60,222 bases of DNA. It comes from Candidatus Aceula lacicola. Its GTDB lineage: Bacteria; Omnitrophota; Gorgyraeia; Zapsychrales; Aceulaceae. Each line of letters starts with the position of its first letter. Positions within the stretch are counted from its first letter, which is position 1. A program made the position numbers and the translations under genes. The notes beneath the pieces were generated by a model. That model made no database searches. It was given only the letters and a program-made list of their open reading frames with translations, and was not told the origin of the DNA. The DNA is taken from assembly GCA_030765785.1 (NCBI GenBank), contig JAVCCC010000008.1, positions 1 to 60,222 of the forward strand. Direction: 5' to 3'. This document shows, one piece after another, positions 1 through 60,222 of the stretch.

Positions 1-1884
1 CCCCAATTCTTCCAACTGCTCCCAGCGTTCAAAGACAACAAGAAGTTCATCTTCAACCTCCTCTAGCTTTGCTTTAGTTTGAGCAATTTCCGTAGCTTCT
101 TTTTTATAAAAATCACCATCCGCTAAAAGGACATAAAGCTCCTCTCGCGTGGCTTCAAGCTTTTCGATCTTCGCCACTAAAGATTCCAACTCACGCTTCT
201 CTTTAAAAGAGCGCTTGCGAGGGGCAGCAGATTTATTCTCCTTCACGATCAATTTCTTTTTACCTTTGGGCTTACCTGCTACCGCAACAGGTTGACGCTG
301 TCTCAACCAATCGTCATATCCACCGGGGTACTCATAAATCTCCCCTTCACCTTCAACAACAATCGTTGATGTGACGACATTGTTTAAGAAAACACGATCA
401 TGGCTTACCAGAATCAATGTGCCGGAATACTCCATCAAAAGTTCTTCAAGCAGTTCCTGAGTTTCAATATCCAAATCATTGGTAGGCTCATCCATCACCA
501 AAAAATTAGATGGCTTCGTAAACAGGCGTGCTAAAAAGATACGGTTACGCTCACCGCCTGAAAGGACTTTAATCGGTGTTCGCGCCCTGTCAGGAGTAAA
601 TAAAAAATCCTGCAAATAACTAATAGCATGCCGCGGCTTTCCATTGATCGTCAGCATATCTCCGCCTTGAGCGACATTCTCAATCACCGTCTTTTCTTCA
701 TCTAATTGCTCCCGCAATTGATCATAATAAAGCACTTCTAAATTTGTACCCAAACGGACAACGCCGTCGTCCGGCTTCAATTGACCTAAAAGAATGCGCA
801 GTAATGTTGTTTTACCGCTGCCATTAGCGCCGATCACGCCTATTTTATCTCCACGCATTATTTTGGTCGAAAAATCACGAACGATGCAGTCATCTCCATA
901 GCTAAAATTTAAATGCTCAGCCTTAACAACCAAGCGTCCAGAATTCCCTGTTTCCTGCGCCTGAATGCGCGCCTGACCAATTACCTCGCGCTGAGCTTTT
1001 TTCTCCTCACGTAAACATTCAAGCGCGCGAACACGCCCTTCATTACGCGTACGTCTTGCCTTGATGCCTTTACGGATCCACACTTCTTCCTCGGCCAACT
1101 TCTTATCAAAAACAGCTCGTTGGGCTACCTCAGATTCTAGCGCTGCTTGTTTACGCTTTAGAAATGTTTGATAATCACATGACCAATTGAAAATTTTACC
1201 CCGATCAAGTTCCATAATTCTAGTAGATAAATTCATCATAAACTGACGATCATGCGTTACAAAAAATAAGGTCCCCGAATAATCTTTTAAAAACCCTTCC
1301 AGCCAGTCAATCGTTTCGATATCTAAATGATTAGTAGGTTCATCAAGAAGTAAAATCTCCGGCTTAATGACCAGCGCTTTAGCCAAAAGAACCCTACGCT
1401 TTTGCCCTCCTGATAAAGTCTCAAAATCCGCCTCTCCATTTAATTTCATATGAGAAAGCACATTCTCAACTTGAGAATCCAGATCCCAGCTGTTTGAATG
1501 ATCAATTTCAGCCTGCAAGCGATCAAGTTCACGCATCAGTTGTGCAGAATGATTAGTGTGCATGCGATGAAGAACGTGATGATAATCACTTAAGGTCTTG
1601 GCGCGATCTCCCAAACCTTCAAATACAATATCAAACACCATTCCTTTAATGCCGGAAGGAACTTCCTGCGGCAAATGTGTAACCTTAACACCTTTTTGAT
1701 AAATAATCTTACCACCAGTTACACCGATCTGGCCAGCCATCACTTTCATCAACGTTGTTTTACCAACGCCATTACGGCCAAGCAATGCAACCCGCTCACC
1801 CGGTTCTAGCTGCAAACTTACCTGATCAAATAATAACGGTCCGCCTAATGCGAGCGAAATTTCCTGTAAACTAATTAACGCCAT
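1..1884 (-). CDS. uup: ABC-F family ATPase, Uup-like (3' end runs off the window)
   Basis: Not in the ORF track. Minus-strand ATG at 1884 gives MALISLQEISLALGGPLLFDQ..LLGRNGVGKT; two ABC cassettes (LSGGQKRR/LLLDEPTNHLD and LSGGERNR/VMDEPTNDLD); ends ..FERWEQLEELG at base 1. SD-like AAGGA upstream. Confidence 0.9.
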   Translation of the reverse strand, partial: MALISLQEISLALGGPLLFDQVSLQLEPGERVALLGRNGVGKTTLMKVMAGQIGVTGGKIIYQKGVKVTHLPQEVPSGIKGMVFDIVFEGLGDRAKTLSDYHHVLHRMHTNHSAQLMRELDRLQAEIDHSNSWDLDSQVENVLSHMKLNGEADFETLSGGQKRRVLLAKALVIKPEILLLDEPTNHLDIETIDWLEGFLKDYSGTLFFVTHDRQFMMNLSTRIMELDRGKIFNWSCDYQTFLKRKQAALESEVAQRAVFDKKLAEEEVWIRKGIKARRTRNEGRVRALECLREEKKAQREVIGQARIQAQETGNSGRLVVKAEHLNFSYGDDCIVRDFSTKIMRGDKIGVIGANGSGKTTLLRILLGQLKPDDGVVRLGTNLEVLYYDQLREQLDEEKTVIENVAQGGDMLTINGKPRHAISYLQDFLFTPDRARTPIKVLSGGERNRIFLARLFTKPSNFLVMDEPTNDLDIETQELLEELLMEYSGTLILVSHDRVFLNNVVTSTIVVEGEGEIYEYPGGYDDWLRQRQPVAVAGKPKGKKKLIVKENKSAAPRKRSFKEKRELESLVAKIEKLEATREELYVLLADGDFYKKEATEIAQTKAKLEEVEDELLVVFERWEQLEELG

Positions 1885-1903
1885 GATTTCCTTTGTTTAT
1901 ACC

Positions 1904-3286
1904 TTAAGCTTTGCCAACTTTAAATTTTTTCCCTTTGATTTTAGCCGCGCTCAAACATTTAATGGCCATATCGATCTTATCGTTAGCAATGGCCACATAA
2001 CTATTCACTTCAAAAATATGGATCTTTCCAACTTCTTCGCCTTTAAGTCCCGCCTCTTTGGTCAAAGCGCCTAAAATATCGCCGGGACGTATATTATTTT
2101 TTCGGCCACCGCTAATATACATCGTTGACATTAATGAATGTAATTCCGTCGGCTTAAACTCTTGAAGCTCTTCCAATTTAATGATCGAACATTCCATTTT
2201 TAAATAATTACCGATCGTATCAAGCATAGCCTTCTCTTTATTAGCATACAGACTAAGCGCTAACCCTTTTTTGCCTGCGCGTCCTGTGCGCCCAATACGA
2301 TGAACATAAAGTTCATGATTGCGCGGTAAATCGTAATTAATAACCGCACTCACATCTTTCACATCAATTCCTCGAGAAGCCAGATCAGTCGCGACCAAAA
2401 TACGACAACTTTTATTATCAAACTTCGTTAGCGTTAGCGTCCTATCCTGCTGCTCCAAATCCGAATGGATCTGCAACGAATCCATTCTTAATGAACGCAA
2501 AAACTTTGCCACTTTATTACAGGTCACTCGGCTGTTACAAAAAATAATACAGGAATCTGGATTATAATGTCCCAACACACGAAGCAGCGCCGCGTTCTTT
2601 TCTTCGGCAACTTTAAAAAATAATTGCTCAACAGTGCTCATCTGATGCTGTGAATCGATCGTCACCTGCACGGCATCTTCCTGCAAATTAGCGCTCAATG
2701 TTTTAATGCCATTAGGCAGCGTCGCTGAGAACAGCATCGTTTGACGATCGATCGGAGTGAATGACGCAATGTGATCTATTTCATCGATCGTTCCCATTTC
2801 AAGCAAGCGATCAGCTTCATCTAATACCAGTATCTTAATGTCAGACATAACTAGCATTCCCTTGCTCAACAGTTTTGTAATACGCCCTGGCGTCCCGACA
2901 ATAATGTGAATACCCTGCTTCAACGACTTAATTTTATGTCGTTCTTCTGTTCCCCCCGATAATGTTAAAACTTTGATGTTGCTGGTGAACCTTGCCAAAC
3001 GGCGCGTCTCATTAGCCACCTGTTCCGCCAATTCACGCGTCGGAACGATCACAAGCGCCTGAGGATTGCTGTTGGTAACATCTAATTTAGCCAAAATGCC
3101 CAATGCAAATGCTGCTGTTTTACCGCTGCCGGTATTCGCTTGACCAATAAAATCCTTCCCGCTTAAAATATCTGGCAAACCTTTTTCCTGAATAGGCGTC
3201 ATTTCTACATATTCCAACGTCTTTAAATTATCAAGTATTGGCTTACTCAAACCTATATTTTTAAAATCTTTTGATGACTCACTCAT
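1904..3286 (-). CDS. dbpA: DEAD-box RNA helicase with DbpA-type C-terminal RNA-binding domain
   Basis: Q motif, TGSGKT, PTRELA, DEAD, SAT, HRIGRTGR; C-terminal ISGGRKNNIRPGDILGAL. Start moved to ATG 3286, which overlaps the upstream stop codon. Confidence 0.9.
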   Translation of the reverse strand: MSESSKDFKNIGLSKPILDNLKTLEYVEMTPIQEKGLPDILSGKDFIGQANTGSGKTAAFALGILAKLDVTNSNPQALVIVPTRELAEQVANETRRLARFTSNIKVLTLSGGTEERHKIKSLKQGIHIIVGTPGRITKLLSKGMLVMSDIKILVLDEADRLLEMGTIDEIDHIASFTPIDRQTMLFSATLPNGIKTLSANLQEDAVQVTIDSQHQMSTVEQLFFKVAEEKNAALLRVLGHYNPDSCIIFCNSRVTCNKVAKFLRSLRMDSLQIHSDLEQQDRTLTLTKFDNKSCRILVATDLASRGIDVKDVSAVINYDLPRNHELYVHRIGRTGRAGKKGLALSLYANKEKAMLDTIGNYLKMECSIIKLEELQEFKPTELHSLMSTMYISGGRKNNIRPGDILGALTKEAGLKGEEVGKIHIFEVNSYVAIANDKIDMAIKCLSAAKIKGKKFKVGKA

Positions 3287-4526
3287 TCTCTTTTTCCTTT
3301 TTTGCGGCTGCGGCACGCGCCTTATCTTTTTTGCTCATGCGCAACCCTTTGACAGGGGCATTGCCTTTTGCTTTCGGCAGCGGCTTCCCCGTTAATTCAA
3401 ACCCCTTAATAAATTCTCTCGGTAAGCGCATCCGCGTGCGCCTTTCAATTAATTTAAAATGCGCCTGACCTTCATGTCCAACAAAAGTTACTGCCGTTCC
3501 TTTTTCTCCGGCTCGTGCAGTGCGGCCAATGCGATGAATATAATCATCCGGCGAACGTGGAAGGTCATAATTAACAACATAGGGAAGTTTGTCGATATCG
3601 ATCCCGCGCGCGGCTAGATCAGTCGCGACCAGGGCATTAATATTTTTTTTCTTAAAGTCCGCTAGCACATCGGTTCGCTGCGCTTGAGTTAATCCGCCAT
3701 GAAAAGCTTCTGCGCGAATATTTGCCTTATTAAGTTTGGAAACCATAATATCCGCGTCTCTTGATCTTGCGACAAAAATCAAAACATGCTCCCATTTTTC
3801 TTCTTGAATCAAATGACGTAACAATGGTCCTCTGTTAGTATGATTGACTTCAATGACCCGCTGATGAATAGAATCAACGGTTGGAGTAGCATCTTCTATT
3901 TTGATCTCGACAGATTTCGGCATAAAATGCTGCACCAATGCCTTAACCTTTTCATTGATCGTCGCAGAAAATAATAAATTCTGCCGATTGTGAGGCAATA
4001 AATTCAGAACTAATTCAATTTCTTTAGAAAATCCAAGGTCAAACATCTTGTCGGCTTCATCAACAACCAAAAATCGAAGATCATCAAAATTAACTTCCTG
4101 ACGTCCCACAACATCTAATAGGCGCCCTGGCGTTGCCACAACAATATCGACGCCATGGATCAAGCTTCTTAATTGCACATTAATATTTGACCCACCAACG
4201 ATCAGCGCCGTCCGTTTCGGTTCAGCTAAATGCCGTCCATAGATCTTGATCGCACTACTAACCTGCCCAGCCAATTCACGCGTTGGTGTTAAAATAAGCT
4301 TTTTAATCGTTTTTCGCTTCTGATCAGGGTCTTCCTGCAATAACTGCAGCAGCGGCAATACAAAACTGGCTGTTTTACCAGTTCCGGTCTTTGCCTCGAC
4401 AATAACATCTTTCCCCTTAAGGATAAGCGGGATAGACTGTTCCTGGACAGCCGTTGGCTTCTGGTACCCAGCGTATTTAACAGCTCTCAAAAGATCTTCA
4501 GATAATCCTAATTTAGAAAATAACAT
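3279..4526 (-). CDS. DEAD-box RNA helicase, RhlE-like
   Basis: TGTGKT, PTRELA, DEAD, SAT, HRIGRTAR; basic C-terminal tail. Confidence 0.9.
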   Translation of the reverse strand: MLFSKLGLSEDLLRAVKYAGYQKPTAVQEQSIPLILKGKDVIVEAKTGTGKTASFVLPLLQLLQEDPDQKRKTIKKLILTPTRELAGQVSSAIKIYGRHLAEPKRTALIVGGSNINVQLRSLIHGVDIVVATPGRLLDVVGRQEVNFDDLRFLVVDEADKMFDLGFSKEIELVLNLLPHNRQNLLFSATINEKVKALVQHFMPKSVEIKIEDATPTVDSIHQRVIEVNHTNRGPLLRHLIQEEKWEHVLIFVARSRDADIMVSKLNKANIRAEAFHGGLTQAQRTDVLADFKKKNINALVATDLAARGIDIDKLPYVVNYDLPRSPDDYIHRIGRTARAGEKGTAVTFVGHEGQAHFKLIERRTRMRLPREFIKGFELTGKPLPKAKGNAPVKGLRMSKKDKARAAAAKKEKENE

Positions 4527-4533
4527 AGAAGAT

Positions 4534-4563
4534 ATAGTAGCTTAAACTATCGATTATGTACAA
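4534..4563 (-). promoter_or_regulatory. Putative sigma70 promoter of the helicase operon (leaderless)
   Basis: TTGTAC-18 nt-TACTAT, then 7 nt to ATG 4526; no SD. Confidence 0.55.
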
Positions 4564-4655
4564 CATATAAAAACACCCGCCTCCACGTCACTTACAAGGC
4601 TGATTTTGATATCCAATGGATATCCCTAGTTGGGCATTTAGCGCTTTAAAAAAAC

Positions 4656-4897
4656 TTACCTATGCACAGGTTGCTTTCTTGCATGTTTCAACTTCTTGTT
4701 TAATTTCTCAATAAAACTAATTATGCATACGCCAATAAAAATAAAAATCAAAATAACAAGCACAAAAAACTTCGTATATCACCTTTCGAAGTTTGCCTTA
4801 ATATCATCAATCAAATATTTTGAATACCCTTTTGCTTCCAAAATACTATCAAAACTACCATCAAAACAATTTCTAAAAATTACTAAACAAATTGAAA
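4656..4897 (-). pseudogene. 5'-truncated relic of a membrane-anchored protein with an in-frame TGA
   Basis: Frame reads ..FDGSFDSILEAKGYSKYLIDDIKANFER*YTKFFVLVILIFIFIGVCIISFIEKLNKKLKHARKQPVHR* (TGA at 4779-4781); no start codon before the repeat at 4898. Confidence 0.4.
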
Positions 4898-5001
4898 AGG
4901 CTCTATTTGGGCACCATTCATTTCACAAAATAAAAAGAACTCACAACTTATTGCTTAACAATATGTTATGAGCCCTTAGAATTTTCGTGGAGGTGCGGGG
5001 A
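4898..5001. repeat. 104-bp direct repeat, copy 1 (displaced ssrA 3' end plus downstream hairpin and arm site)
   Basis: Hand ungapped alignment to 6254-6357 gives 11 mismatches in 104 nt. The ssrA 3' end here reads TCCCCGCACCTCCACGA (CCA changed to CGA). Confidence 0.95.
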
Positions 5002-5133
5002 TACGATTAGCTTATTTTCCCTAACTCCTTTATTTTCAATGATATTGCTTAATTACCGTCGAGAAACGCTCTTCAAAAATTGTGCGAGGAGTTACATTTA
5101 GATACGCTGAAGTGCGAGGGTTTTGATGTGGGA

Positions 5134-5153
5134 TGGGCACCATTTGGGCACCA
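5134..5153. repeat. Tandem TGGGCACCA motifs (candidate tyrosine-integrase arm-type sites)
   Basis: Copies at 5134-5142 and 5145-5153; the same 9-mer occurs at 4908-4916 and 6264-6272; degenerate TTGGGCA at 4630-4636. Confidence 0.65.
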
Positions 5154-5154
5154 A

Positions 5155-6186
5155 TCAATAATCTAACACACCACCTGTTTTAAGCCTAATAATTCCCATT
5201 CCATCTGAAAATTCAGGCGTTGCTGTAACTTCATAGCCCTCTTCACTCAATTGACAGTCATAAACATATCCTAGAATAATCTGATCACACACTTCAAATC
5301 TTAAATTTAACTCCTCAATTTCAATGGGATATATATTTTTATTCGAATCTGCATAATTCTCAAAAGCAGATGAAAGCGTTCTCAACGTAGCTTTTGTCAT
5401 ATTTTGACTTTTCTCAAAAGACACCTTGCCAGTAAACGACCCTGTCTCCATCTGCTTTATCACCAACTCATCTATTTTCTCGGCAACAGAAACCATGGTG
5501 TCCCCAGCATTATTACTATCAAAATCTGCTAAAAAGCTATTCAATTTTTCTTTAAGGAATTGCATTTCTTCATCATTAACAGTTCCGTCATATTGATGAA
5601 TAATTTTTTCATTTTGAGCTTTTAATATTTTTAAAGCATTTCCTGGTTCAAGATTATTTTCAAGCTCTAACCAAAAGTTTTTATCATTAACGAGCTTTTC
5701 TAAAAATCCTATTGACTCCTGCCAATCAACCTCAGGATCATGATCTGAATTAAAAAGACTTGAAACGTTGTCACCTGTCATTGCTTCCGTCAACACGCTC
5801 ATTCCATGATTTATCATCCAGCTAGGATAATAATCAGGAGGAGGATTTCTTTTAGCCCAACTTACTGCATCTACTACTATTTCTTTATAAATTTTGGGAT
5901 GATACGCTGCCCATCTATAAATAGGAATAAAATTCTTATTGACTGTTAACCATGCCTGATGCGATGTCTTGTCAGCCACTCTTGTGATATCATATGTTGC
6001 ATATAGTCGAGCCTTCATTGCTAGTTCAGTGCCCTGTCTGGGGTCACCAGGAAACACTTCTAAAGCTTTCTCATAATAATTTATAAAAGTTGGAGATTCT
6101 TCGGCATAAACCCTGGCAAGATTAACTAAGCATAACACTAATAAAATAAAGCTTAAAAATAAATTTCTTAAATAAATTCTCTTCAT
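5155..6186 (-). CDS. Exported hypothetical protein with a pilin-like C-terminal domain
   Basis: Sec-type signal peptide (..LCLVNLARVYA|EE); C-terminal ATLRTLSSAFENY..YP..C..GY.YDC..GY.VTATP..TGG. AGGAG spacing favours ATG 6186 over 6192. Confidence 0.75.
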   Translation of the reverse strand: MKRIYLRNLFLSFILLVLCLVNLARVYAEESPTFINYYEKALEVFPGDPRQGTELAMKARLYATYDITRVADKTSHQAWLTVNKNFIPIYRWAAYHPKIYKEIVVDAVSWAKRNPPPDYYPSWMINHGMSVLTEAMTGDNVSSLFNSDHDPEVDWQESIGFLEKLVNDKNFWLELENNLEPGNALKILKAQNEKIIHQYDGTVNDEEMQFLKEKLNSFLADFDSNNAGDTMVSVAEKIDELVIKQMETGSFTGKVSFEKSQNMTKATLRTLSSAFENYADSNKNIYPIEIEELNLRFEVCDQIILGYVYDCQLSEEGYEVTATPEFSDGMGIIRLKTGGVLDY

Positions 6187-6253
6187 TATCATCTCCTTTT
6201 TAAATATCTTACCATATCTAAAAAGAATTTAAAATTATTATAATTCAATAAAT

Positions 6254-6357
6254 AGGCTCTATTTGGGCACCAATCGTTTTCAGAAATAAAAAAGGCTCAC
6301 AACTTATTGATTAACAATATGTTATGAGCCCTTAGAATTTTGGTGGAGGTGCGGGGA
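6254..6357. repeat. 104-bp direct repeat, copy 2 (includes the true ssrA 3' end)
   Basis: Aligns to 4898-5001. Confidence 0.95.
6285..6330 (-). terminator. Hairpin plus U-tract downstream of ssrA
   Basis: GGCTCA..AAC..ATTG / CAAT..GTT..TGAGCC imperfect stem followed by TTTTTTATT on the minus strand. Confidence 0.6.
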
Positions 6358-6736
6358 ATCGAACCCCGGTCCTTGGGATACCTAATAAAAGCCTCTACAT
6401 GCATAGTTTGTTTTTTGAACTTCGCTTTGATCACTTTAAACAAACAAACATTATCAAAACTAGCCTTTGAGTCTCACTTTGTCAACAAAGGCGATCAACA
6501 AAGCCAGCCTACTAAATGTCCTTTTTCAAAACCCGTAGACAAAATCTTGAAAAAGGGCCTTGCTTATTTAAGCAAGAACTGGTTCGCCAGCGAAGATTGG
6601 TTCAACAATCTCGTTAGCTTTCGCGATTAGGTTATCTGCGTTTATTATTTGCCTAGATATTTAACGAGGCCAACTAGACATCCTCGGCATGCCACCAATA
6701 TCGGGTGAAAACTCAAGTCGAAGCCTTGTCACCCCC
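6341..6736 (-). ncRNA. ssrA: tmRNA (one-piece)
   Basis: 5' GGGGGTGACAAGGCTTCGAC; 3' GGTTCGATTCCCCGCACCTCCACCA; pk1 stems CGAGG/CCTCG and TCTAG/CTAGG; tag frame 6639-6568; adjacent to smpB. Confidence 0.97.
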
Positions 6737-6827
6737 TTTTAAAGAACGTAAGTGTAATGCTATAAACCAAGCATTACTGAAACAACGTTTCAATTATAGC
6801 TGATTTTTAATGTTTTTCAAGAAATGG

Positions 6828-7292
6828 TTATCGATGAGACTGGTGGTTACGAACAGCTCTATCCACCTCTTTTTTGATATCACGCTTCTTTATCGTTTCA
6901 CGCTTATCAAAAAACTTTTTGCCTTTCGCAAGGCCGATTTCCACCTTAACAAAATTTCGAGCATTAAAATAAATTTTTGTTGGCACAAGCGTAAGACCTC
7001 GCTGTGTCATGCGCCCTAGAATCTTTTTAATTTCTTTTTTATGCAAAAGAAGCTTACGCTTTCTATCCGCATCAGAATTAAGATAGCTAGCCTGTAAATA
7101 CGGATTGATATAGAGACTGTAAAGATAGACCTCGTCGCCCTCGATGCGCGCAAAGCTATCTTTAAAGCTTATCCCTCCATCTCGAATCGACTTAACCTCG
7201 CTTCCGGATAAAGCAATGCCACACTCCCATCGCTCAACGATGAAATAATCACGAAATGCTTTTTTATTTGTCGAAGAAACTCTTTTTTCCAT
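6828..7292 (-). CDS. smpB: SsrA-binding protein SmpB
   Basis: NKKAFRDY, GIALSGSEVKSIR, RKRKLLLHKKEI, GKK.FDKRE; lies upstream of ssrA. Confidence 0.98.
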   Translation of the reverse strand: MEKRVSSTNKKAFRDYFIVERWECGIALSGSEVKSIRDGGISFKDSFARIEGDEVYLYSLYINPYLQASYLNSDADRKRKLLLHKKEIKKILGRMTQRGLTLVPTKIYFNARNFVKVEIGLAKGKKFFDKRETIKKRDIKKEVDRAVRNHQSHR

Positions 7293-7293
7293 C

Positions 7294-8253
7294 TTAATAA
7301 GCCTTAATCAATATTTGATAAAGTGTAAGAAATATTGGGACTGTCACAATACTCACAAGATATCCATAAAATATAGCCTGACTAATATAATGCTCCTTAC
7401 TCTTATAATAATGGGACAAAGCAACAAGTGTCAATGCGCTTGGAACAGTGGCCTCCAAAACAATAAGTAACCCGACAAGAGACTTAATCTTTAAAAGATA
7501 AACAACAAACAACACAATTGCAGGAAACAAAATTAACTTTGTTAAAACAACCACAACAATCTCTTTTAAATATTTTTTTTCTGTAATGTCAATCAACGCC
7601 AAATTGCCACCAACAAAAATAATAGAAATTGGAAGGGCGCACGCTCCAAATCCTCGAACCGGATTCATGATCACATCCGGAAGAAAACGATCAACACCTA
7701 AGAAAACAACCAATAAGGCAACAGCTGTTGCCACAAGAGGCGGATTTAACAAATTTCTTGGATTAAATCCTTGACCCTTACCTTTTGTGATCAGCCAAAC
7801 ACCAAAAGACCAAATTAAAAGGTTAAATCCAATTAAAAAAAGAAAAATATACACATGAACTTCCTGAGCTTGTGCCGCAGGCAAAATCGTTGACGCCATA
7901 ACAAGAGGAATGTATCCTGAATTCTGGAACGAACTCAACGCTAAAAATTCATTTTTATTCTGAATATTTTTCACTCCCAAAAGAACAATCTTCCCTACAG
8001 CCATAGCCGCAAAAGTCATGATCATTCCAATCAACGGAAAAATCCACCAATTGGGATATTGATCAAAGCTAAATTTTTCAATAAATGCCGAAAAAATAAA
8101 ACAAGGCAAGAAAATATGTAAAAATAAATAATTTAAAAATTTTAGCCCTTCTCGAGGCAAAATCTTAGCCTTAATAAGCCAATAGCCTACCGCACCCATT
8201 AAAAAAATTTCTACAGCAGAAAGAAATACGATATGAAAAGAAATATTAAACAT
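7294..8253 (-). CDS. AEC (auxin efflux carrier) family transporter
   Basis: About 10 hydrophobic helices; FLPCFIF, FQNSGYIPL and EATVPSA motifs. Confidence 0.85.
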   Translation of the reverse strand: MFNISFHIVFLSAVEIFLMGAVGYWLIKAKILPREGLKFLNYLFLHIFLPCFIFSAFIEKFSFDQYPNWWIFPLIGMIMTFAAMAVGKIVLLGVKNIQNKNEFLALSSFQNSGYIPLVMASTILPAAQAQEVHVYIFLFLIGFNLLIWSFGVWLITKGKGQGFNPRNLLNPPLVATAVALLVVFLGVDRFLPDVIMNPVRGFGACALPISIIFVGGNLALIDITEKKYLKEIVVVVLTKLILFPAIVLFVVYLLKIKSLVGLLIVLEATVPSALTLVALSHYYKSKEHYISQAIFYGYLVSIVTVPIFLTLYQILIKAY

Positions 8254-8262
8254 AACTCAAAT

Positions 8263-8290
8263 ATTATACCACAATGCTATTCGGGCGCAA
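8263..8290 (-). promoter_or_regulatory. Putative extended -10 promoter for AEC-smpB (near-leaderless)
   Basis: TTGCGC-16 nt-(TGG)TATAAT, 9 nt before ATG 8253. Confidence 0.5.
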
Positions 8291-8322
8291 TTGCTTGGCT
8301 AAAAACCCACCTATGCAAACAA

Positions 8323-8351
8323 TTGACACATCAAAGTTTTATCGATATACT
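8323..8351 (+). promoter_or_regulatory. sigma70 promoter of lpdA
   Basis: TTGACA-17 nt-TATACT. Confidence 0.7.
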
Positions 8352-8395
8352 TTAAAAAAACCAAAATAACAGAGTCACCGCAAACAAAAGAAATC

Positions 8396-9802
8396 ATGAC
8401 ACAACAAACACAACTCGCAATTATTGGAGCAGGTCCGGCTGGATATACCGCAGCTTTTTTAGCTGCAGATAAAGGGCTCAAAGTTACCCTGATTGATGCC
8501 ACTGGAAAATTAGGCGGCACCTGCCTTCATCATGGATGTATTCCGTCCAAAGCTCTTTTACATGTTGCTAAAATCATTTCAGGTGCTAAAAACGCGTCTG
8601 GAATAGGCGTCACTTTTGGTGAACCTTCCTTAGATTTTGAAAAAATTGCATCGTTTAAAGACAAAGTTATCGCACGGCTAAGCGGCGGACTCAATCAACT
8701 GCTTAAAAAACGCAGCATCACCCTTATTGAAGGCGCAGCAACATTCTCAAGTGAAACGTCTCTTGCTGTAAAAACAAAAGGCGAAACGATTACGCTTAAC
8801 TTTGAAAAATGTATTATTGCCACGGGCTCTCTACCAGCTAATCCTTTTGCTGATGCCCAAAAAGATGATCGTGTCATTTTCTCCGAACAAGCTCTAGAAC
8901 TAAAAACAATTCCTAAAAAAATTCTAATTATTGGTGGTGGATATATTGGACTTGAAATGGCAACTGTTTACTCAAACTTTGGCTCAGATGTAACAATTTG
9001 CGAACTTATGCCAACTCTTTTGCCAGGGGCCGACCAGGACATCATATCTGTGTTATCAAAAAAACTTTCTTTGACCTTGTCCAATATTTATACTTCAACA
9101 GCTGTCGAAAACTATCAACAAACAGATCAAGGTATCTTGGTTATTTTTGACGGACCTGAGGGAAAAATCTTTGAGGAAACTTTTGATCAGGTCCTTATTG
9201 CAACAGGGCGTGTTCCAAATACAGAAAACTTAAATCTTTCCAAAGCAAACATCCCTCTAGATGAAAACGGATTCATTAAGACTGATAAAAGCAATCAAAC
9301 TCCAGTTAAAAATATTTACGCTATCGGCGACGTAGCTGGCGGACTTCTTTTAGCACACAAAGCTTCGGATGAAGCCCATCGAATCATTGAATTTATTTTA
9401 AATCCATCTAACGATCAAGCTCAAGGCATTATTCCTTGCGTTGTTTTTACAGATCCAGAAGTTGCATGGTGCGGTTTAACTGAAGCTGAAGCCAAAGAAA
9501 AAAATATTGAAATCAAAATCTCTAAGATTCCAATGATGGCCAACGGTCGAGCTCTTGGCATTAATCAAACAGAAGGATTTACAAAATTAATCTTTGATTC
9601 TAAAATTAAAAATGTTATTGGGGCTGTCGTGGTCGGACCTGAGGCAGGAGAGCTTATCAGCTCGATTAGCATAGCTGCTCAAAATAAATTAACTGCAAAA
9701 CAACTCGCCGAATCCATATTTCCGCATCCGACGCTATCGGAAACACTAAAAGAATGTGCCCAAAGCTTTCTAGGCACTAATGCTCATTCTGTGAAGACTT
9801 AG
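8396..9802 (+). CDS. lpdA: Dihydrolipoyl dehydrogenase
   Basis: GAGPAGY, GGTCLHHGCIPSK redox disulfide, GGGYIGLE, HPTLSE. Confidence 0.95.
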   Translation: MTQQTQLAIIGAGPAGYTAAFLAADKGLKVTLIDATGKLGGTCLHHGCIPSKALLHVAKIISGAKNASGIGVTFGEPSLDFEKIASFKDKVIARLSGGLNQLLKKRSITLIEGAATFSSETSLAVKTKGETITLNFEKCIIATGSLPANPFADAQKDDRVIFSEQALELKTIPKKILIIGGGYIGLEMATVYSNFGSDVTICELMPTLLPGADQDIISVLSKKLSLTLSNIYTSTAVENYQQTDQGILVIFDGPEGKIFEETFDQVLIATGRVPNTENLNLSKANIPLDENGFIKTDKSNQTPVKNIYAIGDVAGGLLLAHKASDEAHRIIEFILNPSNDQAQGIIPCVVFTDPEVAWCGLTEAEAKEKNIEIKISKIPMMANGRALGINQTEGFTKLIFDSKIKNVIGAVVVGPEAGELISSISIAAQNKLTAKQLAESIFPHPTLSETLKECAQSFLGTNAHSVKT

Positions 9803-11315
9803 AAACTGGAAAGCGCAAATAAAATCGCACACCCTTCTCTTTTCCTTCCATATTCTCAACGCTAATGATGCCGCCATGATCTGAAATTAAATCTCGGCAT
9901 AACGCAAGGCCAATACCTGTTCCTTTTTCTCGATTTGATACAAACGGTTCAAAAATATATTGCATCTGCTCATCGGATAAAGTTGGCCCCGTATTCTCAA
10001 AGATGATAAAAACCTCATTAGCTGAAGAATCAAAACCAGAAATCATTTTGATATATCGTTTTTCTCCTTTAGGTAAATCACTCATAGCATCTAATGCATT
10101 AACAGAAATATTCATAAACATCTCTTGAAGATGTATTGCGTCAGCATACACTTTTGGAAGATTTTCTTCGCGATCAAAATCCCAGTTAACACGCTTAATG
10201 CGAAACTCATCTTTTAAAAGACGCAATGCACGATCTATGCAATCGTTAACATCAATATATTCTCTCTTAACTTCTTTGTGACGCATCAAGTCCATCAAGT
10301 CACTAAGCATTTCCTTAATATACGTTGACTGTTCAAAAATAAGATCAACCGTTTTATAATACGGATCGTCCTCTTTCATATCATTTCGCATAAACTTTAC
10401 AAGTCCATGCGTAGCTGTGATCGGCTGACAAATCTGATGCAAAATACCGGCTGAAAGAGAAGCAAAAATAGAAGCCTTACCAACATCCACAAGTTTAAGC
10501 TTTATCTCTTCAGCTTCTTGCTTGGCGGCCTCGGCCTCTACCCCTTTAAGACGCACTTCTGTGCCCATTTTTCGAATCTCAAGCAAGAATGAAACATTAT
10601 GATATTTTACAAGCGCATACGACATGATAACAATCGAAAAAAACAAACACAACGGTCCCAATGGATAAATACCGATACCATGATTATTAAGAATTGTAAC
10701 ATTGCTTAATGTTGTTAAAACAAAAGCTGCCATCACAAACTCTAGCTTCCGTCGGTACGAGAGGTCCGAACGTCGTCGCTGAGGAGATTTAATAAACTCA
10801 AAATAATGCCTAAGAATATTTAAAAGTGCGTACGTAAAACAAAAAAAGCTAAAAGCAAGAAAAACCCATTGCACACCTTGTGCTTTTGGGGAAAACCCCC
10901 ACGGATATTCGACGATGCCGGTAAAAAACGGATTCACCCAAGATTTGATTAAAAATAGAAAGACACCAAAATAAACTATCCAAAGAAAATATTTCTTTTT
11001 CTTATATTGATTGGTTACGACGATGGAGAGATGCAAAAGAGTTGCTGGAACCAAAACCATACTTAAAAAGATAACGCGTCCCCAAAAAAATGTCACAGAA
11101 TCAACCCACGCGCTTAAGCCAAGGGCAAATCCCAAAAACCAAAGCGCAGAACTCATATAAAAATAAAAAATAGATCGATGAAAGCTAAGACGCGTTCCTA
11201 GCCCTAAAACAAAAAGGGCAAAGAAAAACGCAATACTGAAAAAAACAAATGGAATCAGAGAAGAAATATTAAAATAATAATACGGTGATTGAATAATAGT
11301 TGAAAAATCTGTCAT
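9777..11315 (-). CDS. Membrane sensor histidine kinase with 7TM N-terminal domain; atypical H-box
   Basis: About 7 TM helices; H-box LHQICQP; N-box NISVNALDAM; F/G2 boxes IFEPF..GTGIGL. Confidence 0.85.
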   Translation of the reverse strand: MTDFSTIIQSPYYYFNISSLIPFVFFSIAFFFALFVLGLGTRLSFHRSIFYFYMSSALWFLGFALGLSAWVDSVTFFWGRVIFLSMVLVPATLLHLSIVVTNQYKKKKYFLWIVYFGVFLFLIKSWVNPFFTGIVEYPWGFSPKAQGVQWVFLAFSFFCFTYALLNILRHYFEFIKSPQRRRSDLSYRRKLEFVMAAFVLTTLSNVTILNNHGIGIYPLGPLCLFFSIVIMSYALVKYHNVSFLLEIRKMGTEVRLKGVEAEAAKQEAEEIKLKLVDVGKASIFASLSAGILHQICQPITATHGLVKFMRNDMKEDDPYYKTVDLIFEQSTYIKEMLSDLMDLMRHKEVKREYIDVNDCIDRALRLLKDEFRIKRVNWDFDREENLPKVYADAIHLQEMFMNISVNALDAMSDLPKGEKRYIKMISGFDSSANEVFIIFENTGPTLSDEQMQYIFEPFVSNREKGTGIGLALCRDLISDHGGIISVENMEGKEKGVRFYLRFPVSKSSQNEH

Positions 11316-11366
11316 TTTTAGAATTATAACACAAAAATTCCGAAAACTGCGTCCCTTTGCAAAGAA

Positions 11367-11804
11367 TTATTTTGTTTCTATTTTTATTTGTACTCCATCG
11401 CCTACATTAACATTATAAGCATCAGCAAATCCAGCATTAACTTCCAAGACATACTGTGCCAAATCATCCGTTCCATAAGTCGGACATGTTTCAGAAAAAC
11501 ATGGCGGGGCAGTCTTCTTAATATAAATAATTTCGCCAATGCTATTGAGCCAAATCATGTCTAGAGGAATAAGTGTATTTTTCATCCAAAACTTTGCCTT
11601 AGACGGTCCAGGAAAAACAAAAAGCATTCCCTTGCCTTTATCCAAACGTTCTCGATACTGCAGGCCTTCAGACAATTTCTCCGACGTTTGAGCAACTTCC
11701 ACTACAACGCACTTCGATTCAAAACACACTTTTGATACCTGGCCTTTGCACCCAATTATCAAACCGGACATTGCAACCAAGCCAATAATAAATACATGCC
11801 TCAT
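11367..11804 (-). CDS. DUF192 family lipoprotein
   Basis: Lipobox IIGC; GLQYRE.L..GMLFVF, FWMKNTLIPLDMIW, YVLEVNAG. Confidence 0.9.
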   Translation of the reverse strand: MRHVFIIGLVAMSGLIIGCKGQVSKVCFESKCVVVEVAQTSEKLSEGLQYRERLDKGKGMLFVFPGPSKAKFWMKNTLIPLDMIWLNSIGEIIYIKKTAPPCFSETCPTYGTDDLAQYVLEVNAGFADAYNVNVGDGVQIKIETK

Positions 11805-11805
11805 C

Positions 11806-13146
11806 TTACAATCCTTCCTTTTCTGTCAAACGAATATAATCGCGAAATGTCGTCTCCCCTGTAATTTCTTGATTAACCACTGAAATGCGTTGTGTTGTAG
11901 CCGGATGTGTTCTCCAATAGCTAAACCTACGTATCGGCTTTTTAGCATTAATCTCATGTAACTTCTCTAAAAACTTTTTCATTTCGTTAGGATCGTACCC
12001 AGCCTTTTCCATATACTTAACAGACAAACGATCCGCTAAAAACTCATCCTCTCTTGCATATCCTGTAAGAATAGATCCAAATGCCAAATTAATTCCTGGC
12101 GCCATGCTAGAATTTCCCGTCGTAATCGCCAAAACTTGAAGAAAATTATATCCATACTGAGCCTGCAAACTTTTCATTGCATGCTTCGCTGTAATATGAC
12201 CTATTTCATGAGCAATGACACCCGCAAGCTGATCATCATTATCTACCGCATCAACCAAACCTTTGTATAAATAAATAAATCCACCCGGAAGCGCAAAAGC
12301 GTTAACCTCATCTTTGTTAATCACCTGAACTGTATAAAAAATTTCTACACGGTCGCTTACATCTTCAATACGTTTTGCAATTCTTGATACACGCTCATTA
12401 ACATCAATATCTGTATTAATTTCATACTCTTTATTAATATATCGTGCGAGAGAATCTCCGATAGCAACTTCTTTTTCTGTACCAAAAAAAAGCGTTTCTT
12501 GCTGTTGTGTTGCTAAATTATATTCCGTTGTCATGCACCCTGAAAAATATACACATACTAAAAGCATTAAAATCTTTACGCCAAATTTTTTTAACATTTG
12601 TTTTAGTCGAACCATAGGAAGACCGACCACATTAAAATAACATCCCTCAATTCTTCGAATAAAAAATGCACCCCTGCCTTCAATATCAAATCCACCTGCC
12701 TTGCTCCCCGGTGGCGTAATCTTATAATAATTATCAATTTCTTGATCACTCAAGGGAGTCATATAAATTTTTGTTTTTTCAAACCCGACAGACTTCTTTT
12801 TTGTTTTAGCATCCACAATCGCTATTCCTGAATAAACCCAATGTGGATTTTGTGAAAGCATCTTTAAGCTTTTCTTTGCCTCTTTTAAATTCTTTGGTTT
12901 TCCAATAATTCTTTTACCCTTAGCATATACAAGTGTGTCAGATCCAATAACAATACCCTCTTTGAGACGCGATGAAACATCAAGCGCTTTTAAAAGTGCA
13001 TTTTTCTTAACAAGCACTGCACACCCTCTAGAGGAATCTGTATATTCTTTGACTTTACTTGAAATAACGTGAAACGGAATGCCTAATTTCTTAAGCAATC
13101 GTTTACGAGGAAATGACTGTGAGGCTAGTATTAACTTGAAATTCAT
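11806..13146 (-). CDS. Maf NTP pyrophosphatase fused to an M48 metallopeptidase
   Basis: Residues about 1-190 are Maf (LILAS, GSDT, KAGG.DIEG, NVVGLP), then KILMLLVCVYFSGC, then M48 (NAFALPGG, AHEIGH, EFLAD, THP). Single open frame. Confidence 0.9.
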   Translation of the reverse strand: MNFKLILASQSFPRKRLLKKLGIPFHVISSKVKEYTDSSRGCAVLVKKNALLKALDVSSRLKEGIVIGSDTLVYAKGKRIIGKPKNLKEAKKSLKMLSQNPHWVYSGIAIVDAKTKKKSVGFEKTKIYMTPLSDQEIDNYYKITPPGSKAGGFDIEGRGAFFIRRIEGCYFNVVGLPMVRLKQMLKKFGVKILMLLVCVYFSGCMTTEYNLATQQQETLFFGTEKEVAIGDSLARYINKEYEINTDIDVNERVSRIAKRIEDVSDRVEIFYTVQVINKDEVNAFALPGGFIYLYKGLVDAVDNDDQLAGVIAHEIGHITAKHAMKSLQAQYGYNFLQVLAITTGNSSMAPGINLAFGSILTGYAREDEFLADRLSVKYMEKAGYDPNEMKKFLEKLHEINAKKPIRRFSYWRTHPATTQRISVVNQEITGETTFRDYIRLTEKEGL

Positions 13147-13700
13147 TAATCTAGAAAATCAGATATTTGAAAAATAAATTGAAACGGACAATTATATTTA
13201 GCAATCGCTTCTTTAGCGCCTTCATCTCTGTCGACAATACAAATGGCTTTAACGACGTCCATTTTGGCATTTTTCATCACTTCCAAAGATTGCACAAAAG
13301 CTTTTCCTGTCGTAGCAACATCGTCAATCAAAATAACTTTAGAGCCTTTTGGAATATCAGGTCCTTCAATTTGCTTCTGCTTGCCATGCGCCTTTGGAGC
13401 CTTACGGATAATAAATGTACTGACTGGTTTTTTATTTTCGAAACTCTGCGAGGCGATGGCACCCACGAAAGGATCCGCGCCTAACGTTGGCCCTCCAATA
13501 ATCGAAACACCGTCATCCTTGACCATGTCCAAAATAATCTTAGCGCAAAGATATGCGCCTTCTGCTGATAGCGTTACACGACGCGCATCAATATAATAAT
13601 CGCTTTCCTTACCAGAGGAGAGAATAATTTTTTCTTTAAAAAACGCATCTTTTTTAAGAATTTCTAAAAGACGTGCTCGATCTTGATCAAGGGAAGACAT
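13146..13700 (-). CDS. pyrE: Orotate phosphoribosyltransferase
   Basis: LSSGKESDYYID, RKAPKAHG, ILIDDVATTG. Confidence 0.95.
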   Translation of the reverse strand: MSSLDQDRARLLEILKKDAFFKEKIILSSGKESDYYIDARRVTLSAEGAYLCAKIILDMVKDDGVSIIGGPTLGADPFVGAIASQSFENKKPVSTFIIRKAPKAHGKQKQIEGPDIPKGSKVILIDDVATTGKAFVQSLEVMKNAKMDVVKAICIVDRDEGAKEAIAKYNCPFQFIFQISDFLD

Positions 13701-13744
13701 AGTAAACCTTTCTCGTAAAATTGTTTCTCTTGAAATCTGTGGCT

Positions 13745-13773
13745 ATTATACGATGATTCGCTTTTTCTGACAA
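13745..13773 (-). promoter_or_regulatory. sigma70 promoter of the pyrE operon
   Basis: TTGTCA-17 nt-TATAAT. Confidence 0.65.
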
Positions 13774-13820
13774 GTTGATATATTAAAAAATCTCAATCAA
13801 ACCCATATTCAAAGAGACCT

Positions 13821-13849
13821 TTGACACAAAAAAGCACTCATGCTAAGAT
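13821..13849 (+). promoter_or_regulatory. sigma70 promoter of comF-lptF-lptG
   Basis: TTGACA-17 nt-(TGC)TAAGAT. Confidence 0.65.
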
Positions 13850-13880
13850 GCCTTTTGCTGCCGCATAACGAAATCATTTC

Positions 13881-14612
13881 ATGTCGACTTCTTTTTTAGA
13901 ACAAATCACAAACGGACTTCTTTCTCTAGTCTATCCAGATAATTGCACCATTTGCAAATCCCCTCATACCAACAATCCGTTTTTTATCTGCACGCCGTGC
14001 CAAAAAATGATCACACTCAATCTGCCTCCTTTTTGCGCCAAATGTTCTCGGCATCTTAGAAATCCCGAAAAAAATATCCTATGTCCTCAATGCCAAAAAA
14101 CCAATCCTGTTTTCGACCAGGCTTGGGCTGCGACACGCTATACAAATGCCATGAAGAATCTTATTCATCTATTTAAATATAAAAATAAAACTGCCCTTTG
14201 TCATTTATTCTCCAACATAATAATTTTGTTTATCAAAAATTATCATATTAATATGAATCAATATGATTATATTATATCTATTCCTCTGCACCCTACAAAA
14301 CTACGCGAACGCCAATATAATCAAACTGATCTGCTTGCTGAAACGCTATCTAAAGAATTTCACATCCCATTATCCAAAAATAATCTCATCCGCCAAAAAT
14401 ACACAAAAACACAAGCTTTACTTAATGAAAAAGAGCGCTGGACAAATACAAAAGACGCCTTTAGAATAAGACATCCATCAAACTTTTTAGGGAAATCTAT
14501 CCTGATCGTGGATGATCTTATTACAACGGGCGCAACGGTTTGCGAAGCTGCACATGCCCTAAAACGAGCCCAAACAAAATACATAGGAGTGTTGGCGTTG
14601 TCCATTACCTAA
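13881..14612 (+). CDS. comF: ComF family protein (double zinc ribbon plus PRTase fold)
   Basis: CxxC pairs, IPLH..R.YNQ, LIVDDLITTGAT. Confidence 0.9.
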   Translation: MSTSFLEQITNGLLSLVYPDNCTICKSPHTNNPFFICTPCQKMITLNLPPFCAKCSRHLRNPEKNILCPQCQKTNPVFDQAWAATRYTNAMKNLIHLFKYKNKTALCHLFSNIIILFIKNYHINMNQYDYIISIPLHPTKLRERQYNQTDLLAETLSKEFHIPLSKNNLIRQKYTKTQALLNEKERWTNTKDAFRIRHPSNFLGKSILIVDDLITTGATVCEAAHALKRAQTKYIGVLALSIT

Positions 14613-14615
14613 CAA

Positions 14616-15710
14616 ATGAAAATCTTACGTAATTATATATTAGCAGAATGTGTCTTACCGTTTATTCTATCACTATCCGTTTTGACTAGTGTTTTTTTGC
14701 TCGGCAATTTGATCAAACTTACCAACATGGTTATCAACAAAGGTGTAAGTCTAGCCCTTATCGGACAAATTTTTATATACTATATCCCTTTCTTTTTGAC
14801 TTACACGCTTCCTATTTCTTGTTTGGTGGCAGTCATCCTGACCTTTGGTCGACTCTCAAACGATAATGAAATCTTGGCTATGCGTGCAAATGGCATTCGT
14901 CTCAGAAAGCTTCTGTGGCCTGTTTTTGTCTTAGGCCTTATTTTAAGTCTCTTTTCAATCATCTTAAATATTCGAATTATTCCTCATGCTTATCATCAAC
15001 AACGCAAACTTTTAAAAGAAGTTGGCACAAAAAATCCGACTGCTCTTCTAGAGGCTGGAACGTTTATTAAAGATTTTAAAGACCAAATTCTTTTTATTTA
15101 CCGTATTGAAGGAAACAAGATGTACAACGTGCGCATTTACCAACCCCAGCCTGATGGCAAAATGACGCGTACCATTACCGCCAAAGAAGGTGAATTTACC
15201 CAAGTGCCTGGCGAGAACAAAATTAAGCTTAAATTAATCAACGGTACCAGCGATGAACCAGACTTAGAAAATCCTAATAATTTTTATAAATTAAAATTTA
15301 ATACTTTTTTCCGCACACTTGATTTATCACAAACTGATAATAAAAAAATCGATAAAAAACCTAAAGGCATGACCTTAGAAGAAGTAACGGACAAGATTAA
15401 AGAGATGGATTCCTTAGGCATTGATACCACGCCTTTAAAAATCGAATTTCACAGGAAACTTGCCTGGGCATTCTCAGTCTTAGTATTTATGATGCTCGGC
15501 TTTCCTATTGCGGTTGTAACTCATCGAAGAGAAAAGACTGCCAATGTCGCTTTAGCGATGCTTTGCGCAGCAAGTTATTATCTATTAACTTTGGGCTGCG
15601 AAGCTCTTTGTATTCAAAAAATTGCACCCATCGGCATTACGATGTGGATGCCTAACATTATTGGCGCAACCATCGCCTCTATATTAAATTATCGATTATG
15701 CGTATCATAG
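14616..15710 (+). CDS. lptF: LptF/LptG family permease
   Basis: ILRNYI start, PISCL..FGRLS.DNEILAMRA.G, C-terminal W.PNII. Confidence 0.85.
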   Translation: MKILRNYILAECVLPFILSLSVLTSVFLLGNLIKLTNMVINKGVSLALIGQIFIYYIPFFLTYTLPISCLVAVILTFGRLSNDNEILAMRANGIRLRKLLWPVFVLGLILSLFSIILNIRIIPHAYHQQRKLLKEVGTKNPTALLEAGTFIKDFKDQILFIYRIEGNKMYNVRIYQPQPDGKMTRTITAKEGEFTQVPGENKIKLKLINGTSDEPDLENPNNFYKLKFNTFFRTLDLSQTDNKKIDKKPKGMTLEEVTDKIKEMDSLGIDTTPLKIEFHRKLAWAFSVLVFMMLGFPIAVVTHRREKTANVALAMLCAASYYLLTLGCEALCIQKIAPIGITMWMPNIIGATIASILNYRLCVS

Positions 15711-16801
15711 AACGTTATCTCTTAGGGACCATTGTTACTATCTTTCTTTCGGCACTCACTATCTTCTGTTTTTTATATGTGCTCATCGACTTGGCTAGTA
15801 ACTTGGATGAATTTATCCGACAAAAAGTCTCCATAGAAATCTTAATTCAGTATTATCTTTCGTTTTTGCCTATCATTATTGCACAGACGTCTCCTTTAGC
15901 GTGTCTAATCGCATGCCTTTTGACCTTTAGCCATGCCAATAGCAATAATGAAATTATTGTTTTACGTTCAGGGGGTTTAAGTTTTTGGCGAATTGCAAAA
16001 CCTGCAATTTTCTTTGGACTCCTCGTTTCTATTCTTATGTTTTGGGTCAATGAACGTTTTGTCCCGCAAGCCACGTCTATGTCACAATCCATTGAAGATG
16101 AATACCTTATTCTTGAAGCTGATGCCATAAAAAAGAAACAAGTTATCGATGACCTAACATTCTATGGACTTAAAAACCGATTGTTTTATATTGATAAATT
16201 TGACCCTGGTGATTTTTCTTTGCATGGCATCACTATTATCGGGCAAGACGAGAACCAACAAATTATAGAAAAAGTTGTCGCCTTAAATGGAAAATGGACA
16301 GGCATTGCTTGGAAATTCTATCGCTTGCAAATCACAAATTTCGATATCCCCGGAGACACGTCCACTGAAAGTGTGAGATATTACGATAACAAATTAATGG
16401 ATATTAAAGAAACTCCCCAAGATTTCTTACGCCAACGCTTAGATGTCGATTCTATGAATATCAAGCAACTTCATCAATACATTAAACGCTTTGCGCGAAG
16501 TGGAGCACAAAAAGCATTAAACAATCTAAACGTTGATCTTCATCAAAAGATTGCATTTCCGTTTAGTAACCTCGTTATTTTACTTGTTGGGCTTCCTCTC
16601 GCTTTGATGACTAGCCGACGAAAAGCGCTCACCTTTACATCTCTAGGGATTGCGATTGGTGTTGGATTTATTTTTTATGTGCTAAATGCGGTAGGATTGG
16701 CTTTTGGAAAAGGAGGACTGCTCCCTCCAGCTCTCTCTGCATGGATGACTCCAGGCATCTGCCTTTTAGTATCATTCTACTTAATCAAAACAAAGTTCTA
16801 A
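15698..16801 (+). CDS. lptG: LptF/LptG family permease
   Basis: RIIERYL, NEIIVLRSGGLS, KIAFPF, AWMTP. Confidence 0.85.
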   Translation: MRIIERYLLGTIVTIFLSALTIFCFLYVLIDLASNLDEFIRQKVSIEILIQYYLSFLPIIIAQTSPLACLIACLLTFSHANSNNEIIVLRSGGLSFWRIAKPAIFFGLLVSILMFWVNERFVPQATSMSQSIEDEYLILEADAIKKKQVIDDLTFYGLKNRLFYIDKFDPGDFSLHGITIIGQDENQQIIEKVVALNGKWTGIAWKFYRLQITNFDIPGDTSTESVRYYDNKLMDIKETPQDFLRQRLDVDSMNIKQLHQYIKRFARSGAQKALNNLNVDLHQKIAFPFSNLVILLVGLPLALMTSRRKALTFTSLGIAIGVGFIFYVLNAVGLAFGKGGLLPPALSAWMTPGICLLVSFYLIKTKF

Positions 16802-16811
16802 TAAAAACTTA

Positions 16812-17054
16812 TCAAGAACTTTCTTTTTTATCTATATTCTCTTTTACAATTTTCTCAATCTCAACAAGATCAGCATATATGCTCATTAATTTTATATGCA
16901 TTCGCTGCGAGACCTCTTCACTAAAACCACAAGAACAAGTCTCACATTTTTCTAAAGAATTTTCCCTGAAATCTTTAAAAAGTTCTTCTTTTAATCGACT
17001 TGCCGCAGCAACCATTGCCTCATTTGTTAATAAACACGCTTTTCTAGGTCCCAC
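16812..17054 (-). CDS. Small hypothetical protein (80 aa) with CxxCxC motif
   Basis: AAGGAGG SD 8 nt before the GTG; follows alr in the same direction. Confidence 0.7.
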   Translation of the reverse strand: MGPRKACLLTNEAMVAAASRLKEELFKDFRENSLEKCETCSCGFSEEVSQRMHIKLMSIYADLVEIEKIVKENIDKKESS

Positions 17055-17076
17055 GACTTTATCCTCCTTAATATAA

Positions 17077-18198
17077 TTAATATTGTTTACCGGCTATGCC
17101 AAGCCGACATATAATTTCATAATTTATTGTCTTTACAATTTTTGCTAAATCATCAGCCGTTACTTGATGCTTTCCTTGTTTTCCCATGACACAGACTTCA
17201 TCTCCAATGCTGACATCTTTAACTCGACTAACATCAACCATAATCTGATCCATGGTCACGTTACCGACAACAGGACATCGTTGACCGCGAATAATCACCT
17301 TAGCTTTATTAGAAAGACTTCTTAAGTATCCATCGTTATATCCGATAGAAACAGTAGCCACGCGCATCTTCTTTTTAGCAATAAATGTATGTCCATAACT
17401 AATGCCACGTCCTTTAAAAATATTCTTAATAAAACAAACCCGAGATTTCACGCTCATAACAGGCGTAAGATTAATTCTATTTCTCATTTTCCTCGATGGA
17501 TAAAGACCATAAAGCATTAATCCTGTGCGCGCGAGATTAAAACCCTGATGACTAAATACTGCAAGCCCTGCGCTATTCGCCGCATGCACGTATTTAATTG
17601 TTTTTATTTCTTTCTTCGCTTTATCAGCCAAACAAAGAATAGTTTTAATTTGCCTTTTAGTAAAACTATTGTCAATATCTGCCAGAGGAAAATGTGTGCA
17701 AAGCCCCTCAATCACAATTCCTGGCAAGCGCTCAACCTCTCGAATAAAATCAAATGCTTTTATCTGGCAAACACCAAGACGACCCATGCCCGTATCCACC
17801 TTGATATGAACCGGAACCTTTATTCTCTTTTTAACTGCTAAATTATTTAAGGCTTTGGCTAATTCTATCGTACAAAGAACAGGTGCAATATTATACTTTA
17901 TTAAATGTTTTGCATTTTTCGACAAAACATTTTCTAAAATCATAATGCGTTTTTTAATTCCTAAATTTCTAAGAACAATTCCTTCATTAATATCAGAAAC
18001 ACCAAAAAACTTAACATCTTGTTTGTTCAAAACTTTAGCAACTTTTTCTAATCCATGGCCATAAGCATTAGCTTTCACAACAGCCAAAATGCCTGTGTCC
18101 TTGCCGGCCAGCCGCTTAACAGCTTTCGCATTCGAAACAAGTGCTTTAGCATCTATCTCTGTCCATGCCATCGACGGACACATCGGCTTGCTTTTCAT
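17077..18198 (-). CDS. alr: Alanine racemase
   Basis: AVVKANAYGHG, HIKVDTGMGRLG, ISYG. Start placed at the ATGA overlap with the tsaB stop. Confidence 0.97.
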   Translation of the reverse strand: MKSKPMCPSMAWTEIDAKALVSNAKAVKRLAGKDTGILAVVKANAYGHGLEKVAKVLNKQDVKFFGVSDINEGIVLRNLGIKKRIMILENVLSKNAKHLIKYNIAPVLCTIELAKALNNLAVKKRIKVPVHIKVDTGMGRLGVCQIKAFDFIREVERLPGIVIEGLCTHFPLADIDNSFTKRQIKTILCLADKAKKEIKTIKYVHAANSAGLAVFSHQGFNLARTGLMLYGLYPSRKMRNRINLTPVMSVKSRVCFIKNIFKGRGISYGHTFIAKKKMRVATVSIGYNDGYLRSLSNKAKVIIRGQRCPVVGNVTMDQIMVDVSRVKDVSIGDEVCVMGKQGKHQVTADDLAKIVKTINYEIICRLGIAGKQY

Positions 18199-18884
18199 CG
18201 CCTTACCTGACAATCTTGTGGATACAAATACATTGGCTTGAGCGTATTAACATTGTCTGTCTTTTTGTTCTTAAAACGATTGAAAGAAAGTGCGGCCAAA
18301 TCACGTGCCTGCACGTTATTATATTTTTCATCAACAAATGTCGGTTTATTCTTTTTACTTTTAAAATATAACTTAATTTCTTTCTCAAAAAGGCCTACGC
18401 CATCGCCAACGAGAAGACAATCCCCTTTGACTTTTCTTAAAATATCTTTAATCTCAGACAAAAAATAAACACTTGTTCTTTTTGCCTGATTATTTCTTAC
18501 TTTATAAATACTAGCAAAAACCATATTTCGTTTTGCATCGCATAAAACACAAATCTGATCTGACCCTAAAGCTTTTGCGCCTTGCGCAATCACATCTAAG
18601 CTTGAAATGCCCACCACAGGCTTTTGGGTTACCATGCCAAAAGCTTTGATCGTCGATAGGCCGACACGTAGGCTCGTGAAAGAACCAGGTCCAAGACCAA
18701 CAGCAAATCCGTCAATATTCTCTAAAGAAAGCTTCGCTTTCTTAAAAACAGAATCAATTACAGGAACAATAGACTTTGATAACGCTTTTTCTAATTTCAA
18801 ATTCTTCGAAGACAATATTTCTTCGTCTTTCGAGACTGCAATACTAAATACTTTTGCTGAACTATCAATATTTAAAATATTCAT
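18195..18884 (-). CDS. tsaB: t6A biosynthesis protein TsaB
   Basis: ILNIDSS, GLGPGSFTSLRVG, DAKR, P.YL. Confidence 0.95.
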   Translation of the reverse strand: MNILNIDSSAKVFSIAVSKDEEILSSKNLKLEKALSKSIVPVIDSVFKKAKLSLENIDGFAVGLGPGSFTSLRVGLSTIKAFGMVTQKPVVGISSLDVIAQGAKALGSDQICVLCDAKRNMVFASIYKVRNNQAKRTSVYFLSEIKDILRKVKGDCLLVGDGVGLFEKEIKLYFKSKKNKPTFVDEKYNNVQARDLAALSFNRFKNKKTDNVNTLKPMYLYPQDCQVRR

Positions 18885-19345
18885 ATTTTTATTTTCTTAA
18901 CCAATTCCTTTAAACGCTTCCCCTTGGCAGTAATCACAAAAACTCTTTCATTTTCTGCTTTATGATGAATCTCGACAGACAAATATACTTTTGGCAAAAG
19001 TCGCCCAAGCCGTTCAGCCCATTCGACAACAGAAATACCTCCGCCGTAAAAAAAGTCTTCATAACCGATAGCCTGAATTTCTTTTGGTTTTTCAATACGA
19101 TATAAATCAAAATGGTACACAGGTACCTTTGGGGCAGGATAAACATTCATCAACGTAAACGTTGGACTATGCACAGCTGCTTTCTTTATTTTTAATCCTT
19201 GAGCAATACCCTTAGTCAAAACTGTCTTGCCAGATCCAAGGTCACCAAAAAGACATACGATATCCCCTGGCTTTAAACCCTTCGCTAAAGCCTTTCCAAG
19301 CTGTTCTGTCTTTTTTGTGGATTCAGATAAATATTTAAAACTCAT
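18881..19345 (-). CDS. tsaE: t6A biosynthesis ATPase TsaE
   Basis: GDLGSGKT, SPTFTL, HFDLYR, VEWAE. Confidence 0.97.
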   Translation of the reverse strand: MSFKYLSESTKKTEQLGKALAKGLKPGDIVCLFGDLGSGKTVLTKGIAQGLKIKKAAVHSPTFTLMNVYPAPKVPVYHFDLYRIEKPKEIQAIGYEDFFYGGGISVVEWAERLGRLLPKVYLSVEIHHKAENERVFVITAKGKRLKELVKKIKI

Positions 19346-19347
19346 AA

Positions 19348-20247
19348 CTAAAAATGCCCATACCCTTTTCTGATTATCTTGTTCAATTTTCCCTTTGAAT
19401 CTCGCAACATAAACCCTTTTTTCTTTTGAACAATTATTCCGATTTCATAAACCTTAAATTTCTTTTGCCGCCTAAAAAACTCTGCTTCTTTCTTCGGTAA
19501 TGTGAAAACAAGCTCAAAATCCTCACCATCAGATAGCGCCTGAGCTACGGTCGCACCTTTAGCTCGCGGAATCGCTTTTTCATCAATCACAGCGCCAACT
19601 TTACTTTCATTTAAAACATGCGCTAAATCAGATGAAAGCCCATCAGAAATATCAATCATTGCACTAGGCTTAAAACATTTAACTAAATATTGTGCGTGCG
19701 CAAGTCGAGGTATAAACTTCAAATGCTTTTTTGTTTTTAACGATTGACCTAAAGCACCTGTCACGAAAACCACATCATCTGGCTTTGCTCCCGAACGCAG
19801 AACAATATCTTTTTTCCCAGATTCCCCTGTCAGGGCAACATTAATAACTAATTTCTTCGACTGAACAGTGTCGCCGCCAACAACGCTTACGCCAAACTCC
19901 TTAGCAATTCTTGAGAGACCCTCATAGATATCTTTAATTCCGCGTTCGCACGCAGAATTCGGAATCCCTATAGACACAACCGCAAACTTTGGAACCCCTC
20001 CCATAGCAGCAATATCGCTGATGCTAACGGCCAACGCTTTTCTACCAACAAGCTTTCGATTCTCTTTTACGCTAAAATGCACACCCTCAACAAGCATGTC
20101 TGTCGTTAAAAGAAGATTTCTTTTTTTATCCAGAGGCAAAACAGCGGTATCGTCGCCAATGCCTTTAATAACTTCTTTTTCTATATGAGCACTTTTTTTA
20201 ATCGTACCAATAAGTCCAAATTCACCTATTTTTTTCAAAGATCTCAT
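19348..20247 (-). CDS. thiL: Thiamine-monophosphate kinase
   Basis: GEFGLI, GIGDDTA, SDIAAMGG, DISDGL, GEDFEL. Confidence 0.97.
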   Translation of the reverse strand: MRSLKKIGEFGLIGTIKKSAHIEKEVIKGIGDDTAVLPLDKKRNLLLTTDMLVEGVHFSVKENRKLVGRKALAVSISDIAAMGGVPKFAVVSIGIPNSACERGIKDIYEGLSRIAKEFGVSVVGGDTVQSKKLVINVALTGESGKKDIVLRSGAKPDDVVFVTGALGQSLKTKKHLKFIPRLAHAQYLVKCFKPSAMIDISDGLSSDLAHVLNESKVGAVIDEKAIPRAKGATVAQALSDGEDFELVFTLPKKEAEFFRRQKKFKVYEIGIIVQKKKGFMLRDSKGKLNKIIRKGYGHF

Positions 20248-21284
20248 TTTTTAAGTAACCCAAAAATATTTTTTTTAACCGGCGAACGTAAAATTCCTTC
20301 TTCCGTTACAATTGCTGAAATCAGCTGATGAGGAGTAACGTCAAATGCAGGATTATATGTTTTTATACCCTTAGGTGCTATTTGATTTCTTGCAATATGA
20401 GTAATTTCCATCGATCCTCTTTGTTCGATTGGAATTTGTTTGCCAGTCTTGATATTCGCATCAAAAGTCGACTTTGGTGCAACGATATAAAATGGAACTT
20501 TATGATAATTGGCTAAAACCGCTAGGCCATATGTTCCAATCTTATTAGCTGCGTCTCCATTTAAAGCAATTCGATCAGCTCCAGCAAGAATCATATCGAT
20601 TTTTCCTTGAGCCATTAGCGTTGCGGCCATATTGTCACAAATCAGTGTTGTATCAATTTTCTCTCTAGACAATTCCCATGCAGTAAGTCGCGCTCCTTGC
20701 AAAAGAGGACGCGTTTCACATACATAAACTTTAAACTTTTTCTTTTTTTCTTTAGCCGAATACATAACGCCTAAAGCTGTTCCATAGTCAACAGTCGCAA
20801 GCGCACCTGCGTTGCAAACAGTCAAAAGCGTATCTCCATTCTTGATTAACGTTGCACCATAAGATCCCATCTTGCGACAAACACGCTTATCTCTCTCAGA
20901 AATTTCAAAAGCCTGACGTTTTAATTTTATGCGTAGTTGCGAGACGGTATCCTTTGGATTATCTATGACCACATTTTTCATACGCTCAAGCTCATTAAAT
21001 AAATTAACTGCCGTCGGTCGAGACGTAGCAATATAATCACAAATCTTCAAGAACTTTTGTTCAAATATTTTACGATTATTTGTCTTTATTTTCCGGATAC
21101 CAAGCAAAACACCAAAGCCGGCAGCAGCTCCAAGTGCTGGAGCACCGCGAACACTTAAAACCTTAATCGCTTTCCAAAGAGCCTTAACATCTTTGCAATT
21201 AATAAACGTAAGCTTACCGGGAAGCTTGGTTTGATCAACAATGCGAACACTATTATCAATCCATTTAATCGTTGGAATAGCCAT
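20244..21284 (-). CDS. mtnA: Methylthioribose-1-phosphate isomerase
   Basis: DQTKLP, VRGAPA, SRPTAVNL, CNAGALA, ETRPLLQGARLT, NKIGTY. Confidence 0.97.
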   Translation of the reverse strand: MAIPTIKWIDNSVRIVDQTKLPGKLTFINCKDVKALWKAIKVLSVRGAPALGAAAGFGVLLGIRKIKTNNRKIFEQKFLKICDYIATSRPTAVNLFNELERMKNVVIDNPKDTVSQLRIKLKRQAFEISERDKRVCRKMGSYGATLIKNGDTLLTVCNAGALATVDYGTALGVMYSAKEKKKKFKVYVCETRPLLQGARLTAWELSREKIDTTLICDNMAATLMAQGKIDMILAGADRIALNGDAANKIGTYGLAVLANYHKVPFYIVAPKSTFDANIKTGKQIPIEQRGSMEITHIARNQIAPKGIKTYNPAFDVTPHQLISAIVTEEGILRSPVKKNIFGLLKK

Positions 21285-21286
21285 AA

Positions 21287-22792
21287 TTATTCTTTCTCAA
21301 CTTCAATGCGTGGAAACAATGCTTCGTGAGTTTTTAGCGCTACACCGCTGACAAGGCTTCCCCACTTTGACGGTGTCTCTTTTGCGCTTAAAATATCTAA
21401 AACTTCTTGTGCCTTTGATGGGATAACGGGCAATAATTGCACTGCGGCAATTCTTAAAGCTTCGGTTGCCACATAAAGAATCGTTGCTGCCCTCTCTAAA
21501 TCTTGTTTTGCAACCTTCCACGGTGCTTGACGCTCAAGATACAAGTTAGTCATGCGCACCAACTCCATAGTCGCATAAATTGCTGTATGAACTTCTAGAC
21601 TTCTAATTGATTTGATAATCAATTCGTTTACGCGTTTGGCTAATTGCTTAAGTTCTTCGTCTTCTTTCACCATCTGACCGCATTCAGGCACGATGCCGCT
21701 AAAATTCTTCTGAATAAGACCGCTCACTCGATTTAACAAATTACCAAAATCATTCGCTAAATCACTATTATATCTTTTAATAAAAGACTCAACAGTAAAA
21801 TTAGCATCTTGCCCTAGCACCATCTCTCCCATTAAATAATAACGCACAGCGTCTACGCCATACTGATCAACCAAATCAAGCGGATCAACGATATTTCCAA
21901 GAGATTTACTCATTTTGGTTTTGCCGATAAGCCACCACCCGTGGGCAAAAATTTTCTTTGGCAAACTAATCCCTAAAGAAAACAACATCGTTGGCCAATA
22001 CACACAATGCGTGGTTAAAATATCTTTAGCCATTAAATGCGTCACATGTGGCCACCAGGTCTTAAATTTTTCATCATCAACGCCATAACCAATGCCAGTA
22101 ATATAATTTAAAAGTGCATCAAACCAGACATATGTGACATAATCCTTATCAAATGGAATTTCAATACCCCAGCTCATACGCTCTTTTGGTCGAGAAATAC
22201 ATAAATCACCTAAAGGCTGCTTTAAAAATCCCAAAACTTCGTTCTTGCGATGTTCGGGTTGAATAAAATCAGGATTATCATTGATGTGATCAATGAGTTT
22301 CTGTTGATACTTGCTCATTTTAAAAAACCAATTACGTTCTTTTAATTTTTTAACATCTCGAAACGCTCCCGATTCTTTTTCGGTCTTTGTAATAAATCTT
22401 TCCTCAGAAACTGAATACCACCCCTCATATTCATCCGCATAAATATCGCCTGCATCATAAACTTTCTGGAGCGCATTTTGGACAACTTTAATATGACGAT
22501 TCTCCGTTGTACGAATAAAATCAGTATTTTGAATTTCAAGTTTTTCCCAAAGCTGAGTGAATCGAGGAGCAAGGTCATCGCAGTGAGCTTGCTCGCTTAA
22601 ATTCCTTTCTTGCGCAGCCTGCTGAACTTTTTGACCATGCTCATCAAGACCCGTCAAAAAGAAAACATTATCACCCTCAGCCTTATGATAACGAGCAAGC
22701 ACATCCGCCAAGATCGTCGTATACGCATGGCCAATATGTGGCTTGTCATTTACATAATAAATAGGAGTCGTGATATAAATCTTATTCTTCAT
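21287..22792 (-). CDS. metG: Methionyl-tRNA synthetase (short form)
   Basis: ITTPIYYVNDKPHIGH, YVWFDAL, KMSKS. Start moved to MKNKIY at 22792. Confidence 0.97.
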   Translation of the reverse strand: MKNKIYITTPIYYVNDKPHIGHAYTTILADVLARYHKAEGDNVFFLTGLDEHGQKVQQAAQERNLSEQAHCDDLAPRFTQLWEKLEIQNTDFIRTTENRHIKVVQNALQKVYDAGDIYADEYEGWYSVSEERFITKTEKESGAFRDVKKLKERNWFFKMSKYQQKLIDHINDNPDFIQPEHRKNEVLGFLKQPLGDLCISRPKERMSWGIEIPFDKDYVTYVWFDALLNYITGIGYGVDDEKFKTWWPHVTHLMAKDILTTHCVYWPTMLFSLGISLPKKIFAHGWWLIGKTKMSKSLGNIVDPLDLVDQYGVDAVRYYLMGEMVLGQDANFTVESFIKRYNSDLANDFGNLLNRVSGLIQKNFSGIVPECGQMVKEDEELKQLAKRVNELIIKSIRSLEVHTAIYATMELVRMTNLYLERQAPWKVAKQDLERAATILYVATEALRIAAVQLLPVIPSKAQEVLDILSAKETPSKWGSLVSGVALKTHEALFPRIEVEKE

Positions 22793-23579
22793 CGCCTTTT
22801 CCAAAATATACTTTCGTACTCTTTCCATCCCCTAAATCCACCTTAACGCATCGTTGTAAAATATTAACATCAAAAACTTTGCCTTTTCCTTGCGGAGTGT
22901 TAATTTTAGCACCTCTCTTTGGCATGCCCTTGGCATACTGTTTATAGAGCGGAAATTCATATGACATGCAACATTTAATACGCCCACAAACTCCGGAAAT
23001 CCTCGACGGATTAATTGGCAAATCTTGTTCTTTTGCCATCTTAATGGTTAGCGGATGAAAGTCTCTCATATAGGAACAGCAACAAAGCGCACGCCCACAA
23101 CACCCAACACCGCCAACGGTCTTAGCTTGATCGCGTACACCAATTTGCTTAAGTTCAATGCGTGCTCTAAAAATACCAGCGAGCTCCTTAACCAAGTTTC
23201 TAAAATCAACACGTTCATCGGAAATAAAGAAAAATACAATTTTACTGCTATCAAAGCTAAATTCACAATGGACAACTTTCATGCTAAGCTTCTGCTCAGT
23301 AATCTTTTTTTCACATGTCCGTGCCGTTTCCTTGGCCTTTTCTTTATTCCGCTCAATCCGATTTGAGTCTTCCTCGCTGGCAACGCGTAGCACTTTCCCG
23401 GGAAGATTTTCAACATGCCCTTCCGGAGAAGCATCTGTATCAGAAATAATTTTTCCATATTCTGTAGCACGATCAATACTCAAAATAACAGTATCACCAC
23501 GATTGCATGAAATATCTTTAAGGTTGTATAGGCCAATGCCTCTAAACTCCCCTAATCCAACCTGAACTACTTTTTCCAT
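22782..23579 (-). CDS. ricT: PSP1/RicT (YaaT) family protein
   Basis: RVDFRNLVKELA..RIELKQIGVRD, CGRALCC, SGVCGRIKCC. Confidence 0.92.
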   Translation of the reverse strand: MEKVVQVGLGEFRGIGLYNLKDISCNRGDTVILSIDRATEYGKIISDTDASPEGHVENLPGKVLRVASEEDSNRIERNKEKAKETARTCEKKITEQKLSMKVVHCEFSFDSSKIVFFFISDERVDFRNLVKELAGIFRARIELKQIGVRDQAKTVGGVGCCGRALCCCSYMRDFHPLTIKMAKEQDLPINPSRISGVCGRIKCCMSYEFPLYKQYAKGMPKRGAKINTPQGKGKVFDVNILQRCVKVDLGDGKSTKVYFGKGDEE

Positions 23580-24529
23580 ATTTTCTCCTTTATAATAGCT
23601 AAAGGCACTTTGACATTAAAATTTTCATCAACAGCCTTTTGGGTCATGATAATATCGCTTAAAACCTCTTCAATATTTTTAAAACAATATCGTTTTTCGA
23701 AATATTTTAAATCACTAACACGATCGATGTTTGCCAAATATTGCTGAGGCACGCCATTTTTAATCATCATCAAATCTTTAAACCACAGAAATAGGAATCG
23801 CATACTCTCCCGCATCATGTCTTTATCCGACAAAATGGTCTTGAAATATGCCTCGCTATCTTCCTCAAATATAAATTCATTGATCGCTTTATTTTTCCGG
23901 TCAAAAATGCCCTGATAATCTTGATCCATATTGCCCAAACATCCATCGGAGAAGTGAGCCAGAAAATGGGACATGCCTTCTTCGCACCTTTGACGCTCTA
24001 TCAATTCTTTTTTTGCAGAGGCATTTGCCAAAGAAAAAAAGTGAACCACCTGACAACGCGAACGAATAGTTGCAAGCAAATGCTCCGGCATTGATGTCGT
24101 TAAGATAATCAAGCTACCTCGGCTTGGCTCTTCTAAGGTTTTCAAAAGAGCATTACTAGCCTCAATCGTTAGGCGTTCTGCATTCTGAATTAGAAAAACT
24201 TTTGTTCTCGCTTCAAACGATCGAAGCTGGATCGAGCTTATAAGCGTTCGAATATTTTCTATCTTAATGCTTTCTCCATCATCTTCTAAAACATGGATGT
24301 CTGGATGGTTGCCATTATTAATCTTTACACAAACTGAACATTCGTCACAAAACATACCCTCTTTTAAATTTTCACAATTAACGAGTTTTGAAACAGCTAA
24401 GGCTGTCTCCAACTTTCCAATCCCTTTTGGCCCTAAGAAAAAATACGCATGCGCAAGACGTCTAGACTTCAAAAACAAAGAAAAACGCTCAACAACTGAA
24501 AAATTTACTATATCTGTACTTACTGTCAT
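23567..24529 (-). CDS. holB: DNA polymerase III delta' subunit
   Basis: HAYFF.GP.GIGK, C..C..C zinc module, HPD, SNALLKTLEEP, TIRSRC. Confidence 0.95.
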   Translation of the reverse strand: MTVSTDIVNFSVVERFSLFLKSRRLAHAYFFLGPKGIGKLETALAVSKLVNCENLKEGMFCDECSVCVKINNGNHPDIHVLEDDGESIKIENIRTLISSIQLRSFEARTKVFLIQNAERLTIEASNALLKTLEEPSRGSLIILTTSMPEHLLATIRSRCQVVHFFSLANASAKKELIERQRCEEGMSHFLAHFSDGCLGNMDQDYQGIFDRKNKAINEFIFEEDSEAYFKTILSDKDMMRESMRFLFLWFKDLMMIKNGVPQQYLANIDRVSDLKYFEKRYCFKNIEEVLSDIIMTQKAVDENFNVKVPLAIIKEKIWKK

Positions 24530-25155
24530 ATTTTTAATGCTTTTAAAACAAGAGCTTGTATCACCTCTTGAATTTTTTCTTTGCTATCGTTACCTTCAAT
24601 AACTTTAATACGTTTTGGCTCTTTTCTTGCTAAAGCCAAATACCCTTGCCGAACAAGATTGTGATATTTTAAAGATCTTTGTTCGATTCTATCTTTGCTT
24701 TGCTGAATACGAGATAAGCCTTTGGATGTTTCCATGTCTAACAAAAACGTAACGTCAGGTGCAATACCCGTAGTTGCAAAGAATCCTACTCGTTTAATGA
24801 GCTTAACATCAATACCACATCCGTATCCCTGATAAGCAAGCGTTGAATCCAGAAATCGGTCGCAAACAACAATAATCCCTTTTTTAAGAGCTGGAGCAAT
24901 GATTTCCTCGACGAGCTGAGCACGTGCTGCCATATACAAAAGAACTTCGCATTCCTTGGTCATTTCTTTATTTCGAACATCTAATAAAATATTTCGAATT
25001 TTCTCACTAATTTTAATTCCACCAGGCTCACGAATATGCATAACTTTCTTCTTTTTTTTCTTTAAATAACTACATAATAATTTTGCCTGCGTGCTTTTCC
25101 CGCAACCTTCGGAACCCTCAAATGTGATAAATTTTCCTTTTACGCTCTTCGCCAT
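24526..25155 (-). CDS. tmk: Thymidylate kinase
   Basis: FITFEGSEGCGKST, REPGG, CDRF.DST.AYQG. Confidence 0.97.
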   Translation of the reverse strand: MAKSVKGKFITFEGSEGCGKSTQAKLLCSYLKKKKKKVMHIREPGGIKISEKIRNILLDVRNKEMTKECEVLLYMAARAQLVEEIIAPALKKGIIVVCDRFLDSTLAYQGYGCGIDVKLIKRVGFFATTGIAPDVTFLLDMETSKGLSRIQQSKDRIEQRSLKYHNLVRQGYLALARKEPKRIKVIEGNDSKEKIQEVIQALVLKALKI

Positions 25156-26513
25156 GATTGCCCTTCTTTGCTGTCCTCCACAATGATGCCTTTCTCTTTT
25201 AAAAGATCTCTAAGCTCATCGGAGCGTTTAAAATCTTTATGATGACGGGCTTGTTTACGCTCTTCTAAAAGAACCCCCTCTTCTTTAGATAAATCTTTTT
25301 CCTCAAAATTCATAGAAAGCCCGAAAATGTCTTGCCCCAGCTTGCAAACAAGTTGATTCGTTTGATAAATAACATTTTGATTCTTCGTTTTATACGCCTG
25401 CGTAATCATTTCAAAAAGCGCAGCCAATGCTCTTGGAGTATTAAAATCATCATCCATGGCAACTAGGAATTCTTTATGATATTTCTCGATTTCCTCAGGA
25501 AGATTCTCTCCTTTACCCGATTGACCCTTGCTTGCTTCTGTATTAAAAATCTTAAAACGTTCAATATTTTTATGCATATCCGACATTTTCTCTTCATTAA
25601 AATCAATCGAACTTGCATAATGAGATGTTAAGAAAAACAACTTAAGCTCATCGGATTTATATTTCTTTAAAGCATCTTCAACAGTAATAAAATTTCCTAA
25701 AGATTTACTCATCTTTTGACTGTTGATCGTTAAAAGTCCATGATGGATCCAGCATTTAGCAAACGGTTTTCCAGTAAGCGCTTCACTTTGCGCCACTTCG
25801 TTTTCATGATGCGGAAATACAAGGTCTCGTCCACCCGCATGAATATCAAGCGTTTCGCACCCTAAATATTTCATGCTCATCACAGAGCACTCAATATGCC
25901 AACCAGGTCTTCCTTCGCCCCAAGGACTAGTCCATGAAGGCTCACCTTCTTTTGATTTTTTCCAAAGAGCAAAATCAAGCGGATCTTTTTTTGTGCTCAT
26001 TTTTTCGATACGAACAGCCTCTTTCATTTTTTCGATGCTTTGGCCTGAAAGCTTTCCGTAATCTTTAAAATTCCTGACATTAAAATAAACATCACCTTCA
26101 GATTCATAAGCAAAATCTTTTTTGATAAGCCCTTCAATATGTTTAATCATCTCTGGAATATTTTCAGTCGCACGAGGCTCGATATCAGCAATAGAAACGT
26201 TTAATCCTTTTAAGTCCTGATAATAACTATCGATATTCTCCTTAACAACAGACGACCAATCTTTCTTAGAATCATTAGCTTTTTGAATAATTTTATCATC
26301 AATATCAGTAATATTTCGAACCAGCTTAACCGAATATCCGCTAAATTTCAGATAGCGCTTAATCACGTCAAAAATGTACAAACTGCGTGCATGCCCAATA
26401 TGACACTTGTCATAAACCGTCACTCCGCAAGAATACATGTTGATAGCTTTATTCTTGATAGGTTTTAAAACTTCTTTTTTCTTTGTTAAAGAATTATAAA
26501 TTTCGACAGACAT
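25140..26513 (-). CDS. cysS: Cysteinyl-tRNA synthetase
   Basis: CG.TVYD..HIGH, GRPGWHIEC, HHENE, KMSKS. Confidence 0.98.
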   Translation of the reverse strand: MSVEIYNSLTKKKEVLKPIKNKAINMYSCGVTVYDKCHIGHARSLYIFDVIKRYLKFSGYSVKLVRNITDIDDKIIQKANDSKKDWSSVVKENIDSYYQDLKGLNVSIADIEPRATENIPEMIKHIEGLIKKDFAYESEGDVYFNVRNFKDYGKLSGQSIEKMKEAVRIEKMSTKKDPLDFALWKKSKEGEPSWTSPWGEGRPGWHIECSVMSMKYLGCETLDIHAGGRDLVFPHHENEVAQSEALTGKPFAKCWIHHGLLTINSQKMSKSLGNFITVEDALKKYKSDELKLFFLTSHYASSIDFNEEKMSDMHKNIERFKIFNTEASKGQSGKGENLPEEIEKYHKEFLVAMDDDFNTPRALAALFEMITQAYKTKNQNVIYQTNQLVCKLGQDIFGLSMNFEEKDLSKEEGVLLEERKQARHHKDFKRSDELRDLLKEKGIIVEDSKEGQSWRRA

Positions 26514-26517
26514 AAAA

Positions 26518-27198
26518 CTACTTAACTTTCTTCTCTAGTTCTGAAATTTTTTGTTTAAGCTCTTCCATTTGCTCCATAACGGGATCCAAAACATGAACAT
26601 GATCCATCATCGTATCAATTTTCTTGCCATCCTGTTTAGTTACACGCCCAGGAACGCCAACCACAGTTGTATTCGACGGCACTTCTTTTAAAACAACAGC
26701 GTTAGCTCCAATATAAGAATTGCTTCCAATCTTAATATTACCTAATATTTTTGCCCCTGCACCAACGACAATATTATCGCCTAAAGTTGGATGGCGTTTA
26801 CCCATTTCTTTTCCTGTCCCCCCAAGCGTAACGCCTTGAAACAGCGTAACCTTCTTTCCAATAATTGTCGTCTCACCAACAACAACACCCATACCGTGAT
26901 CAATAAAAAGTCCTCTACCTATCTTGGCACCAGGATGAATTTCAATACCCGTTAAAAATTTTGCCAACTGTGAAATAAATCTCGGAAGAAGCGGGATTCC
27001 TTGCTTTAAAAACATATGCGCAATGCGATAAAATACAATTGCGTGTAATCCAGAATACAAAAATACAATCTGTAAATTTCCAGCAGCTGCAGGATCTTTT
27101 TCTTTAGCAGATTTAATTTCATCAGAAAACTTAATAATAACTAAAAAATACCAAAGCGCTAAAACAACGCCTAAATTAATAAAAAAAGATATCATCAT
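26518..27198 (-). CDS. cysE: Serine O-acetyltransferase with N-terminal hydrophobic extension
   Basis: KDPAA, YSGLHA, TGIEIHPGA, IDHGMG, KRHPT. Confidence 0.95.
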   Translation of the reverse strand: MMISFFINLGVVLALWYFLVIIKFSDEIKSAKEKDPAAAGNLQIVFLYSGLHAIVFYRIAHMFLKQGIPLLPRFISQLAKFLTGIEIHPGAKIGRGLFIDHGMGVVVGETTIIGKKVTLFQGVTLGGTGKEMGKRHPTLGDNIVVGAGAKILGNIKIGSNSYIGANAVVLKEVPSNTTVVGVPGRVTKQDGKKIDTMMDHVHVLDPVMEQMEELKQKISELEKKVK

Positions 27199-27687
27199 TT
27201 ATATCCCTCCATTATTTATTAACAGCACAACTGCATGTGCAGCTATCGCTTCTTGGTTCCCAGACCCAAAACCTAAGCCTTCTGTTGTCTTTGCCTTAAC
27301 GCTTACCTGCTCCTCGGCAAGATTTAAAGCTTGAGCCAAACTTAATTTTATTTTTGCCTTAAAAGGTTTTAAATTTGGCTCATCAGCAATAATAATTGTA
27401 TCTAGGTTTGCTATCTTTAGATTTTGCCCATCAACTAAATTCTTAACTTTATCTAATAAAATCATACTTGAAATTCCTTTATATTCATCATCTGTATCAG
27501 GAAAGTGTTCACCAATGTCTCCTTTACCAATAGCACCTAGAAGTGCGTCACAAATCGCATGCGTCAAAACATCTGCATCGGAATGACCAACCAATCCTTT
27601 TTTAAAAGGAATCTCCAATCCTCCCAAAACTAATTTTCTTCCCTCCGTCAAGCGATGAAGATCATATCCAATACCAATTCTTTCCAT
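27199..27687 (-). CDS. ispF: MEcPP synthase
   Basis: RIGIGYDLH, GHSDADV, KAKTTEGLG. Confidence 0.98.
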   Translation of the reverse strand: MERIGIGYDLHRLTEGRKLVLGGLEIPFKKGLVGHSDADVLTHAICDALLGAIGKGDIGEHFPDTDDEYKGISSMILLDKVKNLVDGQNLKIANLDTIIIADEPNLKPFKAKIKLSLAQALNLAEEQVSVKAKTTEGLGFGSGNQEAIAAHAVVLLINNGGI

Positions 27688-28376
27688 TATTCTTTTCCTT
27701 TTGCCATAAGCAAGAGCTCAGCCAATCTCAAATCTTCCGGCGTTGTAATCTTAATATTATCATAACTTCCTTCAACAATTTTCACCTTAGCGCCCATCTG
27801 CTCAACAAGAGTAGCATCGTCCGTTGGATTCTTTTGCAACATATTGTCATACGCCTTTACAATAATATCTTTCTTAAATACTTGAGGCGTCTGAGTATCC
27901 CAAAGTTTTGTGCGATCAAGAGTTCGTTCGACTGTCATACTTTTAAGATCAACTAACTTAATCGTTGATTTAACAGCAACAGCGGCAATGGCAGCACTGC
28001 TTTCTTCAGCCGTTTTAATACACTTCTCAACCAAATCGACGGACACAAAAGGCCTCGCCCCATCATGAATAAGAACAATATCTGTATCGACATCAACTTG
28101 CCTGAGACCATTTCGAACAGAATCAAAACGTTCCTTTCCTCCCGAGACAACTGCTTTTATTTTCTTAAGCCCGCTTTCTTTTATGGCAACCTTAAAGTCT
28201 TCAATGCCATTAGAATTAGCAACAACGATCATGCTATCAATCAATGAGCAAGACTCAAAAGTTTCTAAACAATAAATAAAAATTGGTTTTCCATCTAACA
28301 TAACCAACGGCTTTAAAATTAATGCCTTAAGCCGAGACCCAATCCCTGCCGATGGAATAATTGCTTGTATTTTCAT
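27687..28376 (-). CDS. ispD: MEP cytidylyltransferase
   Basis: SAGIGSRL..K, IHDGARP, QTPQ, NIKITTPEDL. Confidence 0.97.
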   Translation of the reverse strand: MKIQAIIPSAGIGSRLKALILKPLVMLDGKPIFIYCLETFESCSLIDSMIVVANSNGIEDFKVAIKESGLKKIKAVVSGGKERFDSVRNGLRQVDVDTDIVLIHDGARPFVSVDLVEKCIKTAEESSAAIAAVAVKSTIKLVDLKSMTVERTLDRTKLWDTQTPQVFKKDIIVKAYDNMLQKNPTDDATLVEQMGAKVKIVEGSYDNIKITTPEDLRLAELLLMAKGKE

Positions 28377-28382
28377 AATTAT

Positions 28383-29360
28383 TTAAGCAAGCTTTGCAAA
28401 AATCATTCGCCCTGCCTGTGTCTGCAACGCTGAAGTTACCTCAGTTTTAATTTCTTCACCAATCTTTGATCGTGCATCTGCAACAACGATCATTGTTCCA
28501 TCATCCATATATCCTACAGCCTGATTAGACTCTGTTCCTTCTTTAACTAACTTCACAAGCAATTGATCCCCTGGAAACACAACAGGCTTAACAGCATTAA
28601 CAAGTTCGTTTACATTCAAAATTCTAATTCCTTGAATACCTGCATTTCGATTCAAATTAAAATCAGTCGTACAAATCTTAGCTTCAATGCGCTTTGCCAA
28701 ATGCAAAAGTTTATCATCAACTTCGAGCACATCAGGAATATCGTCTTCATGCACTTTAATGTCAATGGCTGGATCTTTTTGCATAGAGCTTAAAATCTCC
28801 ATACCCCGTCTTCCCCGCTCACGCTTCAACCCATCTTTAGAATCTGCTAAATGCTGTAATTCTTTTAAAATAAATCGAGGCACAACAAGTCGTGCTTGAA
28901 AAAAGTCTGTCTTGCAAATATCAACAACACGCCCGTCTATAATAGCGCTTGTATCCAAAATAACGACATTCTCATAAAAACTTTCTTTACGAAATCGCAC
29001 ATAAGGAATAATCAAATTAAAATCATCTTTTCCTCGAAGTGCCATAGCAACACCCAGATAACAAAATACAATTGTTAAAATAACGCGAAAAATTGAAATC
29101 GAGTAAACATCCAATGGAAGCAATGCCAAGATATCTGTAATTAACTTAGCGATAACCATACCCAAAATAAGACCAAACACCATACTTGACAAACCTCGAA
29201 GAGAAACGCGATACATACTTCCTTCCAAAACAATAAGCAAAAGACCAAAGCCAGCGCCACCTAAGGCGCCGATCAAAGCATTGCCATTAATATCCCCAAT
29301 TTGCTGACCAACAACAGCACTTAAAATTAAGAAGAATGCTCGCACAATAAACAATGTCAT
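28383..29360 (-). CDS. Membrane PIN/TRAM domain protein (YacL-like)
   Basis: N-terminal TM helices; ILDTSAIIDGR, RGRRG, GYMDDGTMIVV, LQTQAGRMIFA. Confidence 0.93.
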   Translation of the reverse strand: MTLFIVRAFFLILSAVVGQQIGDINGNALIGALGGAGFGLLLIVLEGSMYRVSLRGLSSMVFGLILGMVIAKLITDILALLPLDVYSISIFRVILTIVFCYLGVAMALRGKDDFNLIIPYVRFRKESFYENVVILDTSAIIDGRVVDICKTDFFQARLVVPRFILKELQHLADSKDGLKRERGRRGMEILSSMQKDPAIDIKVHEDDIPDVLEVDDKLLHLAKRIEAKICTTDFNLNRNAGIQGIRILNVNELVNAVKPVVFPGDQLLVKLVKEGTESNQAVGYMDDGTMIVVADARSKIGEEIKTEVTSALQTQAGRMIFAKLA

Positions 29361-29399
29361 GACAACTCCTTTTTATGATGGATAATAAATAATTCTATT

Positions 29400-30758
29400 T
29401 TATAGACAGCTTAAGGCTTCTTTTACAGTTTCAACTGGAATAAATTCAAGTCCGCATGACTTAAATTGCTTTTGGTTCTTTAAATTATTTTTTGGTAAAA
29501 TACATTTCTTAAATCCTAACTTGTGTGCCTCGTTAATCCTTAAGGCAAATTGACTAACGCTGCGCACCTCCGACGAAAGCCCAACCTCGCCTAGCACAAC
29601 AAGATCAGGAGAAATTTTCTTATCCAATAACGCTGAGGCTATGGCCAAGGCAACAGCCAAATCTGCTGCCGGATCCATCACTCTGACGCCACCAACAACA
29701 TTTAAAAATATGTCTTTATCTTGAAGCGACAGCCCATTCCTTTTTTCTAATACTGCAGCTAATAGCGCCAAACGGTTAACATCAAATCCTTGCGTTTTCT
29801 GTCTTGCGCCTCCAAAATTTGCACGACTGACCAGCCCCTGAATCTCTACTAAAAATGGCCGTGTCCCCTCTAAAATCGGAACAACCACTGACCCTGAAGA
29901 TCCGAGCGCTCGCTCAGATAAAAATATTTCAGATGGATTTCTCACTTCCTTCAATCCATTTGATGTCATTTCAAAAACACCAAGTTCGTTTGTCGATCCG
30001 AATCGATTCTTTGTTGTACGCAAAACACGATAACTCGAATATCGTTCTCCCTCAAAATACAAAACAGTATCAACCAAATGTTCCAATACGCGTGGCCCTG
30101 CTAACGCACCTTCTTTTGTCACATGCCCAATTAAAATTAAAGCAATCGATTGCGTCTTTGCAAGCTGCGTTAGAAATGACGCGCATTCTCGAACTTGGCT
30201 AACGCTTCCTGGACTTGAAGAAAAATCTCTTTTATACACAACCTGTATTGAATCAATAACAACCACATCAGGTTTTAATTCTTTAATCTGGTCAATAATC
30301 AAATCCAAATCAATTTGATTAACCATATATAGCTTTGCTTTATCTTGTTCTTCGAGACGATCTGCACGCATTTTTGATTGCTTTACAGATTCTTCGCCAC
30401 TAACATAAAAAACTTTCTGACCTTTAGCGCTTAATAAACAAGCTGCTTGCAAAGCCAATGTTGATTTTCCAATGCCGGGATCTCCCCCTAAAAGCGTGAC
30501 TGACCCAGGAACAACACCTCCACCTAAAACACGATCAAATTCTTGATTACCAGTTTCAAAACGATTTTCGTCTTGAATCAAGATCTCGCTTAGCAAAACA
30601 GGATTTTGCTTTGAAAACATTTCTCCTCGTGGTGTTTCAATTGGATTCATACGTTCTTCGACAAATGAATTCCAGCTCTGACAGCTCGGGCACTTCCCAA
30701 GCCATCCTGATGATTGAGCCCCGCACTCTTGGCAAACATATAATGTTTTTGTTTTCAT
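29400..30758 (-). CDS. radA: DNA repair protein RadA/Sms
   Basis: CQEC..CPSC, GDPGIGKST, KNRFG, GEVGL. Confidence 0.98.
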   Translation of the reverse strand: MKTKTLYVCQECGAQSSGWLGKCPSCQSWNSFVEERMNPIETPRGEMFSKQNPVLLSEILIQDENRFETGNQEFDRVLGGGVVPGSVTLLGGDPGIGKSTLALQAACLLSAKGQKVFYVSGEESVKQSKMRADRLEEQDKAKLYMVNQIDLDLIIDQIKELKPDVVVIDSIQVVYKRDFSSSPGSVSQVRECASFLTQLAKTQSIALILIGHVTKEGALAGPRVLEHLVDTVLYFEGERYSSYRVLRTTKNRFGSTNELGVFEMTSNGLKEVRNPSEIFLSERALGSSGSVVVPILEGTRPFLVEIQGLVSRANFGGARQKTQGFDVNRLALLAAVLEKRNGLSLQDKDIFLNVVGGVRVMDPAADLAVALAIASALLDKKISPDLVVLGEVGLSSEVRSVSQFALRINEAHKLGFKKCILPKNNLKNQKQFKSCGLEFIPVETVKEALSCL

Positions 30759-30763
30759 ATTCT

Positions 30764-31729
30764 TTAAAACTTAATACTACGTTGTATCGTCAGCATATCC
30801 GACTCTTCGTATCCGGGAAAACCTTGATCTTTACGCATACGATATTTAAATTGCGTCTCACTCTCACCCTTTTGCCCTTTTTGCCGCTTAATAATCCACT
30901 CTCTTTGAACATCCGTCTCACGAATTAACGGCGAAAATTTTAATCTTGCTATTTGCTCCTCAAAATCATCAAATCCTTTAGAAAGATCAATCATCCCTTC
31001 GACATTACCGCTAACGCCGCCTTCCTCGGTAATACTTGTCTGCGTTAACTCTAAAACAGGGTATGCGCCCTGAAAATTCAAAATAATATTATCATATTTA
31101 AAATCTTCAACCTGCCCGCTATAAGAATTTAAGCCTCCTTTAATGGCTGGCTGACCCGCAACGCCACCTAATTGAATCTGACCTGAAACATCACCCTCCG
31201 CATACACATTATGCTCTGGATTAATCCAGTGCAAGAAATCAGATAATGGCACATCTAAAAAAAACAGGGACAAGTCGATATTGTACGGTTTAAGCAGCGA
31301 AAAATTTCCTCGAGCTGTCATTCCTTTAAAAGATATCGGATCAAGAAAGAACTTATCATCTTTAAATTCAAACGTTCCAAGAGAAACATGTTTTCCCTCA
31401 TCTGCCTTCAGGTTTCTCTCGTCTCGTCCAACAGACCCTCTGATAAAAGGTTCTGCGTTAGGGCGCTCGATGATTCTTGCAGTCCCACTTAACGCTGTTG
31501 AAATATCAAAAACAAAAGCCTTAAGCCCATGGACCGCTAGATCGAAATGAACAATATCGTCTTCTGCACTAACACCTTGGAAAAAAATGACCCCGTTATC
31601 TAGAACATTCACTTCTAGGTTCACTTCTTTCGTTAATAAATTCGCATTCCCTCGAAAGGAAAGATCCGCGCAAACTACCTTTGCCCAAAGTAGCAAAACA
31701 CTAACAACAACAATAATCTTTTTTATCAT
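30764..31729 (-). CDS. Exported beta-rich hypothetical protein, possibly AsmA/TamB-like
   Basis: Signal peptide; alternating beta-strand pattern (GDVSGQIQLGG..P.I.G.L); ends MLTIQRSIKF. Confidence 0.6.
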   Translation of the reverse strand: MIKKIIVVVSVLLLWAKVVCADLSFRGNANLLTKEVNLEVNVLDNGVIFFQGVSAEDDIVHFDLAVHGLKAFVFDISTALSGTARIIERPNAEPFIRGSVGRDERNLKADEGKHVSLGTFEFKDDKFFLDPISFKGMTARGNFSLLKPYNIDLSLFFLDVPLSDFLHWINPEHNVYAEGDVSGQIQLGGVAGQPAIKGGLNSYSGQVEDFKYDNIILNFQGAYPVLELTQTSITEEGGVSGNVEGMIDLSKGFDDFEEQIARLKFSPLIRETDVQREWIIKRQKGQKGESETQFKYRMRKDQGFPGYEESDMLTIQRSIKF

Positions 31730-34153
31730 TTATTCAAATATCAGTTCTTCATTTTTTCGTTTAACGTTAACTGTGCTGCCTTCTTTAAAACGACCAGAAA
31801 TCATATCTTCTGCTAAAGGATCTTCTAAAAACCGCTGGATAATTCTTTTAAGTGGTCGCGCACCAAAAGTTGGATCAAACCCTTTCTCGACAAAGAACTC
31901 AATAGCATCGTTAGAAAGATTAATATGAATATCTTTCTCCTTAAGCCGATCCGTTACTTCCTGAACTTCTAAGTTAACAATCTGAATAAGATCTTCCTTT
32001 GTCAACGACTGAAAAACAATAATATCATCTAATCGATTTAAAAACTCTGGCTTAAATGTGTTTTTGATTTCATCTAAAAGACGTGTCTTCATATCCTGAT
32101 AGGTCACCTCTTTGTCCTGAGAAGCAAAACCAAGAGAACCCTTTTGTCTCAAGATTTCTGCTCCAACATTAGATGTCATAATAATAATTGTATTTCTAAA
32201 ATCAATGCGTCGGCCCAAGCTATCCGTCAAGCGTCCATCTTCTAAAACCTGTAACAAAAGGTTAAAGACATCTTGATGAGCTTTTTCAATCTCATCTAAA
32301 AGGATAACCGCATAAGGCTTACGCCTTACTTTTTCAGTCAACTGGCCGCCCTCTTCGTATCCAACATATCCAGGAGGCGCACCAATTAATCGAGATACAT
32401 TAAATTTGTCCATGTACTCAGACATATCGATTTGAATAATGGCATTCTCGTCACCAAACATAGATTCAGAAAGCACCTGTGCCAAAAGCGTTTTTCCAAC
32501 GCCAGTTGGCCCTAAAAACATAAATGAACCAATCGGTCTCGCAGGATTCTTAATCCCTGCTCGCGAACGACGCACAGCACGCGCGATTGCGCTTATAGCT
32601 TCTTTTTGACCAATAACAATCTTTGACAAGCTCTCTTCAAGCTTTAAAAGCTTATCAGTTTCTTTTTGCTCTAAACGAATCAGAGGAATTCTAGTCCACT
32701 GCGCAATAACCTTGGCAATATCTTCTTCGGTAATTGTTGGTGTCACGCTATCTCGATGCTGCATCCATTCTTTTCGCATCACATCAAGCTTTTCTCTCGC
32801 TTCTCTTTCTTTGTCGCGCATCTGTGCTGCTTTTTCAAAATCTTGACTTTTTATAAATGCCTCTTTTTCTTGTCTAAAGTGTTCAATTTCTTCTTCAGAT
32901 TTCTTAATGTCTTCAGGAACAATCATGACATCCAAGCTTGCACGTGCACCCGTCTCATCCAAAAGATCGACAGCCTTATCTGGCAAAAATCGCCCAGAAA
33001 CATATCGATCTGACAATTTTGCTGCAGCCTCGATAGCCTCTGGAGAATATTTAACTCTATGATGCGCTTCATATCTATCTTGAAGTCCTTTTAAAATCTG
33101 GATCGTTTCATCCACCGATGGAGGCTCAACCATAATCGTCTGAAATCGTCTTTCAAGAGCAGCATCTTTTTCAATATTTTTTCGATATTCATCAATCGTA
33201 GTAGCCCCAACACACTGAATTTCTCCTCGAGCTAAAGCTGGCTTTAAAATATTAGCAGCATCAATCGCACCCTCAGCAGCACCAGCCCCAACGAGCGTAT
33301 GAATTTCATCAATAAATAAAATAATTTTCTTCGATCGTTTAATCTCATCCATAATCGCTTTAATACGCTCTTCAAACTGACCACGATACTTTGTTCCAGC
33401 AATCATCATTGCTAAATCAAGAACAATAATATTCTTATCCCTTAAATTTTCTGGAATATCGCCCGCCACAACTAACTGCGCAAGACCTTCAACGATCGCT
33501 GTCTTTCCAACACCGGCTTCACCAATCAAAACAGGATTATTTTTATTGCGACGCGTTAAAATCTGGATAATGCGCTCGATTTCCATGCTACGTCCAATAA
33601 CAGGATCAAGCTTCCCATCCCTTGCAAGTTTATTTAAATTTCGCCCGTAGGCATCAATAGCAGGCGTTTTTCCTTTTTTTACTTGTTTTTCTTCTTCTGT
33701 TCCGAATCCTGGAATGCCAGAACCAAGGAGTTCCATAATTTCATTGCGCACCTTCTCCAAATCTACACCCATATTTAAAAATACGCGATATGCCACTCCT
33801 TCGCCTTCTCGAATAAGTCCAAGAAGCAAATGTTCTGTTCCAATATAATTGTGACCCAAAGCCCTAGCTTCCTCAGCGGAAAGCTCTAAAGCCTTTTTAG
33901 ATCGCGGAGTAAATGGAATATCTCCCATGACCTGCGTTTGAGGTCCAGGCTGAACAACCTTCTCAACTTCAATTCGAATCGACTCAAGATCAAGTCCAAG
34001 TTTTTGCAAAACCGCAGCGGCCACACCTTCACCTTCTCGAATCAGCCCAAGAAGCAAATGTTCTGTTCCGATATAATCATGATTAAATCGCTTAGCCTCT
34101 TCCTTAGCTAAAACAATAACTTTTCTTGCTCGCTCTGTAAATCTGTTAAACAT
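31730..34153 (-). CDS. clpC: ATP-dependent Clp protease ATPase ClpC
   Basis: Two Clp-N repeats, GEAGVGKT, UVR linker, GPTGVGKT, GARPL. AGGAGG spacing favours the second Met. Confidence 0.98.
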   Translation of the reverse strand: MFNRFTERARKVIVLAKEEAKRFNHDYIGTEHLLLGLIREGEGVAAAVLQKLGLDLESIRIEVEKVVQPGPQTQVMGDIPFTPRSKKALELSAEEARALGHNYIGTEHLLLGLIREGEGVAYRVFLNMGVDLEKVRNEIMELLGSGIPGFGTEEEKQVKKGKTPAIDAYGRNLNKLARDGKLDPVIGRSMEIERIIQILTRRNKNNPVLIGEAGVGKTAIVEGLAQLVVAGDIPENLRDKNIIVLDLAMMIAGTKYRGQFEERIKAIMDEIKRSKKIILFIDEIHTLVGAGAAEGAIDAANILKPALARGEIQCVGATTIDEYRKNIEKDAALERRFQTIMVEPPSVDETIQILKGLQDRYEAHHRVKYSPEAIEAAAKLSDRYVSGRFLPDKAVDLLDETGARASLDVMIVPEDIKKSEEEIEHFRQEKEAFIKSQDFEKAAQMRDKEREAREKLDVMRKEWMQHRDSVTPTITEEDIAKVIAQWTRIPLIRLEQKETDKLLKLEESLSKIVIGQKEAISAIARAVRRSRAGIKNPARPIGSFMFLGPTGVGKTLLAQVLSESMFGDENAIIQIDMSEYMDKFNVSRLIGAPPGYVGYEEGGQLTEKVRRKPYAVILLDEIEKAHQDVFNLLLQVLEDGRLTDSLGRRIDFRNTIIIMTSNVGAEILRQKGSLGFASQDKEVTYQDMKTRLLDEIKNTFKPEFLNRLDDIIVFQSLTKEDLIQIVNLEVQEVTDRLKEKDIHINLSNDAIEFFVEKGFDPTFGARPLKRIIQRFLEDPLAEDMISGRFKEGSTVNVKRKNEELIFE

Positions 34154-34196
34154 ATACATCCTCCTAATAATAAAAAAATGTTAAAATAATTTCTTT

Positions 34197-35249
34197 TTAT
34201 GCTTTACCTAATTTGTCTCGAATAAGCGCTGCCCTCTTCGCATCCCTCTCGGAAGCGCCAAGTTTTTTGCCCTCAATTTTCTGAAGATGCGCTGGCTGAA
34301 TCATAATAAACAATTCATTAATAGACTGAGTGTTAACATCTTTCACAATTCCGGAATCAATCCCAAGACGTACCATCGATAAAAGATCAACAGTCTCTTG
34401 GCTTGAAATAATATGTGCATTCTTTAAAATACCTAATGATCGACAAATTTTATCTTCTAGAATAGCTTTGTTTTGAACCAACAATGCTTGTCGAGCCTGT
34501 TCTTCCTGCTCAATAATTTGTCGAACAAGCCCATTAATGTTTTGCAAAATATCTTCTTCGCTATGACCTAAAGAAACCTGATTAGAAATCTGAAAAAAGT
34601 TTCCTATCGCCTGTGTTCCTTCACCATAAAATCCACGCGATGCAAAACTAAGCTTCGCAATCGCCTCTAAAACTTTATTAATCTGCTTTGTCATAACAAG
34701 TGCTGGCAAATGCAACATCACGGACCCACGAATACCAGTTCCAGTATTAGTTGGACATGCAGTTAAATAACCCCAGTCAGATCGAAAAGCATAATTAATT
34801 TTCTCAGACAACAAATCATCGATCATGCTCACAATCTTCCAGGTCTCTGTTAAATTAAATCCGGACTGCATCGCTTGAATGCGAAGATGATCTTCTTCGT
34901 TAATCATGATCGATAAAACTTCTTCTCTTGAAATCACAATTGCCTTGCCTTCGCCTGAGGCGGCATGATCATGGCTCATTAAATGACGCTCAATCAAAAA
35001 TTGACGATCAAGGTTATCCATCTCATTAATTTTAAGAAAAATTGAATCTTTAAAATACTCACTCGACGTAATCGCACTTTGAATCGTTTTAAAAACTTCA
35101 GCTAAATCTTTTCGGTTTGCTCTTGTTGGAAATGGAATCTTGTCCAGATTACGCGCCAGTCTAATCCTAGAAGACATAACAATGTGAGACTGCGGACCTG
35201 TGCTCTTAAGCCATTCGCCAGTATGCTGAATTAAATCTTCTAAGCTCAT
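34197..35249 (-). CDS. mcsB: Protein arginine kinase McsB
   Basis: SSRIRLARN, NEEDHLR, TACPTN.GTG, RG.YGEG, RDAKRA. Confidence 0.97.
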   Translation of the reverse strand: MSLEDLIQHTGEWLKSTGPQSHIVMSSRIRLARNLDKIPFPTRANRKDLAEVFKTIQSAITSSEYFKDSIFLKINEMDNLDRQFLIERHLMSHDHAASGEGKAIVISREEVLSIMINEEDHLRIQAMQSGFNLTETWKIVSMIDDLLSEKINYAFRSDWGYLTACPTNTGTGIRGSVMLHLPALVMTKQINKVLEAIAKLSFASRGFYGEGTQAIGNFFQISNQVSLGHSEEDILQNINGLVRQIIEQEEQARQALLVQNKAILEDKICRSLGILKNAHIISSQETVDLLSMVRLGIDSGIVKDVNTQSINELFIMIQPAHLQKIEGKKLGASERDAKRAALIRDKLGKA

Positions 35250-35776
35250 GCGCCCTCTCCTTTGTTTTCAAAAGATCGAATTTCATCTCGCAAAATTGCA
35301 GCTTGTTCAAAATCTTCAGATAAAATTGCTTGTTGCAATTTATTTTTCAGCACCTGCTCTGGATCTTCTTTATCATTTAAAATTTCACCTGAAGGCTTTG
35401 TGTCAACTTCTTCCTTAAAATGTAATGGTGTCTTGCCTAAATGATGAGCAGAGCCATGAATCTTTTTTAAAAGCGCGGATAAATGCGATCGAAACGATGT
35501 ATAACATTCACTACACCCTAAGCGACCGAACTTTCTAAAATCATCATAACCCAATGCACAATTTGGGCATTGCAGCTTTTCCTTCTCCTCAGCCTTAATC
35601 TGCTTACCAAAATCAGATAATCCAGCTAAAAGATCAGCTAATCCAAACTGCTGCTCCATTTGTACACTACGCTCTTTAGCGCAATCTTCGCAAATATGCA
35701 TCTCTGTCATTTGTCCATCGACAATCTCTGTCAGATGAACTGTTGCTTTTTTCTTTCCGCAGGCATCGCACTGCAT
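35246..35776 (-). CDS. mcsA: McsB activator McsA
   Basis: Four CxxC motifs, GRLGC..CY, IHG..H.GK, UVR domain. GGAGG SD precedes MQCDAC. Confidence 0.95.
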   Translation of the reverse strand: MQCDACGKKKATVHLTEIVDGQMTEMHICEDCAKERSVQMEQQFGLADLLAGLSDFGKQIKAEEKEKLQCPNCALGYDDFRKFGRLGCSECYTSFRSHLSALLKKIHGSAHHLGKTPLHFKEEVDTKPSGEILNDKEDPEQVLKNKLQQAILSEDFEQAAILRDEIRSFENKGEGA

Positions 35777-35797
35777 AGAATCCTCCAAATAATAATT

Positions 35798-36661
35798 TTA
35801 ATATTTTACGCCATCTTTTGGCGTAATAGATCGAAACAACTTGATCAGCTTCAGCGTTGTTTTTCCTGGTTTTCCAGAACCAATCACCCGCCCATCGACC
35901 TTAACAATCGGAATAACTTCAGCCGCTGTTCCTGTTAAAAAACATTCATCTGCTGTATATACTTCATGACGTGTCATCAACCGTTCATATGCTTTAATTT
36001 TATTCTTTTGAGCAAGAGCGATAACTGCATCACGTGTAATGCCACATAGACGCCCATTCGGTGGAGTCAAAAGCTCTTCATCCTTTAGAATAAAAATATT
36101 ATCACCTGTACACTCGGCAACATATCCTTGTGAATCAAGCATAAGTGCTTCCATATATCCAGAAGTGCTTGCTTCAATTTTTGCGAGAATATTATTTAAA
36201 TAATTTAAAGACTTTAATTGCGGATTAAGCGCCTCATTTAAATTGCGAACCGTAGGAACAGTGATGATCTCCATGCCGTTTCGATAAAGCTCTTTTGGAT
36301 AAAGGGCAATCTTATCTGCAATAATGACAACCGTTGCATTGCTTTTACATTTTCTAGGATCAAGGCCAAGATCTCCTTCGCCACGACTAATAATAACGCG
36401 GATATACGCATCCGATAATTTATTTGCTTTAAGTGTTTTAACAATCGCCTGAATCATCTGATCTTGAGTCAGATGAACTCTAAGCATCATGCTGTGTGCT
36501 GTTTCATAAAGCCTTTCAATATGCTCTTTTAACTTAAACACATTGCGCTTATATGTTCTAACTCCTTCAAATGCACCATCCCCATAAAGATATCCGTGAT
36601 CAAACACAGATATTTTTGCATCTTTTTTCTCTACAAGTTTTCCGTTTAAATAGATTTTCAT
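35798..36661 (-). CDS. ilvE: Branched-chain amino acid aminotransferase
   Basis: DHG.LYGDG.FEG, KSLNYLNN, ECTGDN, GITRD, TGTAAE. Confidence 0.96.
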   Translation of the reverse strand: MKIYLNGKLVEKKDAKISVFDHGYLYGDGAFEGVRTYKRNVFKLKEHIERLYETAHSMMLRVHLTQDQMIQAIVKTLKANKLSDAYIRVIISRGEGDLGLDPRKCKSNATVVIIADKIALYPKELYRNGMEIITVPTVRNLNEALNPQLKSLNYLNNILAKIEASTSGYMEALMLDSQGYVAECTGDNIFILKDEELLTPPNGRLCGITRDAVIALAQKNKIKAYERLMTRHEVYTADECFLTGTAAEVIPIVKVDGRVIGSGKPGKTTLKLIKLFRSITPKDGVKY

Positions 36662-36685
36662 GCTAACCCCTTTTTAAAAAATAGT

Positions 36686-37357
36686 TTAACCAGATAATTT
36701 TCCATCCTGAACATGAAGAACTCTTTTTGCCCTTTGAGCAATGCCTTGGTCATGAGTGACCATCACAACCGTTTGACCAAAATCTTCATTAAGCTGCAGC
36801 AAAAGATTGATAATCTTTTCACCAGACTTTGAATCTAAATTTCCGGTTGGCTCGTCACACAAAACAACCTTTGGATCATTCATTAAACAGCGAGCAATGG
36901 CCACTCTTTGCTGCTCACCGCCAGACAACTGAGCCGGCTTATGATCAATGCGATGACCCAATCCAACTTTTTCCAAAAGCGCTTGTCCTGCCTGCTCTAA
37001 CTGTTTCTTGTTGCTAAAAACTTGATTAACCAATCCTGGCAAAATAACATTTTCAATTGCTGTAAATTCCGGTAAAAGATGATAAAACTGAAAAACAAAA
37101 CCTATCTGTGTATTACGCAAAAACGAAAGTCTTGCATCATTTAATTCATAAATATCTTTTCCATCAAAAAAGACATTACCTTCACTCGGGCGATCTAACC
37201 CACCCAAAATATGTAAAAGCGTTGACTTACCAGCACCCGAAGGACCAACAAGCGCAACAAATTCTTTTTCATGAATCGTCAAGTTGACACCCCGCAAAAC
37301 TTCTACAGGCTGACCAACATCGTAATACGTTTTATGAACATTAACTGTACTAAACAT
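36686..37357 (-). CDS. lolD: ABC ATPase, LolD-like
   Basis: GPSGAGKST, GFVFQFYHLL, LSGGEQQR, CDEPTGNLD. Start moved to MFSTVN. Confidence 0.92.
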   Translation of the reverse strand: MFSTVNVHKTYYDVGQPVEVLRGVNLTIHEKEFVALVGPSGAGKSTLLHILGGLDRPSEGNVFFDGKDIYELNDARLSFLRNTQIGFVFQFYHLLPEFTAIENVILPGLVNQVFSNKKQLEQAGQALLEKVGLGHRIDHKPAQLSGGEQQRVAIARCLMNDPKVVLCDEPTGNLDSKSGEKIINLLLQLNEDFGQTVVMVTHDQGIAQRAKRVLHVQDGKLSG

Positions 37358-37359
37358 TT

Positions 37360-38559
37360 TTATTCGTAACGTAACGCCTCCACAGGTCCTAACGCACCTG
37401 CTTTTTTCGCCGGATAGATTGTCGCACAATAGCTAATCAAAAGAGCTGCCACTGCAATCATTAAAAGATCGCCCAACTCTAAAAGAACAGGCAATCGATC
37501 AATATAGTAAATATCTTCAGGTAACTTAATAAATTGGTACTTTTTTAAAAGCAAGCTTAATCCAACGCCGCCAACAAAACCAAAAAATATTCCGATAATC
37601 CCAATGGCCATACCTTTCATGACAAAAATTCTTTCAATCGCTTTTCTTGGAACACCAATAGCTTTTAAAATACCAATATCTTTAATCTTGCTAGTCACAG
37701 TAACAATAAGAGTGCTGACAATGTTAAACGACGCAACCAAAACAATGAGCGTCAAAATTATAAACATAGCAAATTTCTCAAGCTTAAGCGCTGCAAAAAA
37801 ATTTCGATTTGAATCAATCCAAGTTTTTACTAAAAAACTATATCCAATCGCCTGATAAATTTTTCTTTTTATTTCAGGTGCTGCATAGACATCTTTAAGT
37901 TTTAACGCAATTCCGCTTACGATACCGCTTGGAAAACCAAAAATCTCTTGTGCTTGTTTAAGACTAATCAAAACCAAACTCATATCGTAATCATACATTC
38001 CAGAACTAAAAATACCTGTAATGACAAGCTCGTGACGCCACCCTTTTCCAGCACGCCCTGCCACTGGCGCAATCACCGTAATTATATCGCCTACCTTTCT
38101 TCCAAGATAAGCAGCCAGTTCACTTCCAACAACCACCCCATTGCCAACTAAACTCTCAAGATTTCCTTGAACAAGATATTCCTTTATCTTTGTAACATCT
38201 CCTGCCGTTCGAGGATCAACACCACGCGCCACAATATTCATAACTTGATCGTCGTATTCTAAAAAAAGGGGGCCTTGCACATATGGAGTTGTAGCAACAA
38301 CACCGTCAATAGACTCAACTTTATTCTCTAATTCTTTAGAAAAATGCAAACCAGTTTCTTTTTCAATTACAATATGAGCATTCGTTCCAATAATCTTTTC
38401 ACGTAAATCCCGATCAAATCCTGTCATAACCCCGATAACGATAATAAGCGCTGTTACGCCAATTGCAACACCAGCAATTGCCACAAAATTAATAAGCGAT
38501 AAAAACGGTTCTTTTTTAGCTGACAAATAACGAAAGCTTATCCAACCTTCATAATTCAT
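37360..38559 (-). CDS. lolE: Lipoprotein-releasing ABC permease, LolC/E-like
   Basis: GVAIGV.ALI.V..VM.GF, LEK..MF.IL.LI..VA.FNI, IYYI..LP, YPA..A..L.PVEALRYE. Confidence 0.92.
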   Translation of the reverse strand: MNYEGWISFRYLSAKKEPFLSLINFVAIAGVAIGVTALIIVIGVMTGFDRDLREKIIGTNAHIVIEKETGLHFSKELENKVESIDGVVATTPYVQGPLFLEYDDQVMNIVARGVDPRTAGDVTKIKEYLVQGNLESLVGNGVVVGSELAAYLGRKVGDIITVIAPVAGRAGKGWRHELVITGIFSSGMYDYDMSLVLISLKQAQEIFGFPSGIVSGIALKLKDVYAAPEIKRKIYQAIGYSFLVKTWIDSNRNFFAALKLEKFAMFIILTLIVLVASFNIVSTLIVTVTSKIKDIGILKAIGVPRKAIERIFVMKGMAIGIIGIFFGFVGGVGLSLLLKKYQFIKLPEDIYYIDRLPVLLELGDLLMIAVAALLISYCATIYPAKKAGALGPVEALRYE

Positions 38560-40018
38560 TTTCGCCCTTATCTTTTTTTGCTTGCGGCTTTAGAAGCGGA
38601 AACAAAATAACATCTCGGATGGATGGCGCATCTGTTAAAAGCATCACAAGTCGATCAATGCCGATACCTAATCCTCCTGCCGGTGGCATGCCATATTCAA
38701 GTGCATTCAAGAAGTCTTCGTCCACATTACGCAAACCTGTTTCGGTGTCGTCTTTTAAATCTTCAATTAAGCGCTGACGCTGCTCTATTGGATCGTTCAA
38801 CTCAGAATAAGCATTTCCAATCTCCATGCCAGCAACAAAACATTCAAAACGTTGTGCAACGGAAGGATCATCTTCTCTTGCTTTTGCCAAAGGAGATAAA
38901 AACGTAAAATAATCAACTAAAAATATTGGATTCATCGTCGACTCTTCATCCAAAAGATCTTCAACAATCTTCATAACAGCAGAACGCGTTAACGTATCAA
39001 CCGCAGCAACTTTTCTTTTTGCCTTTACTTTCTCAAGCATAGCTTTTGCATCATCTGTTGAATTAATATCAAACATGTCTTTAACAATCTTTGTAAAAGA
39101 TCTTCTCTCCCATGGTGGAGTAAAATCAATTTCTTTTCCTTGATACATTACTTTATAACTTCCGTGCAACTCTTTTGCTAAAAAACTAACCAAATCTTCC
39201 GTAAGCTTCATCATGTCCTCATAATCAGCATACGCCTCATATACTTCCATCATCGTAAACTCTGGATTATGTCTCGTTGAAATACCTTCATTTCTAAAAT
39301 TACGATTCATTTCATAAACTCTTTCAAGCCCGCCAACTAGCAGACGCTTTAAATAAAGCTCTGGAGCGATACGTAAAAAAACTTCCATGTCATACGCATT
39401 ATGCAAACTCTTAAATGGTTTTCCTCTAGCGCCACCTGCCATAGGCTGCAACATTGGTGTCTCCACCTCCAAAAAATTTCTTTTATCTAAAAAAGAACGA
39501 ATCATTGAAACAATCTTACTTCTTTTAACAAACAAATCTCTAACTTCTTCATTAGCAATTAAATCCACATAGCGTTGACGATATCGAATCTCCACATTTT
39601 TTAAACCATGCCATTTCTCAGGAAGACACATCAAAGATTTTGATAAAATCGTAATTTTAAAAACACGAATACTCTCTTGCTCTGTTTTTGTCTTAAACAA
39701 CTGTCCCTCAACGCCAATAATATCGCCAATATCCAAATGATGCGCTATATCAAAAAGCTCTTCACCAACATTATTTAATTTTATGAAAAGCTGTATTTTT
39801 CCAGTCACATCCACAAGATCCATAAAAATAACCTTGCCATGTGTTCGACTCGCCATAATACGGCCAGCAACAATAACCTCTTTTTCTTCTTCAAAATTGC
39901 TTAAAGTGTCAGAAATACTTGCTGTTCGAATAAATTTTCCACCATACGGCTTTAAACCCTTGGCTTTAAGATTTTTTAGTTTTTCATTACGAATTTGTTT
40001 AATTTCTTCAATTTCCAC
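38549..40018 (-). CDS. lysS: Lysyl-tRNA synthetase (class II)
   Basis: YRQRYVDL, LRIAPEL.LKRL, FRNEG..RHNPEF, GMPP.GGLG.GIDRL; GTG start. Confidence 0.98.
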   Translation of the reverse strand: MEIEEIKQIRNEKLKNLKAKGLKPYGGKFIRTASISDTLSNFEEEKEVIVAGRIMASRTHGKVIFMDLVDVTGKIQLFIKLNNVGEELFDIAHHLDIGDIIGVEGQLFKTKTEQESIRVFKITILSKSLMCLPEKWHGLKNVEIRYRQRYVDLIANEEVRDLFVKRSKIVSMIRSFLDKRNFLEVETPMLQPMAGGARGKPFKSLHNAYDMEVFLRIAPELYLKRLLVGGLERVYEMNRNFRNEGISTRHNPEFTMMEVYEAYADYEDMMKLTEDLVSFLAKELHGSYKVMYQGKEIDFTPPWERRSFTKIVKDMFDINSTDDAKAMLEKVKAKRKVAAVDTLTRSAVMKIVEDLLDEESTMNPIFLVDYFTFLSPLAKAREDDPSVAQRFECFVAGMEIGNAYSELNDPIEQRQRLIEDLKDDTETGLRNVDEDFLNALEYGMPPAGGLGIGIDRLVMLLTDAPSIRDVILFPLLKPQAKKDKGENEL

Positions 40019-40063
40019 AAGGCTCTCCTACTATTAGTATTAATATTAAATATTTAGTAGTTT

Positions 40064-40092
40064 ATTATATAGAAAAGGACAAAAAGTGTCAA
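40064..40092 (-). promoter_or_regulatory. Consensus sigma70 promoter of the lysS operon
   Basis: TTGACA-17 nt-TATAAT, a perfect match. Confidence 0.85.
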
Positions 40093-40206
40093 CGAAAAGC
40101 ACCCGCAAAATATTGAGTATAAAAAGCATAAAAAATGCTCAATATCTAACAAACACAAAGGTTAAAAAATTAGAAATGGTAGGATTTTAATAAAAATGAT
40201 TTCTTT

Positions 40207-40800
40207 TTACGAATATCTTCGAATGCTAGTCATAACTTTACCAACAATCGAAGTCTCCTCTGTGACAGGAATCGGCTCATATTTTGGGTTGGCCGGAACA
40301 AGAAAATAATGCGTCCCTATTCTACTCAATCGCTTAACCGTCGCCTCTTCGCCTATCAAAGCAACAACAATTTCGCCAACCTGAGCAACTGCTTGTCGTC
40401 GGACCAAAACAAGATCATTCGACATAATACCCGCTTCAATCATGCTATCGCCTTTTACGCGCAATGCAAAAATATCTGAATCTGAAAAATAAACATCGTC
40501 CAAATCCACATATCCTTCAATATCTTCAACAGCCAAAGTCGGACTGCCAGCAGCAACCGCTCCTAAAATAGGCACGCGAAAAGCTTCCTTAACCAATTCA
40601 ATTGCCCGCGCTTTTCCTTCACTCACCCTAATATAGCCCTTATCAACAAGAGCCTTAAGATAATCTCGTACTGTTCCAGTTGAAGAAAAGCCAAATTCTT
40701 GAGCAATCTCTCGAATTGTCGGCGGAATTTTTTCATCTTTGATTTGATTAAAAATAAATCGCAAAACATTTTTTTGCTTATCTGTAAGATTCTTAACCAT
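40207..40800 (-). CDS. lexA: SOS repressor LexA
   Basis: LTDKQ..PPTIREI wHTH, VAAG cleavage site, GDSM serine, TVKRL lysine. Confidence 0.97.
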   Translation of the reverse strand: MVKNLTDKQKNVLRFIFNQIKDEKIPPTIREIAQEFGFSSTGTVRDYLKALVDKGYIRVSEGKARAIELVKEAFRVPILGAVAAGSPTLAVEDIEGYVDLDDVYFSDSDIFALRVKGDSMIEAGIMSNDLVLVRRQAVAQVGEIVVALIGEEATVKRLSRIGTHYFLVPANPKYEPIPVTEETSIVGKVMTSIRRYS

Positions 40801-40806
40801 GAATTA

Positions 40807-40835
40807 ATACTACCACACGCTTGTGTGGATGTCAA
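40807..40835 (-). promoter_or_regulatory. lexA promoter with a palindromic operator in the spacer
   Basis: TTGACA-17 nt-TAGTAT; 16 of the 17 spacer nt are CCACAC-N4-GTGTGG (40813-40828); ATG is 6 nt after the -10. Confidence 0.85.
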
Positions 40836-40864
40836 TAATTTTAAGAATGAGATCTTTGAAATGT

Positions 40865-41470
40865 TTACATCTGAAGGACATGCTCGAGAATAACATCCGC
40901 TTGCTTAGCGGCTGCGATGTTAACTCTTGGAGACAATAGTGGAGCATTGCAACTATCTGTTTTTAAATCACCTATCAGAAAAAAATTATTCTTGATGCGA
41001 TGAACTTTGATGTCATCGCTCTTACCTATTCCTGCCATCCCCGATGCAGATACAATAAATTTGTCTGTTTTTAAGAAATACTCAACAAAAATACTTTTAT
41101 ATTCTGCTTTGTCAAAGGCTTCAACAACGATATGGCAATCAACGAACAAGTCAGCAATATTATTTCCTTCAACTTTTTGCGAAGATACTTCAATGTCAAT
41201 ATCAGGATTAATGCGTTTAAGATTTTCTTTTAAAACTTCAACCTTCTTTTTTTCATTTTGATCATAAAAATAAAATTGTCGATTCAAATTTGAAAATTCT
41301 ATTAAATCAAAATCAACAATACTAAAATGCTTAAATCCAACACGAACTAAATTAAATGCGCAGTTAGATCCCAGTCCCCCAGCACCAGCGATACCAATCT
41401 TAACAGATCGAACTTTCTTAAACTTTTCTTTTCCAAAAACTTCTAAAAGTTTTTGCTCAAAATCATTCAT
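40865..41470 (-). CDS. thiF: Sulfur carrier adenylyltransferase ThiF (short type)
   Basis: GIAGAGGLGSN, DFD.IE.SNLNRQ, EAFD, SGMAG. Confidence 0.93.
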   Translation of the reverse strand: MNDFEQKLLEVFGKEKFKKVRSVKIGIAGAGGLGSNCAFNLVRVGFKHFSIVDFDLIEFSNLNRQFYFYDQNEKKKVEVLKENLKRINPDIDIEVSSQKVEGNNIADLFVDCHIVVEAFDKAEYKSIFVEYFLKTDKFIVSASGMAGIGKSDDIKVHRIKNNFFLIGDLKTDSCNAPLLSPRVNIAAAKQADVILEHVLQM

Positions 41471-41471
41471 T

Positions 41472-42584
41472 TTATATCGCCATCCAATCTTTTAATACAG
41501 GCTGATATCCTTTTTGATGAAGAAATTCAATAATTTCAGAAACGTTACGCTTATCCGATATTTCGAATTGAGATATTTTATTATTTTCATCAGCAATAGC
41601 GGTATGTCCGCCTACTTGCGTTGTTGAGCCTGCCGACATACGTGTGACACCAAGCGGCAATACATTCTCTCGAAATTCTGAAGATTCTCTCGTCGATATC
41701 GTAATACCAAGTCGCGGCAAGAAGATCCTTAATGCTAAAATCATCTGAACAACATTCTTATCAGTTACGATGCAGATTGGCTGAAAGTTTCCCTCAGCAG
41801 GTCTTAAACGTGGAAGCGAAATACTTATTTCTGAATCAAAAAATTTATCCTGCAAATATTGCGCATGGAGACCGAGCAAAAAAACTTCTCTCTGCCAATC
41901 GGATAGTCCCAACAAAACACCAATATTAACTGTGCGCATTTTTACAGCTAATGCTCTCTCTGGCGCATCTAAACGAAATAGATAATCTGCCTTCGGTCCT
42001 GAACGGTGAACCTGACCATATGTCTCCTTATCGTAAACTTCCTGATAAATCGTAAGTCCGTCGACACCGGCATCAATCAGCTCCTTGTACTCATCAACCT
42101 CTAATGCATAAATTTCAAGAGAAACTGAACTAAAATATTTCTGTAAAATTTTAACACATTCTTTTACATAATTTACTGGACTATATGTTCGAGAACCACC
42201 TGTTAAAAGAAGAACATGTTTTAACCCCGTCTTTGAAATAAACTGGACCTCAGCATCAACTTCATCAAAACTTAATTTCTTTCTTTGAATCTTATTTGTT
42301 CGATTAAAACCGCAATAAATACATTCATTATCGCAAAAATTTGAAACATACATTGGAGTGTAAAGCTGAATTGCTTTTCCAAAATATTGAAGAGTAAGCG
42401 CATGGGCTCGAGTTGCCATCTGCTCTAACAAAGGCTCTGCCTTTATTGATAAAAGAGAAAGGAATTGAAATGCCGATACATTAGAGGCATTCAAAGCTTT
42501 TTGAATTGTTTGCGGATCAACAGTATTCAAAAAATTCTGAACATCAAAATCCTCATATTTCTTATAAATATCAAAAAAACTCAT
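41472..42584 (-). CDS. thiH: 2-iminoacetate synthase ThiH
   Basis: PMY.SN.CDNECIYCGF radical-SAM motif, YQE.Y, S.PRLRP, SAGS.T..GG. Confidence 0.95.
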   Translation of the reverse strand: MSFFDIYKKYEDFDVQNFLNTVDPQTIQKALNASNVSAFQFLSLLSIKAEPLLEQMATRAHALTLQYFGKAIQLYTPMYVSNFCDNECIYCGFNRTNKIQRKKLSFDEVDAEVQFISKTGLKHVLLLTGGSRTYSPVNYVKECVKILQKYFSSVSLEIYALEVDEYKELIDAGVDGLTIYQEVYDKETYGQVHRSGPKADYLFRLDAPERALAVKMRTVNIGVLLGLSDWQREVFLLGLHAQYLQDKFFDSEISISLPRLRPAEGNFQPICIVTDKNVVQMILALRIFLPRLGITISTRESSEFRENVLPLGVTRMSAGSTTQVGGHTAIADENNKISQFEISDKRNVSEIIEFLHQKGYQPVLKDWMAI

Positions 42585-42589
42585 CGCTA

Positions 42590-43369
42590 CTATTTCTCTT
42601 CCTCTCTTAAAAATCCTGTCAAAGGTGACGAAGCGCTCGCTTCGCTTACGCTAAAGCCTAATCCAGAAAGATAAGCAAGTCGCCCTGCCTCAACCGCCAA
42701 TTTAAACGCCCTTGCCATCGAAACAGGATTCTCGGCAATAGCAACCGCCGTGTTAACCAAAACAGCATCACACCCAAGCTCCATGCACTCCGCAGCTTGC
42801 GCCGGACTTCCGATGCCAGCATCAACAACAACTGGAACATTAATTTCACTAACGATAATTCGAACTAGCTCTTTTGTTTTTAATCCACGATTGCTTCCAA
42901 TAGGCGCGCCCAAAGGCATTACAGCTTTTGCGCCAACATCAACTAATCTTTTTGCAGCCATCAGATCCGGACTCATATAAGGCAAAACCATAAATCCTTC
43001 TTTTGATAAAATTTCTGTAGCTTTAATCGTTTCAAAATTGTCAGGTAGCAAATATTTATTATCTGAAATGACTTCTATTTTTATCCAATTGCCACACCCA
43101 GAAGCTTTGGCAAGATGAGCAATGCGTACAGCCTCCTCGGCATTACGCGCTCCTGATGTATTTGGCATCAGCAAGCAATCCTTTGGAATATAGTCTAGAA
43201 TGTTTTCATCATCCGAATCTTGATCTACACGCCTAAGCGCAACAGTGACAACAGAAGCATTTGAAACTTCCAAAACATCTTTAATAATCTTTTTGCTTGG
43301 AAACTTTCCCGTTCCAATAAACAACCGACTCTCCAAATTCTGATCAGCAATTTCTAAAATATCATTCAT
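42590..43369 (-). CDS. thiG: Thiazole synthase ThiG
   Basis: [37 protein letters not shown]. Confidence 0.98.
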
Positions 43370-43371
43370 TT

Positions 43372-43575
43372 TTATCCTCCTCCAACAAAACTTACAATTT
43401 CAATAATATCTTTTTCCTTAATAACAATAGACGACAAATCGTTTCTATCAACAATCTTAGCGTTATATTCTACAACGACTCTATTTCTATTAAGGCCTTT
43501 CTGGTCTAAAAGCTCTGATAGAGTCGTTTCTGTTTCGAATACCTGTTCTGCTCCGTTAATGCGAACTTCCATCAT
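43372..43575 (-). CDS. thiS: Sulfur carrier protein ThiS
   Basis: [18 protein letters not shown]-terminus. Confidence 0.96.
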
Positions 43576-44219
43576 AAGCCTTTCTGAAAACTTTTTATTT
43601 TACCTTTAAGCACTCTTGTTCTTTCGATAACATTATCTGATTCTACAATACAACGGATAACCGCGATATTTTTCGCTCCTCTTTCTAGAAGTGAGTCAAT
43701 ATTCTTCAAATTGATTCCGCCAATAAATATGACAGGTTTTTGCGCAATCTTTAAAATACTTTCAACATCATCAAGTCCAATAAAATAATCTTTTGTCTTC
43801 GTATAAAAGATTGGGCCAAATGCCAAATAATCACAATCTTTACTTTGTGCATTTTGAAACTGATCCATAGAATGAGTCGATATGCCGATTATTTTCTCAT
43901 TACCTAAAATAGATCGAACCTGATCGACAGAATATTGCTTTAAATCTTCTTGGCCTAAATGGACTCCATCAGCATTAACTTCTTTTGCTAAAAAAGGATC
44001 ATCATTAACAATAAAAGTAACATTGTTTTCTCGACAAAGATTAACTAACTCTTTTCCTATCTTTCGCAATTCATTTTTTTCTTTATTCTTTTCACGCATT
44101 TGCACAATATCAACACCGCCTAAGATAGCATCTCTAACAACTTCCGCTGTTTTCTTAGGGCTACTACATTCTTCACCGGTGACAAGATATAAGCTATAAT
44201 CTTTTATTTTGATCATCAT
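43572..44219 (-). CDS. thiE: Thiamine-phosphate synthase
   Basis: LYLVT, QMREK, FIVNDD, GVHLGQED, STH, IGGI. Start uncertain (44219, 44216 or 44279). Confidence 0.95.
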   Translation of the reverse strand: MMIKIKDYSLYLVTGEECSSPKKTAEVVRDAILGGVDIVQMREKNKEKNELRKIGKELVNLCRENNVTFIVNDDPFLAKEVNADGVHLGQEDLKQYSVDQVRSILGNEKIIGISTHSMDQFQNAQSKDCDYLAFGPIFYTKTKDYFIGLDDVESILKIAQKPVIFIGGINLKNIDSLLERGAKNIAVIRCIVESDNVIERTRVLKGKIKSFQKGL

Positions 44220-44291
44220 TATTTCATTTTGGAACCCAACTTGCGTTGGGCTTTCTATTTGGCTTTTCCTAAAAAACATGCAAAGAAGCCA

Positions 44292-44324
44292 AATAAAAAA
44301 AATCCACTTCTGATCTGAAGTGGA
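44292..44324 (-). terminator. Riboswitch-controlled intrinsic terminator
   Basis: TCCACTTC-AGATCA-GAAGTGGA followed by TTTTTTTTATT. Confidence 0.85.
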
Positions 44325-44342
44325 AAATAAAATTTCTCTTTT

Positions 44343-44450
44343 CTCCCTACGCTGGCATTATCCAGATCAGGTAAATCTCGTTAAAAACAAGATAGCGGGT
44401 CTTCTGTCTACATCACAGCGTTCTCAGAGCGTTACGCGCACTCCCCGGTT
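44343..44450 (-). ncRNA. TPP riboswitch aptamer (variant)
   Basis: GGGGAG..CTGAGA..ACCC..ACCTGATCTGGATAATGCCAGCGTAGGGA, upstream of thiE. Confidence 0.95.
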
Positions 44451-44498
44451 TTTATGTCCATTGATTAAACCATACATGACCTTTTCTGTCAATAAAAT

Positions 44499-45317
44499 TT
44501 ACATACCCACAATACAAATATCGTGCCCATTGGCTAATCGCAAACAATTTTCCTCATCGATCACAATAGTTTTATCTGCCTCAACCGCCAGGCAAGAAGC
44601 TTTAACTTTAATCATATTCTTTATTGTTCTCGGACCCACAACAGGAACATCAAATCGCAAATCTTGATTCGGCTTGCTAGTTTTGACAACAACCGCATTT
44701 TTTTGCGCAATTTTTCCACCACGCAAAATCGCTTGATCCGTTCCTTCCATCGCTTCGATCGCAACAATCGCCTTCTCTTTTATAACAACAGTTTGTCCCA
44801 CATCAAGCTCTCCCATTTGCCTTGCAATCGTTGCCCCGAATTCAATATCTACAAGCTCTTGCTCACTTGGACCTCTTTTTGTAAACGTTCCTTTAACTGC
44901 CATATAATCCTTCAAAAACATTGTCGAATCTAAAAGCGTCATTCCATTTCTTTCTAAAGCATCTGCTACTGCAGAAAAAATAGTGTCTGCCTTTCGATCC
45001 TTAAGCGCTTCAAAAAGCTTCTGAAGCTCTCCGTCAATTGCAACCTTTTCATCAAAAAGATTTCTCTGGCTAACCTGACCCGCCATAATAACATTCTCAA
45101 CATTCTCAGACTTAAAAAACTCAAAAAGCCTTTTAAGCTCACCGGCCCCTACCCAAAAAATTCTATCAACAAAAGGTGTTAAAAAAATAGACGTGTCCCC
45201 TTTAATAGCGACCGCAGTTACTCGATACCCTTGTCGTCGAGCCTCATGGGCAAAAAGAAAGGGAAACTTTCCGTTTCCCGCAATGAGCCCAAGATTCTTT
45301 TTACTTATTTTACTCAT
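44499..45317 (-). CDS. lpxI: UDP-2,3-diacylglucosamine hydrolase LpxI
   Basis: GLIAGNGKFP, DVGQTVV, A.EAMEGTD, K..KP.QD.RFDVP.VG. Confidence 0.95.
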   Translation of the reverse strand: MSKISKKNLGLIAGNGKFPFLFAHEARRQGYRVTAVAIKGDTSIFLTPFVDRIFWVGAGELKRLFEFFKSENVENVIMAGQVSQRNLFDEKVAIDGELQKLFEALKDRKADTIFSAVADALERNGMTLLDSTMFLKDYMAVKGTFTKRGPSEQELVDIEFGATIARQMGELDVGQTVVIKEKAIVAIEAMEGTDQAILRGGKIAQKNAVVVKTSKPNQDLRFDVPVVGPRTIKNMIKVKASCLAVEADKTIVIDEENCLRLANGHDICIVGM

Positions 45318-46090
45318 CAGCTACAAAGTCCCCTCTTAGAACTCTCAACAAAATCAATTAAATGCTTAATATCATCTGTCAACGAAATTTGCTTTTTCAT
45401 TTCTTCAACAGCATGCTTTTTTGTTAAATTAGAGAAAAACAATAATTTAAATGCCTTCTTTAAGTTTCGTATTAAATCCAAAGAAAAATTAGAACGTTTT
45501 AACCCAATAGAATTTAGCCCATATACACGTGCTGGATGCCCATCACATGTTGAAAAAGGTGGAATATCTTGCACAACTTTAGAGCATCCCCCGATAATAG
45601 AAAGCTTTCCTAAGCGAACAAATTGATGAATCGCCGTAAGTCCACCTACAACAGCTCCATCTTCTAATGTCACATGTCCAGCAAGGGTTCCAACGTTAGC
45701 AAGCGTACAATTATCACCAATAACACAATCATGGGCGACATGTGAATAAGCCATCAAAAGATTATCATTCCCAATAGCTGTTTTTCCGCCTTCTCCTGTT
45801 CCAGGATTAATGGTTACATATTCACGAAAAATATTATTCTCACCAATCTCAAGATACGTCTTTTCTTCTTCTTTATATTTCCGATCCTGAGGAATGCTTC
45901 CAATAACGGCTCCTGAAAACAATTCACAATTCTTTCCAATTGCTGTATTTCCCTCTATGACACAACCCTGACCCACTTTGACTCCATCAGATAAAACAAC
46001 ACCTTCTCCGACGGACGTATAAGGCCCGACAATAACCGTATCGGCTAATTTTGCTTTAGAATGGATAATTGCTGTTTTATGTATTTCCAT
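45317..46090 (-). CDS. lpxA: UDP-GlcNAc acyltransferase LpxA
   Basis: IH.TAII, IG..PQD.KY, IREYVTI..GT, MAYSHVAHDC, IHQF. Start moved to MEIHK. Confidence 0.97.
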   Translation of the reverse strand: MEIHKTAIIHSKAKLADTVIVGPYTSVGEGVVLSDGVKVGQGCVIEGNTAIGKNCELFSGAVIGSIPQDRKYKEEEKTYLEIGENNIFREYVTINPGTGEGGKTAIGNDNLLMAYSHVAHDCVIGDNCTLANVGTLAGHVTLEDGAVVGGLTAIHQFVRLGKLSIIGGCSKVVQDIPPFSTCDGHPARVYGLNSIGLKRSNFSLDLIRNLKKAFKLLFFSNLTKKHAVEEMKKQISLTDDIKHLIDFVESSKRGLCS

Positions 46091-46094
46091 AGAT

Positions 46095-47432
46095 TTATTG
46101 ATCCAAATAAGAAACATCCATAAACGAAAAGCCAAGCTCTGCCTCGACGACAACCTTACCTTCTACTTTAGCGATACCCTTGACCTGTGCAATGCGAGAC
46201 TTGCATCGAATCACATCCACTTCGAAAACAAGTTGATCACCAGGTTCTACAACTCTTCTAAATTTTACTTTATCAATCGCCATAAAAAGCGCTAATTTAT
46301 CTTTATTTTGAGGATCTGTTAATACAGCTATTCCTCCAACCTGTGCCATAGCCTCAACCATAAGGACTCCAGGCATAACAGGTTTTTGAGGAAAATGTCC
46401 CTGAAAAAATTCTTCGTTCGCTGTGACATTTTTTATCGCAACAGCTCTTTTTCCAGATTCAAGCTCAACAACACGATCCACAAGTAAAAAAGGATATCGA
46501 TGTGGCAATATTTTCTGAATGCCATTAATATCAAGAGCTGTTTTATTAAAAAACTCGTGCCCTTTTGGCGTAAATCGAGACGCGTATTTCTCTTTTTGCT
46601 CCACGATCTTTTGCAAAAGTTGCCGATTTAAATTATGTCCACTTTTTACTGCAACCACATGCCCACAAATCGGCATCCCTAAAAGATACAAATCCCCAAT
46701 AAAATCCAAAACTTTATGCCGAGCAAATTCTTGATCAGAGCGAAGCACATTATCTTTTACTCCATCGTCTCCAACAACAAGAGTATTTTTATAATTAGCA
46801 CCTTTCCCCAATCCTTTTTCCTGAAGCGCTTTTGCCTCGCTTTCCAAGCAAAAAGTTCGTGAAGATGCGATTTGATCTTCGAATGTTTCCATGTCAATTT
46901 TTTCATTAAAAAACTGTGATGACAACGCAGGGTGATCATAATCCAACGTATATGAAATTCTTAAAAAATTTGACGGGACAACAAAAATAGAAGCCCCATT
47001 ATCTTTCACCCAAATAGGCTCTTTAATATCAAAAACTTCCTTTGGAGCATCTTGCTCGACAATGCCAGCAACCTTTAAAGCTTTTAAGAATTCAATACAA
47101 CTTCCATCAAGTCCTGGTAGCTCATCGCCATTAATCTCAATAACAACATTATCAATTTCCATGCCATAAAGTGCTGCCATCACATGTTCAACCGTATGAA
47201 TAATAACTTCTCCTTTGCCAATAGACGTGCATCGTGGCATTGCTTTATCATCAACAATCATTGAATGGCTTGCTTCAATAACTGGCTTATCTGCAAGATC
47301 AACTCTTACGAACTGAATCCCTGTATCCTTCTCTGCAGGCTTAAAGACAAGTTTTACCTTATTCCCAGTATGAAGGCCAATGCCTTCCACAAAAATTTCT
47401 TTTTTAATTGTCTTTTGTTTTCGACTTATCAT
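46095..47432 (-). CDS. lpxC: Bifunctional LpxC/FabZ
   Basis: QKTI..G.GLHTG, TVEH, HKVLD, SGH; then [27 protein letters not shown]. Confidence 0.97.
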
Positions 47433-48463
47433 TTGTTATTATCTTTTTCAAGAATTTCAATTCTTCTTCTTAAATCATGAATCATCTTTATGTATTCTGG
47501 AAGACGCTGCAATGATGCATTAACCTTTTTTGCCTTATCGTGCGGCTTAGCTGGATATCCTGAAACAATCGTCTTAGGGGCAACTGATTTTGTTACACCT
47601 GCCTGTGCAGCGACAATAGCACCTTCACCAATCGTCAAATGCCCAGCAATGCCTGCTTGTCCAGCCAAAATCACCCTGTCTTTAATATCAACACTACCTG
47701 AAATACCTGCTTGTGCGCAAACAATGCAATTCTGACCAATAACAACGTTGTGCGCGATCTGAACTAAATTGTCGATCTTCGTTCCTTTGCCAATAAATGT
47801 TTTATCAAATCGTGCACGATCGACAGTGACATTAGAACCGATCTCAACATTATCTTCAATCACAACAGTTCCAATTTGTGGAATTTTCTCATGCATGCCA
47901 TCAACATCAGCAAATCCAAAACCATCAGATCCAATCACTGTTCCTGAGTGAATGATGACATTGTTACCAATTGTAATTCGCTCTCGAATTGTTGTGTTTG
48001 GATAAATCAAACATTTTGTCCCAATCTTCGTCTCATATCCAACAAAGCATCCGCTATAAATAATGCTGTCATCTTCGACTTCAGCCTTACTCTGAATAAC
48101 TGCATAAGGGCCAATGCAAACATTTTTTCCAATAACAGCATCATCTGCAATGATAGCTGTCGGATGAATACCTTTAACATAATGAGACAAATCGCCAACG
48201 ACAATAGCCGCTAGCTTAGAAAATGCGAGAGATGGATTCTTTGTAAGAATCAAGTTTTTCTTTGACAGCGAAACATCTTCAGGAACAATAACGGCCGAAG
48301 CTTTTGTTTCTTCTATCAAAGAAAAATACTTTGGATTAGCTACAAAGGTAATCTCTCCCTCTCTGGCCTCCTTAATGCCAGAAATGCCCATGATGACAAC
48401 ATTGTCATCTCCATGGACTTTTCCGTCAATCAGCTGTGCAATTTCAGCGAGAGTTTTTTGCAT
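47429..48463 (-). CDS. lpxD: UDP-3-O-acyl-glucosamine N-acyltransferase LpxD
   Basis: [33 protein letters not shown]. Confidence 0.97.
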
Positions 48464-48480
48464 TTGAAAACAACTTTGAG

Positions 48481-48984
48481 TTATTTCTTTTTGTTAAGAA
48501 TCTCTAAAACTTTATCTGTTAAATCTAGTGTTTTGCTACCATAAATTAAAACACGATCATTTAAAATGATGTCATAATTGTCTTTTTCAGCGTAACTCTT
48601 AACAACCTCTTCAATTTCTAATAAAATTTCACGAATCTTTTCATCACGCTCTTTACGCAAATCTGTTTGTTTCTGACGATCAAATTCAATAAGAGTATTT
48701 TTATCTTTATTAATCTCTACTTTTAACTTCTCTTTTTCTGCTTCCTTAAGCAAAACAAGTTTACGTTCTGCTTCTTGAATCTTTTCAAGCTTTTTATTGC
48801 GCGATTTTTGATATTCTACGCTTTTCTTTTCTAGCGTTTCATCATAATTGCCCGTCTTAGAATATTCATCAAAAACACGACTCAGATCAACATAAGCAAT
48901 TTTAAGAGTCGTCTGCGCATAACTAACCGCTGTTAATGATAGTGCAAAAATAACTGCCAGAAATAAACTGAAAACTTTTTTCAT
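48481..48984 (-). CDS. skp: OmpH/Skp chaperone
   Basis: Signal peptide, KIAYVDL, coiled coil, YDIIL..DLT..VL. Confidence 0.93.
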
Positions 48985-49006
48985 AAAACCCTCCTTAAAC
49001 TAGATG

Positions 49007-51364
49007 TTAAAATGATCGACTAATACTAAAATAAAACTTCCCCGACCTTTCTTCTTCCCCTGGCTCATCATTAAGTGGATATCCGTAATCCAAGTTAATC
49101 GGACCAATCGGTGTCTTAACACGAAGCCCTAAACCTGTTCCTGTTTTAAGATCTCCTTTTCCAAAATCTTCAATCTTTTTCCAAACATTACCAACATCAA
49201 AAAACGCTGCAAGCTTAACAAAATCAAGCAAAGGAATCGTGTACTCGATGTTACCAACCAGCAAGCTCTCGCCACCAATAGGGTCATTTGTTGCAGCATC
49301 TAATGGACCGACTTTTCGCTCATTGTACCCTCTAATTGTTTTTGCACCACCAGCAAAAAATCGCTCATAAATTGGAACTTCATCTGAATCTCCATAGGAA
49401 TCAGCAAACCCTGTTCTTAAACGAAATTCCAAGACCGAATCATTTGGCATCGGAATAAGATAATTTGCCTTTGTTTGAAATCGATAAAAATCTTTATCGC
49501 CTCCTAAAAGTCCGCCAGCATAATCAACCGTTCCACTTAAAACAAGTCCTTTTGTCGGACTAAAGATGCTGTCACGAGAATCATGTGTCAAAGTAAAACT
49601 CGTAACGCTGACCACATTTTTCCCAGCTTCTTTTGCTAACTCACTACTAACACCAGTTGCTAAATTACTAATCGTAATCTCTTCTCTGCGATACATTGTT
49701 CCTGCAGACAAATATTCTGTAAGCTGTTTTCCAAAACGAATATCTCCACCCATGCGTTTTTCATCATACGCATATCCTGTGTCTGATTCACGATCTGTTT
49801 TTGTACGATAAAGATCAAAACCTCCGGAAATTGGATAATCAAAAATCCATGGCTCTGTAAAACTTAGTCGTGCATTATTCCGAACAGAACCGACCTCAGC
49901 TCGAACTAAGATATTCTGCCCGCCTCCTGTAAATGTTGGCCAATTTGTAAAATCAAAATTCTTTTGTTCAACTTCAACAAATCCAACCAATTGATCAACC
50001 GTGCTGTATCCACCACCGAAACTAAAGCTTCCCGTTTTGGCTTCTTTGACCTGGACAACTAAATCTTTTCTGTCCGCATACGGCGTATCTTGAACATCAT
50101 AATCAATTTCTTCAAAATACCCTAAATTCTTCAAACGCTCTTTACTTCGACGCAATTTAGTTCCGTCAAAAGCATCACCTGGCTTTAGGCGCAATTCTCG
50201 TCGAACAACGATATCACGTGTTCTTGTGTTTCCTTGAATCTCAATTTTATTAACATACGCAATATCGCCTTCTTGAATATCAAGACGCACATCTACTTTT
50301 CCCGTTTCAGGGTTAATAGAGGTTGCTTCTTCAATGTTGACAAAAATATATCCTTTGTCGAAATAATTTGAATTGATCTTCGAAAGAGCTTCATCCATCT
50401 TCTGAGGAGTAAACGTTGCATCTGGTTTCAAATCTCCCATCGCCTTAAAAATCTCTTCATCTTTAAAAACAATGTCGTTGCCTTCGACAGAAATATTTCC
50501 AGTAAAATATTGCTTTCCTTCTTCAATGCTAATATTAATAATCAGTTTTGATTTTAGAGCCTGTTCAATACGGTATGTTGCCGTTGCATCTAAAAATCCG
50601 TGATCAGCATAAAATAATACAATGCGCTCCCTATCTTCATCTAAAACATCATTCTTTAGGTATCCAGAAGTAAAAAGAGAATCCGCCCTAGTTTTTATCG
50701 CGCGGATAATTTGCTTATATTTAAACTTCTTATTTCCTAAAATGTTAATTTTCTTAATCTTTACTCGCTGACCTTCTTGAATAATATAGTGGATGGTTGC
50801 CTTATTGTTATCTTCGTCAACTGTTGTGTCGACATCAATCGCAACATCTGTTAAGCCTTTTTTAGCATACAAATCTCTTATAATCTTTTCATCATCCTTT
50901 AAATTCTTTCGATCAAAAAATCGCCCTTTTTTGCTTTTAATCTTTAGCGTCAACGCACGTGAGCTATAAAAACGTGTTTTTGAAAATGTAACTTTATCAA
51001 TAACGGGTTTTTCTTTTAAATGAATAACCACTTTGACGCCACCCTCATAAGCTTCTTTTTCAATAGCAACATCAGAGAAATATCCAGTGTTAAAAAGTCT
51101 CTTGATATCATCCCCAATAATATTTGATGAATATTGATCTCCGACACGTGTTTTAATTTTTGCTAAAATAGCTGTCGTGCCAATTGTTTTATTTCCTTGA
51201 ATATCAATCGCCTTAACAGTCTCAGGTGTTCCGGCCTGCTCAGCTTGTTCCTTCAAAAAAGATGGGTCAACTTCTCCCTCAATAACGCTGTTTTGAGCAA
51301 AACAAAAACTTGCCAACGCTAACCCTAAACAACAAGAAATAATTAAACAAACTATTTTTTTCAT
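49007..51364 (-). CDS. bamA: Outer membrane assembly factor BamA
   Basis: POTRA repeats (GN.RTRD.VVRRE), TGSFSFGGGYS, IRGY, RVKTPIGPI.LDY, terminal F. Confidence 0.96.
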   Translation of the reverse strand: MKKIVCLIISCCLGLALASFCFAQNSVIEGEVDPSFLKEQAEQAGTPETVKAIDIQGNKTIGTTAILAKIKTRVGDQYSSNIIGDDIKRLFNTGYFSDVAIEKEAYEGGVKVVIHLKEKPVIDKVTFSKTRFYSSRALTLKIKSKKGRFFDRKNLKDDEKIIRDLYAKKGLTDVAIDVDTTVDEDNNKATIHYIIQEGQRVKIKKINILGNKKFKYKQIIRAIKTRADSLFTSGYLKNDVLDEDRERIVLFYADHGFLDATATYRIEQALKSKLIINISIEEGKQYFTGNISVEGNDIVFKDEEIFKAMGDLKPDATFTPQKMDEALSKINSNYFDKGYIFVNIEEATSINPETGKVDVRLDIQEGDIAYVNKIEIQGNTRTRDIVVRRELRLKPGDAFDGTKLRRSKERLKNLGYFEEIDYDVQDTPYADRKDLVVQVKEAKTGSFSFGGGYSTVDQLVGFVEVEQKNFDFTNWPTFTGGGQNILVRAEVGSVRNNARLSFTEPWIFDYPISGGFDLYRTKTDRESDTGYAYDEKRMGGDIRFGKQLTEYLSAGTMYRREEITISNLATGVSSELAKEAGKNVVSVTSFTLTHDSRDSIFSPTKGLVLSGTVDYAGGLLGGDKDFYRFQTKANYLIPMPNDSVLEFRLRTGFADSYGDSDEVPIYERFFAGGAKTIRGYNERKVGPLDAATNDPIGGESLLVGNIEYTIPLLDFVKLAAFFDVGNVWKKIEDFGKGDLKTGTGLGLRVKTPIGPINLDYGYPLNDEPGEEERSGKFYFSISRSF

Positions 51365-51379
51365 TGCATATCCTCTCTT

Positions 51380-52762
51380 TTATTCAGAACCGGTTGCTAA
51401 ATTTTCAAATTTCATATATTCTTTAATAAATGTCGTCTTAAGTGTTCCGACAGGTCCATTTCTTTGTTTTGCAATAATAACCTCAGCAATACCTCTATTT
51501 TCCTCAGTCGGATTATAATATTCTTCACGCATAAGTAAAATGACAAGGTCAGCATCCTGCTCGATCGCTCCAGATTCACGAAGATCAGAAAGTTGCGGTC
51601 TATGATCTTGTCGGCTTTCTACGGCACGAGAAAGCTGGCTAATGCCAATAATAGGAACACCAATTTCGCGAGCAAGAGCTTTTAGCGATCTAGAAATATC
51701 AGAAATTTCTTGCTGACGACTATCTGCACGCCCACTTCCACGCATGAGCTGTAAATAATCTACAATAATAAGCTGAATATCATGACTTGCCTTCAATCGT
51801 CTTGCCTTTGTACGCAACTCCAAAACAGAAATTGCTGGCGTATCATCAATAAAAATAGGCGCAGCTGACAATTTTCCTGCAGCAGCTGTCAGCTTAGGCC
51901 AATCAGACGGAAGCAAAAATCCGCTTCGCACTTTATGCGCATCGACGCGTCCATGCGAACAAAGCATACGTTGAACAAGCTGTTCTTTTGACATTTCCAA
52001 GCTAAAAAGAGCAACCCCAACACCGTTTTCTATTGAGGCGTGTTCTGCAACATTCATTGCCCATGAACTTTTTCCCATAGATGGACGACCAGCCACAATA
52101 ACCAAATCTGACTTCTGGAGGCCAGACGTCATTTTGTCGAACTCAACAAATCCTGTTGAGATACCAGTTATATATTCTTTTCTCTGGTACAAATTATCAA
52201 TCGTTTCGATGGTCTCCTTAATCAACTCTTTGATATGCATCGCATCTTGCTTTAGGCGTGCTGTTGCAATCTGAAAAATAAGTTTTTCAGCACCATCGAC
52301 AAGCTCGTCAATATCAACACCTGGCTTATAGCTTTCGGCAATAATCTGAGTCGCATTCTTAATAAGCTGACGTTGAATATTTTTTTCTTTAACAATGCGC
52401 GCATAATGCTCAACATTAGCCGCAGAGGGGACTAAGTCAATTAAAACTGTTAAATAACTAACACCACCGACATCTTCCAAATTACCTTGAGATTTTAATT
52501 CATCAGAAAGCGTAATGAGATCGACATTCTTTCGATCATTATAAAGCCTTAAAATAGAATCAAAGATTTTTTGATGAGAAGGTTCATAGAAAGAATCGGC
52601 GTTGAGATTTTCTGCAGCAAGGCCAATGGCCTCCTGATCAATCATCATTGATCCGAGAACAGACTTCTCTGCCTCAATATTTTGAGGTGTCACTTTTGCG
52701 CCCGCAAACGAATGAATAGCATCTTTCGATGTGCGCGCAACTCTTATTTCTTGGTTACCCAT
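51380..52762 (-). CDS. dnaB: Replicative helicase DnaB
   Basis: PQNIEAE, AGRPSMGKS, VDYLQL, SQLSR, LRESGAIEQDAD, KQRNG; no intein. Confidence 0.98.
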   Translation of the reverse strand: MGNQEIRVARTSKDAIHSFAGAKVTPQNIEAEKSVLGSMMIDQEAIGLAAENLNADSFYEPSHQKIFDSILRLYNDRKNVDLITLSDELKSQGNLEDVGGVSYLTVLIDLVPSAANVEHYARIVKEKNIQRQLIKNATQIIAESYKPGVDIDELVDGAEKLIFQIATARLKQDAMHIKELIKETIETIDNLYQRKEYITGISTGFVEFDKMTSGLQKSDLVIVAGRPSMGKSSWAMNVAEHASIENGVGVALFSLEMSKEQLVQRMLCSHGRVDAHKVRSGFLLPSDWPKLTAAAGKLSAAPIFIDDTPAISVLELRTKARRLKASHDIQLIIVDYLQLMRGSGRADSRQQEISDISRSLKALAREIGVPIIGISQLSRAVESRQDHRPQLSDLRESGAIEQDADLVILLMREEYYNPTEENRGIAEVIIAKQRNGPVGTLKTTFIKEYMKFENLATGSE

Positions 52763-53187
52763 ACTCTCACTTTTGCAATTACTTCTGGATGAACACGAAT
52801 ACCAACTTCAAAAATACCTAGCTCTTCGATTGGTTTCTCAATAGTAATATCTTTTTTGTCAATTTCAAAACCTTCATCTTTAATAGCTTTTGCAATATCC
52901 GTTTCTGAAATTGCTCCATATAGTTTTTCTAAATCATTGACCTCAACATTAAGCGTACAAGAAACACCTGATAATTTCTTCGCAAACTCTTCAGCCTTAG
53001 ATTTTTTATCTGCCATTTCTTCTTCACGTTTTGCCTTTTGCTTCTCAACCCTCTTTAAATTTTCTGCGGTTGCTAAGCATGCTCTCTCTTGAGGAATAAG
53101 AAAATTCCGAGCAAAGCCATTCTTGACATTTACAACGTCTCCAATTTCCCCTAGCCTGTCTATATTCTGTGATAAAATAACTTTCAT
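52744..53187 (-). CDS. rplI: 50S ribosomal protein L9
   Basis: [21 protein letters not shown]. Confidence 0.98.
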
Positions 53188-53453
53188 TTTAAAAACCTCT
53201 TTGATGATCCGACAGGAAGAAGAGCCAAGAATTTAGCTCGCTTTGCCGCTTTTGTTAAATCTCGCTGCTGCTTTGAATTTGCCCCTGTGAAACGACGAGA
53301 CATAATTTTACCACTTGTCGTAGTAACTTTTAGCAACAAATCAAGATTTTTATAATCAATCTTTGTGTCTTTAGGAAGAGCAACTCGAACACGTGGACGA
53401 CGAGCTGTCTTTTTTCTAGCTGTTTTCTTTTTATCATCTTTTTTTCTTAACAT
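53184..53453 (-). CDS. rpsR: 30S ribosomal protein S18 (Cys-free)
   Basis: IDYKN..LL..GKI..RR.TG..QR.L..A.KRA..LALLP. Confidence 0.95.
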
Positions 53454-53467
53454 TATTCTTTCCTTTT

Positions 53468-53914
53468 TTAAACCGCATTTTCTTCTTCATCCCAAGAAAT
53501 ACTCTCTGGTTTTAGAGAGTCTTCTGCTGGGGCCGAGGTATCTGCATCAAGGTTTCCGTTAACCTTTACTCCAGAATCTTTTGAAGAACCTAAAAATTGA
53601 ACTCGTTCAGCTCTCACTTCAATTGTGTTTCTCTTTTGTCCGTCATTTGTTTCCCATGAGCGCGACTGAAGCGTTCCTTCAACAAAAATAGGACTCCCTT
53701 TTGACAAATACTGATTACATGCTTCTGCTTGTTTGTCCCAAGCCGTTACTGTAATAAAACATGTTTCTTCTTTTAAGTCTCCTGATGCTCTATCGCGATA
53801 TTTCCGATTCACCGCAACACGCAAATTAACAACTCCAACACCATTCGGTGTATAACGCAACTCAGGATCTTTCGTTAAATTCCCAATCAAAAATATTTTG
53901 TTTAAACTCGCCAT
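53468..53914 (-). CDS. ssb: Single-stranded DNA-binding protein
   Basis: LNKI.LIGNLT.DPELRYT, L.KG..I.VEG.LQ.RSWE. Confidence 0.97.
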
Positions 53915-53941
53915 CCCGTTTTTCCTCTCTTTTCCTTTTTT

Positions 53942-54229
53942 CTACTCAGCATTAGTAATTGCGAAACGAAGAACATCTTCGTTCATATTTAAAATCTGTC
54001 TAATTTTTGCAACAGAAGCCTGCTCGCTTTCAAAATTAATTAAATAATAGGTTCCTTCTGTTCGCCGTCTAATTTTAAATGCAAGCTTGTACTTCTCTAT
54101 CCAAACCTGACTATTGATAACCTTGCCTTTGCCCTTGGCAATGCCATCCGCTACCTTTTTGATCACATTTTCTTTTTCATCCTGACTTAAATGGGCATCG
54201 AGGACAACAGCTAATTCATACTTCTTCAT
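53942..54229 (-). CDS. rpsF: 30S ribosomal protein S6
   Basis: MKKYE, LA.KI....G.Y, E.VLRF. Confidence 0.95.
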   Translation of the reverse strand: MKKYELAVVLDAHLSQDEKENVIKKVADGIAKGKGKVINSQVWIEKYKLAFKIRRRTEGTYYLINFESEQASVAKIRQILNMNEDVLRFAITNAE

Positions 54230-54809
54230 TTTTATTCCTTTTGTTAAATATGGCCATCGCTTGACTTATTCCTTCTTTTAAAAAAACCGCACAACAATCA
54301 ACAGCATTTTGTATTTGAGTATTCAATTGTTTCTTTTCTATCACACTGAAATCAGAAAGAACAAAATCTGCTGCACTCTTTCTTCCCTTTGGCGCTCCAA
54401 CACCAAGCCTTAATCGCGAAAACTCTTGTGTCATCAACTTCTCAATAATCGATGTAAGCCCATTGTGTCCGCCAGCACTACCTTTATTTCGTATGCGTAA
54501 AGAACCAAAATCAATATGAAAATCGTCATATACAACTAAAATACTTTGGCGTTCAATCTTCTTATCTGCAACAACGCTTCTTATAGAAACACCAGAACAA
54601 TTCATATATGTCTGAGGCAGAAGCAAAAAAACATCTTCACCTTCAATATTACCATGACCTAAAAACCCTTGATACTTTGAACTTCGAACAAACTTTATTT
54701 TATATTGTTCGGCTAATTTCGAAACAACCAAGAATCCAAAATTATGCCGCGTAAACTGATACTCTTTTCCGGGGTTTCCCAACCCAACAATAAGATGTCT
54801 TTTAGACAA
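54216..54809 (-). CDS. pth: Peptidyl-tRNA hydrolase
   Basis: LIVGLGNPG..Y..TRHN, PQTYMN.SG, GGHNGL. Likely TTG start at 54809, just after the rplY stop. Confidence 0.96.
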   Translation of the reverse strand: MSKRHLIVGLGNPGKEYQFTRHNFGFLVVSKLAEQYKIKFVRSSKYQGFLGHGNIEGEDVFLLLPQTYMNCSGVSIRSVVADKKIERQSILVVYDDFHIDFGSLRIRNKGSAGGHNGLTSIIEKLMTQEFSRLRLGVGAPKGRKSAADFVLSDFSVIEKKQLNTQIQNAVDCCAVFLKEGISQAMAIFNKRNKNEEV

Positions 54810-54813
54810 ACTA

Positions 54814-55515
54814 TTAACCTTCTGATTTCTCTTCTTTTGCAGAAGCTGCTTGCTGTTCAGCAGTTTCATCCTTTTTCTTCTCTTTTGTGACCTCAGGCTC
54901 TGCCTCAACATCCTCTCCTTCAGATGGCTCTTCTTCAATCTCCTTCATCGGAGGAACAATAGAAACAACAACATCTTCTGGATCATGCTCCGTCACAACT
55001 CCCTCTGGAAAAACAAGATCTTTAACATGAACCGCATCGTGAATATCTAGCTCAGAAATATCTACATCAATATGCGATGGAATTTGTGTTGGCAGACAAA
55101 CAATATCAACCTCCCAAAGATGATGATCAACTGATCCGTCATTTTTCTTAACACCAATAGCATCTCCTTGCACACGAATCGGCACTTTAACCTCAATTTG
55201 CTCTGTCAAAGAAATACGAACAAAATCAATATGTAAAATACAATCAGTCACAGGATGATACTGAAGTTCTTTTATGAGAGCTGAATAATCTCGCAATTTC
55301 TTTTCGCCATCCAAAACATTGAGACGTAAAACAACGCTCTCCCCATGATGAGCGCGTTCAATGCGTTCAAATGCTCTACGATCAACCTTGATCGTGGTCG
55401 GATCTTTATCTCCTCCGTAAACAACAGCCGGAATACAATCTTCTTTGCGAACTTTTCGAGAACCTTCTTTTCCTATTTTACTTCTAATCTGTACATCTAA
55501 TTTTATTTCTTCCAT
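54814..55515 (-). CDS. rplY: 50S ribosomal protein L25/Ctc (long form)
   Basis: IPAVVYG, Q.HPV...ILHIDF, C.P..IP..I.VD, acidic tail. Confidence 0.96.
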   Translation of the reverse strand: MEEIKLDVQIRSKIGKEGSRKVRKEDCIPAVVYGGDKDPTTIKVDRRAFERIERAHHGESVVLRLNVLDGEKKLRDYSALIKELQYHPVTDCILHIDFVRISLTEQIEVKVPIRVQGDAIGVKKNDGSVDHHLWEVDIVCLPTQIPSHIDVDISELDIHDAVHVKDLVFPEGVVTEHDPEDVVVSIVPPMKEIEEEPSEGEDVEAEPEVTKEKKKDETAEQQAASAKEEKSEG

Positions 55516-55556
55516 TTTATCATCTACCCGCCTTCTTCTTAATTTTTCATTCTTGA

Positions 55557-56495
55557 TTAATCAAACAAGCAACTAATAGATTCTTCATTATGAGTTCTCT
55601 TAATCGCTTCTGCCAACAAAGGAGCAATGCTTAGTATTTTTACCTTTGGATTCTTTTCAGGATCTCCTAAAGGAATACTGTTAGTAATTACAACTTCCTT
55701 CAGGATATCACATTCCTTAATTCTTTTTAAAGCATCTCCAGATAAAACTCCATGGCTTACTGCTGCGTATGCTTCAACAACGCCTCTTTTTCCAAGCTCC
55801 TCAATAGCTTCAACCAAAGAACTTGCCGTTGCAACAATATCATCCACCAAAATAGCTCTCTTGCCTTTAACATCACCTAAGATATGCATCACTTCTGTTT
55901 TTTCTGGACTATCTCGTCTTTTATCCACAATCGCTAAACCAGCAGATAACTTCTTAGCATAAGCACGTGCCATTTTAAGACCACCAACATCAGGAGACAC
56001 AACAACTAAATCTTTTATTTCTTTACTAATAAAATACTCACTCATCGTATTAATGGCATACACATGATCCACGGGAATATCAAAAAATCCTTGAATCTGG
56101 CTGGCATGCAAATCCATTGTCAAAATACGACTGGCTCCTGCACCGGTAATCAAATTTGCCACAAGCTTAGCCGTAATCGGAACTCTTGGCTGATCTTTTC
56201 TGTCTTGCCGAGCATATCCATAATACGGAAGCACCGCTGTAATACGTCTAGGCGATGCCCGCCTAATAGCGTCGATCAAAATTAAAAGTTCCATAAAATT
56301 ATCATTCGCCGGACGACATGTTGGCTGAACAATAAAAACATCTTTTCCACGAACATTTTCCTCAATATGAACTCGAATCTCACCTTCGCTAAAACGTCCA
56401 ACAAGCGCTTTTGTCAAAAATATCCCAAGGTGCTGACAAATCTCTTTTGCTAATTCAGGATTAGCGTTACCTGTAATAATTGCTAACTTATCCAT
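55557..56495 (-). CDS. prs: Ribose-phosphate pyrophosphokinase
   Basis: FSEGE, PYYGYARQDRK, DLHA.QIQGFF, SPDVGG, VDDIV. Confidence 0.98.
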   Translation of the reverse strand: MDKLAIITGNANPELAKEICQHLGIFLTKALVGRFSEGEIRVHIEENVRGKDVFIVQPTCRPANDNFMELLILIDAIRRASPRRITAVLPYYGYARQDRKDQPRVPITAKLVANLITGAGASRILTMDLHASQIQGFFDIPVDHVYAINTMSEYFISKEIKDLVVVSPDVGGLKMARAYAKKLSAGLAIVDKRRDSPEKTEVMHILGDVKGKRAILVDDIVATASSLVEAIEELGKRGVVEAYAAVSHGVLSGDALKRIKECDILKEVVITNSIPLGDPEKNPKVKILSIAPLLAEAIKRTHNEESISCLFD

Positions 56496-57750
56496 TTATT
56501 TTTCCTTTCGATTTTATTCTTCCAGGAACTCCAATAATTGTTTTTCCGTTAGGAACATTTCTATTTTTAGGAACAACGCATCCAGCGGCTGTCACAGATT
56601 TTTTACCAATTCTGACAGGAGCGACTAAAATCGAATCCGATCCAACAAAAGCTTGATCACCAATGACAGTCTTGCTTTTTTTTGTTCCATCATAATTCGC
56701 CGTTACCACACCTGCCCCAATATTAACCTTTTTGCCAACAACAGTGTCACCTAAAAATCCAAAATGCTTCATTAAACTCTGCTCACCAACTATTGAACGA
56801 GATACTTCTGTAAAATTTCCAATTTGAGCACCATTTTTAATATATGACTTAGGACGAATATGGCAAAATGGCCCTAATGTACATTTGCTACCTATCACAA
56901 CATCGTTTTCAATAAACGTAAATGGATAAACAACCGTATCTTGCCCAACCTTAACATTCGCCCCAACATATGTTGTCGTCGGATCAACAATAGTAACACC
57001 TTGCGCCATAAGCTTATCTAATATTTTTTTATTCAAAATACGATTTGCCTCTGCAAGATCCGCTCGCGTATTAATGCCCAACCCTTCAGTAGAATCGGAT
57101 AGCTTAACCGCACGAACAATCTTTTTTTGTCGAACAAAAACAGAAATAATATCTGTTAAATAATATTCTTTTTTCTTTTTATTAATCGTAATCTTATCTA
57201 ACCCATCAAACAAATCCTGCACCCTAAAACAATAAACACCCGTATTAATTTCGCAAATATGTTTTTCTTCAAAACTTGCATCTTTTTCTTCACAAATCGC
57301 AATCACATTGCTACCGCTGCTTCGAATCACTCGCCCATATCCTTTTGGATCATCAAGTTCTGCTGTTAAAAATGTACATGCAGCTTTTGCTTTTTTATGA
57401 GCAGATAAAAGCTTACGAATACTCGAAACTTCAAGGAGCGGCGCATCACCACACAAAATTAAAACATTACCCTTATGCTTCTTAAGAAAAGACTTTGTCG
57501 CCTTAATAGCGTCTGCTGTACCTAAAAGCTTTTTTTGCATAACTGTTGAAACATCTGATGAAAGCTTTTCTTTAACGAGCAAATGACCTTGACCTAAAAC
57601 AACACAAACAGATGAACTGACGGCTTTTGCTGCATCGACAACATGCTGAATCATTGGACATCCACAAACATCGTGCAAAACTTTTGGAACCTCAGATTTC
57701 ATCCGAGTTCCTTTTCCAGCTGCCAAAATAATTGCACTCGTCTTAATCAT
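56488..57750 (-). CDS. glmU: Bifunctional GlmU (short C-terminus)
   Basis: ILAAGKGTRMKS..PKVLH, GTADA, EINTG, YYLTD, hexapeptide repeats, NIGAG..NYDG. Confidence 0.96.
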   Translation of the reverse strand: MIKTSAIILAAGKGTRMKSEVPKVLHDVCGCPMIQHVVDAAKAVSSSVCVVLGQGHLLVKEKLSSDVSTVMQKKLLGTADAIKATKSFLKKHKGNVLILCGDAPLLEVSSIRKLLSAHKKAKAACTFLTAELDDPKGYGRVIRSSGSNVIAICEEKDASFEEKHICEINTGVYCFRVQDLFDGLDKITINKKKKEYYLTDIISVFVRQKKIVRAVKLSDSTEGLGINTRADLAEANRILNKKILDKLMAQGVTIVDPTTTYVGANVKVGQDTVVYPFTFIENDVVIGSKCTLGPFCHIRPKSYIKNGAQIGNFTEVSRSIVGEQSLMKHFGFLGDTVVGKKVNIGAGVVTANYDGTKKSKTVIGDQAFVGSDSILVAPVRIGKKSVTAAGCVVPKNRNVPNGKTIIGVPGRIKSKGKING

Positions 57751-57772
57751 CAAAACACCTTTACTAAATCAA

Positions 57773-57843
57773 CTGCCCAGCCAGGGCTCGAACCTGAAAT
57801 GCGAGATCCAAATTCTCGTGTGTTACCATTACACCACCGGGCA
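57773..57843 (-). tRNA. tRNA-Gln(UUG), CCA not encoded
   Basis: TGCCCGG/CTGGGCA acceptor stem, anticodon arm CGAGA-ATTTGGA-TCTCG, TCAGG-TTCGAGC-CCTGG T arm. Confidence 0.95.
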
Positions 57844-57860
57844 ATAGCTTAAAATCTTTT

Positions 57861-58301
57861 TTAAAAATCTTCAGTCGCAGGAATAATATCTGCAACGTCA
57901 TCCTCTGAAGGCTTTATCTCCGACGAACCACTACTTCCGGTTTCTTTTTCGTATGCCTCTAACACTTTTTTCTGAAGATATTCACGAAACTCTTTTGTCA
58001 CAGGATGTGCAATATCACGATGCTCTGACTTTGAATCTTCAGTCTTTCGAGACGCATCTTGAACACTTATCGAAGCGCCGCAATGATTACAAAACTTGCT
58101 ACCAACTTCATTTCTAAAATGACATTTGGAACACGACAACTTCACCTTTCGTGAAGGCATCGCAATAAAAAACCCATTTGTCGACTGAATCACCTTAATA
58201 TTTCGAACCACAAAACAGTCATCAAATGTAACTGTTGTGTACGCTTTCAGCTTTTTATCTTGTCCATCTCTTAAGAATACTCGAATTTCTGTTATTTCCA
58301 T
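57861..58301 (-). CDS. spoVG: SpoVG family protein with zinc-ribbon insertion
   Basis: MEITEIR..LKA...VTFD..FVV..IKVI....F.AMPSRK..DIAHP; CSKC..CNHC insert. Start moved to 58301 (SD AGGGGAG). Confidence 0.93.
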   Translation of the reverse strand: MEITEIRVFLRDGQDKKLKAYTTVTFDDCFVVRNIKVIQSTNGFFIAMPSRKVKLSCSKCHFRNEVGSKFCNHCGASISVQDASRKTEDSKSEHRDIAHPVTKEFREYLQKKVLEAYEKETGSSGSSEIKPSEDDVADIIPATEDF

Positions 58302-58329
58302 TGTTGCTCCCCTTGTTAAAAGGCTGAAA

Positions 58330-59187
58330 TTACAATGTCCTAACAACAAACACTTGCTTATAGCGATCTGACAATATAGATTGCATTCTTTTTGCCTCTT
58401 TTTCTGATTTAACAACACCAAAAATCGAAGGCCCGCTACCGGAAAAGCATACTTTAAGTCCGGTTATATATTCTATATTATTCTTTATTCTTAATAATAA
58501 TGGATGGACACGCACAATGGCTGCCTCCAAATCGTTCGAGAGAAGCCCGCCAACTTTCTCACAGGTGCCTTCCCTCAACGCGCGAGTAAGAATATTAACA
58601 TTATCCTTTCTCTTTGTCAACTTCATTTTAAATGCCCTAAATACCTCATTTGAATACACTTTTATGCCAGGAATAATCAAAATATGCCATGTTTTTTTGC
58701 TTAAATTAACACTTTTAATGCGATCTCCGCGCTCTGCCCCTAAACACCATATATATTTATATATAAATAAAGGCACATCGCTACCGATCTGCTTTGCATA
58801 ACTCACAAGTCGCTTTTCAGTTAGATTCAAGCGCCAAAGTCGGTTAAGGCCTAAGAGAGTTGTGGCCGCATTACTCGATCCTCCAGCCAATCCCGCAGCA
58901 ATAGGAATACGTTTTTTAATATGAATATCAACGCCGTTCGAAACCTGAAAATCTTTTTGAAGCACTTGAGCCGCTTTATATGCCAAATTCTTAGGACCCT
59001 TTGGAACACCAGGCCAATTGCAAAAAATACGAATTCTTTTATCTTTTCGAAGAGTTAATCGAATATCATCAAAAAAGTTTATCTTCTCAAAAAGAGTTGA
59101 AAGATTATGATATCCATCCGGTCTTTTACCAGCAACATGCAAAGAAAGGTTTAATTTGGCGGGAGATCGAAGGCAAATGCTTTTCAT
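58330..59187 (-). CDS. ispE: CDP-ME kinase
   Basis: SPAKLNL.L.V..KRPDGYH, KRIP..AGL.GGSSNAA, GSDVP, SGSG. Confidence 0.97.
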   Translation of the reverse strand: MKSICLRSPAKLNLSLHVAGKRPDGYHNLSTLFEKINFFDDIRLTLRKDKRIRIFCNWPGVPKGPKNLAYKAAQVLQKDFQVSNGVDIHIKKRIPIAAGLAGGSSNAATTLLGLNRLWRLNLTEKRLVSYAKQIGSDVPLFIYKYIWCLGAERGDRIKSVNLSKKTWHILIIPGIKVYSNEVFRAFKMKLTKRKDNVNILTRALREGTCEKVGGLLSNDLEAAIVRVHPLLLRIKNNIEYITGLKVCFSGSGPSIFGVVKSEKEAKRMQSILSDRYKQVFVVRTL

Positions 59188-59206
59188 AAATTTATTTCAC
59201 TAGTCT

Positions 59207-60187
59207 CTAGTTATTCTGCGTATCTTGTATCTTTTCTAAAATTTCTGTCTGGCCTGGCAGCATATCAACAGATTTCTGCCAGAAACGAACCGCGCTCTTT
59301 GGATTATCCATTTTATAATAAACATCTCCGATGTGATCATAGACAACAGGATCCTTAATAAATTTTTCAGCCCTCTCCAAAAACAAAAGAGCCTTATCAT
59401 AATCACCTTTTTTGTAATAGGCCCATCCTAAGCTATCTAAATAAGCGCCATTTTCTGGATCAACAGTTAAAGCACGCTGAACAAAATCAATCGCCTCGTC
59501 GAGATTTATCCCTTCTTCGGCATACAAATACCCTAACGAGTTTAGGCTTCCATCATGAATGGGATCAATAACAATAGAGCGCTTAAAAAAATCGATAGCT
59601 TTTTCCTTTTGAGAAATTTCTAAATAAAGAGACCCTAAAATAGATAAAATTTCAGCATTCTTTGGCTCAATCAAAATAATTTTCTCAAACTGCTCAATCG
59701 CTTGATTTATTTTTCCTTCAGCATAGTAAAGCTGGCCTAAAAACGCAACAACCTCTGCACTTTCTGGGTTTTCTTCAGCAATACGCATTAAAATAATTTC
59801 ATATTCATCAGTGGCTTTCTCTTCTTTTGATTGGGAAGAATAAATGAGAGCCAAAAGATAGTGGGCTTGGATATCTTTTGGATTAAGATCGGCTGCAACC
59901 TTTAATTCTTTAACAGCTTTTTCAAAATCGCCTAAGCGACCATAATTTGATCCGAGTTTTAAATGCGTGGCGTAATTATCTTGCTCGATATCAATAGATT
60001 CTTGATATTCACCAATTGCCTCGTCGGCAGATCCATTCCAGTCATGAATTAAACCCATGGTGTAATGGGCAAGTGCTTGAGCTTTTGCATCCGTAGATTC
60101 AACAGCAATGGCAGGGCTTAAAAACCCTGCCATGCAAAGTCCTAACAAACTGACGCAAACAAAAATTCTACTAATTAAAAGTCGCAT
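59207..60187 (-). CDS. Exported TPR-repeat protein
   Basis: Signal peptide; repeated TPR pattern including N.LGY.YA..G..LDEA..AL..P...AYLDSLGW.YY. Confidence 0.9.
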   Translation of the reverse strand: MRLLISRIFVCVSLLGLCMAGFLSPAIAVESTDAKAQALAHYTMGLIHDWNGSADEAIGEYQESIDIEQDNYATHLKLGSNYGRLGDFEKAVKELKVAADLNPKDIQAHYLLALIYSSQSKEEKATDEYEIILMRIAEENPESAEVVAFLGQLYYAEGKINQAIEQFEKIILIEPKNAEILSILGSLYLEISQKEKAIDFFKRSIVIDPIHDGSLNSLGYLYAEEGINLDEAIDFVQRALTVDPENGAYLDSLGWAYYKKGDYDKALLFLERAEKFIKDPVVYDHIGDVYYKMDNPKSAVRFWQKSVDMLPGQTEILEKIQDTQNN

Positions 60188-60222
60188 TAACGATTATTTT
60201 GTATCGCGTTTTTTCAAATGAC

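Follow-up and report, generated by a model that had tools for sequence, protein, structure and literature searches.

What is the DNA that separates two copies of the 3' end of ssrA, the tmRNA gene, in the genome of an Antarctic salt lake bacterium (Omnitrophota, close to "Ca. Aceula"), and how might it have come to lie there? The stretch of DNA that we analyzed, referred to here as the window, is 60,222 nucleotides long. An earlier reading, made without database searches, had proposed that the locus holds a minimal element of att arms and one swappable gene, without an integrase of its own, in a tandem array anchored on the tmRNA gene. The gene order leading up to the locus, lpdA-Mem_trans-smpB-ssrA, is retained across all Omnitrophota relatives. 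The ssrA gene itself is whole and encodes the tag peptide ADNLIAKANEIVEPIFAGEPVLA; the inserted DNA begins directly past its CCA end. Contigs of Omnitrophota metagenome-assembled genomes (MAGs) frequently break exactly at ssrA (L005 and L008).

Anatomy of the one-gene unit

The direct repeat on which the earlier reading was built (4898-5001 and 6254-6357) was recovered with exactly the reported 11 mismatches in 104 ungapped positions. Its longest exact run is 31 nt, and a lower similarity reaches beyond it (4860-5006 and 6216-6362). Both copies contain the last 22 nt of ssrA and, as had also been described, a hairpin with an 18-bp stem followed by a U-run, which folds at -27.3 kcal/mol (z = -5.45) in the ssrA-proximal copy and at -26.8 kcal/mol (z = -4.0) in the distal one. 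The distal ssrA end matches the intact one at 19 of 22 positions, as is found for displaced ends of tDNA targets, and is scarred by a change of CCA to CGA and by a 2-nt change in the T-loop part.

Between these ends lies a unit, M1, that runs on the ssrA strand from 6340 down to 4985, approximately 1.36 kb, and contains one gene. Its order is a left arm with a terminator, the gene, a doublet of GGTGCCCA, a right arm of ~130 bp, and the displaced ssrA end (Table 1). The left arm carries one and a half GGTGCCCA sites, with TGGTGCCCA on the plus strand at 6264-6272 and TAGAGCCTA as a degenerate second site. The short words that the sequence-only reading had likened to arm sites bear closer inspection well. 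TGGGCACCA occurs four times in the 60-kb window (4908, 5134, 5145, and 6264), always at this locus, against a chance expectation of 0.2, and none of 100 shuffles gave four. GTGCGAGG is found at 5082 and 5112, and an identical 15-mer, ATTTGGGCACCAATC, at 5142-5156 and 6261-6275, the first copy being overlapped by the stop codon of the cargo gene.

Table 1. Features of the locus in window coordinates, ordered along the ssrA strand
Feature	Position	Strand	Remarks
smpB	6828..7292	-	Pfam SmpB, E = 5.8e-56; conserved upstream neighbor of ssrA
ssrA (tmRNA gene), intact	6341..6736	-	ARAGORN; Rfam RF00023, 179.9 bits, full length (model positions 1-374)
core0, last 22 nt of ssrA	6341..6362	-	TCGATTCCCCGCACCTCCACCA; putative attL core
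P' (ssrA-proximal) arm of M1	6254..6340	-	terminator hairpin 6291-6333 and U-run
Cargo leader	6193..6253	-	AT-rich putative promoter and ribosome-binding site AAAGGAG, read from sequence
Cargo ORF	5155..6192	-	345 aa (343 aa from second ATG); N-terminal signal-like hydrophobic segment
Arm-site doublet	5134..5153	-	TGGTGCCCAAATGGTGCCCA, 11-nt period; directly follows and overlaps cargo stop codon
P arm, doublet to core	5007..5133	-	CCTCGCAC twice, TCTCGACGGTA, ATTGAAAATAAAGGAG
core1, displaced and scarred ssrA 3' end	4985..5006	-	TCGTATCCCCGCACCTCCACGA; putative attR of M1 and attL of M2
P' arm of M2	4898..4984	-	terminator hairpin 4935-4977; site TGGTGCCCA, plus strand 4908-4916
Spacer inside M2	4527..4897	.	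AT-rich, noncoding; without recombinase-like reading frame
M2 cargo inside window	1..4526	-	Pfam matches
DEAD-box helicase	3279-4526	-	M2 cargo
DbpA-type helicase	1904-3316	-	M2 cargo
ABC-F ATPase	1-1884	-	M2 cargo; cut by window edge

The product of the cargo gene is a predicted secreted protein that had no match in Pfam or PHROG. An exhaustive HMMER search returned 98 relatives, all distant, the best at 42% identity, and the C-terminal ~90 aa are also found in an ORF adjoining the integrase of an island in a sister species (L223). A single-sequence AlphaFold2 model was unusable (pLDDT 43.6), and no RNA run contained the gene. The notion that the protein might be a disguised integrase was rejected (BLASTP E = 6.2).

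Recurrent arms and a second unit

The right arm of M1 recurs in other genomes. It is 78% identical over 176 nt to a segment of another species (L011; E = 2e-28), and an nhmmer profile of the ~180-bp arm recovered five independent copies, including one from the right end of an integrase-bearing island (L235); the doublet is the most conserved block of all five P arms. On a 17.7-kb contig, an arm is fused to the end of a tRNA-Ser gene. The complete island of L235 is followed by an integrase-less mini-unit with a layout identical to that of M1, in the order terminator, TAGTGCCCAAATAGCGTCTATT, one hydrolase gene with the doublet in its 3' end, arm, and core. The one-gene architecture is therefore seen with a different gene in L235, and probably also in L011, in line with the description of the gene as swappable. 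Searches with an 18-mer, ATGTAACTCCTCGCACAA, gave six chance matches in one metagenome scan, which missed even this species, and no match in viral contigs, while the ssrA core had more than 120 matches in viral contigs that shared nothing but the 25-nt core.

Two related units stand in tandem, as had been proposed, and the array is longer than the window let the earlier reader see. A third doublet, P arm, and core (core2) lie outside the window at 11537-11718 of contig L221, 6.6 kb beyond M1. Only two units are stacked; the second, M2, is 6.8 kb long with five genes, the three in the window being followed past its edge by MazG-like and RsmH genes and then by the third doublet, P arm, and core2. 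The P' arm of M2 is ~89% identical, ungapped, to 6254-6340, and CTAATCGTAT, upstream of the identity block, is common to core1 and core2 and unlike ssrA, as expected if this segment derives from attP. The LpxL-like gene past core2 is the ssrA-side neighbor in L006 and L007.

The cargo of M2 has another character. Its three genes in the window have a GC content of 0.41 to 0.43 against a window mean of 0.378 (sd 0.024), and none of the M2 genes was near ssrA in any relative examined. Homology to a "Ca. Aceula meridiana" contig (L250, 94% identical) begins only at ~4580. DEAD-box orthologues show identities graded across the Omnitrophota, and one relative has this gene at another chromosomal position, with no att sites. 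From these comparisons M2 carries genes that look like vertically inherited core genes, so M2 may be a chromosomal segment moved by att-site recombination and not a classical island.

Could the repeat have arisen without any mobile element, through tandem duplication in situ or unequal crossing-over at the terminator region of ssrA, or in assembly? Both copies take in 85 nt downstream of ssrA, which a plain duplication of an att core would not explain, and Logan unitigs break at the 29- to 31-nt exact repeat. However, 11 of the 104 aligned positions are not shared by the two copies, the arm that separates the gene from the distal core has homologous counterparts at the termini of ssrA islands from other species (L011 and L235), and a third arm and core lie 6.6 kb away. 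An assembly artifact was rejected since the same sequence is present in at least five independent assemblies (L001 to L004 and L221), and the depth of the locus in run X1 is even with that of its flanks (38.5/41.1/39.8). We regard an origin by local duplication or misassembly as scarcely credible.

A regulatory or RNA function is only a little less improbable. On this account the ~180-bp segment would be conserved not for recombination but as a promoter that points outward and has a leader, or as a small RNA with a tmRNA-like acceptor end, as promoter-like hexamers (TTGACT, a 17-nt spacer, and TAATAT in the L221 copy; TATAAT in L011), an AAAGGAG block just before the core, and a patchy conservation like that of binding sites might suggest. 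Yet the M1 copy has a poor -35 element (none is listed on the minus strand), the AAAGGAG block has no conserved ORF after it, and all copies terminate with the 3' end of a tDNA and mark the far border of an insertion, in one case that of an integrase-bearing island. The P arm had no match in Rfam, and a known RNA family was rejected on that ground.

Complete islands at the same site and their integrase

The ssrA site that M1 occupies holds complete islands of 9 to 11 kb, with a tyrosine integrase of 343 aa, in other Omnitrophota, among them the two closest relatives that were found; the ssrA 3' end is their target in L223, L242, L235, L239, and L244. The integrase has Phage_int_SAM_5 and Phage_integrase domains (Pfam and PHROG) and belongs to a family of 879 proteins at E < 1e-20. 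An excisionase-like HTH_17 protein is also encoded in an island of this family. In every sampled case its gene lies right behind smpB-ssrA (L235 to L239 and L244) or behind tRNA-Ser(tga) (L246 and L247). Among the islands nearest to ours, L223/L225 has a SmpB 84% identical to that of the window and L242 a nearly identical tmRNA tag; in these the order is ssrA, a doublet (TGGTGCCCAAACGGTGCCCAT or TGGTGCCCAGATGGTGCCCAT) at about +73 from ssrA, an ORF6N gene, the 343-aa integrase gene, and then more than 7 to 11 kb of island.

The geometry of these islands is comparable to that of M1. In two complete ones (L235 and L244), doublets lie ~75 to 95 nt past the tDNA end and ~150 nt before the distal core; in M1 the sites are at +69 and at -128 to -147. 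The sequence of the doublet varies with the integrase subfamily, TGCTACCAAAATGCAACCA being present in both arms of L239 and L244, which is the behavior expected of arm-type sites. Judging from position, periodicity, and covariation, the GGTGCCCA doublets most likely serve as arm-type sites for the 343-aa integrase family, whose members would bind them. The earlier suggestion that the TGGGCACCA words and the doublet behave like arm-type sites gains from the equal distances from the core in complete islands. In the same way, the homology of the arms to those of complete islands favors the claim that the repeats represent att junctions of a family of ssrA-targeting tyrosine-integrase islands.

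M1 itself has no integrase inside it, and its sole ORF is not a recombinase. With profiles of the cognate integrase, no tyrosine-recombinase-like ORF was found in the window or in the 10 kb beyond its start, in agreement with what had been read from the window, and these profiles had no match in L221. Six-frame translation and profile searches of 4527-5160 gave no integrase remnant. The Pfam scan of the other 48 ORFs in the window, for which the best 25 of 109 families are listed, is alone no proof of the absence of an integrase.

Class, origin, and significance of the unit

The observations are best accommodated by a model in which M1 is a mini-island of the kind of a cis-mobilizable element (CIME) in a tandem array of two integrase-less integrative elements at the ssrA 3' end, and we hold this to be probable. 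An element with an attP composed of doublet, right arm, core, terminator, and site would have recombined with the ssrA 3' end inside CCCCGCACCTCCAC, regenerating ssrA and displacing the old end. Insertion at least twice would yield the order ssrA, M1, core1, M2, core2, and old flank, and the left arm would give ssrA a new transcription terminator. M1 could then move only by an integrase from elsewhere or along with a neighboring element. It is probably fixed at present, as suggested by the scarred distal core and by its presence in every assembly of this population; were an exchange to take place left of the scar, ssrA would acquire a CGA end.

CIMEs, described in the ICESt1 family of Streptococcus, are att-flanked elements without recombination genes that undergo accretion with ICEs and IMEs (PMC5704250). 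M1 falls into this class because it is flanked by att sites, those of an integrative-element family, and there is no integrase in the unit or the window; it lacks both integration and transfer genes. Like M1, CIMEs are arrayed next to related elements at a conserved gene's 3' end, and chimeric att sites separate the units (PMC5704250). They are seen as multigene decay products of ICEs or IMEs (PMC5704250), whereas M1 is 1.36 kb long with one gene. M1 further differs in having a recurrent left arm of its own, which carries a terminator for the target gene, and in its setting, an uncultivated phylum and an array without a complete element.

Other integrase-less units are known at ssrA. Those of Dehalococcoides (ssrA-GIs) also stand in tandem downstream of the gene, bounded by direct repeats of its 3' end and with a conserved motif just upstream of each repeat, and many of them have no integration module, for which the authors propose that they are cis-mobilizable (PMC3146451). 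That system uses a serine recombinase, DsiB, in a six-gene module, 20-bp repeats, and units of several kilobases with rdhA genes (PMC3146451), whereas here the family has a tyrosine integrase and lambda-type arm sites. Islands of the Islander/TIGER class share with M1 the integration at a tDNA 3' end, the regenerated gene, the displaced fragment at the far end, and the tandem arrays, but the class is defined by an integrase inside the island, which M1 and M2 do not have (PMC4383910, PMC12424338). M1 is a small variant of known integrase-less islands.

The comparison with integron cassettes drawn by the sequence-only reading survives as an analogy only. Small units, mostly of one gene, with a recombination site at the end, stacked at a fixed point and dependent on an outside recombinase, are found in both. 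Integron attC sites, however, are imperfect palindromes recombined as folded single strands, whereas M1 has lambda-type direct-repeat arm sites, a ~130-bp arm, and a tDNA core, and its only strong hairpin is the terminator with its U-run. Integron arrays have the integrase gene beside them, and most of their cassettes lack a promoter; M1 has smpB and ssrA as neighbors, no IntI-type integrase with attI beside it and no recombinase in the window, and its cargo has its own leader with a terminator before it. Two units, moreover, are all that is stacked. A second parallel is provided by IMEX such as CTX-phi and TLC-phi, recombinase-less elements that integrate, often in tandem, at dif by means of the host XerCD. 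They resemble M1 in having no recombinase of their own, a single chromosomal site, and a tyrosine recombinase encoded elsewhere; theirs is the housekeeping XerCD at dif, whereas the candidate for M1 is an island-borne integrase at ssrA.

Are such units decay products of complete islands? The sequence-only reading had named as evidence against itself a full-length island in relatives of which this locus would be a simple deletion remnant. Full-length islands are indeed present at the same site in close relatives; M1 does not look like a simple deletion derivative of them, as its cargo differs and its ssrA-proximal arm is of another, recurrent type. The left arm of M1-type units consists of a terminator and a site and that of complete islands of a promoter and a doublet, a difference that argues against simple decay, as does the variable cargo. 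In favor of decay are the C-terminal domain of the cargo in the L223 island gene and a one-gene unit with a Fic gene (L014) that retains a probable integrase remnant, recognized by eye only from the motifs LLLTGRR and GHKDVEIFVKHY and without a Pfam match.

If decay were not the origin, M1-type units might instead be a self-standing class of miniature, nonautonomous one-gene elements, each with its own promoter and an attP of ~270 bp, captured and stacked at ssrA by the trans-acting integrase of a resident or visiting island, as an analogue of integron cassettes or IMEX. We consider this unlikely, though it has several observations on its side. An equal layout with unrelated cargo is found in three lineages, those of the window (the orphan-like secreted protein), of L235 (an alpha/beta hydrolase), and of L011/L227 (a GIY-YIG gene and a gene for a secreted protein of 665 aa, both of which end at GTGCCCA sites), and in four units the cargo stop codon abuts or overlaps the doublet. 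The left arm is of its own type: the M1 left-arm site with its right flank, GTGCCCAAATAGnGnCTATT, recurs at the equivalent place in the L235 mini-unit. Complete islands have another left arm, and the L235 mini-unit adjoins a complete island with matching sites. The M1 arm resembles the arm of another species (78%) more than it does the other arm of its own genome, and these two arms have identical doublets although the following ~60 nt of the arms have diverged beyond recognition, which suggests that the sites are still under selection. Against a separate class speak the small number of units (three to five), with no identical cassette seen in two hosts or array positions, the scarred cores, the L014 remnant, by which decay could yield such units, and the cargo domain beside the integrase of the sister-species island, which fits descent from a complete island. 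The CIME-like mini-island remains the reading that we prefer.

A wider and still slightly less likely proposal is an ssrA-anchored gene-capture system in the Omnitrophota, and perhaps in other small-genome phyla. Single genes would travel with a portable attP of ~270 bp (the GGTGCCCA doublet, arm, ssrA core, replacement ssrA terminator, and site), the 343-aa integrase of larger islands would insert, stack, and exchange them in trans, and chromosomal blocks such as the helicase/ABC-F/RsmH genes would occasionally be moved.

Our findings give an uncultivated phylum a concrete and testable recombination system, with an integrase family, probable arm sites (GGTGCCCA doublets, period 11 nt), a core that comprises the final ~16 nt of ssrA (of tRNA-Ser in the case of sister integrases), and a defined site spacing. 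Should the one-gene units be no more than products of decay, the locus would be a common kind of traffic at the tmRNA gene, though a well-resolved example. If an integrase moves them in trans, they would rank with the smallest known elements of site-specific integration and would offer streamlined genomes a simple route for sampling single accessory genes. Either way, the arm model can serve to mark the limits of islands in Omnitrophota MAGs.

A tandem array behind ssrA

All the elements that the sequence-only reading had listed at this locus were present where it had placed them. Its 104-bp repeat has exactly 11 mismatches, and each copy comprises the ssrA 3' end, extending back into the T-loop, and an 18-bp hairpin with a U-run. 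TGGGCACCA occurs four times at the locus and nowhere else in the 60 kb (chance expectation, 0.2), GTGCGAGG occurs twice, and a single open reading frame (ORF) is bordered on either side by a 15-mer. The suspicion of an assembly artefact is contradicted, because at least five independent assemblies agree exactly on the locus and contig depth is even. The 1.36-kb, one-gene unit, M1, is found in all assemblies of the population, at the depth of its flanks.

The proposal of two related units in tandem was likewise borne out. Extending the locus outward past the window by exact-protein look-up led to locus L221, where a third doublet (TTGTGCCCAAATGGTGCCCAT; doublets are two repeated arm-site words with an 11-nt period) lies 6.6 kb further out, past MazG-like and RsmH genes. 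Behind it come a homologous arm and core2 (CTAATCGTATCCCCGCGCCTCCACCA), a second displaced copy of the ssrA end. The whole helicase/ABC-F/MazG/RsmH block, M2, is therefore bracketed by att-type junctions, and the locus reads ssrA, M1 (1.36 kb), core1, M2 (6.8 kb), core2, old flank. Core1 and core2 share CTAATCGTAT, where true ssrA reads GGTTCGATT instead; the difference places the identity block, and hence the exchange, within CCCCGCACCTCCAC. The shared part is what would be expected if the segment left of the crossover derived from the attP of the element.

The window is low in GC (37.8%) and belongs to a member of the candidate phylum Omnitrophota; the best relatives of its SmpB are from Omnitrophota MAGs. 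A helicase annotated from Candidatus Aceula meridiana, a taxon described from Ace Lake, Antarctica (PMC8542988), shares 94% identity with the window's DEAD-box helicase, and at least 24 runs labelled "salt lake metagenome" contain the stretch.

Layout of the array, in order on the ssrA strand, and coordinates of associated features
Feature	Position	Remarks
tmRNA gene (ssrA)	6341-6736	minus strand; downstream of smpB
Array, 1		ssrA with core0 (TCGATTCCCCGCACCTCCACCA) at its end
Array, 2		terminator hairpin, then site TGGTGCCCAAATAGAGCC
Array, 3		60-nt leader containing AAAGGAG
Array, 4		345-aa ORF with signal-like N-terminus
Array, 5		doublet TTGGTGCCCAAATGGTGCCCAT, overlapped by the ORF stop codon
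Array, 6		127-bp arm, then core1 (TCGTATCCCCGCACCTCCACGA)
Array, 7		second terminator hairpin and second TGGTGCCCAAATAGAGCC
Array, 8		AT-rich spacer, 370 bp
Array, 9		two DEAD-box helicase genes and an ABC-F gene
Third GTGCCCA doublet, homologous arm and ssrA-end copy	L221 11537-11718, about 1.7 kb beyond the window's first base	after rsmH
Homology edge with L250 (Ca. A. meridiana contig)	window about 4580; L250 4370	ahead of it, L250 has an SNase-domain gene and small ORFs, unrelated
Complete island L235	ssrA end 9237; right-arm doublet 17764; core 17912	8.7 kb
Complete island L244	distal core 20879	11 kb

Integrase islands in relatives

In a sister species (SmpB 84% identical), contigs stop exactly at the ssrA 3' end (L005), and other assemblies (L223, L225) continue to a doublet, TGGTGCCCAAACGGTGCCCAT, at about +73 after ssrA. 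Beyond this doublet lie an ORF6N-type anti-repressor-like gene, a gene for a 343-aa tyrosine integrase (domains Phage_int_SAM_5 and Phage_integrase; PHROG 1, E = 5e-73), and more than 7 kb of further island genes, including an HTH_17 excisionase-like gene preceded by a reversed doublet. The arrangement is the same in L242, a locus with a tmRNA tag almost equal to the window's. Another sister-species sample (L224) has different DNA behind ssrA, so that the site is polymorphic in this species. MAG and Logan contigs of relatives stop within 1-2 bases of the ssrA 3' end (L005 8905, L008 8877, L226 1786), which fits strain-variable DNA behind ssrA breaking assemblies.

The integrase family comprises 879 proteins at E < 1e-20. 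The genomic setting of seven members was examined: smpB-ssrA immediately precedes five clusters (L223, L235-238, L239, L242, and L244), and tRNA-Ser(tga) precedes two members, with GTGCCCA doublets also at about +75 (L246, L247). The two complete islands, L235 and L244, on which the geometry is based, have one doublet 75-95 nt past the tDNA end and another that precedes the distal core by about 150 nt; members of the L239/L244 subfamily have TGCTACCAAAATGCAACCA as both doublets. Because the sites hold their position and vary together with the integrase, we infer that the doublets are arm-type sites bound by the integrase N-terminal domain. The sites of M1, located at +69 and between -128 and -147, fit the geometry of these islands. 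On unrelated IMG/VR phage contigs (L096, L099, L093/095), integrases of the same wider family adjoin attP-like regions, and GGTGCCCA doublets lie on either side of tRNA-like attP cores. In L096 (minus strand, from position 29) and L099 (2311-2560) the flanked core resembles a tRNA 3' end, and one L099 doublet falls within the 3'-terminal codons of the integrase gene. At L223 18555-18575 and L247 16071-16090 the HTH_17 gene is closely preceded by the reversed GGGCA..GGGCACC doublet, suggesting that the arm-site-binding protein may also regulate this gene.

Other sequences at these sites were also observed. In metagenome run X1, a 17,751-nt contig at depth 37.4, equal to the depth of this genome, has pieces matching window 5013-5038 and 5120-5155; the doublet and core-proximal arm are joined to GCCCTATCGAATCCTTCTTTCTCCGCCA, which resembles a tRNA-Ser 3' end, and this genome probably carries a sister element there. 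A different conserved sequence behind ssrA (a terminator, TTCTCGACGA, ATTACAAGTTAAA, and GTGGTGAAAGTGTG) occurs at L224 10924-11100 and L016 5668-5840; the element that it leads into in L016 has a serine recombinase and a type I methylase. This ssrA site is therefore also the target of a second element family, unrelated to the first. At L009 6500-6693 the ssrA end and a 17-nt trailer are repeated 135 bp downstream with no gene between, and the contig stops 35 nt later.

One-gene units, their arms, and their cargo

Past the complete L235 island, core1 leads into a terminator hairpin (18 bp, followed by a U-run), TTTAGTGCCCAAATAGCGTCTATTATTTG, a single alpha/beta-hydrolase gene with TTTGGTGCCCAAACGGTGCCCATCG within its last 13 codons, a short arm, core2, and a native-looking terminator. 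This mini-unit has the M1 layout with a different gene. The left-arm block GTGCCCAAATAGnGnCTATT is common to the window and L235 lineages; the left arms of complete islands differ, having a promoter-like TTGACA-N17-TAATAT and a full doublet.

On the right, the M1 arm is 78% identical over 176 nt (E = 2e-28) to that of L011/L227, a different species (SmpB 62% identical), where the arm closes 2.7 kb of integrase-less DNA behind ssrA. In L011, a GIY-YIG gene and a gene for a 665-aa secreted protein both end at GTGCCCA sites. Searching with an arm profile recovered five independent copies (M1, M2, L011, the right end of the L235 island, which has the integrase, and the mini-unit behind it). The doublet, TCGACG-TA-TT, ATTGAA, and the core are kept in the four full-length arms; in the shorter mini-unit arm, conservation is limited to the doublet, a GTCGACGAG block, and the core. 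The arm matched no Rfam family.

The M1 cargo ORF had no match in Pfam or PHROG, and a word-based search returned nothing but itself. An exhaustive search found 98 distant relatives (best identity, 42%), ten of which gave nothing informative in Pfam, and showed the last ~90 residues to be a separate domain present in many small proteins. The ORF that directly follows the integrase gene of the sister species' island has this domain as well (36% identity, E = 3e-10). The cargo is best described as a putative secreted or envelope protein.

Origin of M2 and nature of M1

The old flank is marked by the genes after core2, orf157 and then an LpxL-like acyltransferase; in L006 and L007 the ssrA-side neighbour is an LpxL homologue. 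No relative has any of the five genes that separate core1 from core2 near its ssrA. The three M2 genes inside the window (1-4526), which are both helicase genes and the ABC-F gene, have GC of 0.41-0.43 (mean of the window's 58 ORFs 0.378, SD 0.024), and all three rank among its four highest-GC ORFs. A related MAG has the DEAD-box and ABC-F genes as a pair on another contig, flanked by unrelated genes and without att-like sequences. Homology to the 94% identical L250 ends about 54 nt before the helicase gene begins, which places a recombination breakpoint inside the AT-rich spacer. Since the helicase has orthologues graded across Omnitrophota, M2 may be a chromosomal block shifted by att-site recombination and not a classical island.

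M1 cannot move by itself. Insertion parts ssrA from its own terminator, and M1 would supply a replacement. Excision by a trans-acting integrase is formally possible, since core0 and core1 are identical over 14 nt and then 31 nt around a single mismatch; if the exchange took place left of this mismatch, ssrA would acquire a CGA end.

The integron-style array proposed by the sequence-only reading is an analogy only: M1 has neither attC nor IntI and is no integron; lacking an integrase, it also falls outside the Islander definition. In a stronger cassette reading, M1-type units would be a class of their own: their left arm recurs, their cargo is varied, their stop codons abut doublets, the M1 and M2 doublets are identical while the next 60 nt have diverged, and the M1 arm is nearer to another species' arm than to its sister in the same genome. 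We nevertheless consider this unlikely. The units may instead be decay products, as suggested by the precedent of cis-mobilizable elements (CIMEs; PMC5704250), by Dehalococcoides ssrA arrays that include units without integration modules (PMC3146451), by the cargo domain common to M1 and a complete island, and by the scarred cores. A further hint is L014 10431-12123, where a single Fic-domain gene occupies a 1.7-kb unit bounded by two ssrA ends. Both arms of this unit contain TGGTGGTCA doublets, and it probably retains a frameshifted remnant of an integrase (LLLTGRR ... GHKDVEIFVKHY), recognised by eye only and without Pfam support. Among published systems at this target gene, the Dehalococcoides array comes closest but uses a serine recombinase.

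M1 is probably an att-flanked, integrase-less integrative element of the 343-aa integrase family, CIME-like in a broad sense and matching the CIME description. Literature searches found no description of this integrase family or its arm-site motif; what sets M1 apart from the known kind is its very small size, of one gene, and a left arm that is recurrent and terminator-bearing.

Follow-up and report, generated by a model that had tools for sequence, protein, structure and literature searches.

A Maf pyrophosphatase and an M48 peptidase joined in one open reading frame by an internal lipoprotein-type signal, conserved across a large Omnitrophota clade

A single open reading frame of Candidatus Aceula lacicola joins a Maf-type nucleotide pyrophosphatase to an M48-type peptidase through a segment with the composition of a lipoprotein signal peptide, and this arrangement is a genuine fusion of two adjacent operon genes and is conserved in a large Omnitrophota clade. 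Sequence comparison suggests that the product is probably a polyprotein, whose C-terminal half would be exported by Sec and cut by Lgt/LspA at the internal lipobox, giving a lipoprotein protease and a Maf enzyme with a signal-peptide tail. The parts are known and their arrangement is unusual and testable. As the initial annotation anticipated, the architecture is already present in public annotation (both Pfam domains are precomputed, under the NCBI name 'Maf family nucleotide pyrophosphatase'), and searches of the literature gave no paper on the fusion and nothing specific on lipoprotein signals that are naturally internal.

Results

Architecture of the fused gene and its neighborhood

The window, the whole stretch of DNA analyzed here, is 60,222 nucleotides long. 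The fused gene, its parts and its immediate neighbors are as follows (aa, residues of the fused protein).

11806..13146, minus strand: whole fused ORF (Maf - internal lipoprotein signal - M48), a single frame of 446 aa plus stop with an ATG start (ORF listing, Pfam, NCBIfam; junction seen in independent contigs)
12583..13137, minus strand: Maf nucleotide pyrophosphatase domain, aa 4-188 (PF02545, TIGR00172, PDB relatives, AF2)
12595..12597, minus strand: Met184 codon ATG, a candidate internal start inside the last Maf helix, aa 178-187 (translation, AF2)
12538..12597, minus strand: signal-peptide-like segment MLKKFGVKILMLLVCVYFSG, aa 184-203, made of a basic n-region (the Maf end) and a short h-region (translation, homologue statistics, AF2)
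12535..12546, minus strand: lipobox F-S-G-C, aa 201-204, where the mature protease is predicted to begin with a lipidated Cys204 (codon 12537-12535) (114-homologue statistics)
11809..12537, minus strand: predicted mature M48 lipoprotein, aa 204-446 (Pfam, NCBIfam, PDB matches)
11869-12399, minus strand: Pfam M48 core, aa 250-426 (PF01435)
12196..12210, minus strand: zinc-binding motif HEIGH, aa 313-317 (translation)
about 12029-12043, minus strand: third zinc ligand E368 and D372, in EDEFLAD (translation)
11902-11910, minus strand: T413-H414-P415, the THP motif (translation)
13146..13700, minus strand: upstream pyrE, orotate phosphoribosyltransferase-like (ORF listing, Pfam)
11367..11804, minus strand: downstream DUF192 gene (ORF listing, Pfam)

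Every element initially read from the letters, namely a complete Maf, a lipoprotein signal and an intact-looking M48 domain in one frame, was recovered with the ORF listing, Pfam and NCBIfam. The proposed operon with pyrE and DUF192 also held, both neighbors being identifiable and their synteny being kept in relatives. The genes are tightly packed: the pyrE stop and the Maf start overlap by 1 nt (TAATG), and the stop of the fused ORF lies 1 nt ahead of the DUF192 start. The DUF192 gene carries a lipoprotein signal of its own (…LIIGC), and its Shine-Dalgarno (SD) sequence, AAGGAAGGA, lies within the last M48 codons. Within the window, Maf and M48 each occur only once, no motif of lgt or lspA is present, and rseP is likewise absent. 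LptF/LptG lie close by at 14616-16801, so the organism has an outer-membrane LPS pathway, in keeping with a role of the protease in the envelope.

The fusion is real and widespread

The stretch occurs in 24 public metagenome runs, of which 23 carry a salt-lake label and one a marine label. Two Logan contigs that come from independent assemblies of other salt-lake runs, X5 (19.7 kb) and X17 (5.6 kb), show 0 differences across the junction (12300-12900), whose integrity the initial annotation had proposed to verify. In a protein search over 5.8 billion proteins, grouped into 90%-identity clusters, the best 120 clusters (52-100% identity, about 440-450 aa) all carry both Pfam domains, and every organism-named cluster among them belongs to Omnitrophota. 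A library of 50%-identity representatives extends the fused form down to 42-44% identity (P0122, 453 aa; P0124, 433 aa); past this level, the same library contains stand-alone M48 proteins (∼260 aa) and stand-alone Mafs (∼190 aa). At the DNA level, scans of GTDB genomes and JGI metagenomes yielded 25 related loci with the same fused open frame.

These data bear directly on whether the frame is an artefact, be it an assembly or sequencing error, a recent stop loss in a single genome, or a programmed frameshift that ends the Maf at an A-run. Such an explanation can point to the A7 run (TTAAAAAAATTT) directly after Met184, with a +1-frame stop two codons on, and to the contig ends found near 12552-12615 in two low-coverage runs. 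It is opposed by the long contigs from independent runs, identical across the junction, and by the shared open frame of at least 120 clusters and the 25 related DNA loci, which together rule out sequencing error. Programmed frameshifting or transcriptional slippage at A7 is ruled out as well, as neither the length of the A-run (2-8) nor the positions of out-of-frame stops are conserved among 26 fused genes. The probability of an artefact is therefore practically nil. The initial annotation had named, as the outcome that would overturn it, two-gene relatives together with a fusion that is a single-genome stop loss or sequencing error: two-gene relatives do exist, as described below, and the fusion is nevertheless widespread.

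Both halves retain the signatures of their families

The N-terminal half aligns with PF02545 over the entire profile (aa 4-188, positions 1-187 of 187, E 1.3e-49, 168.9 bits, cut-off 27) and exceeds the cut-off of TIGR00172 (maf; NCBIfam, 147.3 bits vs 117.15). Its PDB relatives include 1ex2, 4heb and 4p0e, and it is modelled by AF2 at pLDDT 80-97. Among 114 fused homologues S9, S11, R14, E34, K53 and D70 are invariant and T71 nearly so; in the Maf family, the nucleotide-binding and catalytic residues comprise the S/R motif near the N-terminus, the E, the K and the catalytic D of the DT motif. Stand-alone Mafs of the representative library share the ending …(L/M)LKKFGVxxL, so the n-region of the signal is nothing other than the ordinary basic C-terminus of a Maf. 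At the position equivalent to Met184, these stand-alone proteins carry L (15), M (10), I (4) or V (3).

The C-terminal half matches PF01435 (Peptidase_M48) over aa 250-426 (E 3.3e-33, 115.5 bits, cut-off 20.3). The 114 homologues show no variation at H313, E314, E368, D372, H414 and P415, and almost none at H317 and T413. Among PDB structures, 3c37, 'Peptidase, M48 family', matches best (E 3e-38), and the BepA structure 6sar also matches (E 1.6e-20). The NCBIfam LoiP model aligns aa 197-429 with profile positions 10-245 of 247; this alignment starts at a position inside the LoiP signal peptide, which indicates that the M48 half begins with a signal peptide of its own. The scores nevertheless fall far below both equivalog cut-offs (LoiP, NF052399, 74.8 bits vs 365; BepA, NF052400, 108.5 bits vs 570), and neither Pfam nor NCBIfam detects a TPR domain in the fused protein. 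The M48 half is thus related to LoiP and BepA, being an orthologue of neither. As judged from profile matches and residue conservation, the two halves are a true Maf family member and a true M48 peptidase.

The junction has the composition of a lipoprotein signal

In the window, the signal is laid out as MLKKFGVK-ILMLLVCVYFSG-C. The lipobox cysteine is present in 114 of 114 fused full-length homologues, which, with the at least 120 fused clusters, bears out the conservation of fusion and cysteine that the initial annotation had singled out for checking. Position -1 is G (102), S (8) or A (3), that is, G/S/A in 113 of the 114, and position -3 is L/F/I/V in 95 of them. The uncharged stretch ahead of the cysteine has a median length of 16 residues in the 114 homologues (12 in the window, after K191), and the 10 residues preceding it bear a net charge of +3 or +4. 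The compositional features of a Sec/SPII signal (lipobox, uncharged h-region, positive n-region) are all present in the window. Its position is atypical: the cysteine of such signals lies ∼15-35 residues from the start and is here ORF residue 204, a distance that would be normal only if translation started at Met184, which is impossible in several fused orthologues. This composition points to a Sec/SPII signal rather than a permanent transmembrane anchor, and the conserved cysteine favours a lipoprotein signal because a plain membrane anchor needs none. The pattern of conservation indicates that purifying selection maintains the cleavage/lipidation motif.

Structurally, AF2 modelling on the 114-sequence alignment (mean pLDDT 82.9, pTM 0.54) produced two confident domains with no fixed mutual orientation. 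Met184 falls within the last helix of the Maf domain (178-187), and the h-region forms a separate 12-residue helix (192-203) at pLDDT <50, apart from both domains.

Two-gene relatives interleave with fused ones

Seven orthologous loci encode the two halves as separate genes (L006, L019, L020, L021, L088, L089 and L090), and at an eighth, L091, the Maf stops and DUF192 follows directly. The pyrE-(x)-maf-M48-(DUF192) neighborhood is alike in fused and split loci; synteny with pyrE is kept in 21 related loci and synteny with DUF192 in the closer clade. In the split loci, the Maf ends in …MLKKxGVxxL followed by a stop, and the M48 gene opens with a complete MK… signal of its own (MKYFFTLCFLLSTLCLTGC, MKRWWWIVIVFVLSGC and others). 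The two genes typically overlap as ATGA or TAATG, with L006 having instead a spacer that contains a GGGAG SD. Fused genes lack the extra n-region and are ∼7 codons shorter between GV and Cys than split ones, so the split loci are not frameshift errors of fused genes. For L019 in particular, the possibility of a frameshifted fused gene was considered and ruled out, since its GV-to-Cys stretch is ∼7 codons longer and contains a full separate signal.

Two deep, fully supported clades appear both in a tree built from the M48 domain (54 rows) and in one built from the concatenated Maf and M48 without the junction (33 rows). The window's clade holds 8 fused and 6 split rows, the other 18 fused rows and 1 split row. 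The two states are interleaved, with at least three state changes forced by supported branches and a parsimony count of five, which implies that the halves function when physically separate. Since the fused form dominates both deep clades, the tree topology favours a fused ancestor with at least three later fissions as the simplest reading; repeated fusion is the possible alternative direction. Split orthologues and at least three switches also support the view that the ORF encodes two independently working units. Merging of genes with an ATGA-type overlap was probably close to neutral and simply tolerated; the resulting fusion also fixes the two products at a ratio of 1:1.

Discussion

Weighing an internal start and an uncleaved anchor

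The initial annotation offered three readings of the frame: a trans-envelope protein, a polyprotein split by Lgt/LspA, and an in-frame internal start. While the fusion itself has proved real and conserved, these readings fared unequally: the polyprotein fits best, the internal start does not hold in general, and the trans-envelope device is the least supported.

If ribosomes initiated at Met184, the main source of protease would be a normal prolipoprotein, cut between MLKKFGVKILMLLVCVYFSG and the cysteine, and the full-length chain would be a minor or non-exported by-product. The window codon is indeed ATG, the product would be a canonical SPII precursor with a textbook 20-residue signal, and 103 of 114 fused proteins have M at residue 184. 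At the codon level, 26 fused genes carry ATG (16), TTG (1), ATA (3), ATT (3) or CTY (3), and the equivalent codon of eight split Mafs is ATG (7) or TTA (1). A canonical start codon is thus found in 17 of 26 fused genes against Met in 7 of 8 split ones, where an M48 start at this codon is impossible (Fisher p = 0.39, in the direction opposite to the internal-start idea); genes in which Met184 might initiate translation do not conserve it any better. Nine of the 26 fused genes have a non-canonical codon here. Five of them (L017, L018, L086, L028 and L082) offer another ATG or TTG 3-4 codons off, but in the other four (L009, L010, L015 and L083) initiation at a canonical in-frame codon could not yield a charged n-region, and so in these the protease could come only from the full chain and the signal must work internally. 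As the initial annotation noted, no clear SD precedes the internal Met: the anti-SD duplex upstream of Met184 (-2.7 kcal/mol) is at background (median of internal ATGs -2.15), and the fused genes share no conserved SD-like motif upstream of this codon. The lack of a clear SD says little against an internal start, as SD use is weak in the window (<= -5 kcal/mol at 31% of gene starts vs 12% of internal ATGs), and many genes of the genome have no SD ahead of their start, the Maf gene among them. None of the RNA runs searched holds the gene. In addition, no stop follows the Maf, so the full-length chain with the same signal would be made anyway. Internal initiation could operate in the window's genome and cannot be universal; we regard it as unlikely to be the main source of the protease.

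The same hydrophobic segment could instead be a permanent signal-anchor, holding a cytoplasmic Maf and a periplasmic M48 in one uncleaved bitopic chain that acts as a trans-envelope enzyme or signalling device and couples nucleotide state to proteolysis across the envelope. Such an N-in/C-out layout, with a cytoplasmic N-domain of 100-180 aa, is common among bitopic proteins (ToxR, RodZ and FecR types; for FecR, PMC8144685), and the fusion persists over deep divergence. Yet an invariant lipobox cysteine with G/S/A at -1 would be purposeless in a plain anchor, the uncharged stretch is short for one, and AF2 shows no packing between the domains. Repeated fission that leaves a soluble Maf implies that the tether is dispensable, and that the halves work apart is evidence against an obligatory single-chain device spanning the envelope. 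An uncleaved chain of this kind is very unlikely.

A proposed route from one chain to two products

The polyprotein reading fits best because the lipobox is invariant, the uncharged stretch is of signal-peptide length and several fused genes have no usable internal start. Under this model, the ribosome would make a single 446-aa chain whose Maf part (aa 1-183) folds in the cytoplasm. The basic C-terminal helix of the Maf (…MLKKFGVK) would double as the positive n-region, and the short hydrophobic core would engage SRP/Sec as a type II (N-in/C-out) signal, leading to translocation of the M48 half. Lgt would then attach a diacylglyceryl group to Cys204, and LspA (signal peptidase II) would cut between G203 and C204. 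The predicted products are an M48 lipoprotein protease of LoiP/YcaL type in the envelope and a Maf pyrophosphatase with a C-terminal membrane tail, which signal-peptide clearance of the RseP/SppA type may, purely by conjecture, later set free. We infer the export of the C-terminal half, its lipidation, the LspA cut and the fate of the Maf from the features of the junction. In the literature searched, no natural substrate with ∼180 folded residues before an SPII signal is documented.

A bolder version of this model, to which we give only a small chance, casts LspA as a site-1 protease acting on a lipobox ∼200 residues into the chain. The Maf would be tail-anchored at the inner membrane face until an RseP-type site-2 cut, or the lack of one, determined how much of it became free, and lipoprotein maturation would be coupled 1:1 to an enzyme of the nucleotide pool or of cell division, making the system a built-in polyprotein processor of Omnitrophota. 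The Maf-plus-signal module is also joined to DUF192, in P0133, which suggests a general principle of the 'cytoplasmic enzyme as a giant n-region'.

Bacterial signal peptides, and those of lipoproteins especially, are treated as strictly N-terminal, and prediction tools and annotation pipelines assume so. If the proposed processing is correct, Sec, Lgt and LspA accept deeply internal signals in vivo, and the fused protein would stand both as a two-compartment polyprotein from bacteria and as a ready substrate for probing the limits of LspA. The envelope proteome of Omnitrophota would in that case be under-predicted. Should the fusion be merely tolerated, it would still illustrate cleanly how a cleavable linker can render gene fusion and fission neutral.

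Comparison with known systems

Relative to Maf/YhdE-type pyrophosphatases (B. subtilis Maf, PDB 1EX2/4HEB; E. coli YhdE, 4P0E, and YceF, 4JHC), the N-terminal half is likewise a full-length Maf domain with conserved residues in the active-site region, and its …LKKFGVxxL end is an ordinary Maf ending. Known Mafs, at ∼190 aa, are soluble and end once the last helix is complete, whereas here the chain continues into a signal-peptide core and a protease predicted to be exported; the nucleotide-site motif, too, differs and reads GGFDIEG. The C-terminal half has the M48 fold and the HExxH…E zinc site in common with LoiP/YggG and YcaL (the short E. coli M48 lipoproteins), 3C37 and BepA. As in LoiP, a lipobox lies ahead of the domain, and the LoiP model aligns from the signal peptide to the end. 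Compared with LoiP and BepA, the mature N-terminus C-x-TEYNLATxQQE is specific to the present clade, and unlike in LoiP and YcaL, the signal lies inside the chain, at a distance of 184 residues from its N-terminus.

A precedent for signals in such a position reportedly exists: by its title, a 1985 study by Hayashi, Chang, Chang, Giam and Wu (J Biol Chem 260:5753, cited in PMC2114505) describes internalized prolipoprotein signals that were modified and processed in E. coli and B. subtilis. In both cases, a lipoprotein signal stands behind an N-terminal extension. The signals of Hayashi et al. were laboratory constructs, whereas the one described here is natural, conserved and placed behind a complete enzyme domain.

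The fate proposed for the Maf half has its closest parallels in systems that handle what LspA leaves behind. Processing of lipoprotein signal peptides by LspA and then by Eep/RseP is established (PMC7157817), and the substrates of RseP include both signal peptides, which it removes from the membrane, and FecR, a bitopic N-in protein that it cleaves (PMC8144685). In these pheromone, RseP and FecR systems, a site-2 protease acts on a membrane-embedded remnant, a step that for the Maf tail is conjecture. The enterococcal and staphylococcal pheromone peptides (Lgt, LspA, Eep/RseP, EcsAB) further illustrate that the part released by LspA can itself be a useful product, as would be the case here. 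The re-used part is an exported peptide of 7-8 residues in the pheromone systems, whereas the Omnitrophota fusion would re-use a cytoplasmic enzyme of 203 residues that ends in a hydrophobic tail.

Fusion of Maf to a second passenger

On sequence grounds, M48 is joined by DUF192 as a second fusion partner of Maf. The 326-residue representative protein P0133 carries Maf, a MLKKFGV…CSGC signal and lipobox like that of Maf-M48, and DUF192, and a Pfam search detected no M48 domain in it. A split counterpart is encoded in the related locus L091 (1495-2300), where Maf ends in …GINTL at its stop codon and overlaps, through ATGA, a DUF192 gene with an SPI-like signal. Together, the fused and split versions suggest that at least two passengers, each predicted to be exported, draw their n-region from the Maf C-terminus.

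M48 lipoproteins in other contexts

In two further related loci, M48 lipoproteins share a stop-free frame with other upstream genes:

L023, 589-2292 (+), an Omnitrophota-like MAG: lipid A acyltransferase domain (Pfam PF03279, aa 21-305) and M48 lipoprotein
L036, 3332-4726 (+), another Omnitrophota MAG: DUF4416 (Pfam, aa 11-168), basic linker and M48 lipoprotein

The segment joining acyltransferase to M48 in L023 reads …HNRWKGVKSAIICALFFLAVSCFLFSQC followed by GAEYNLAT. M48 stands alone in the sister locus L026, so the joint frame of L023 may have arisen when a stop codon was lost recently, or M48 may be translated from a GTG within that frame. In L036, the lipoprotein signal segment reads …FILSFFILVLASVMLNGC followed by VTIYNPAT, and no Met precedes the hydrophobic core. 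L036 hints at a further case in the phylum of upstream cytoplasmic genes merging with the M48 lipoprotein.

Directly after the lipobox Cys of the fused protein, at the predicted mature N-terminus, residues 205 to 212 (window 12511-12534) are very highly conserved, as C-x-T-E-Y-N-L-A-T-x-Q-Q-E. Among the fused homologues, N210 is invariant, and E208, Y209, L211, A212 and T213 are each conserved in at least 90%. The same stretch of stand-alone M48 relatives reads C-A-T-x-Y-N-P-A-T-x-x-x-E, and the AF2 model places residues 206 to 210 in a β-strand belonging to the protease domain.

In two split loci, L020 (4560-4720) and L021 (4570-4740), M48 has acquired a long, unusual N-terminus: L020 contains a repeated insert rich in CGCGAAT, and L021 contains repeated GAGCACA(T/A)G/CAAGAGCACA motifs. 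Fission at these loci seems to have been accompanied by insertion of repetitive DNA.

Genes divergent from the pyrE operon

The genes divergent from the pyrE operon are:

13881-14612 (+), ComF-like protein (double zinc ribbon and PRTase)
14616-15710 and 15698-16801 (+), tightly packed LptF/LptG pair (13-nt overlap)

Since LptF/LptG belong to the LPS export machinery, their presence in the window confirms a diderm envelope.

Maf nucleotide-site motif

Within the fused clade, the Maf nucleotide-site motif (residues 151 to 157, window 12676-12696) is GGFDIEG, with F153 invariant and D154 and I155 nearly so. More distant relatives, P0122 and P0240, have SYDIQG or SYGIQ. By eye, the 423-residue P0240 comprises two tandem Maf domains in one chain and is unrelated to the M48 fusion. 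The Gln-to-Glu change in the nucleotide-site motif might alter substrate preference; the role of this Gln comes from work on YhdE.

Follow-up and report, generated by a model that had tools for sequence, protein, structure and literature searches.

What does a perfect inverted repeat do when it fills the spacer of the lexA promoter? The question is raised by the lexA locus of Candidatus Aceula lacicola (Omnitrophota), which lies on a stretch of 60,222 nucleotides that was analysed whole and is referred to here as the window. A preliminary description of this DNA had placed the arrangement TTGACA-t-CCACAC-aagc-GTGTGG-TAGTAT-taattc-ATG on the minus strand at the start of lexA and had read the dyad within it as a candidate new SOS box. 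Re-reading of the sequence reproduces both the layout and its coordinates (minus strand, 40835-40798). It also confirms a perfect 6-bp inverted repeat with a 4-nt centre in a 17-nt spacer (1+6+4+6 nt), so that the repeat plus one base occupies the spacer completely. The features on which the argument rests are the following.

40830 to 40835, minus strand: -35 hexamer TTGACA, kept as TTGACA in nearly all orthologous lexA promoters.
40813 to 40828, both strands: predicted LexA operator with arms at 40823-40828 and 40813-40818, reading CCACAC-aagc-GTGTGG on the minus strand and CCACAC-gctt-GTGTGG on the plus strand; conserved at about 60 lexA promoters.
40807 to 40812, minus strand: -10 hexamer TAGTAT, from the promoter scan.
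40798 to 40800, minus strand: lexA start codon ATG; transcription is predicted to start at or adjoining 40800.
40207 to 40800, minus strand: lexA coding sequence, 197 amino acids plus stop, from the open reading frame and family profiles.
40648 to 40695, minus strand: recognition helix of the helix-turn-helix, codons 36 to 51, FGFSSTGTVRDYLKAL, as aligned with E. coli LexA.

In the promoter scan, TTGACA-17-TAGTAT scores 10/12 and carries a TG before the -10 hexamer. This TG belongs to the right arm of the dyad, as the last three bases of the operator, TGG (40815-40813), are at the same time the TGn of an extended -10. Lying in the -35/-10 spacer, the predicted operator overlaps the promoter of lexA itself, which is the arrangement by which LexA autoregulation is recognized.

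Judged from its sequence, the gene encodes a canonical LexA that retains its cleavage site and catalytic residues. The 197-aa open reading frame matches the LexA winged-helix DNA-binding domain (PF01726, 3.9e-21) and the S24 peptidase domain (PF00717, 2.9e-33), scores 205 bits against the NCBIfam LexA equivalog TIGR00498 (cut-off, 111), and can be aligned along its full length with E. coli LexA structures (E value of ~1e-34). The self-cleavage site Ala84-Gly85 (VAAGSP), Ser119 (GDSM), and Lys156 (TVKRL) are invariant in the family alignment of 16 relatives and align with VAAGEP, GMSM, and TVKRL of E. coli LexA. The nearest LexA proteins are those of Candidatus Omnitrophota/Omnitrophica, one of which, at 80% identity, is from Candidatus Aceula meridiana. 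The recognition helix, FGFSSTGTVRDYLKAL, is invariant in 16 Omnitrophota LexAs and aligns with residues 35-50 of E. coli LexA, LGFRSPNAAEEHLKAL. The remark in the preliminary description that this helix is unlike that of E. coli is borne out by the alignment, in which the DNA-reading helix is SSTGTVRDY in the window LexA versus RSPNAAEEH in the E. coli protein. The helices of Bacillota LexAs also differ from that of the window (e.g., GLSSTSTVHSYL), and the same presumably applies to B. subtilis LexA.

One dyad in one window is, by itself, weak evidence. A match with up to 2 mismatches arises in 25 of 100 shuffles of the window, which is what could be said for a chance palindrome in an AT-rich intergenic region. 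The match here, however, is exact, and it sits precisely in the promoter spacer of lexA, the single gene at which an operator of this kind would be expected; about 60 orthologous promoters have kept it. On account of this position and of the conservation in relatives we rule chance out, and its probability is negligible. The window holds no second copy of the dyad, as had been noticed before; a search with up to 2 mismatches and a matrix scan at 12 bits or more agree on this point.

The dyad occurs at the same promoter position in about 30 Omnitrophota lexA loci from genomes, in 29 from metagenomes, which were picked by the exact motif pattern, and in 3 from Planctomycetota. Orthologous lexA promoters, from which the preliminary description had allowed that the motif might be missing, thus carry it in the same part of the spacer across Omnitrophota and Planctomycetota. 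In 24 of 29 Omnitrophota-type lexA loci, the dyad is present with 3 mismatches or fewer, no more than 140 nt upstream of the gene, between TTGACA and TAnnnT. The other 5 loci have a near-perfect copy farther off, 330-2400 nt upstream of lexA; three of these distant boxes front genes that precede lexA (DinD, or a RhuM-like gene and RecQ), and two have no long open reading frame between box and lexA. TAnnnT follows directly after the dyad in all orthologues. When a matrix made from the lexA sites was run over 557 kb of Omnitrophota DNA, it returned 31 matches of at least 16 bits, all at lexA loci, although 25 of the 31 were training sites of the matrix, and this evidence is to that extent circular. 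Reversed sequences gave 0 matches and shuffles gave at most 1. A chance palindrome was rejected on the combined grounds of lexA-promoter conservation, the matrix scan, and these null controls.

Several loci depart from the simple arrangement of operator, promoter, and lexA. Extra genes lie between operator and lexA in L002 (8800-10588), L030 (8313-9869), L020 (7591-10588), L111, and L119/L168, and the inserted genes encode DinD (twice), a RhuM-like protein together with RecQ, an NYN-domain protein, and a DUF6625 protein. The DinD homologue (NF008573, 407 bits) is placed between box and lexA in two genomes and the RhuM-like gene with RecQ in one. The operator-promoter unit seems to be a landing place for extra cargo. 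In L019, two boxes 15 nt apart (CCACACAGATGTGTGG and GCATACTAATGTGTGG, 9479-9509) precede lexA by about 500 nt, and the interval contains no long open reading frame. On the metagenome contig L149, the box is followed by a LexA-like N terminus, MKPYAELTPKQEKVL, past which the contig has no LexA match; an open reading frame for a 437-aa C5 DNA methyltransferase fills the next 1.3 kb, and lexA may have been truncated or replaced here.

Among the orthologues, variation is seen in the four central positions of the dyad and in the 1-2 nt that follow the -35 hexamer, whereas the arms are conserved. Deviations within the arms are one-sided and uncompensated (CCATAC/GTGTGG, CCACAT/GTGTGG, and CCGCAC/GTGTGG). 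The variable centre and these one-sided changes indicate a protein site rather than an RNA stem. The palindrome could otherwise be a structural or RNA element, such as a terminator or attenuator of the upstream thiF-like gene, given that a 6-bp stem with a 4-nt loop is possible and that the dyad is located 37 nt downstream of the stop of that gene. However, the one-arm variants would break the pairing, no T-run follows the dyad, no terminator is predicted there by the scan, and the folding is ordinary (z = -1.5); a hairpin or terminator was rejected on the scan, the folding energy, and the one-sided variants. Moreover, the upstream neighbour varies among genomes, whereas the dyad is fixed relative to the -35 hexamer, the -10 hexamer, and lexA, and the same sequence is found at unlinked Pol IV promoters. 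Nor does a conserved spacer that binds no repressor fit well, as sigma-70 spacers are not normally conserved in sequence. We consider a structural element or repressor-free spacer to be very improbable.

The preliminary description had also raised the case in which the motif would be absent from other repair promoters. An exact-pattern scan of metagenome contigs (CCACACAWWTGTGTGG) returned at least 120 loci, and among the 120 matches listed, 42 directly front lexA (29), a Y-family Pol IV gene (11), or ImuB-C (2). The exact box was matched 22 times in viral contigs, with none of these matches in front of lexA, Pol IV, or ImuB-C, and we treat the viral matches as chance, save a few in promoter context. 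Because the metagenome set was selected by motif, Pol IV was examined independently through homologues of one stand-alone Pol IV, for which six loci came from long contigs, none with lexA within 3 kb. In all six, a box with 0-1 mismatch precedes polIV, or an imuB-C-polIV pair, at a distance of 40-320 nt; by chance, about 1e-3 such boxes would be expected per locus. The motif is thus present at repair promoters that are not linked to lexA. Beyond these six, the box is found at other damage genes, namely, at the 11 Pol IV and 2 ImuB-C promoters among the metagenome matches listed and, within lexA operons, at DinD and RecQ. A recA gene under the box was seen once, downstream of lexA in the Planctomycetota contig L127. 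No recA was found in all the Omnitrophota DNA fetched, and the 60-kb window holds no recA, uvrA, or polymerase IV gene.

A longer palindrome, TTGCCATAC-CCACACATATGTGTGG-GTAT..., which contains the box, recurs in five low-GC metagenome contigs (L128, L151, L171, L192, and L206). This element is conserved in its own right and has no connection with lexA or Pol IV.

The reading of the dyad as an SOS box is supported both by conservation in lexA promoters and by the lexA-unlinked Pol IV and ImuB-C sites. We consider it highly likely that CCACAC-N4-GTGTGG is the operator by which LexA of the Aceula lineage represses its own promoter. More broadly, the comparative evidence indicates that the sequence is very probably a LexA site in the uncultured phylum Omnitrophota and some Planctomycetota.

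The choice of LexA as the protein that would bind here draws on a further pattern. Along with the sequence of the operator, its conservation, and its specificity for lexA and SOS genes, we computed directly its covariation with the LexA helix. LexAs with the helix STG[TS]VRD[YH]L have the CCACAC box, and other helices go with other dyads at the same promoter position. The Fibrobacter LexA of L050, with the helix ISSTNGVRSIL, has TGCCC-aatt-GTGCA between the -35 and -10 of lexA; an Omnitrophota LexA on a long branch (L037) has CCGAAC-N4-GTTCGG; and two STATVRD variants have CCAyTC...GrGCGG. On a LexA tree made by a quick method, and with weak deep branches, the motif needs 4 state changes, compared with about 34 in label shuffles, and the motif-bearing proteins cluster. 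A clade of 47 Omnitrophota members in this tree is uniformly CCACAC.

Boxes had been expected from the outset to be phylum-specific, and this expectation holds only in part. The box does track a LexA clade, that with STG[TS]VRD[YH]L, which comprises Omnitrophota and part of Planctomycetota, but it is not confined to one phylum. High-GC contigs with the box come from Planctomycetota, including Brocadiia, and a Verrucomicrobiia metagenome-assembled genome has TACCACAC-N4-GTGTGGTA on the start region of Pol IV. A strictly phylum-specific box is ruled out by the Planctomycetota LexAs, by this Verrucomicrobiia Pol IV promoter, and by the GAAC-type box of the Omnitrophota locus L037.

Three further observations concern the distribution of boxes and LexA types. 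In eight contigs with a GC content of 0.55-0.61 (L122, L133, L139, L142, L165, L208, L211, and L213), TACCACAC-AWWT-GTGTGGTA stands 1-3 nt before the ATG of a Pol IV gene. This Pol IV is 464 aa long, and one of the sources is named "Verrucomicrobiia bacterium"; the Verrucomicrobiia lineage may have a second LexA type or a transferred cassette. Two Planctomycetota/Phycisphaerae loci (L047 and L053) have a second LexA type, with an E. coli-like helix, FGFSSPNAAAQHLKLIEKKG, and without the CCACAC box, and Planctomycetota therefore have at least two LexA specificities. A Myxococcota chromosome (L074) has GCACAC-attt-GTGTGT after TTGACA upstream of lexA, where the LexA helix is quite different (FGFSSVASARQHL); this site may be a convergent CACAC-type box.

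The link between LexA and the site is computational, and the box is found mostly at lexA, imuB-C, and polIV, a small set that another damage regulator could own. The dyad could accordingly be the operator of a different transcription factor that controls lexA and the translesion genes. Such a regulator would have to account for a dyad that changes with the LexA recognition helix, and stays when the helix stays, across phyla, and no second regulator gene accompanies the box in the loci examined. The 6-N4-6 geometry and the AC-N4-GT core, furthermore, are those of known Gram-positive and cyanobacterial LexA boxes (PMC3091678), and LexA as a rule regulates its own gene through a site that overlaps the promoter (PMC3323433). 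We therefore regard another regulator as unlikely, and LexA itself remains the preferred binder.

How does the predicted operator compare with LexA boxes already described? The closest parallels are the Gram-positive (Cheo/DinR) box, CGAAC-N4-GTTCG, and the cyanobacterial box, AGTAC-N4-GTACT (PMC3091678, PMC3323433). As in those boxes, arms of 5-6 bp flank a 4-nt centre that is often A/T-rich, the AC-N4-GT core is invariant, the site overlaps promoters of lexA and translesion genes, and the presumed binder is a canonical LexA, in which a winged helix-turn-helix is combined with an S24 peptidase domain. Unlike them, it has CCAC(AC) as its outer half-site, in place of CGA(AC) or AGT(AC), and the helix here is STGTVRDYL, whereas it is of the SSTVHxHL type in the Bacillota LexAs compared. 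The Cheo half-sites GAAC/GTTC are replaced by CCACAC/GTGTGG, with only the AC-N4-GT core in common; the CCACAC box would act in the manner of a Cheo box, from which it nevertheless differs in kind. The earlier statement that the dyad matches no known box consequently needs to be qualified. The CCACAC half-site is indeed another sequence, but the dyad belongs to the xxxAC-N4-GTxxx family and is not an unrelated motif. We know of no LexA box with a CCAC outer half-site. Our search of the searchable literature found no description of a CCACAC LexA box and none of an SOS system or LexA-binding motif of Omnitrophota or Planctomycetota. Based on these sequence comparisons, we place the CCACAC box, as a new variant, among the LexA boxes of the Gram-positive type, xxxAC-N4-GTxxx.

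Two other boxes bear comparison. Mazon and colleagues reportedly described, in 2004, the Fibrobacter succinogenes LexA box as TGCNC-N4-GTGCA. The geometry, the inner CAC-N4-GTG core, and the location of the site between the -35 and -10 of lexA are the same as here, but the outer two positions are TG in Fibrobacter versus CA/CC, and the Fibrobacter LexA has a different helix (ISSTNGVRSIL) and belongs to a different LexA clade. For Verrucomicrobia, the box is said to be TGTTC-N4-GAACA, in work by Erill and colleagues from 2016. It, too, comes from a phylum of the PVC group and is palindromic around 4 central nt, and the regulon that it governs consists chiefly of genes for translesion and mutagenesis, but the sequence and orientation of its half-sites differ.

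The usual operon in Omnitrophota/Planctomycetota relatives consists of lexA, an open reading frame of 85-105 aa resembling ImuB-C, and a Y-family polymerase (Pol IV). Operons of lexA, stand-alone ImuB-C (GSU0042-like), and Pol IV were described by Aravind, Anand and Iyer in 2013 (PMC3765255), and the small open reading frame beside lexA/Pol IV here is the stand-alone ImuB-C that they described next to LexA and DinB. Their paper covers the gene neighbourhood, not the CCACAC operator, and the window lexA is without the cassette. The LexA subclade of the window (the window plus L001-L011) has a solo lexA, lacking the imuB-C-polIV cassette, whereas the rest of the phylum has the three-gene operon. 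In the window, a 190-nt gap after lexA (40019-40206) carries a near-consensus promoter for lysS, TTGACA-17-TATAAT. This suggests that lexA is monocistronic in this genome, whereas in most of the phylum it is not. What the genomes with a solo lexA lack may be found in the stand-alone Pol IV and ImuB-C promoters.

The start of the gene is equally compact. Between the -10 hexamer and the ATG of the window lexA there are 6 nt and no Shine-Dalgarno sequence. Of the 54 lexA promoters listed, not all of which come from this LexA clade (a few do not), 36 combine a gap of 6-7 nt with the lack of a Shine-Dalgarno sequence, and those with longer leaders carry GGAGG. Given the short gap and the lack of a Shine-Dalgarno sequence, the lexA mRNA is probably leaderless.

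How the locus would operate can be pictured from the established LexA paradigm (PMC3323433), from which we infer the steps of repression and relief. A LexA dimer would bind with one winged-helix domain on each 6-bp arm, and the recognition helix S39-STGTVRDY-47 would read the arm. With the 17-nt spacer taken up by the dyad, whose right arm also supplies the TGn of the extended -10, bound LexA would exclude RNA polymerase. Upon DNA damage, induction would follow from RecA-stimulated self-cleavage at Ala84-Gly85, by the Ser119/Lys156 dyad, and the promoter would be freed. The first transcribed nucleotide would then be the A of the ATG or one adjoining it, and the lexA mRNA would be leaderless. 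Among relatives, the box would control either the lexA-imuB-C-polIV operon or separate imuB-C and polIV promoters, and the regulon would therefore be centred on translesion synthesis. A possible, still tentative scenario for the subclade of the window is that the ancestral lexA-imuB-C-polIV operon was split into separate lexA, imuB-C, and polIV genes, each behind its own copy of the promoter-operator and several of them leaderless. The whole SOS system of these bacteria, which have small genomes, would then perhaps be reduced to two or three transcription units that serve translesion synthesis, and LexA would control neither recA nor excision repair. We regard this scenario as conceivable but would not yet bet on it.

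Differences between clades in LexA motifs are already known, and the advance is in that sense incremental: CCACAC would be an added specificity class in the well-studied divergence of LexA motifs. A defined box would allow LexA regulons to be predicted in hundreds of uncultured genomes, and the compact combination of promoter, operator, and predicted leaderless start could find use as a simple switch that responds to DNA damage. Within the recognition helix, G42, T43, R45, and D46 are candidate specificity residues; Bacillota LexAs have H/G in place of R45/D46. If the reading is true, the xxxAC-N4-GTxxx boxes (GAAC, GTAC, GCAC, and ACAC), with their matching helix changes, form a natural series from which a LexA recognition code could be approached. 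For the SOS response itself, the predicted LexA box at translesion genes lends support to the idea of translesion polymerases as the unchanging core of SOS regulons (PMC7739468).
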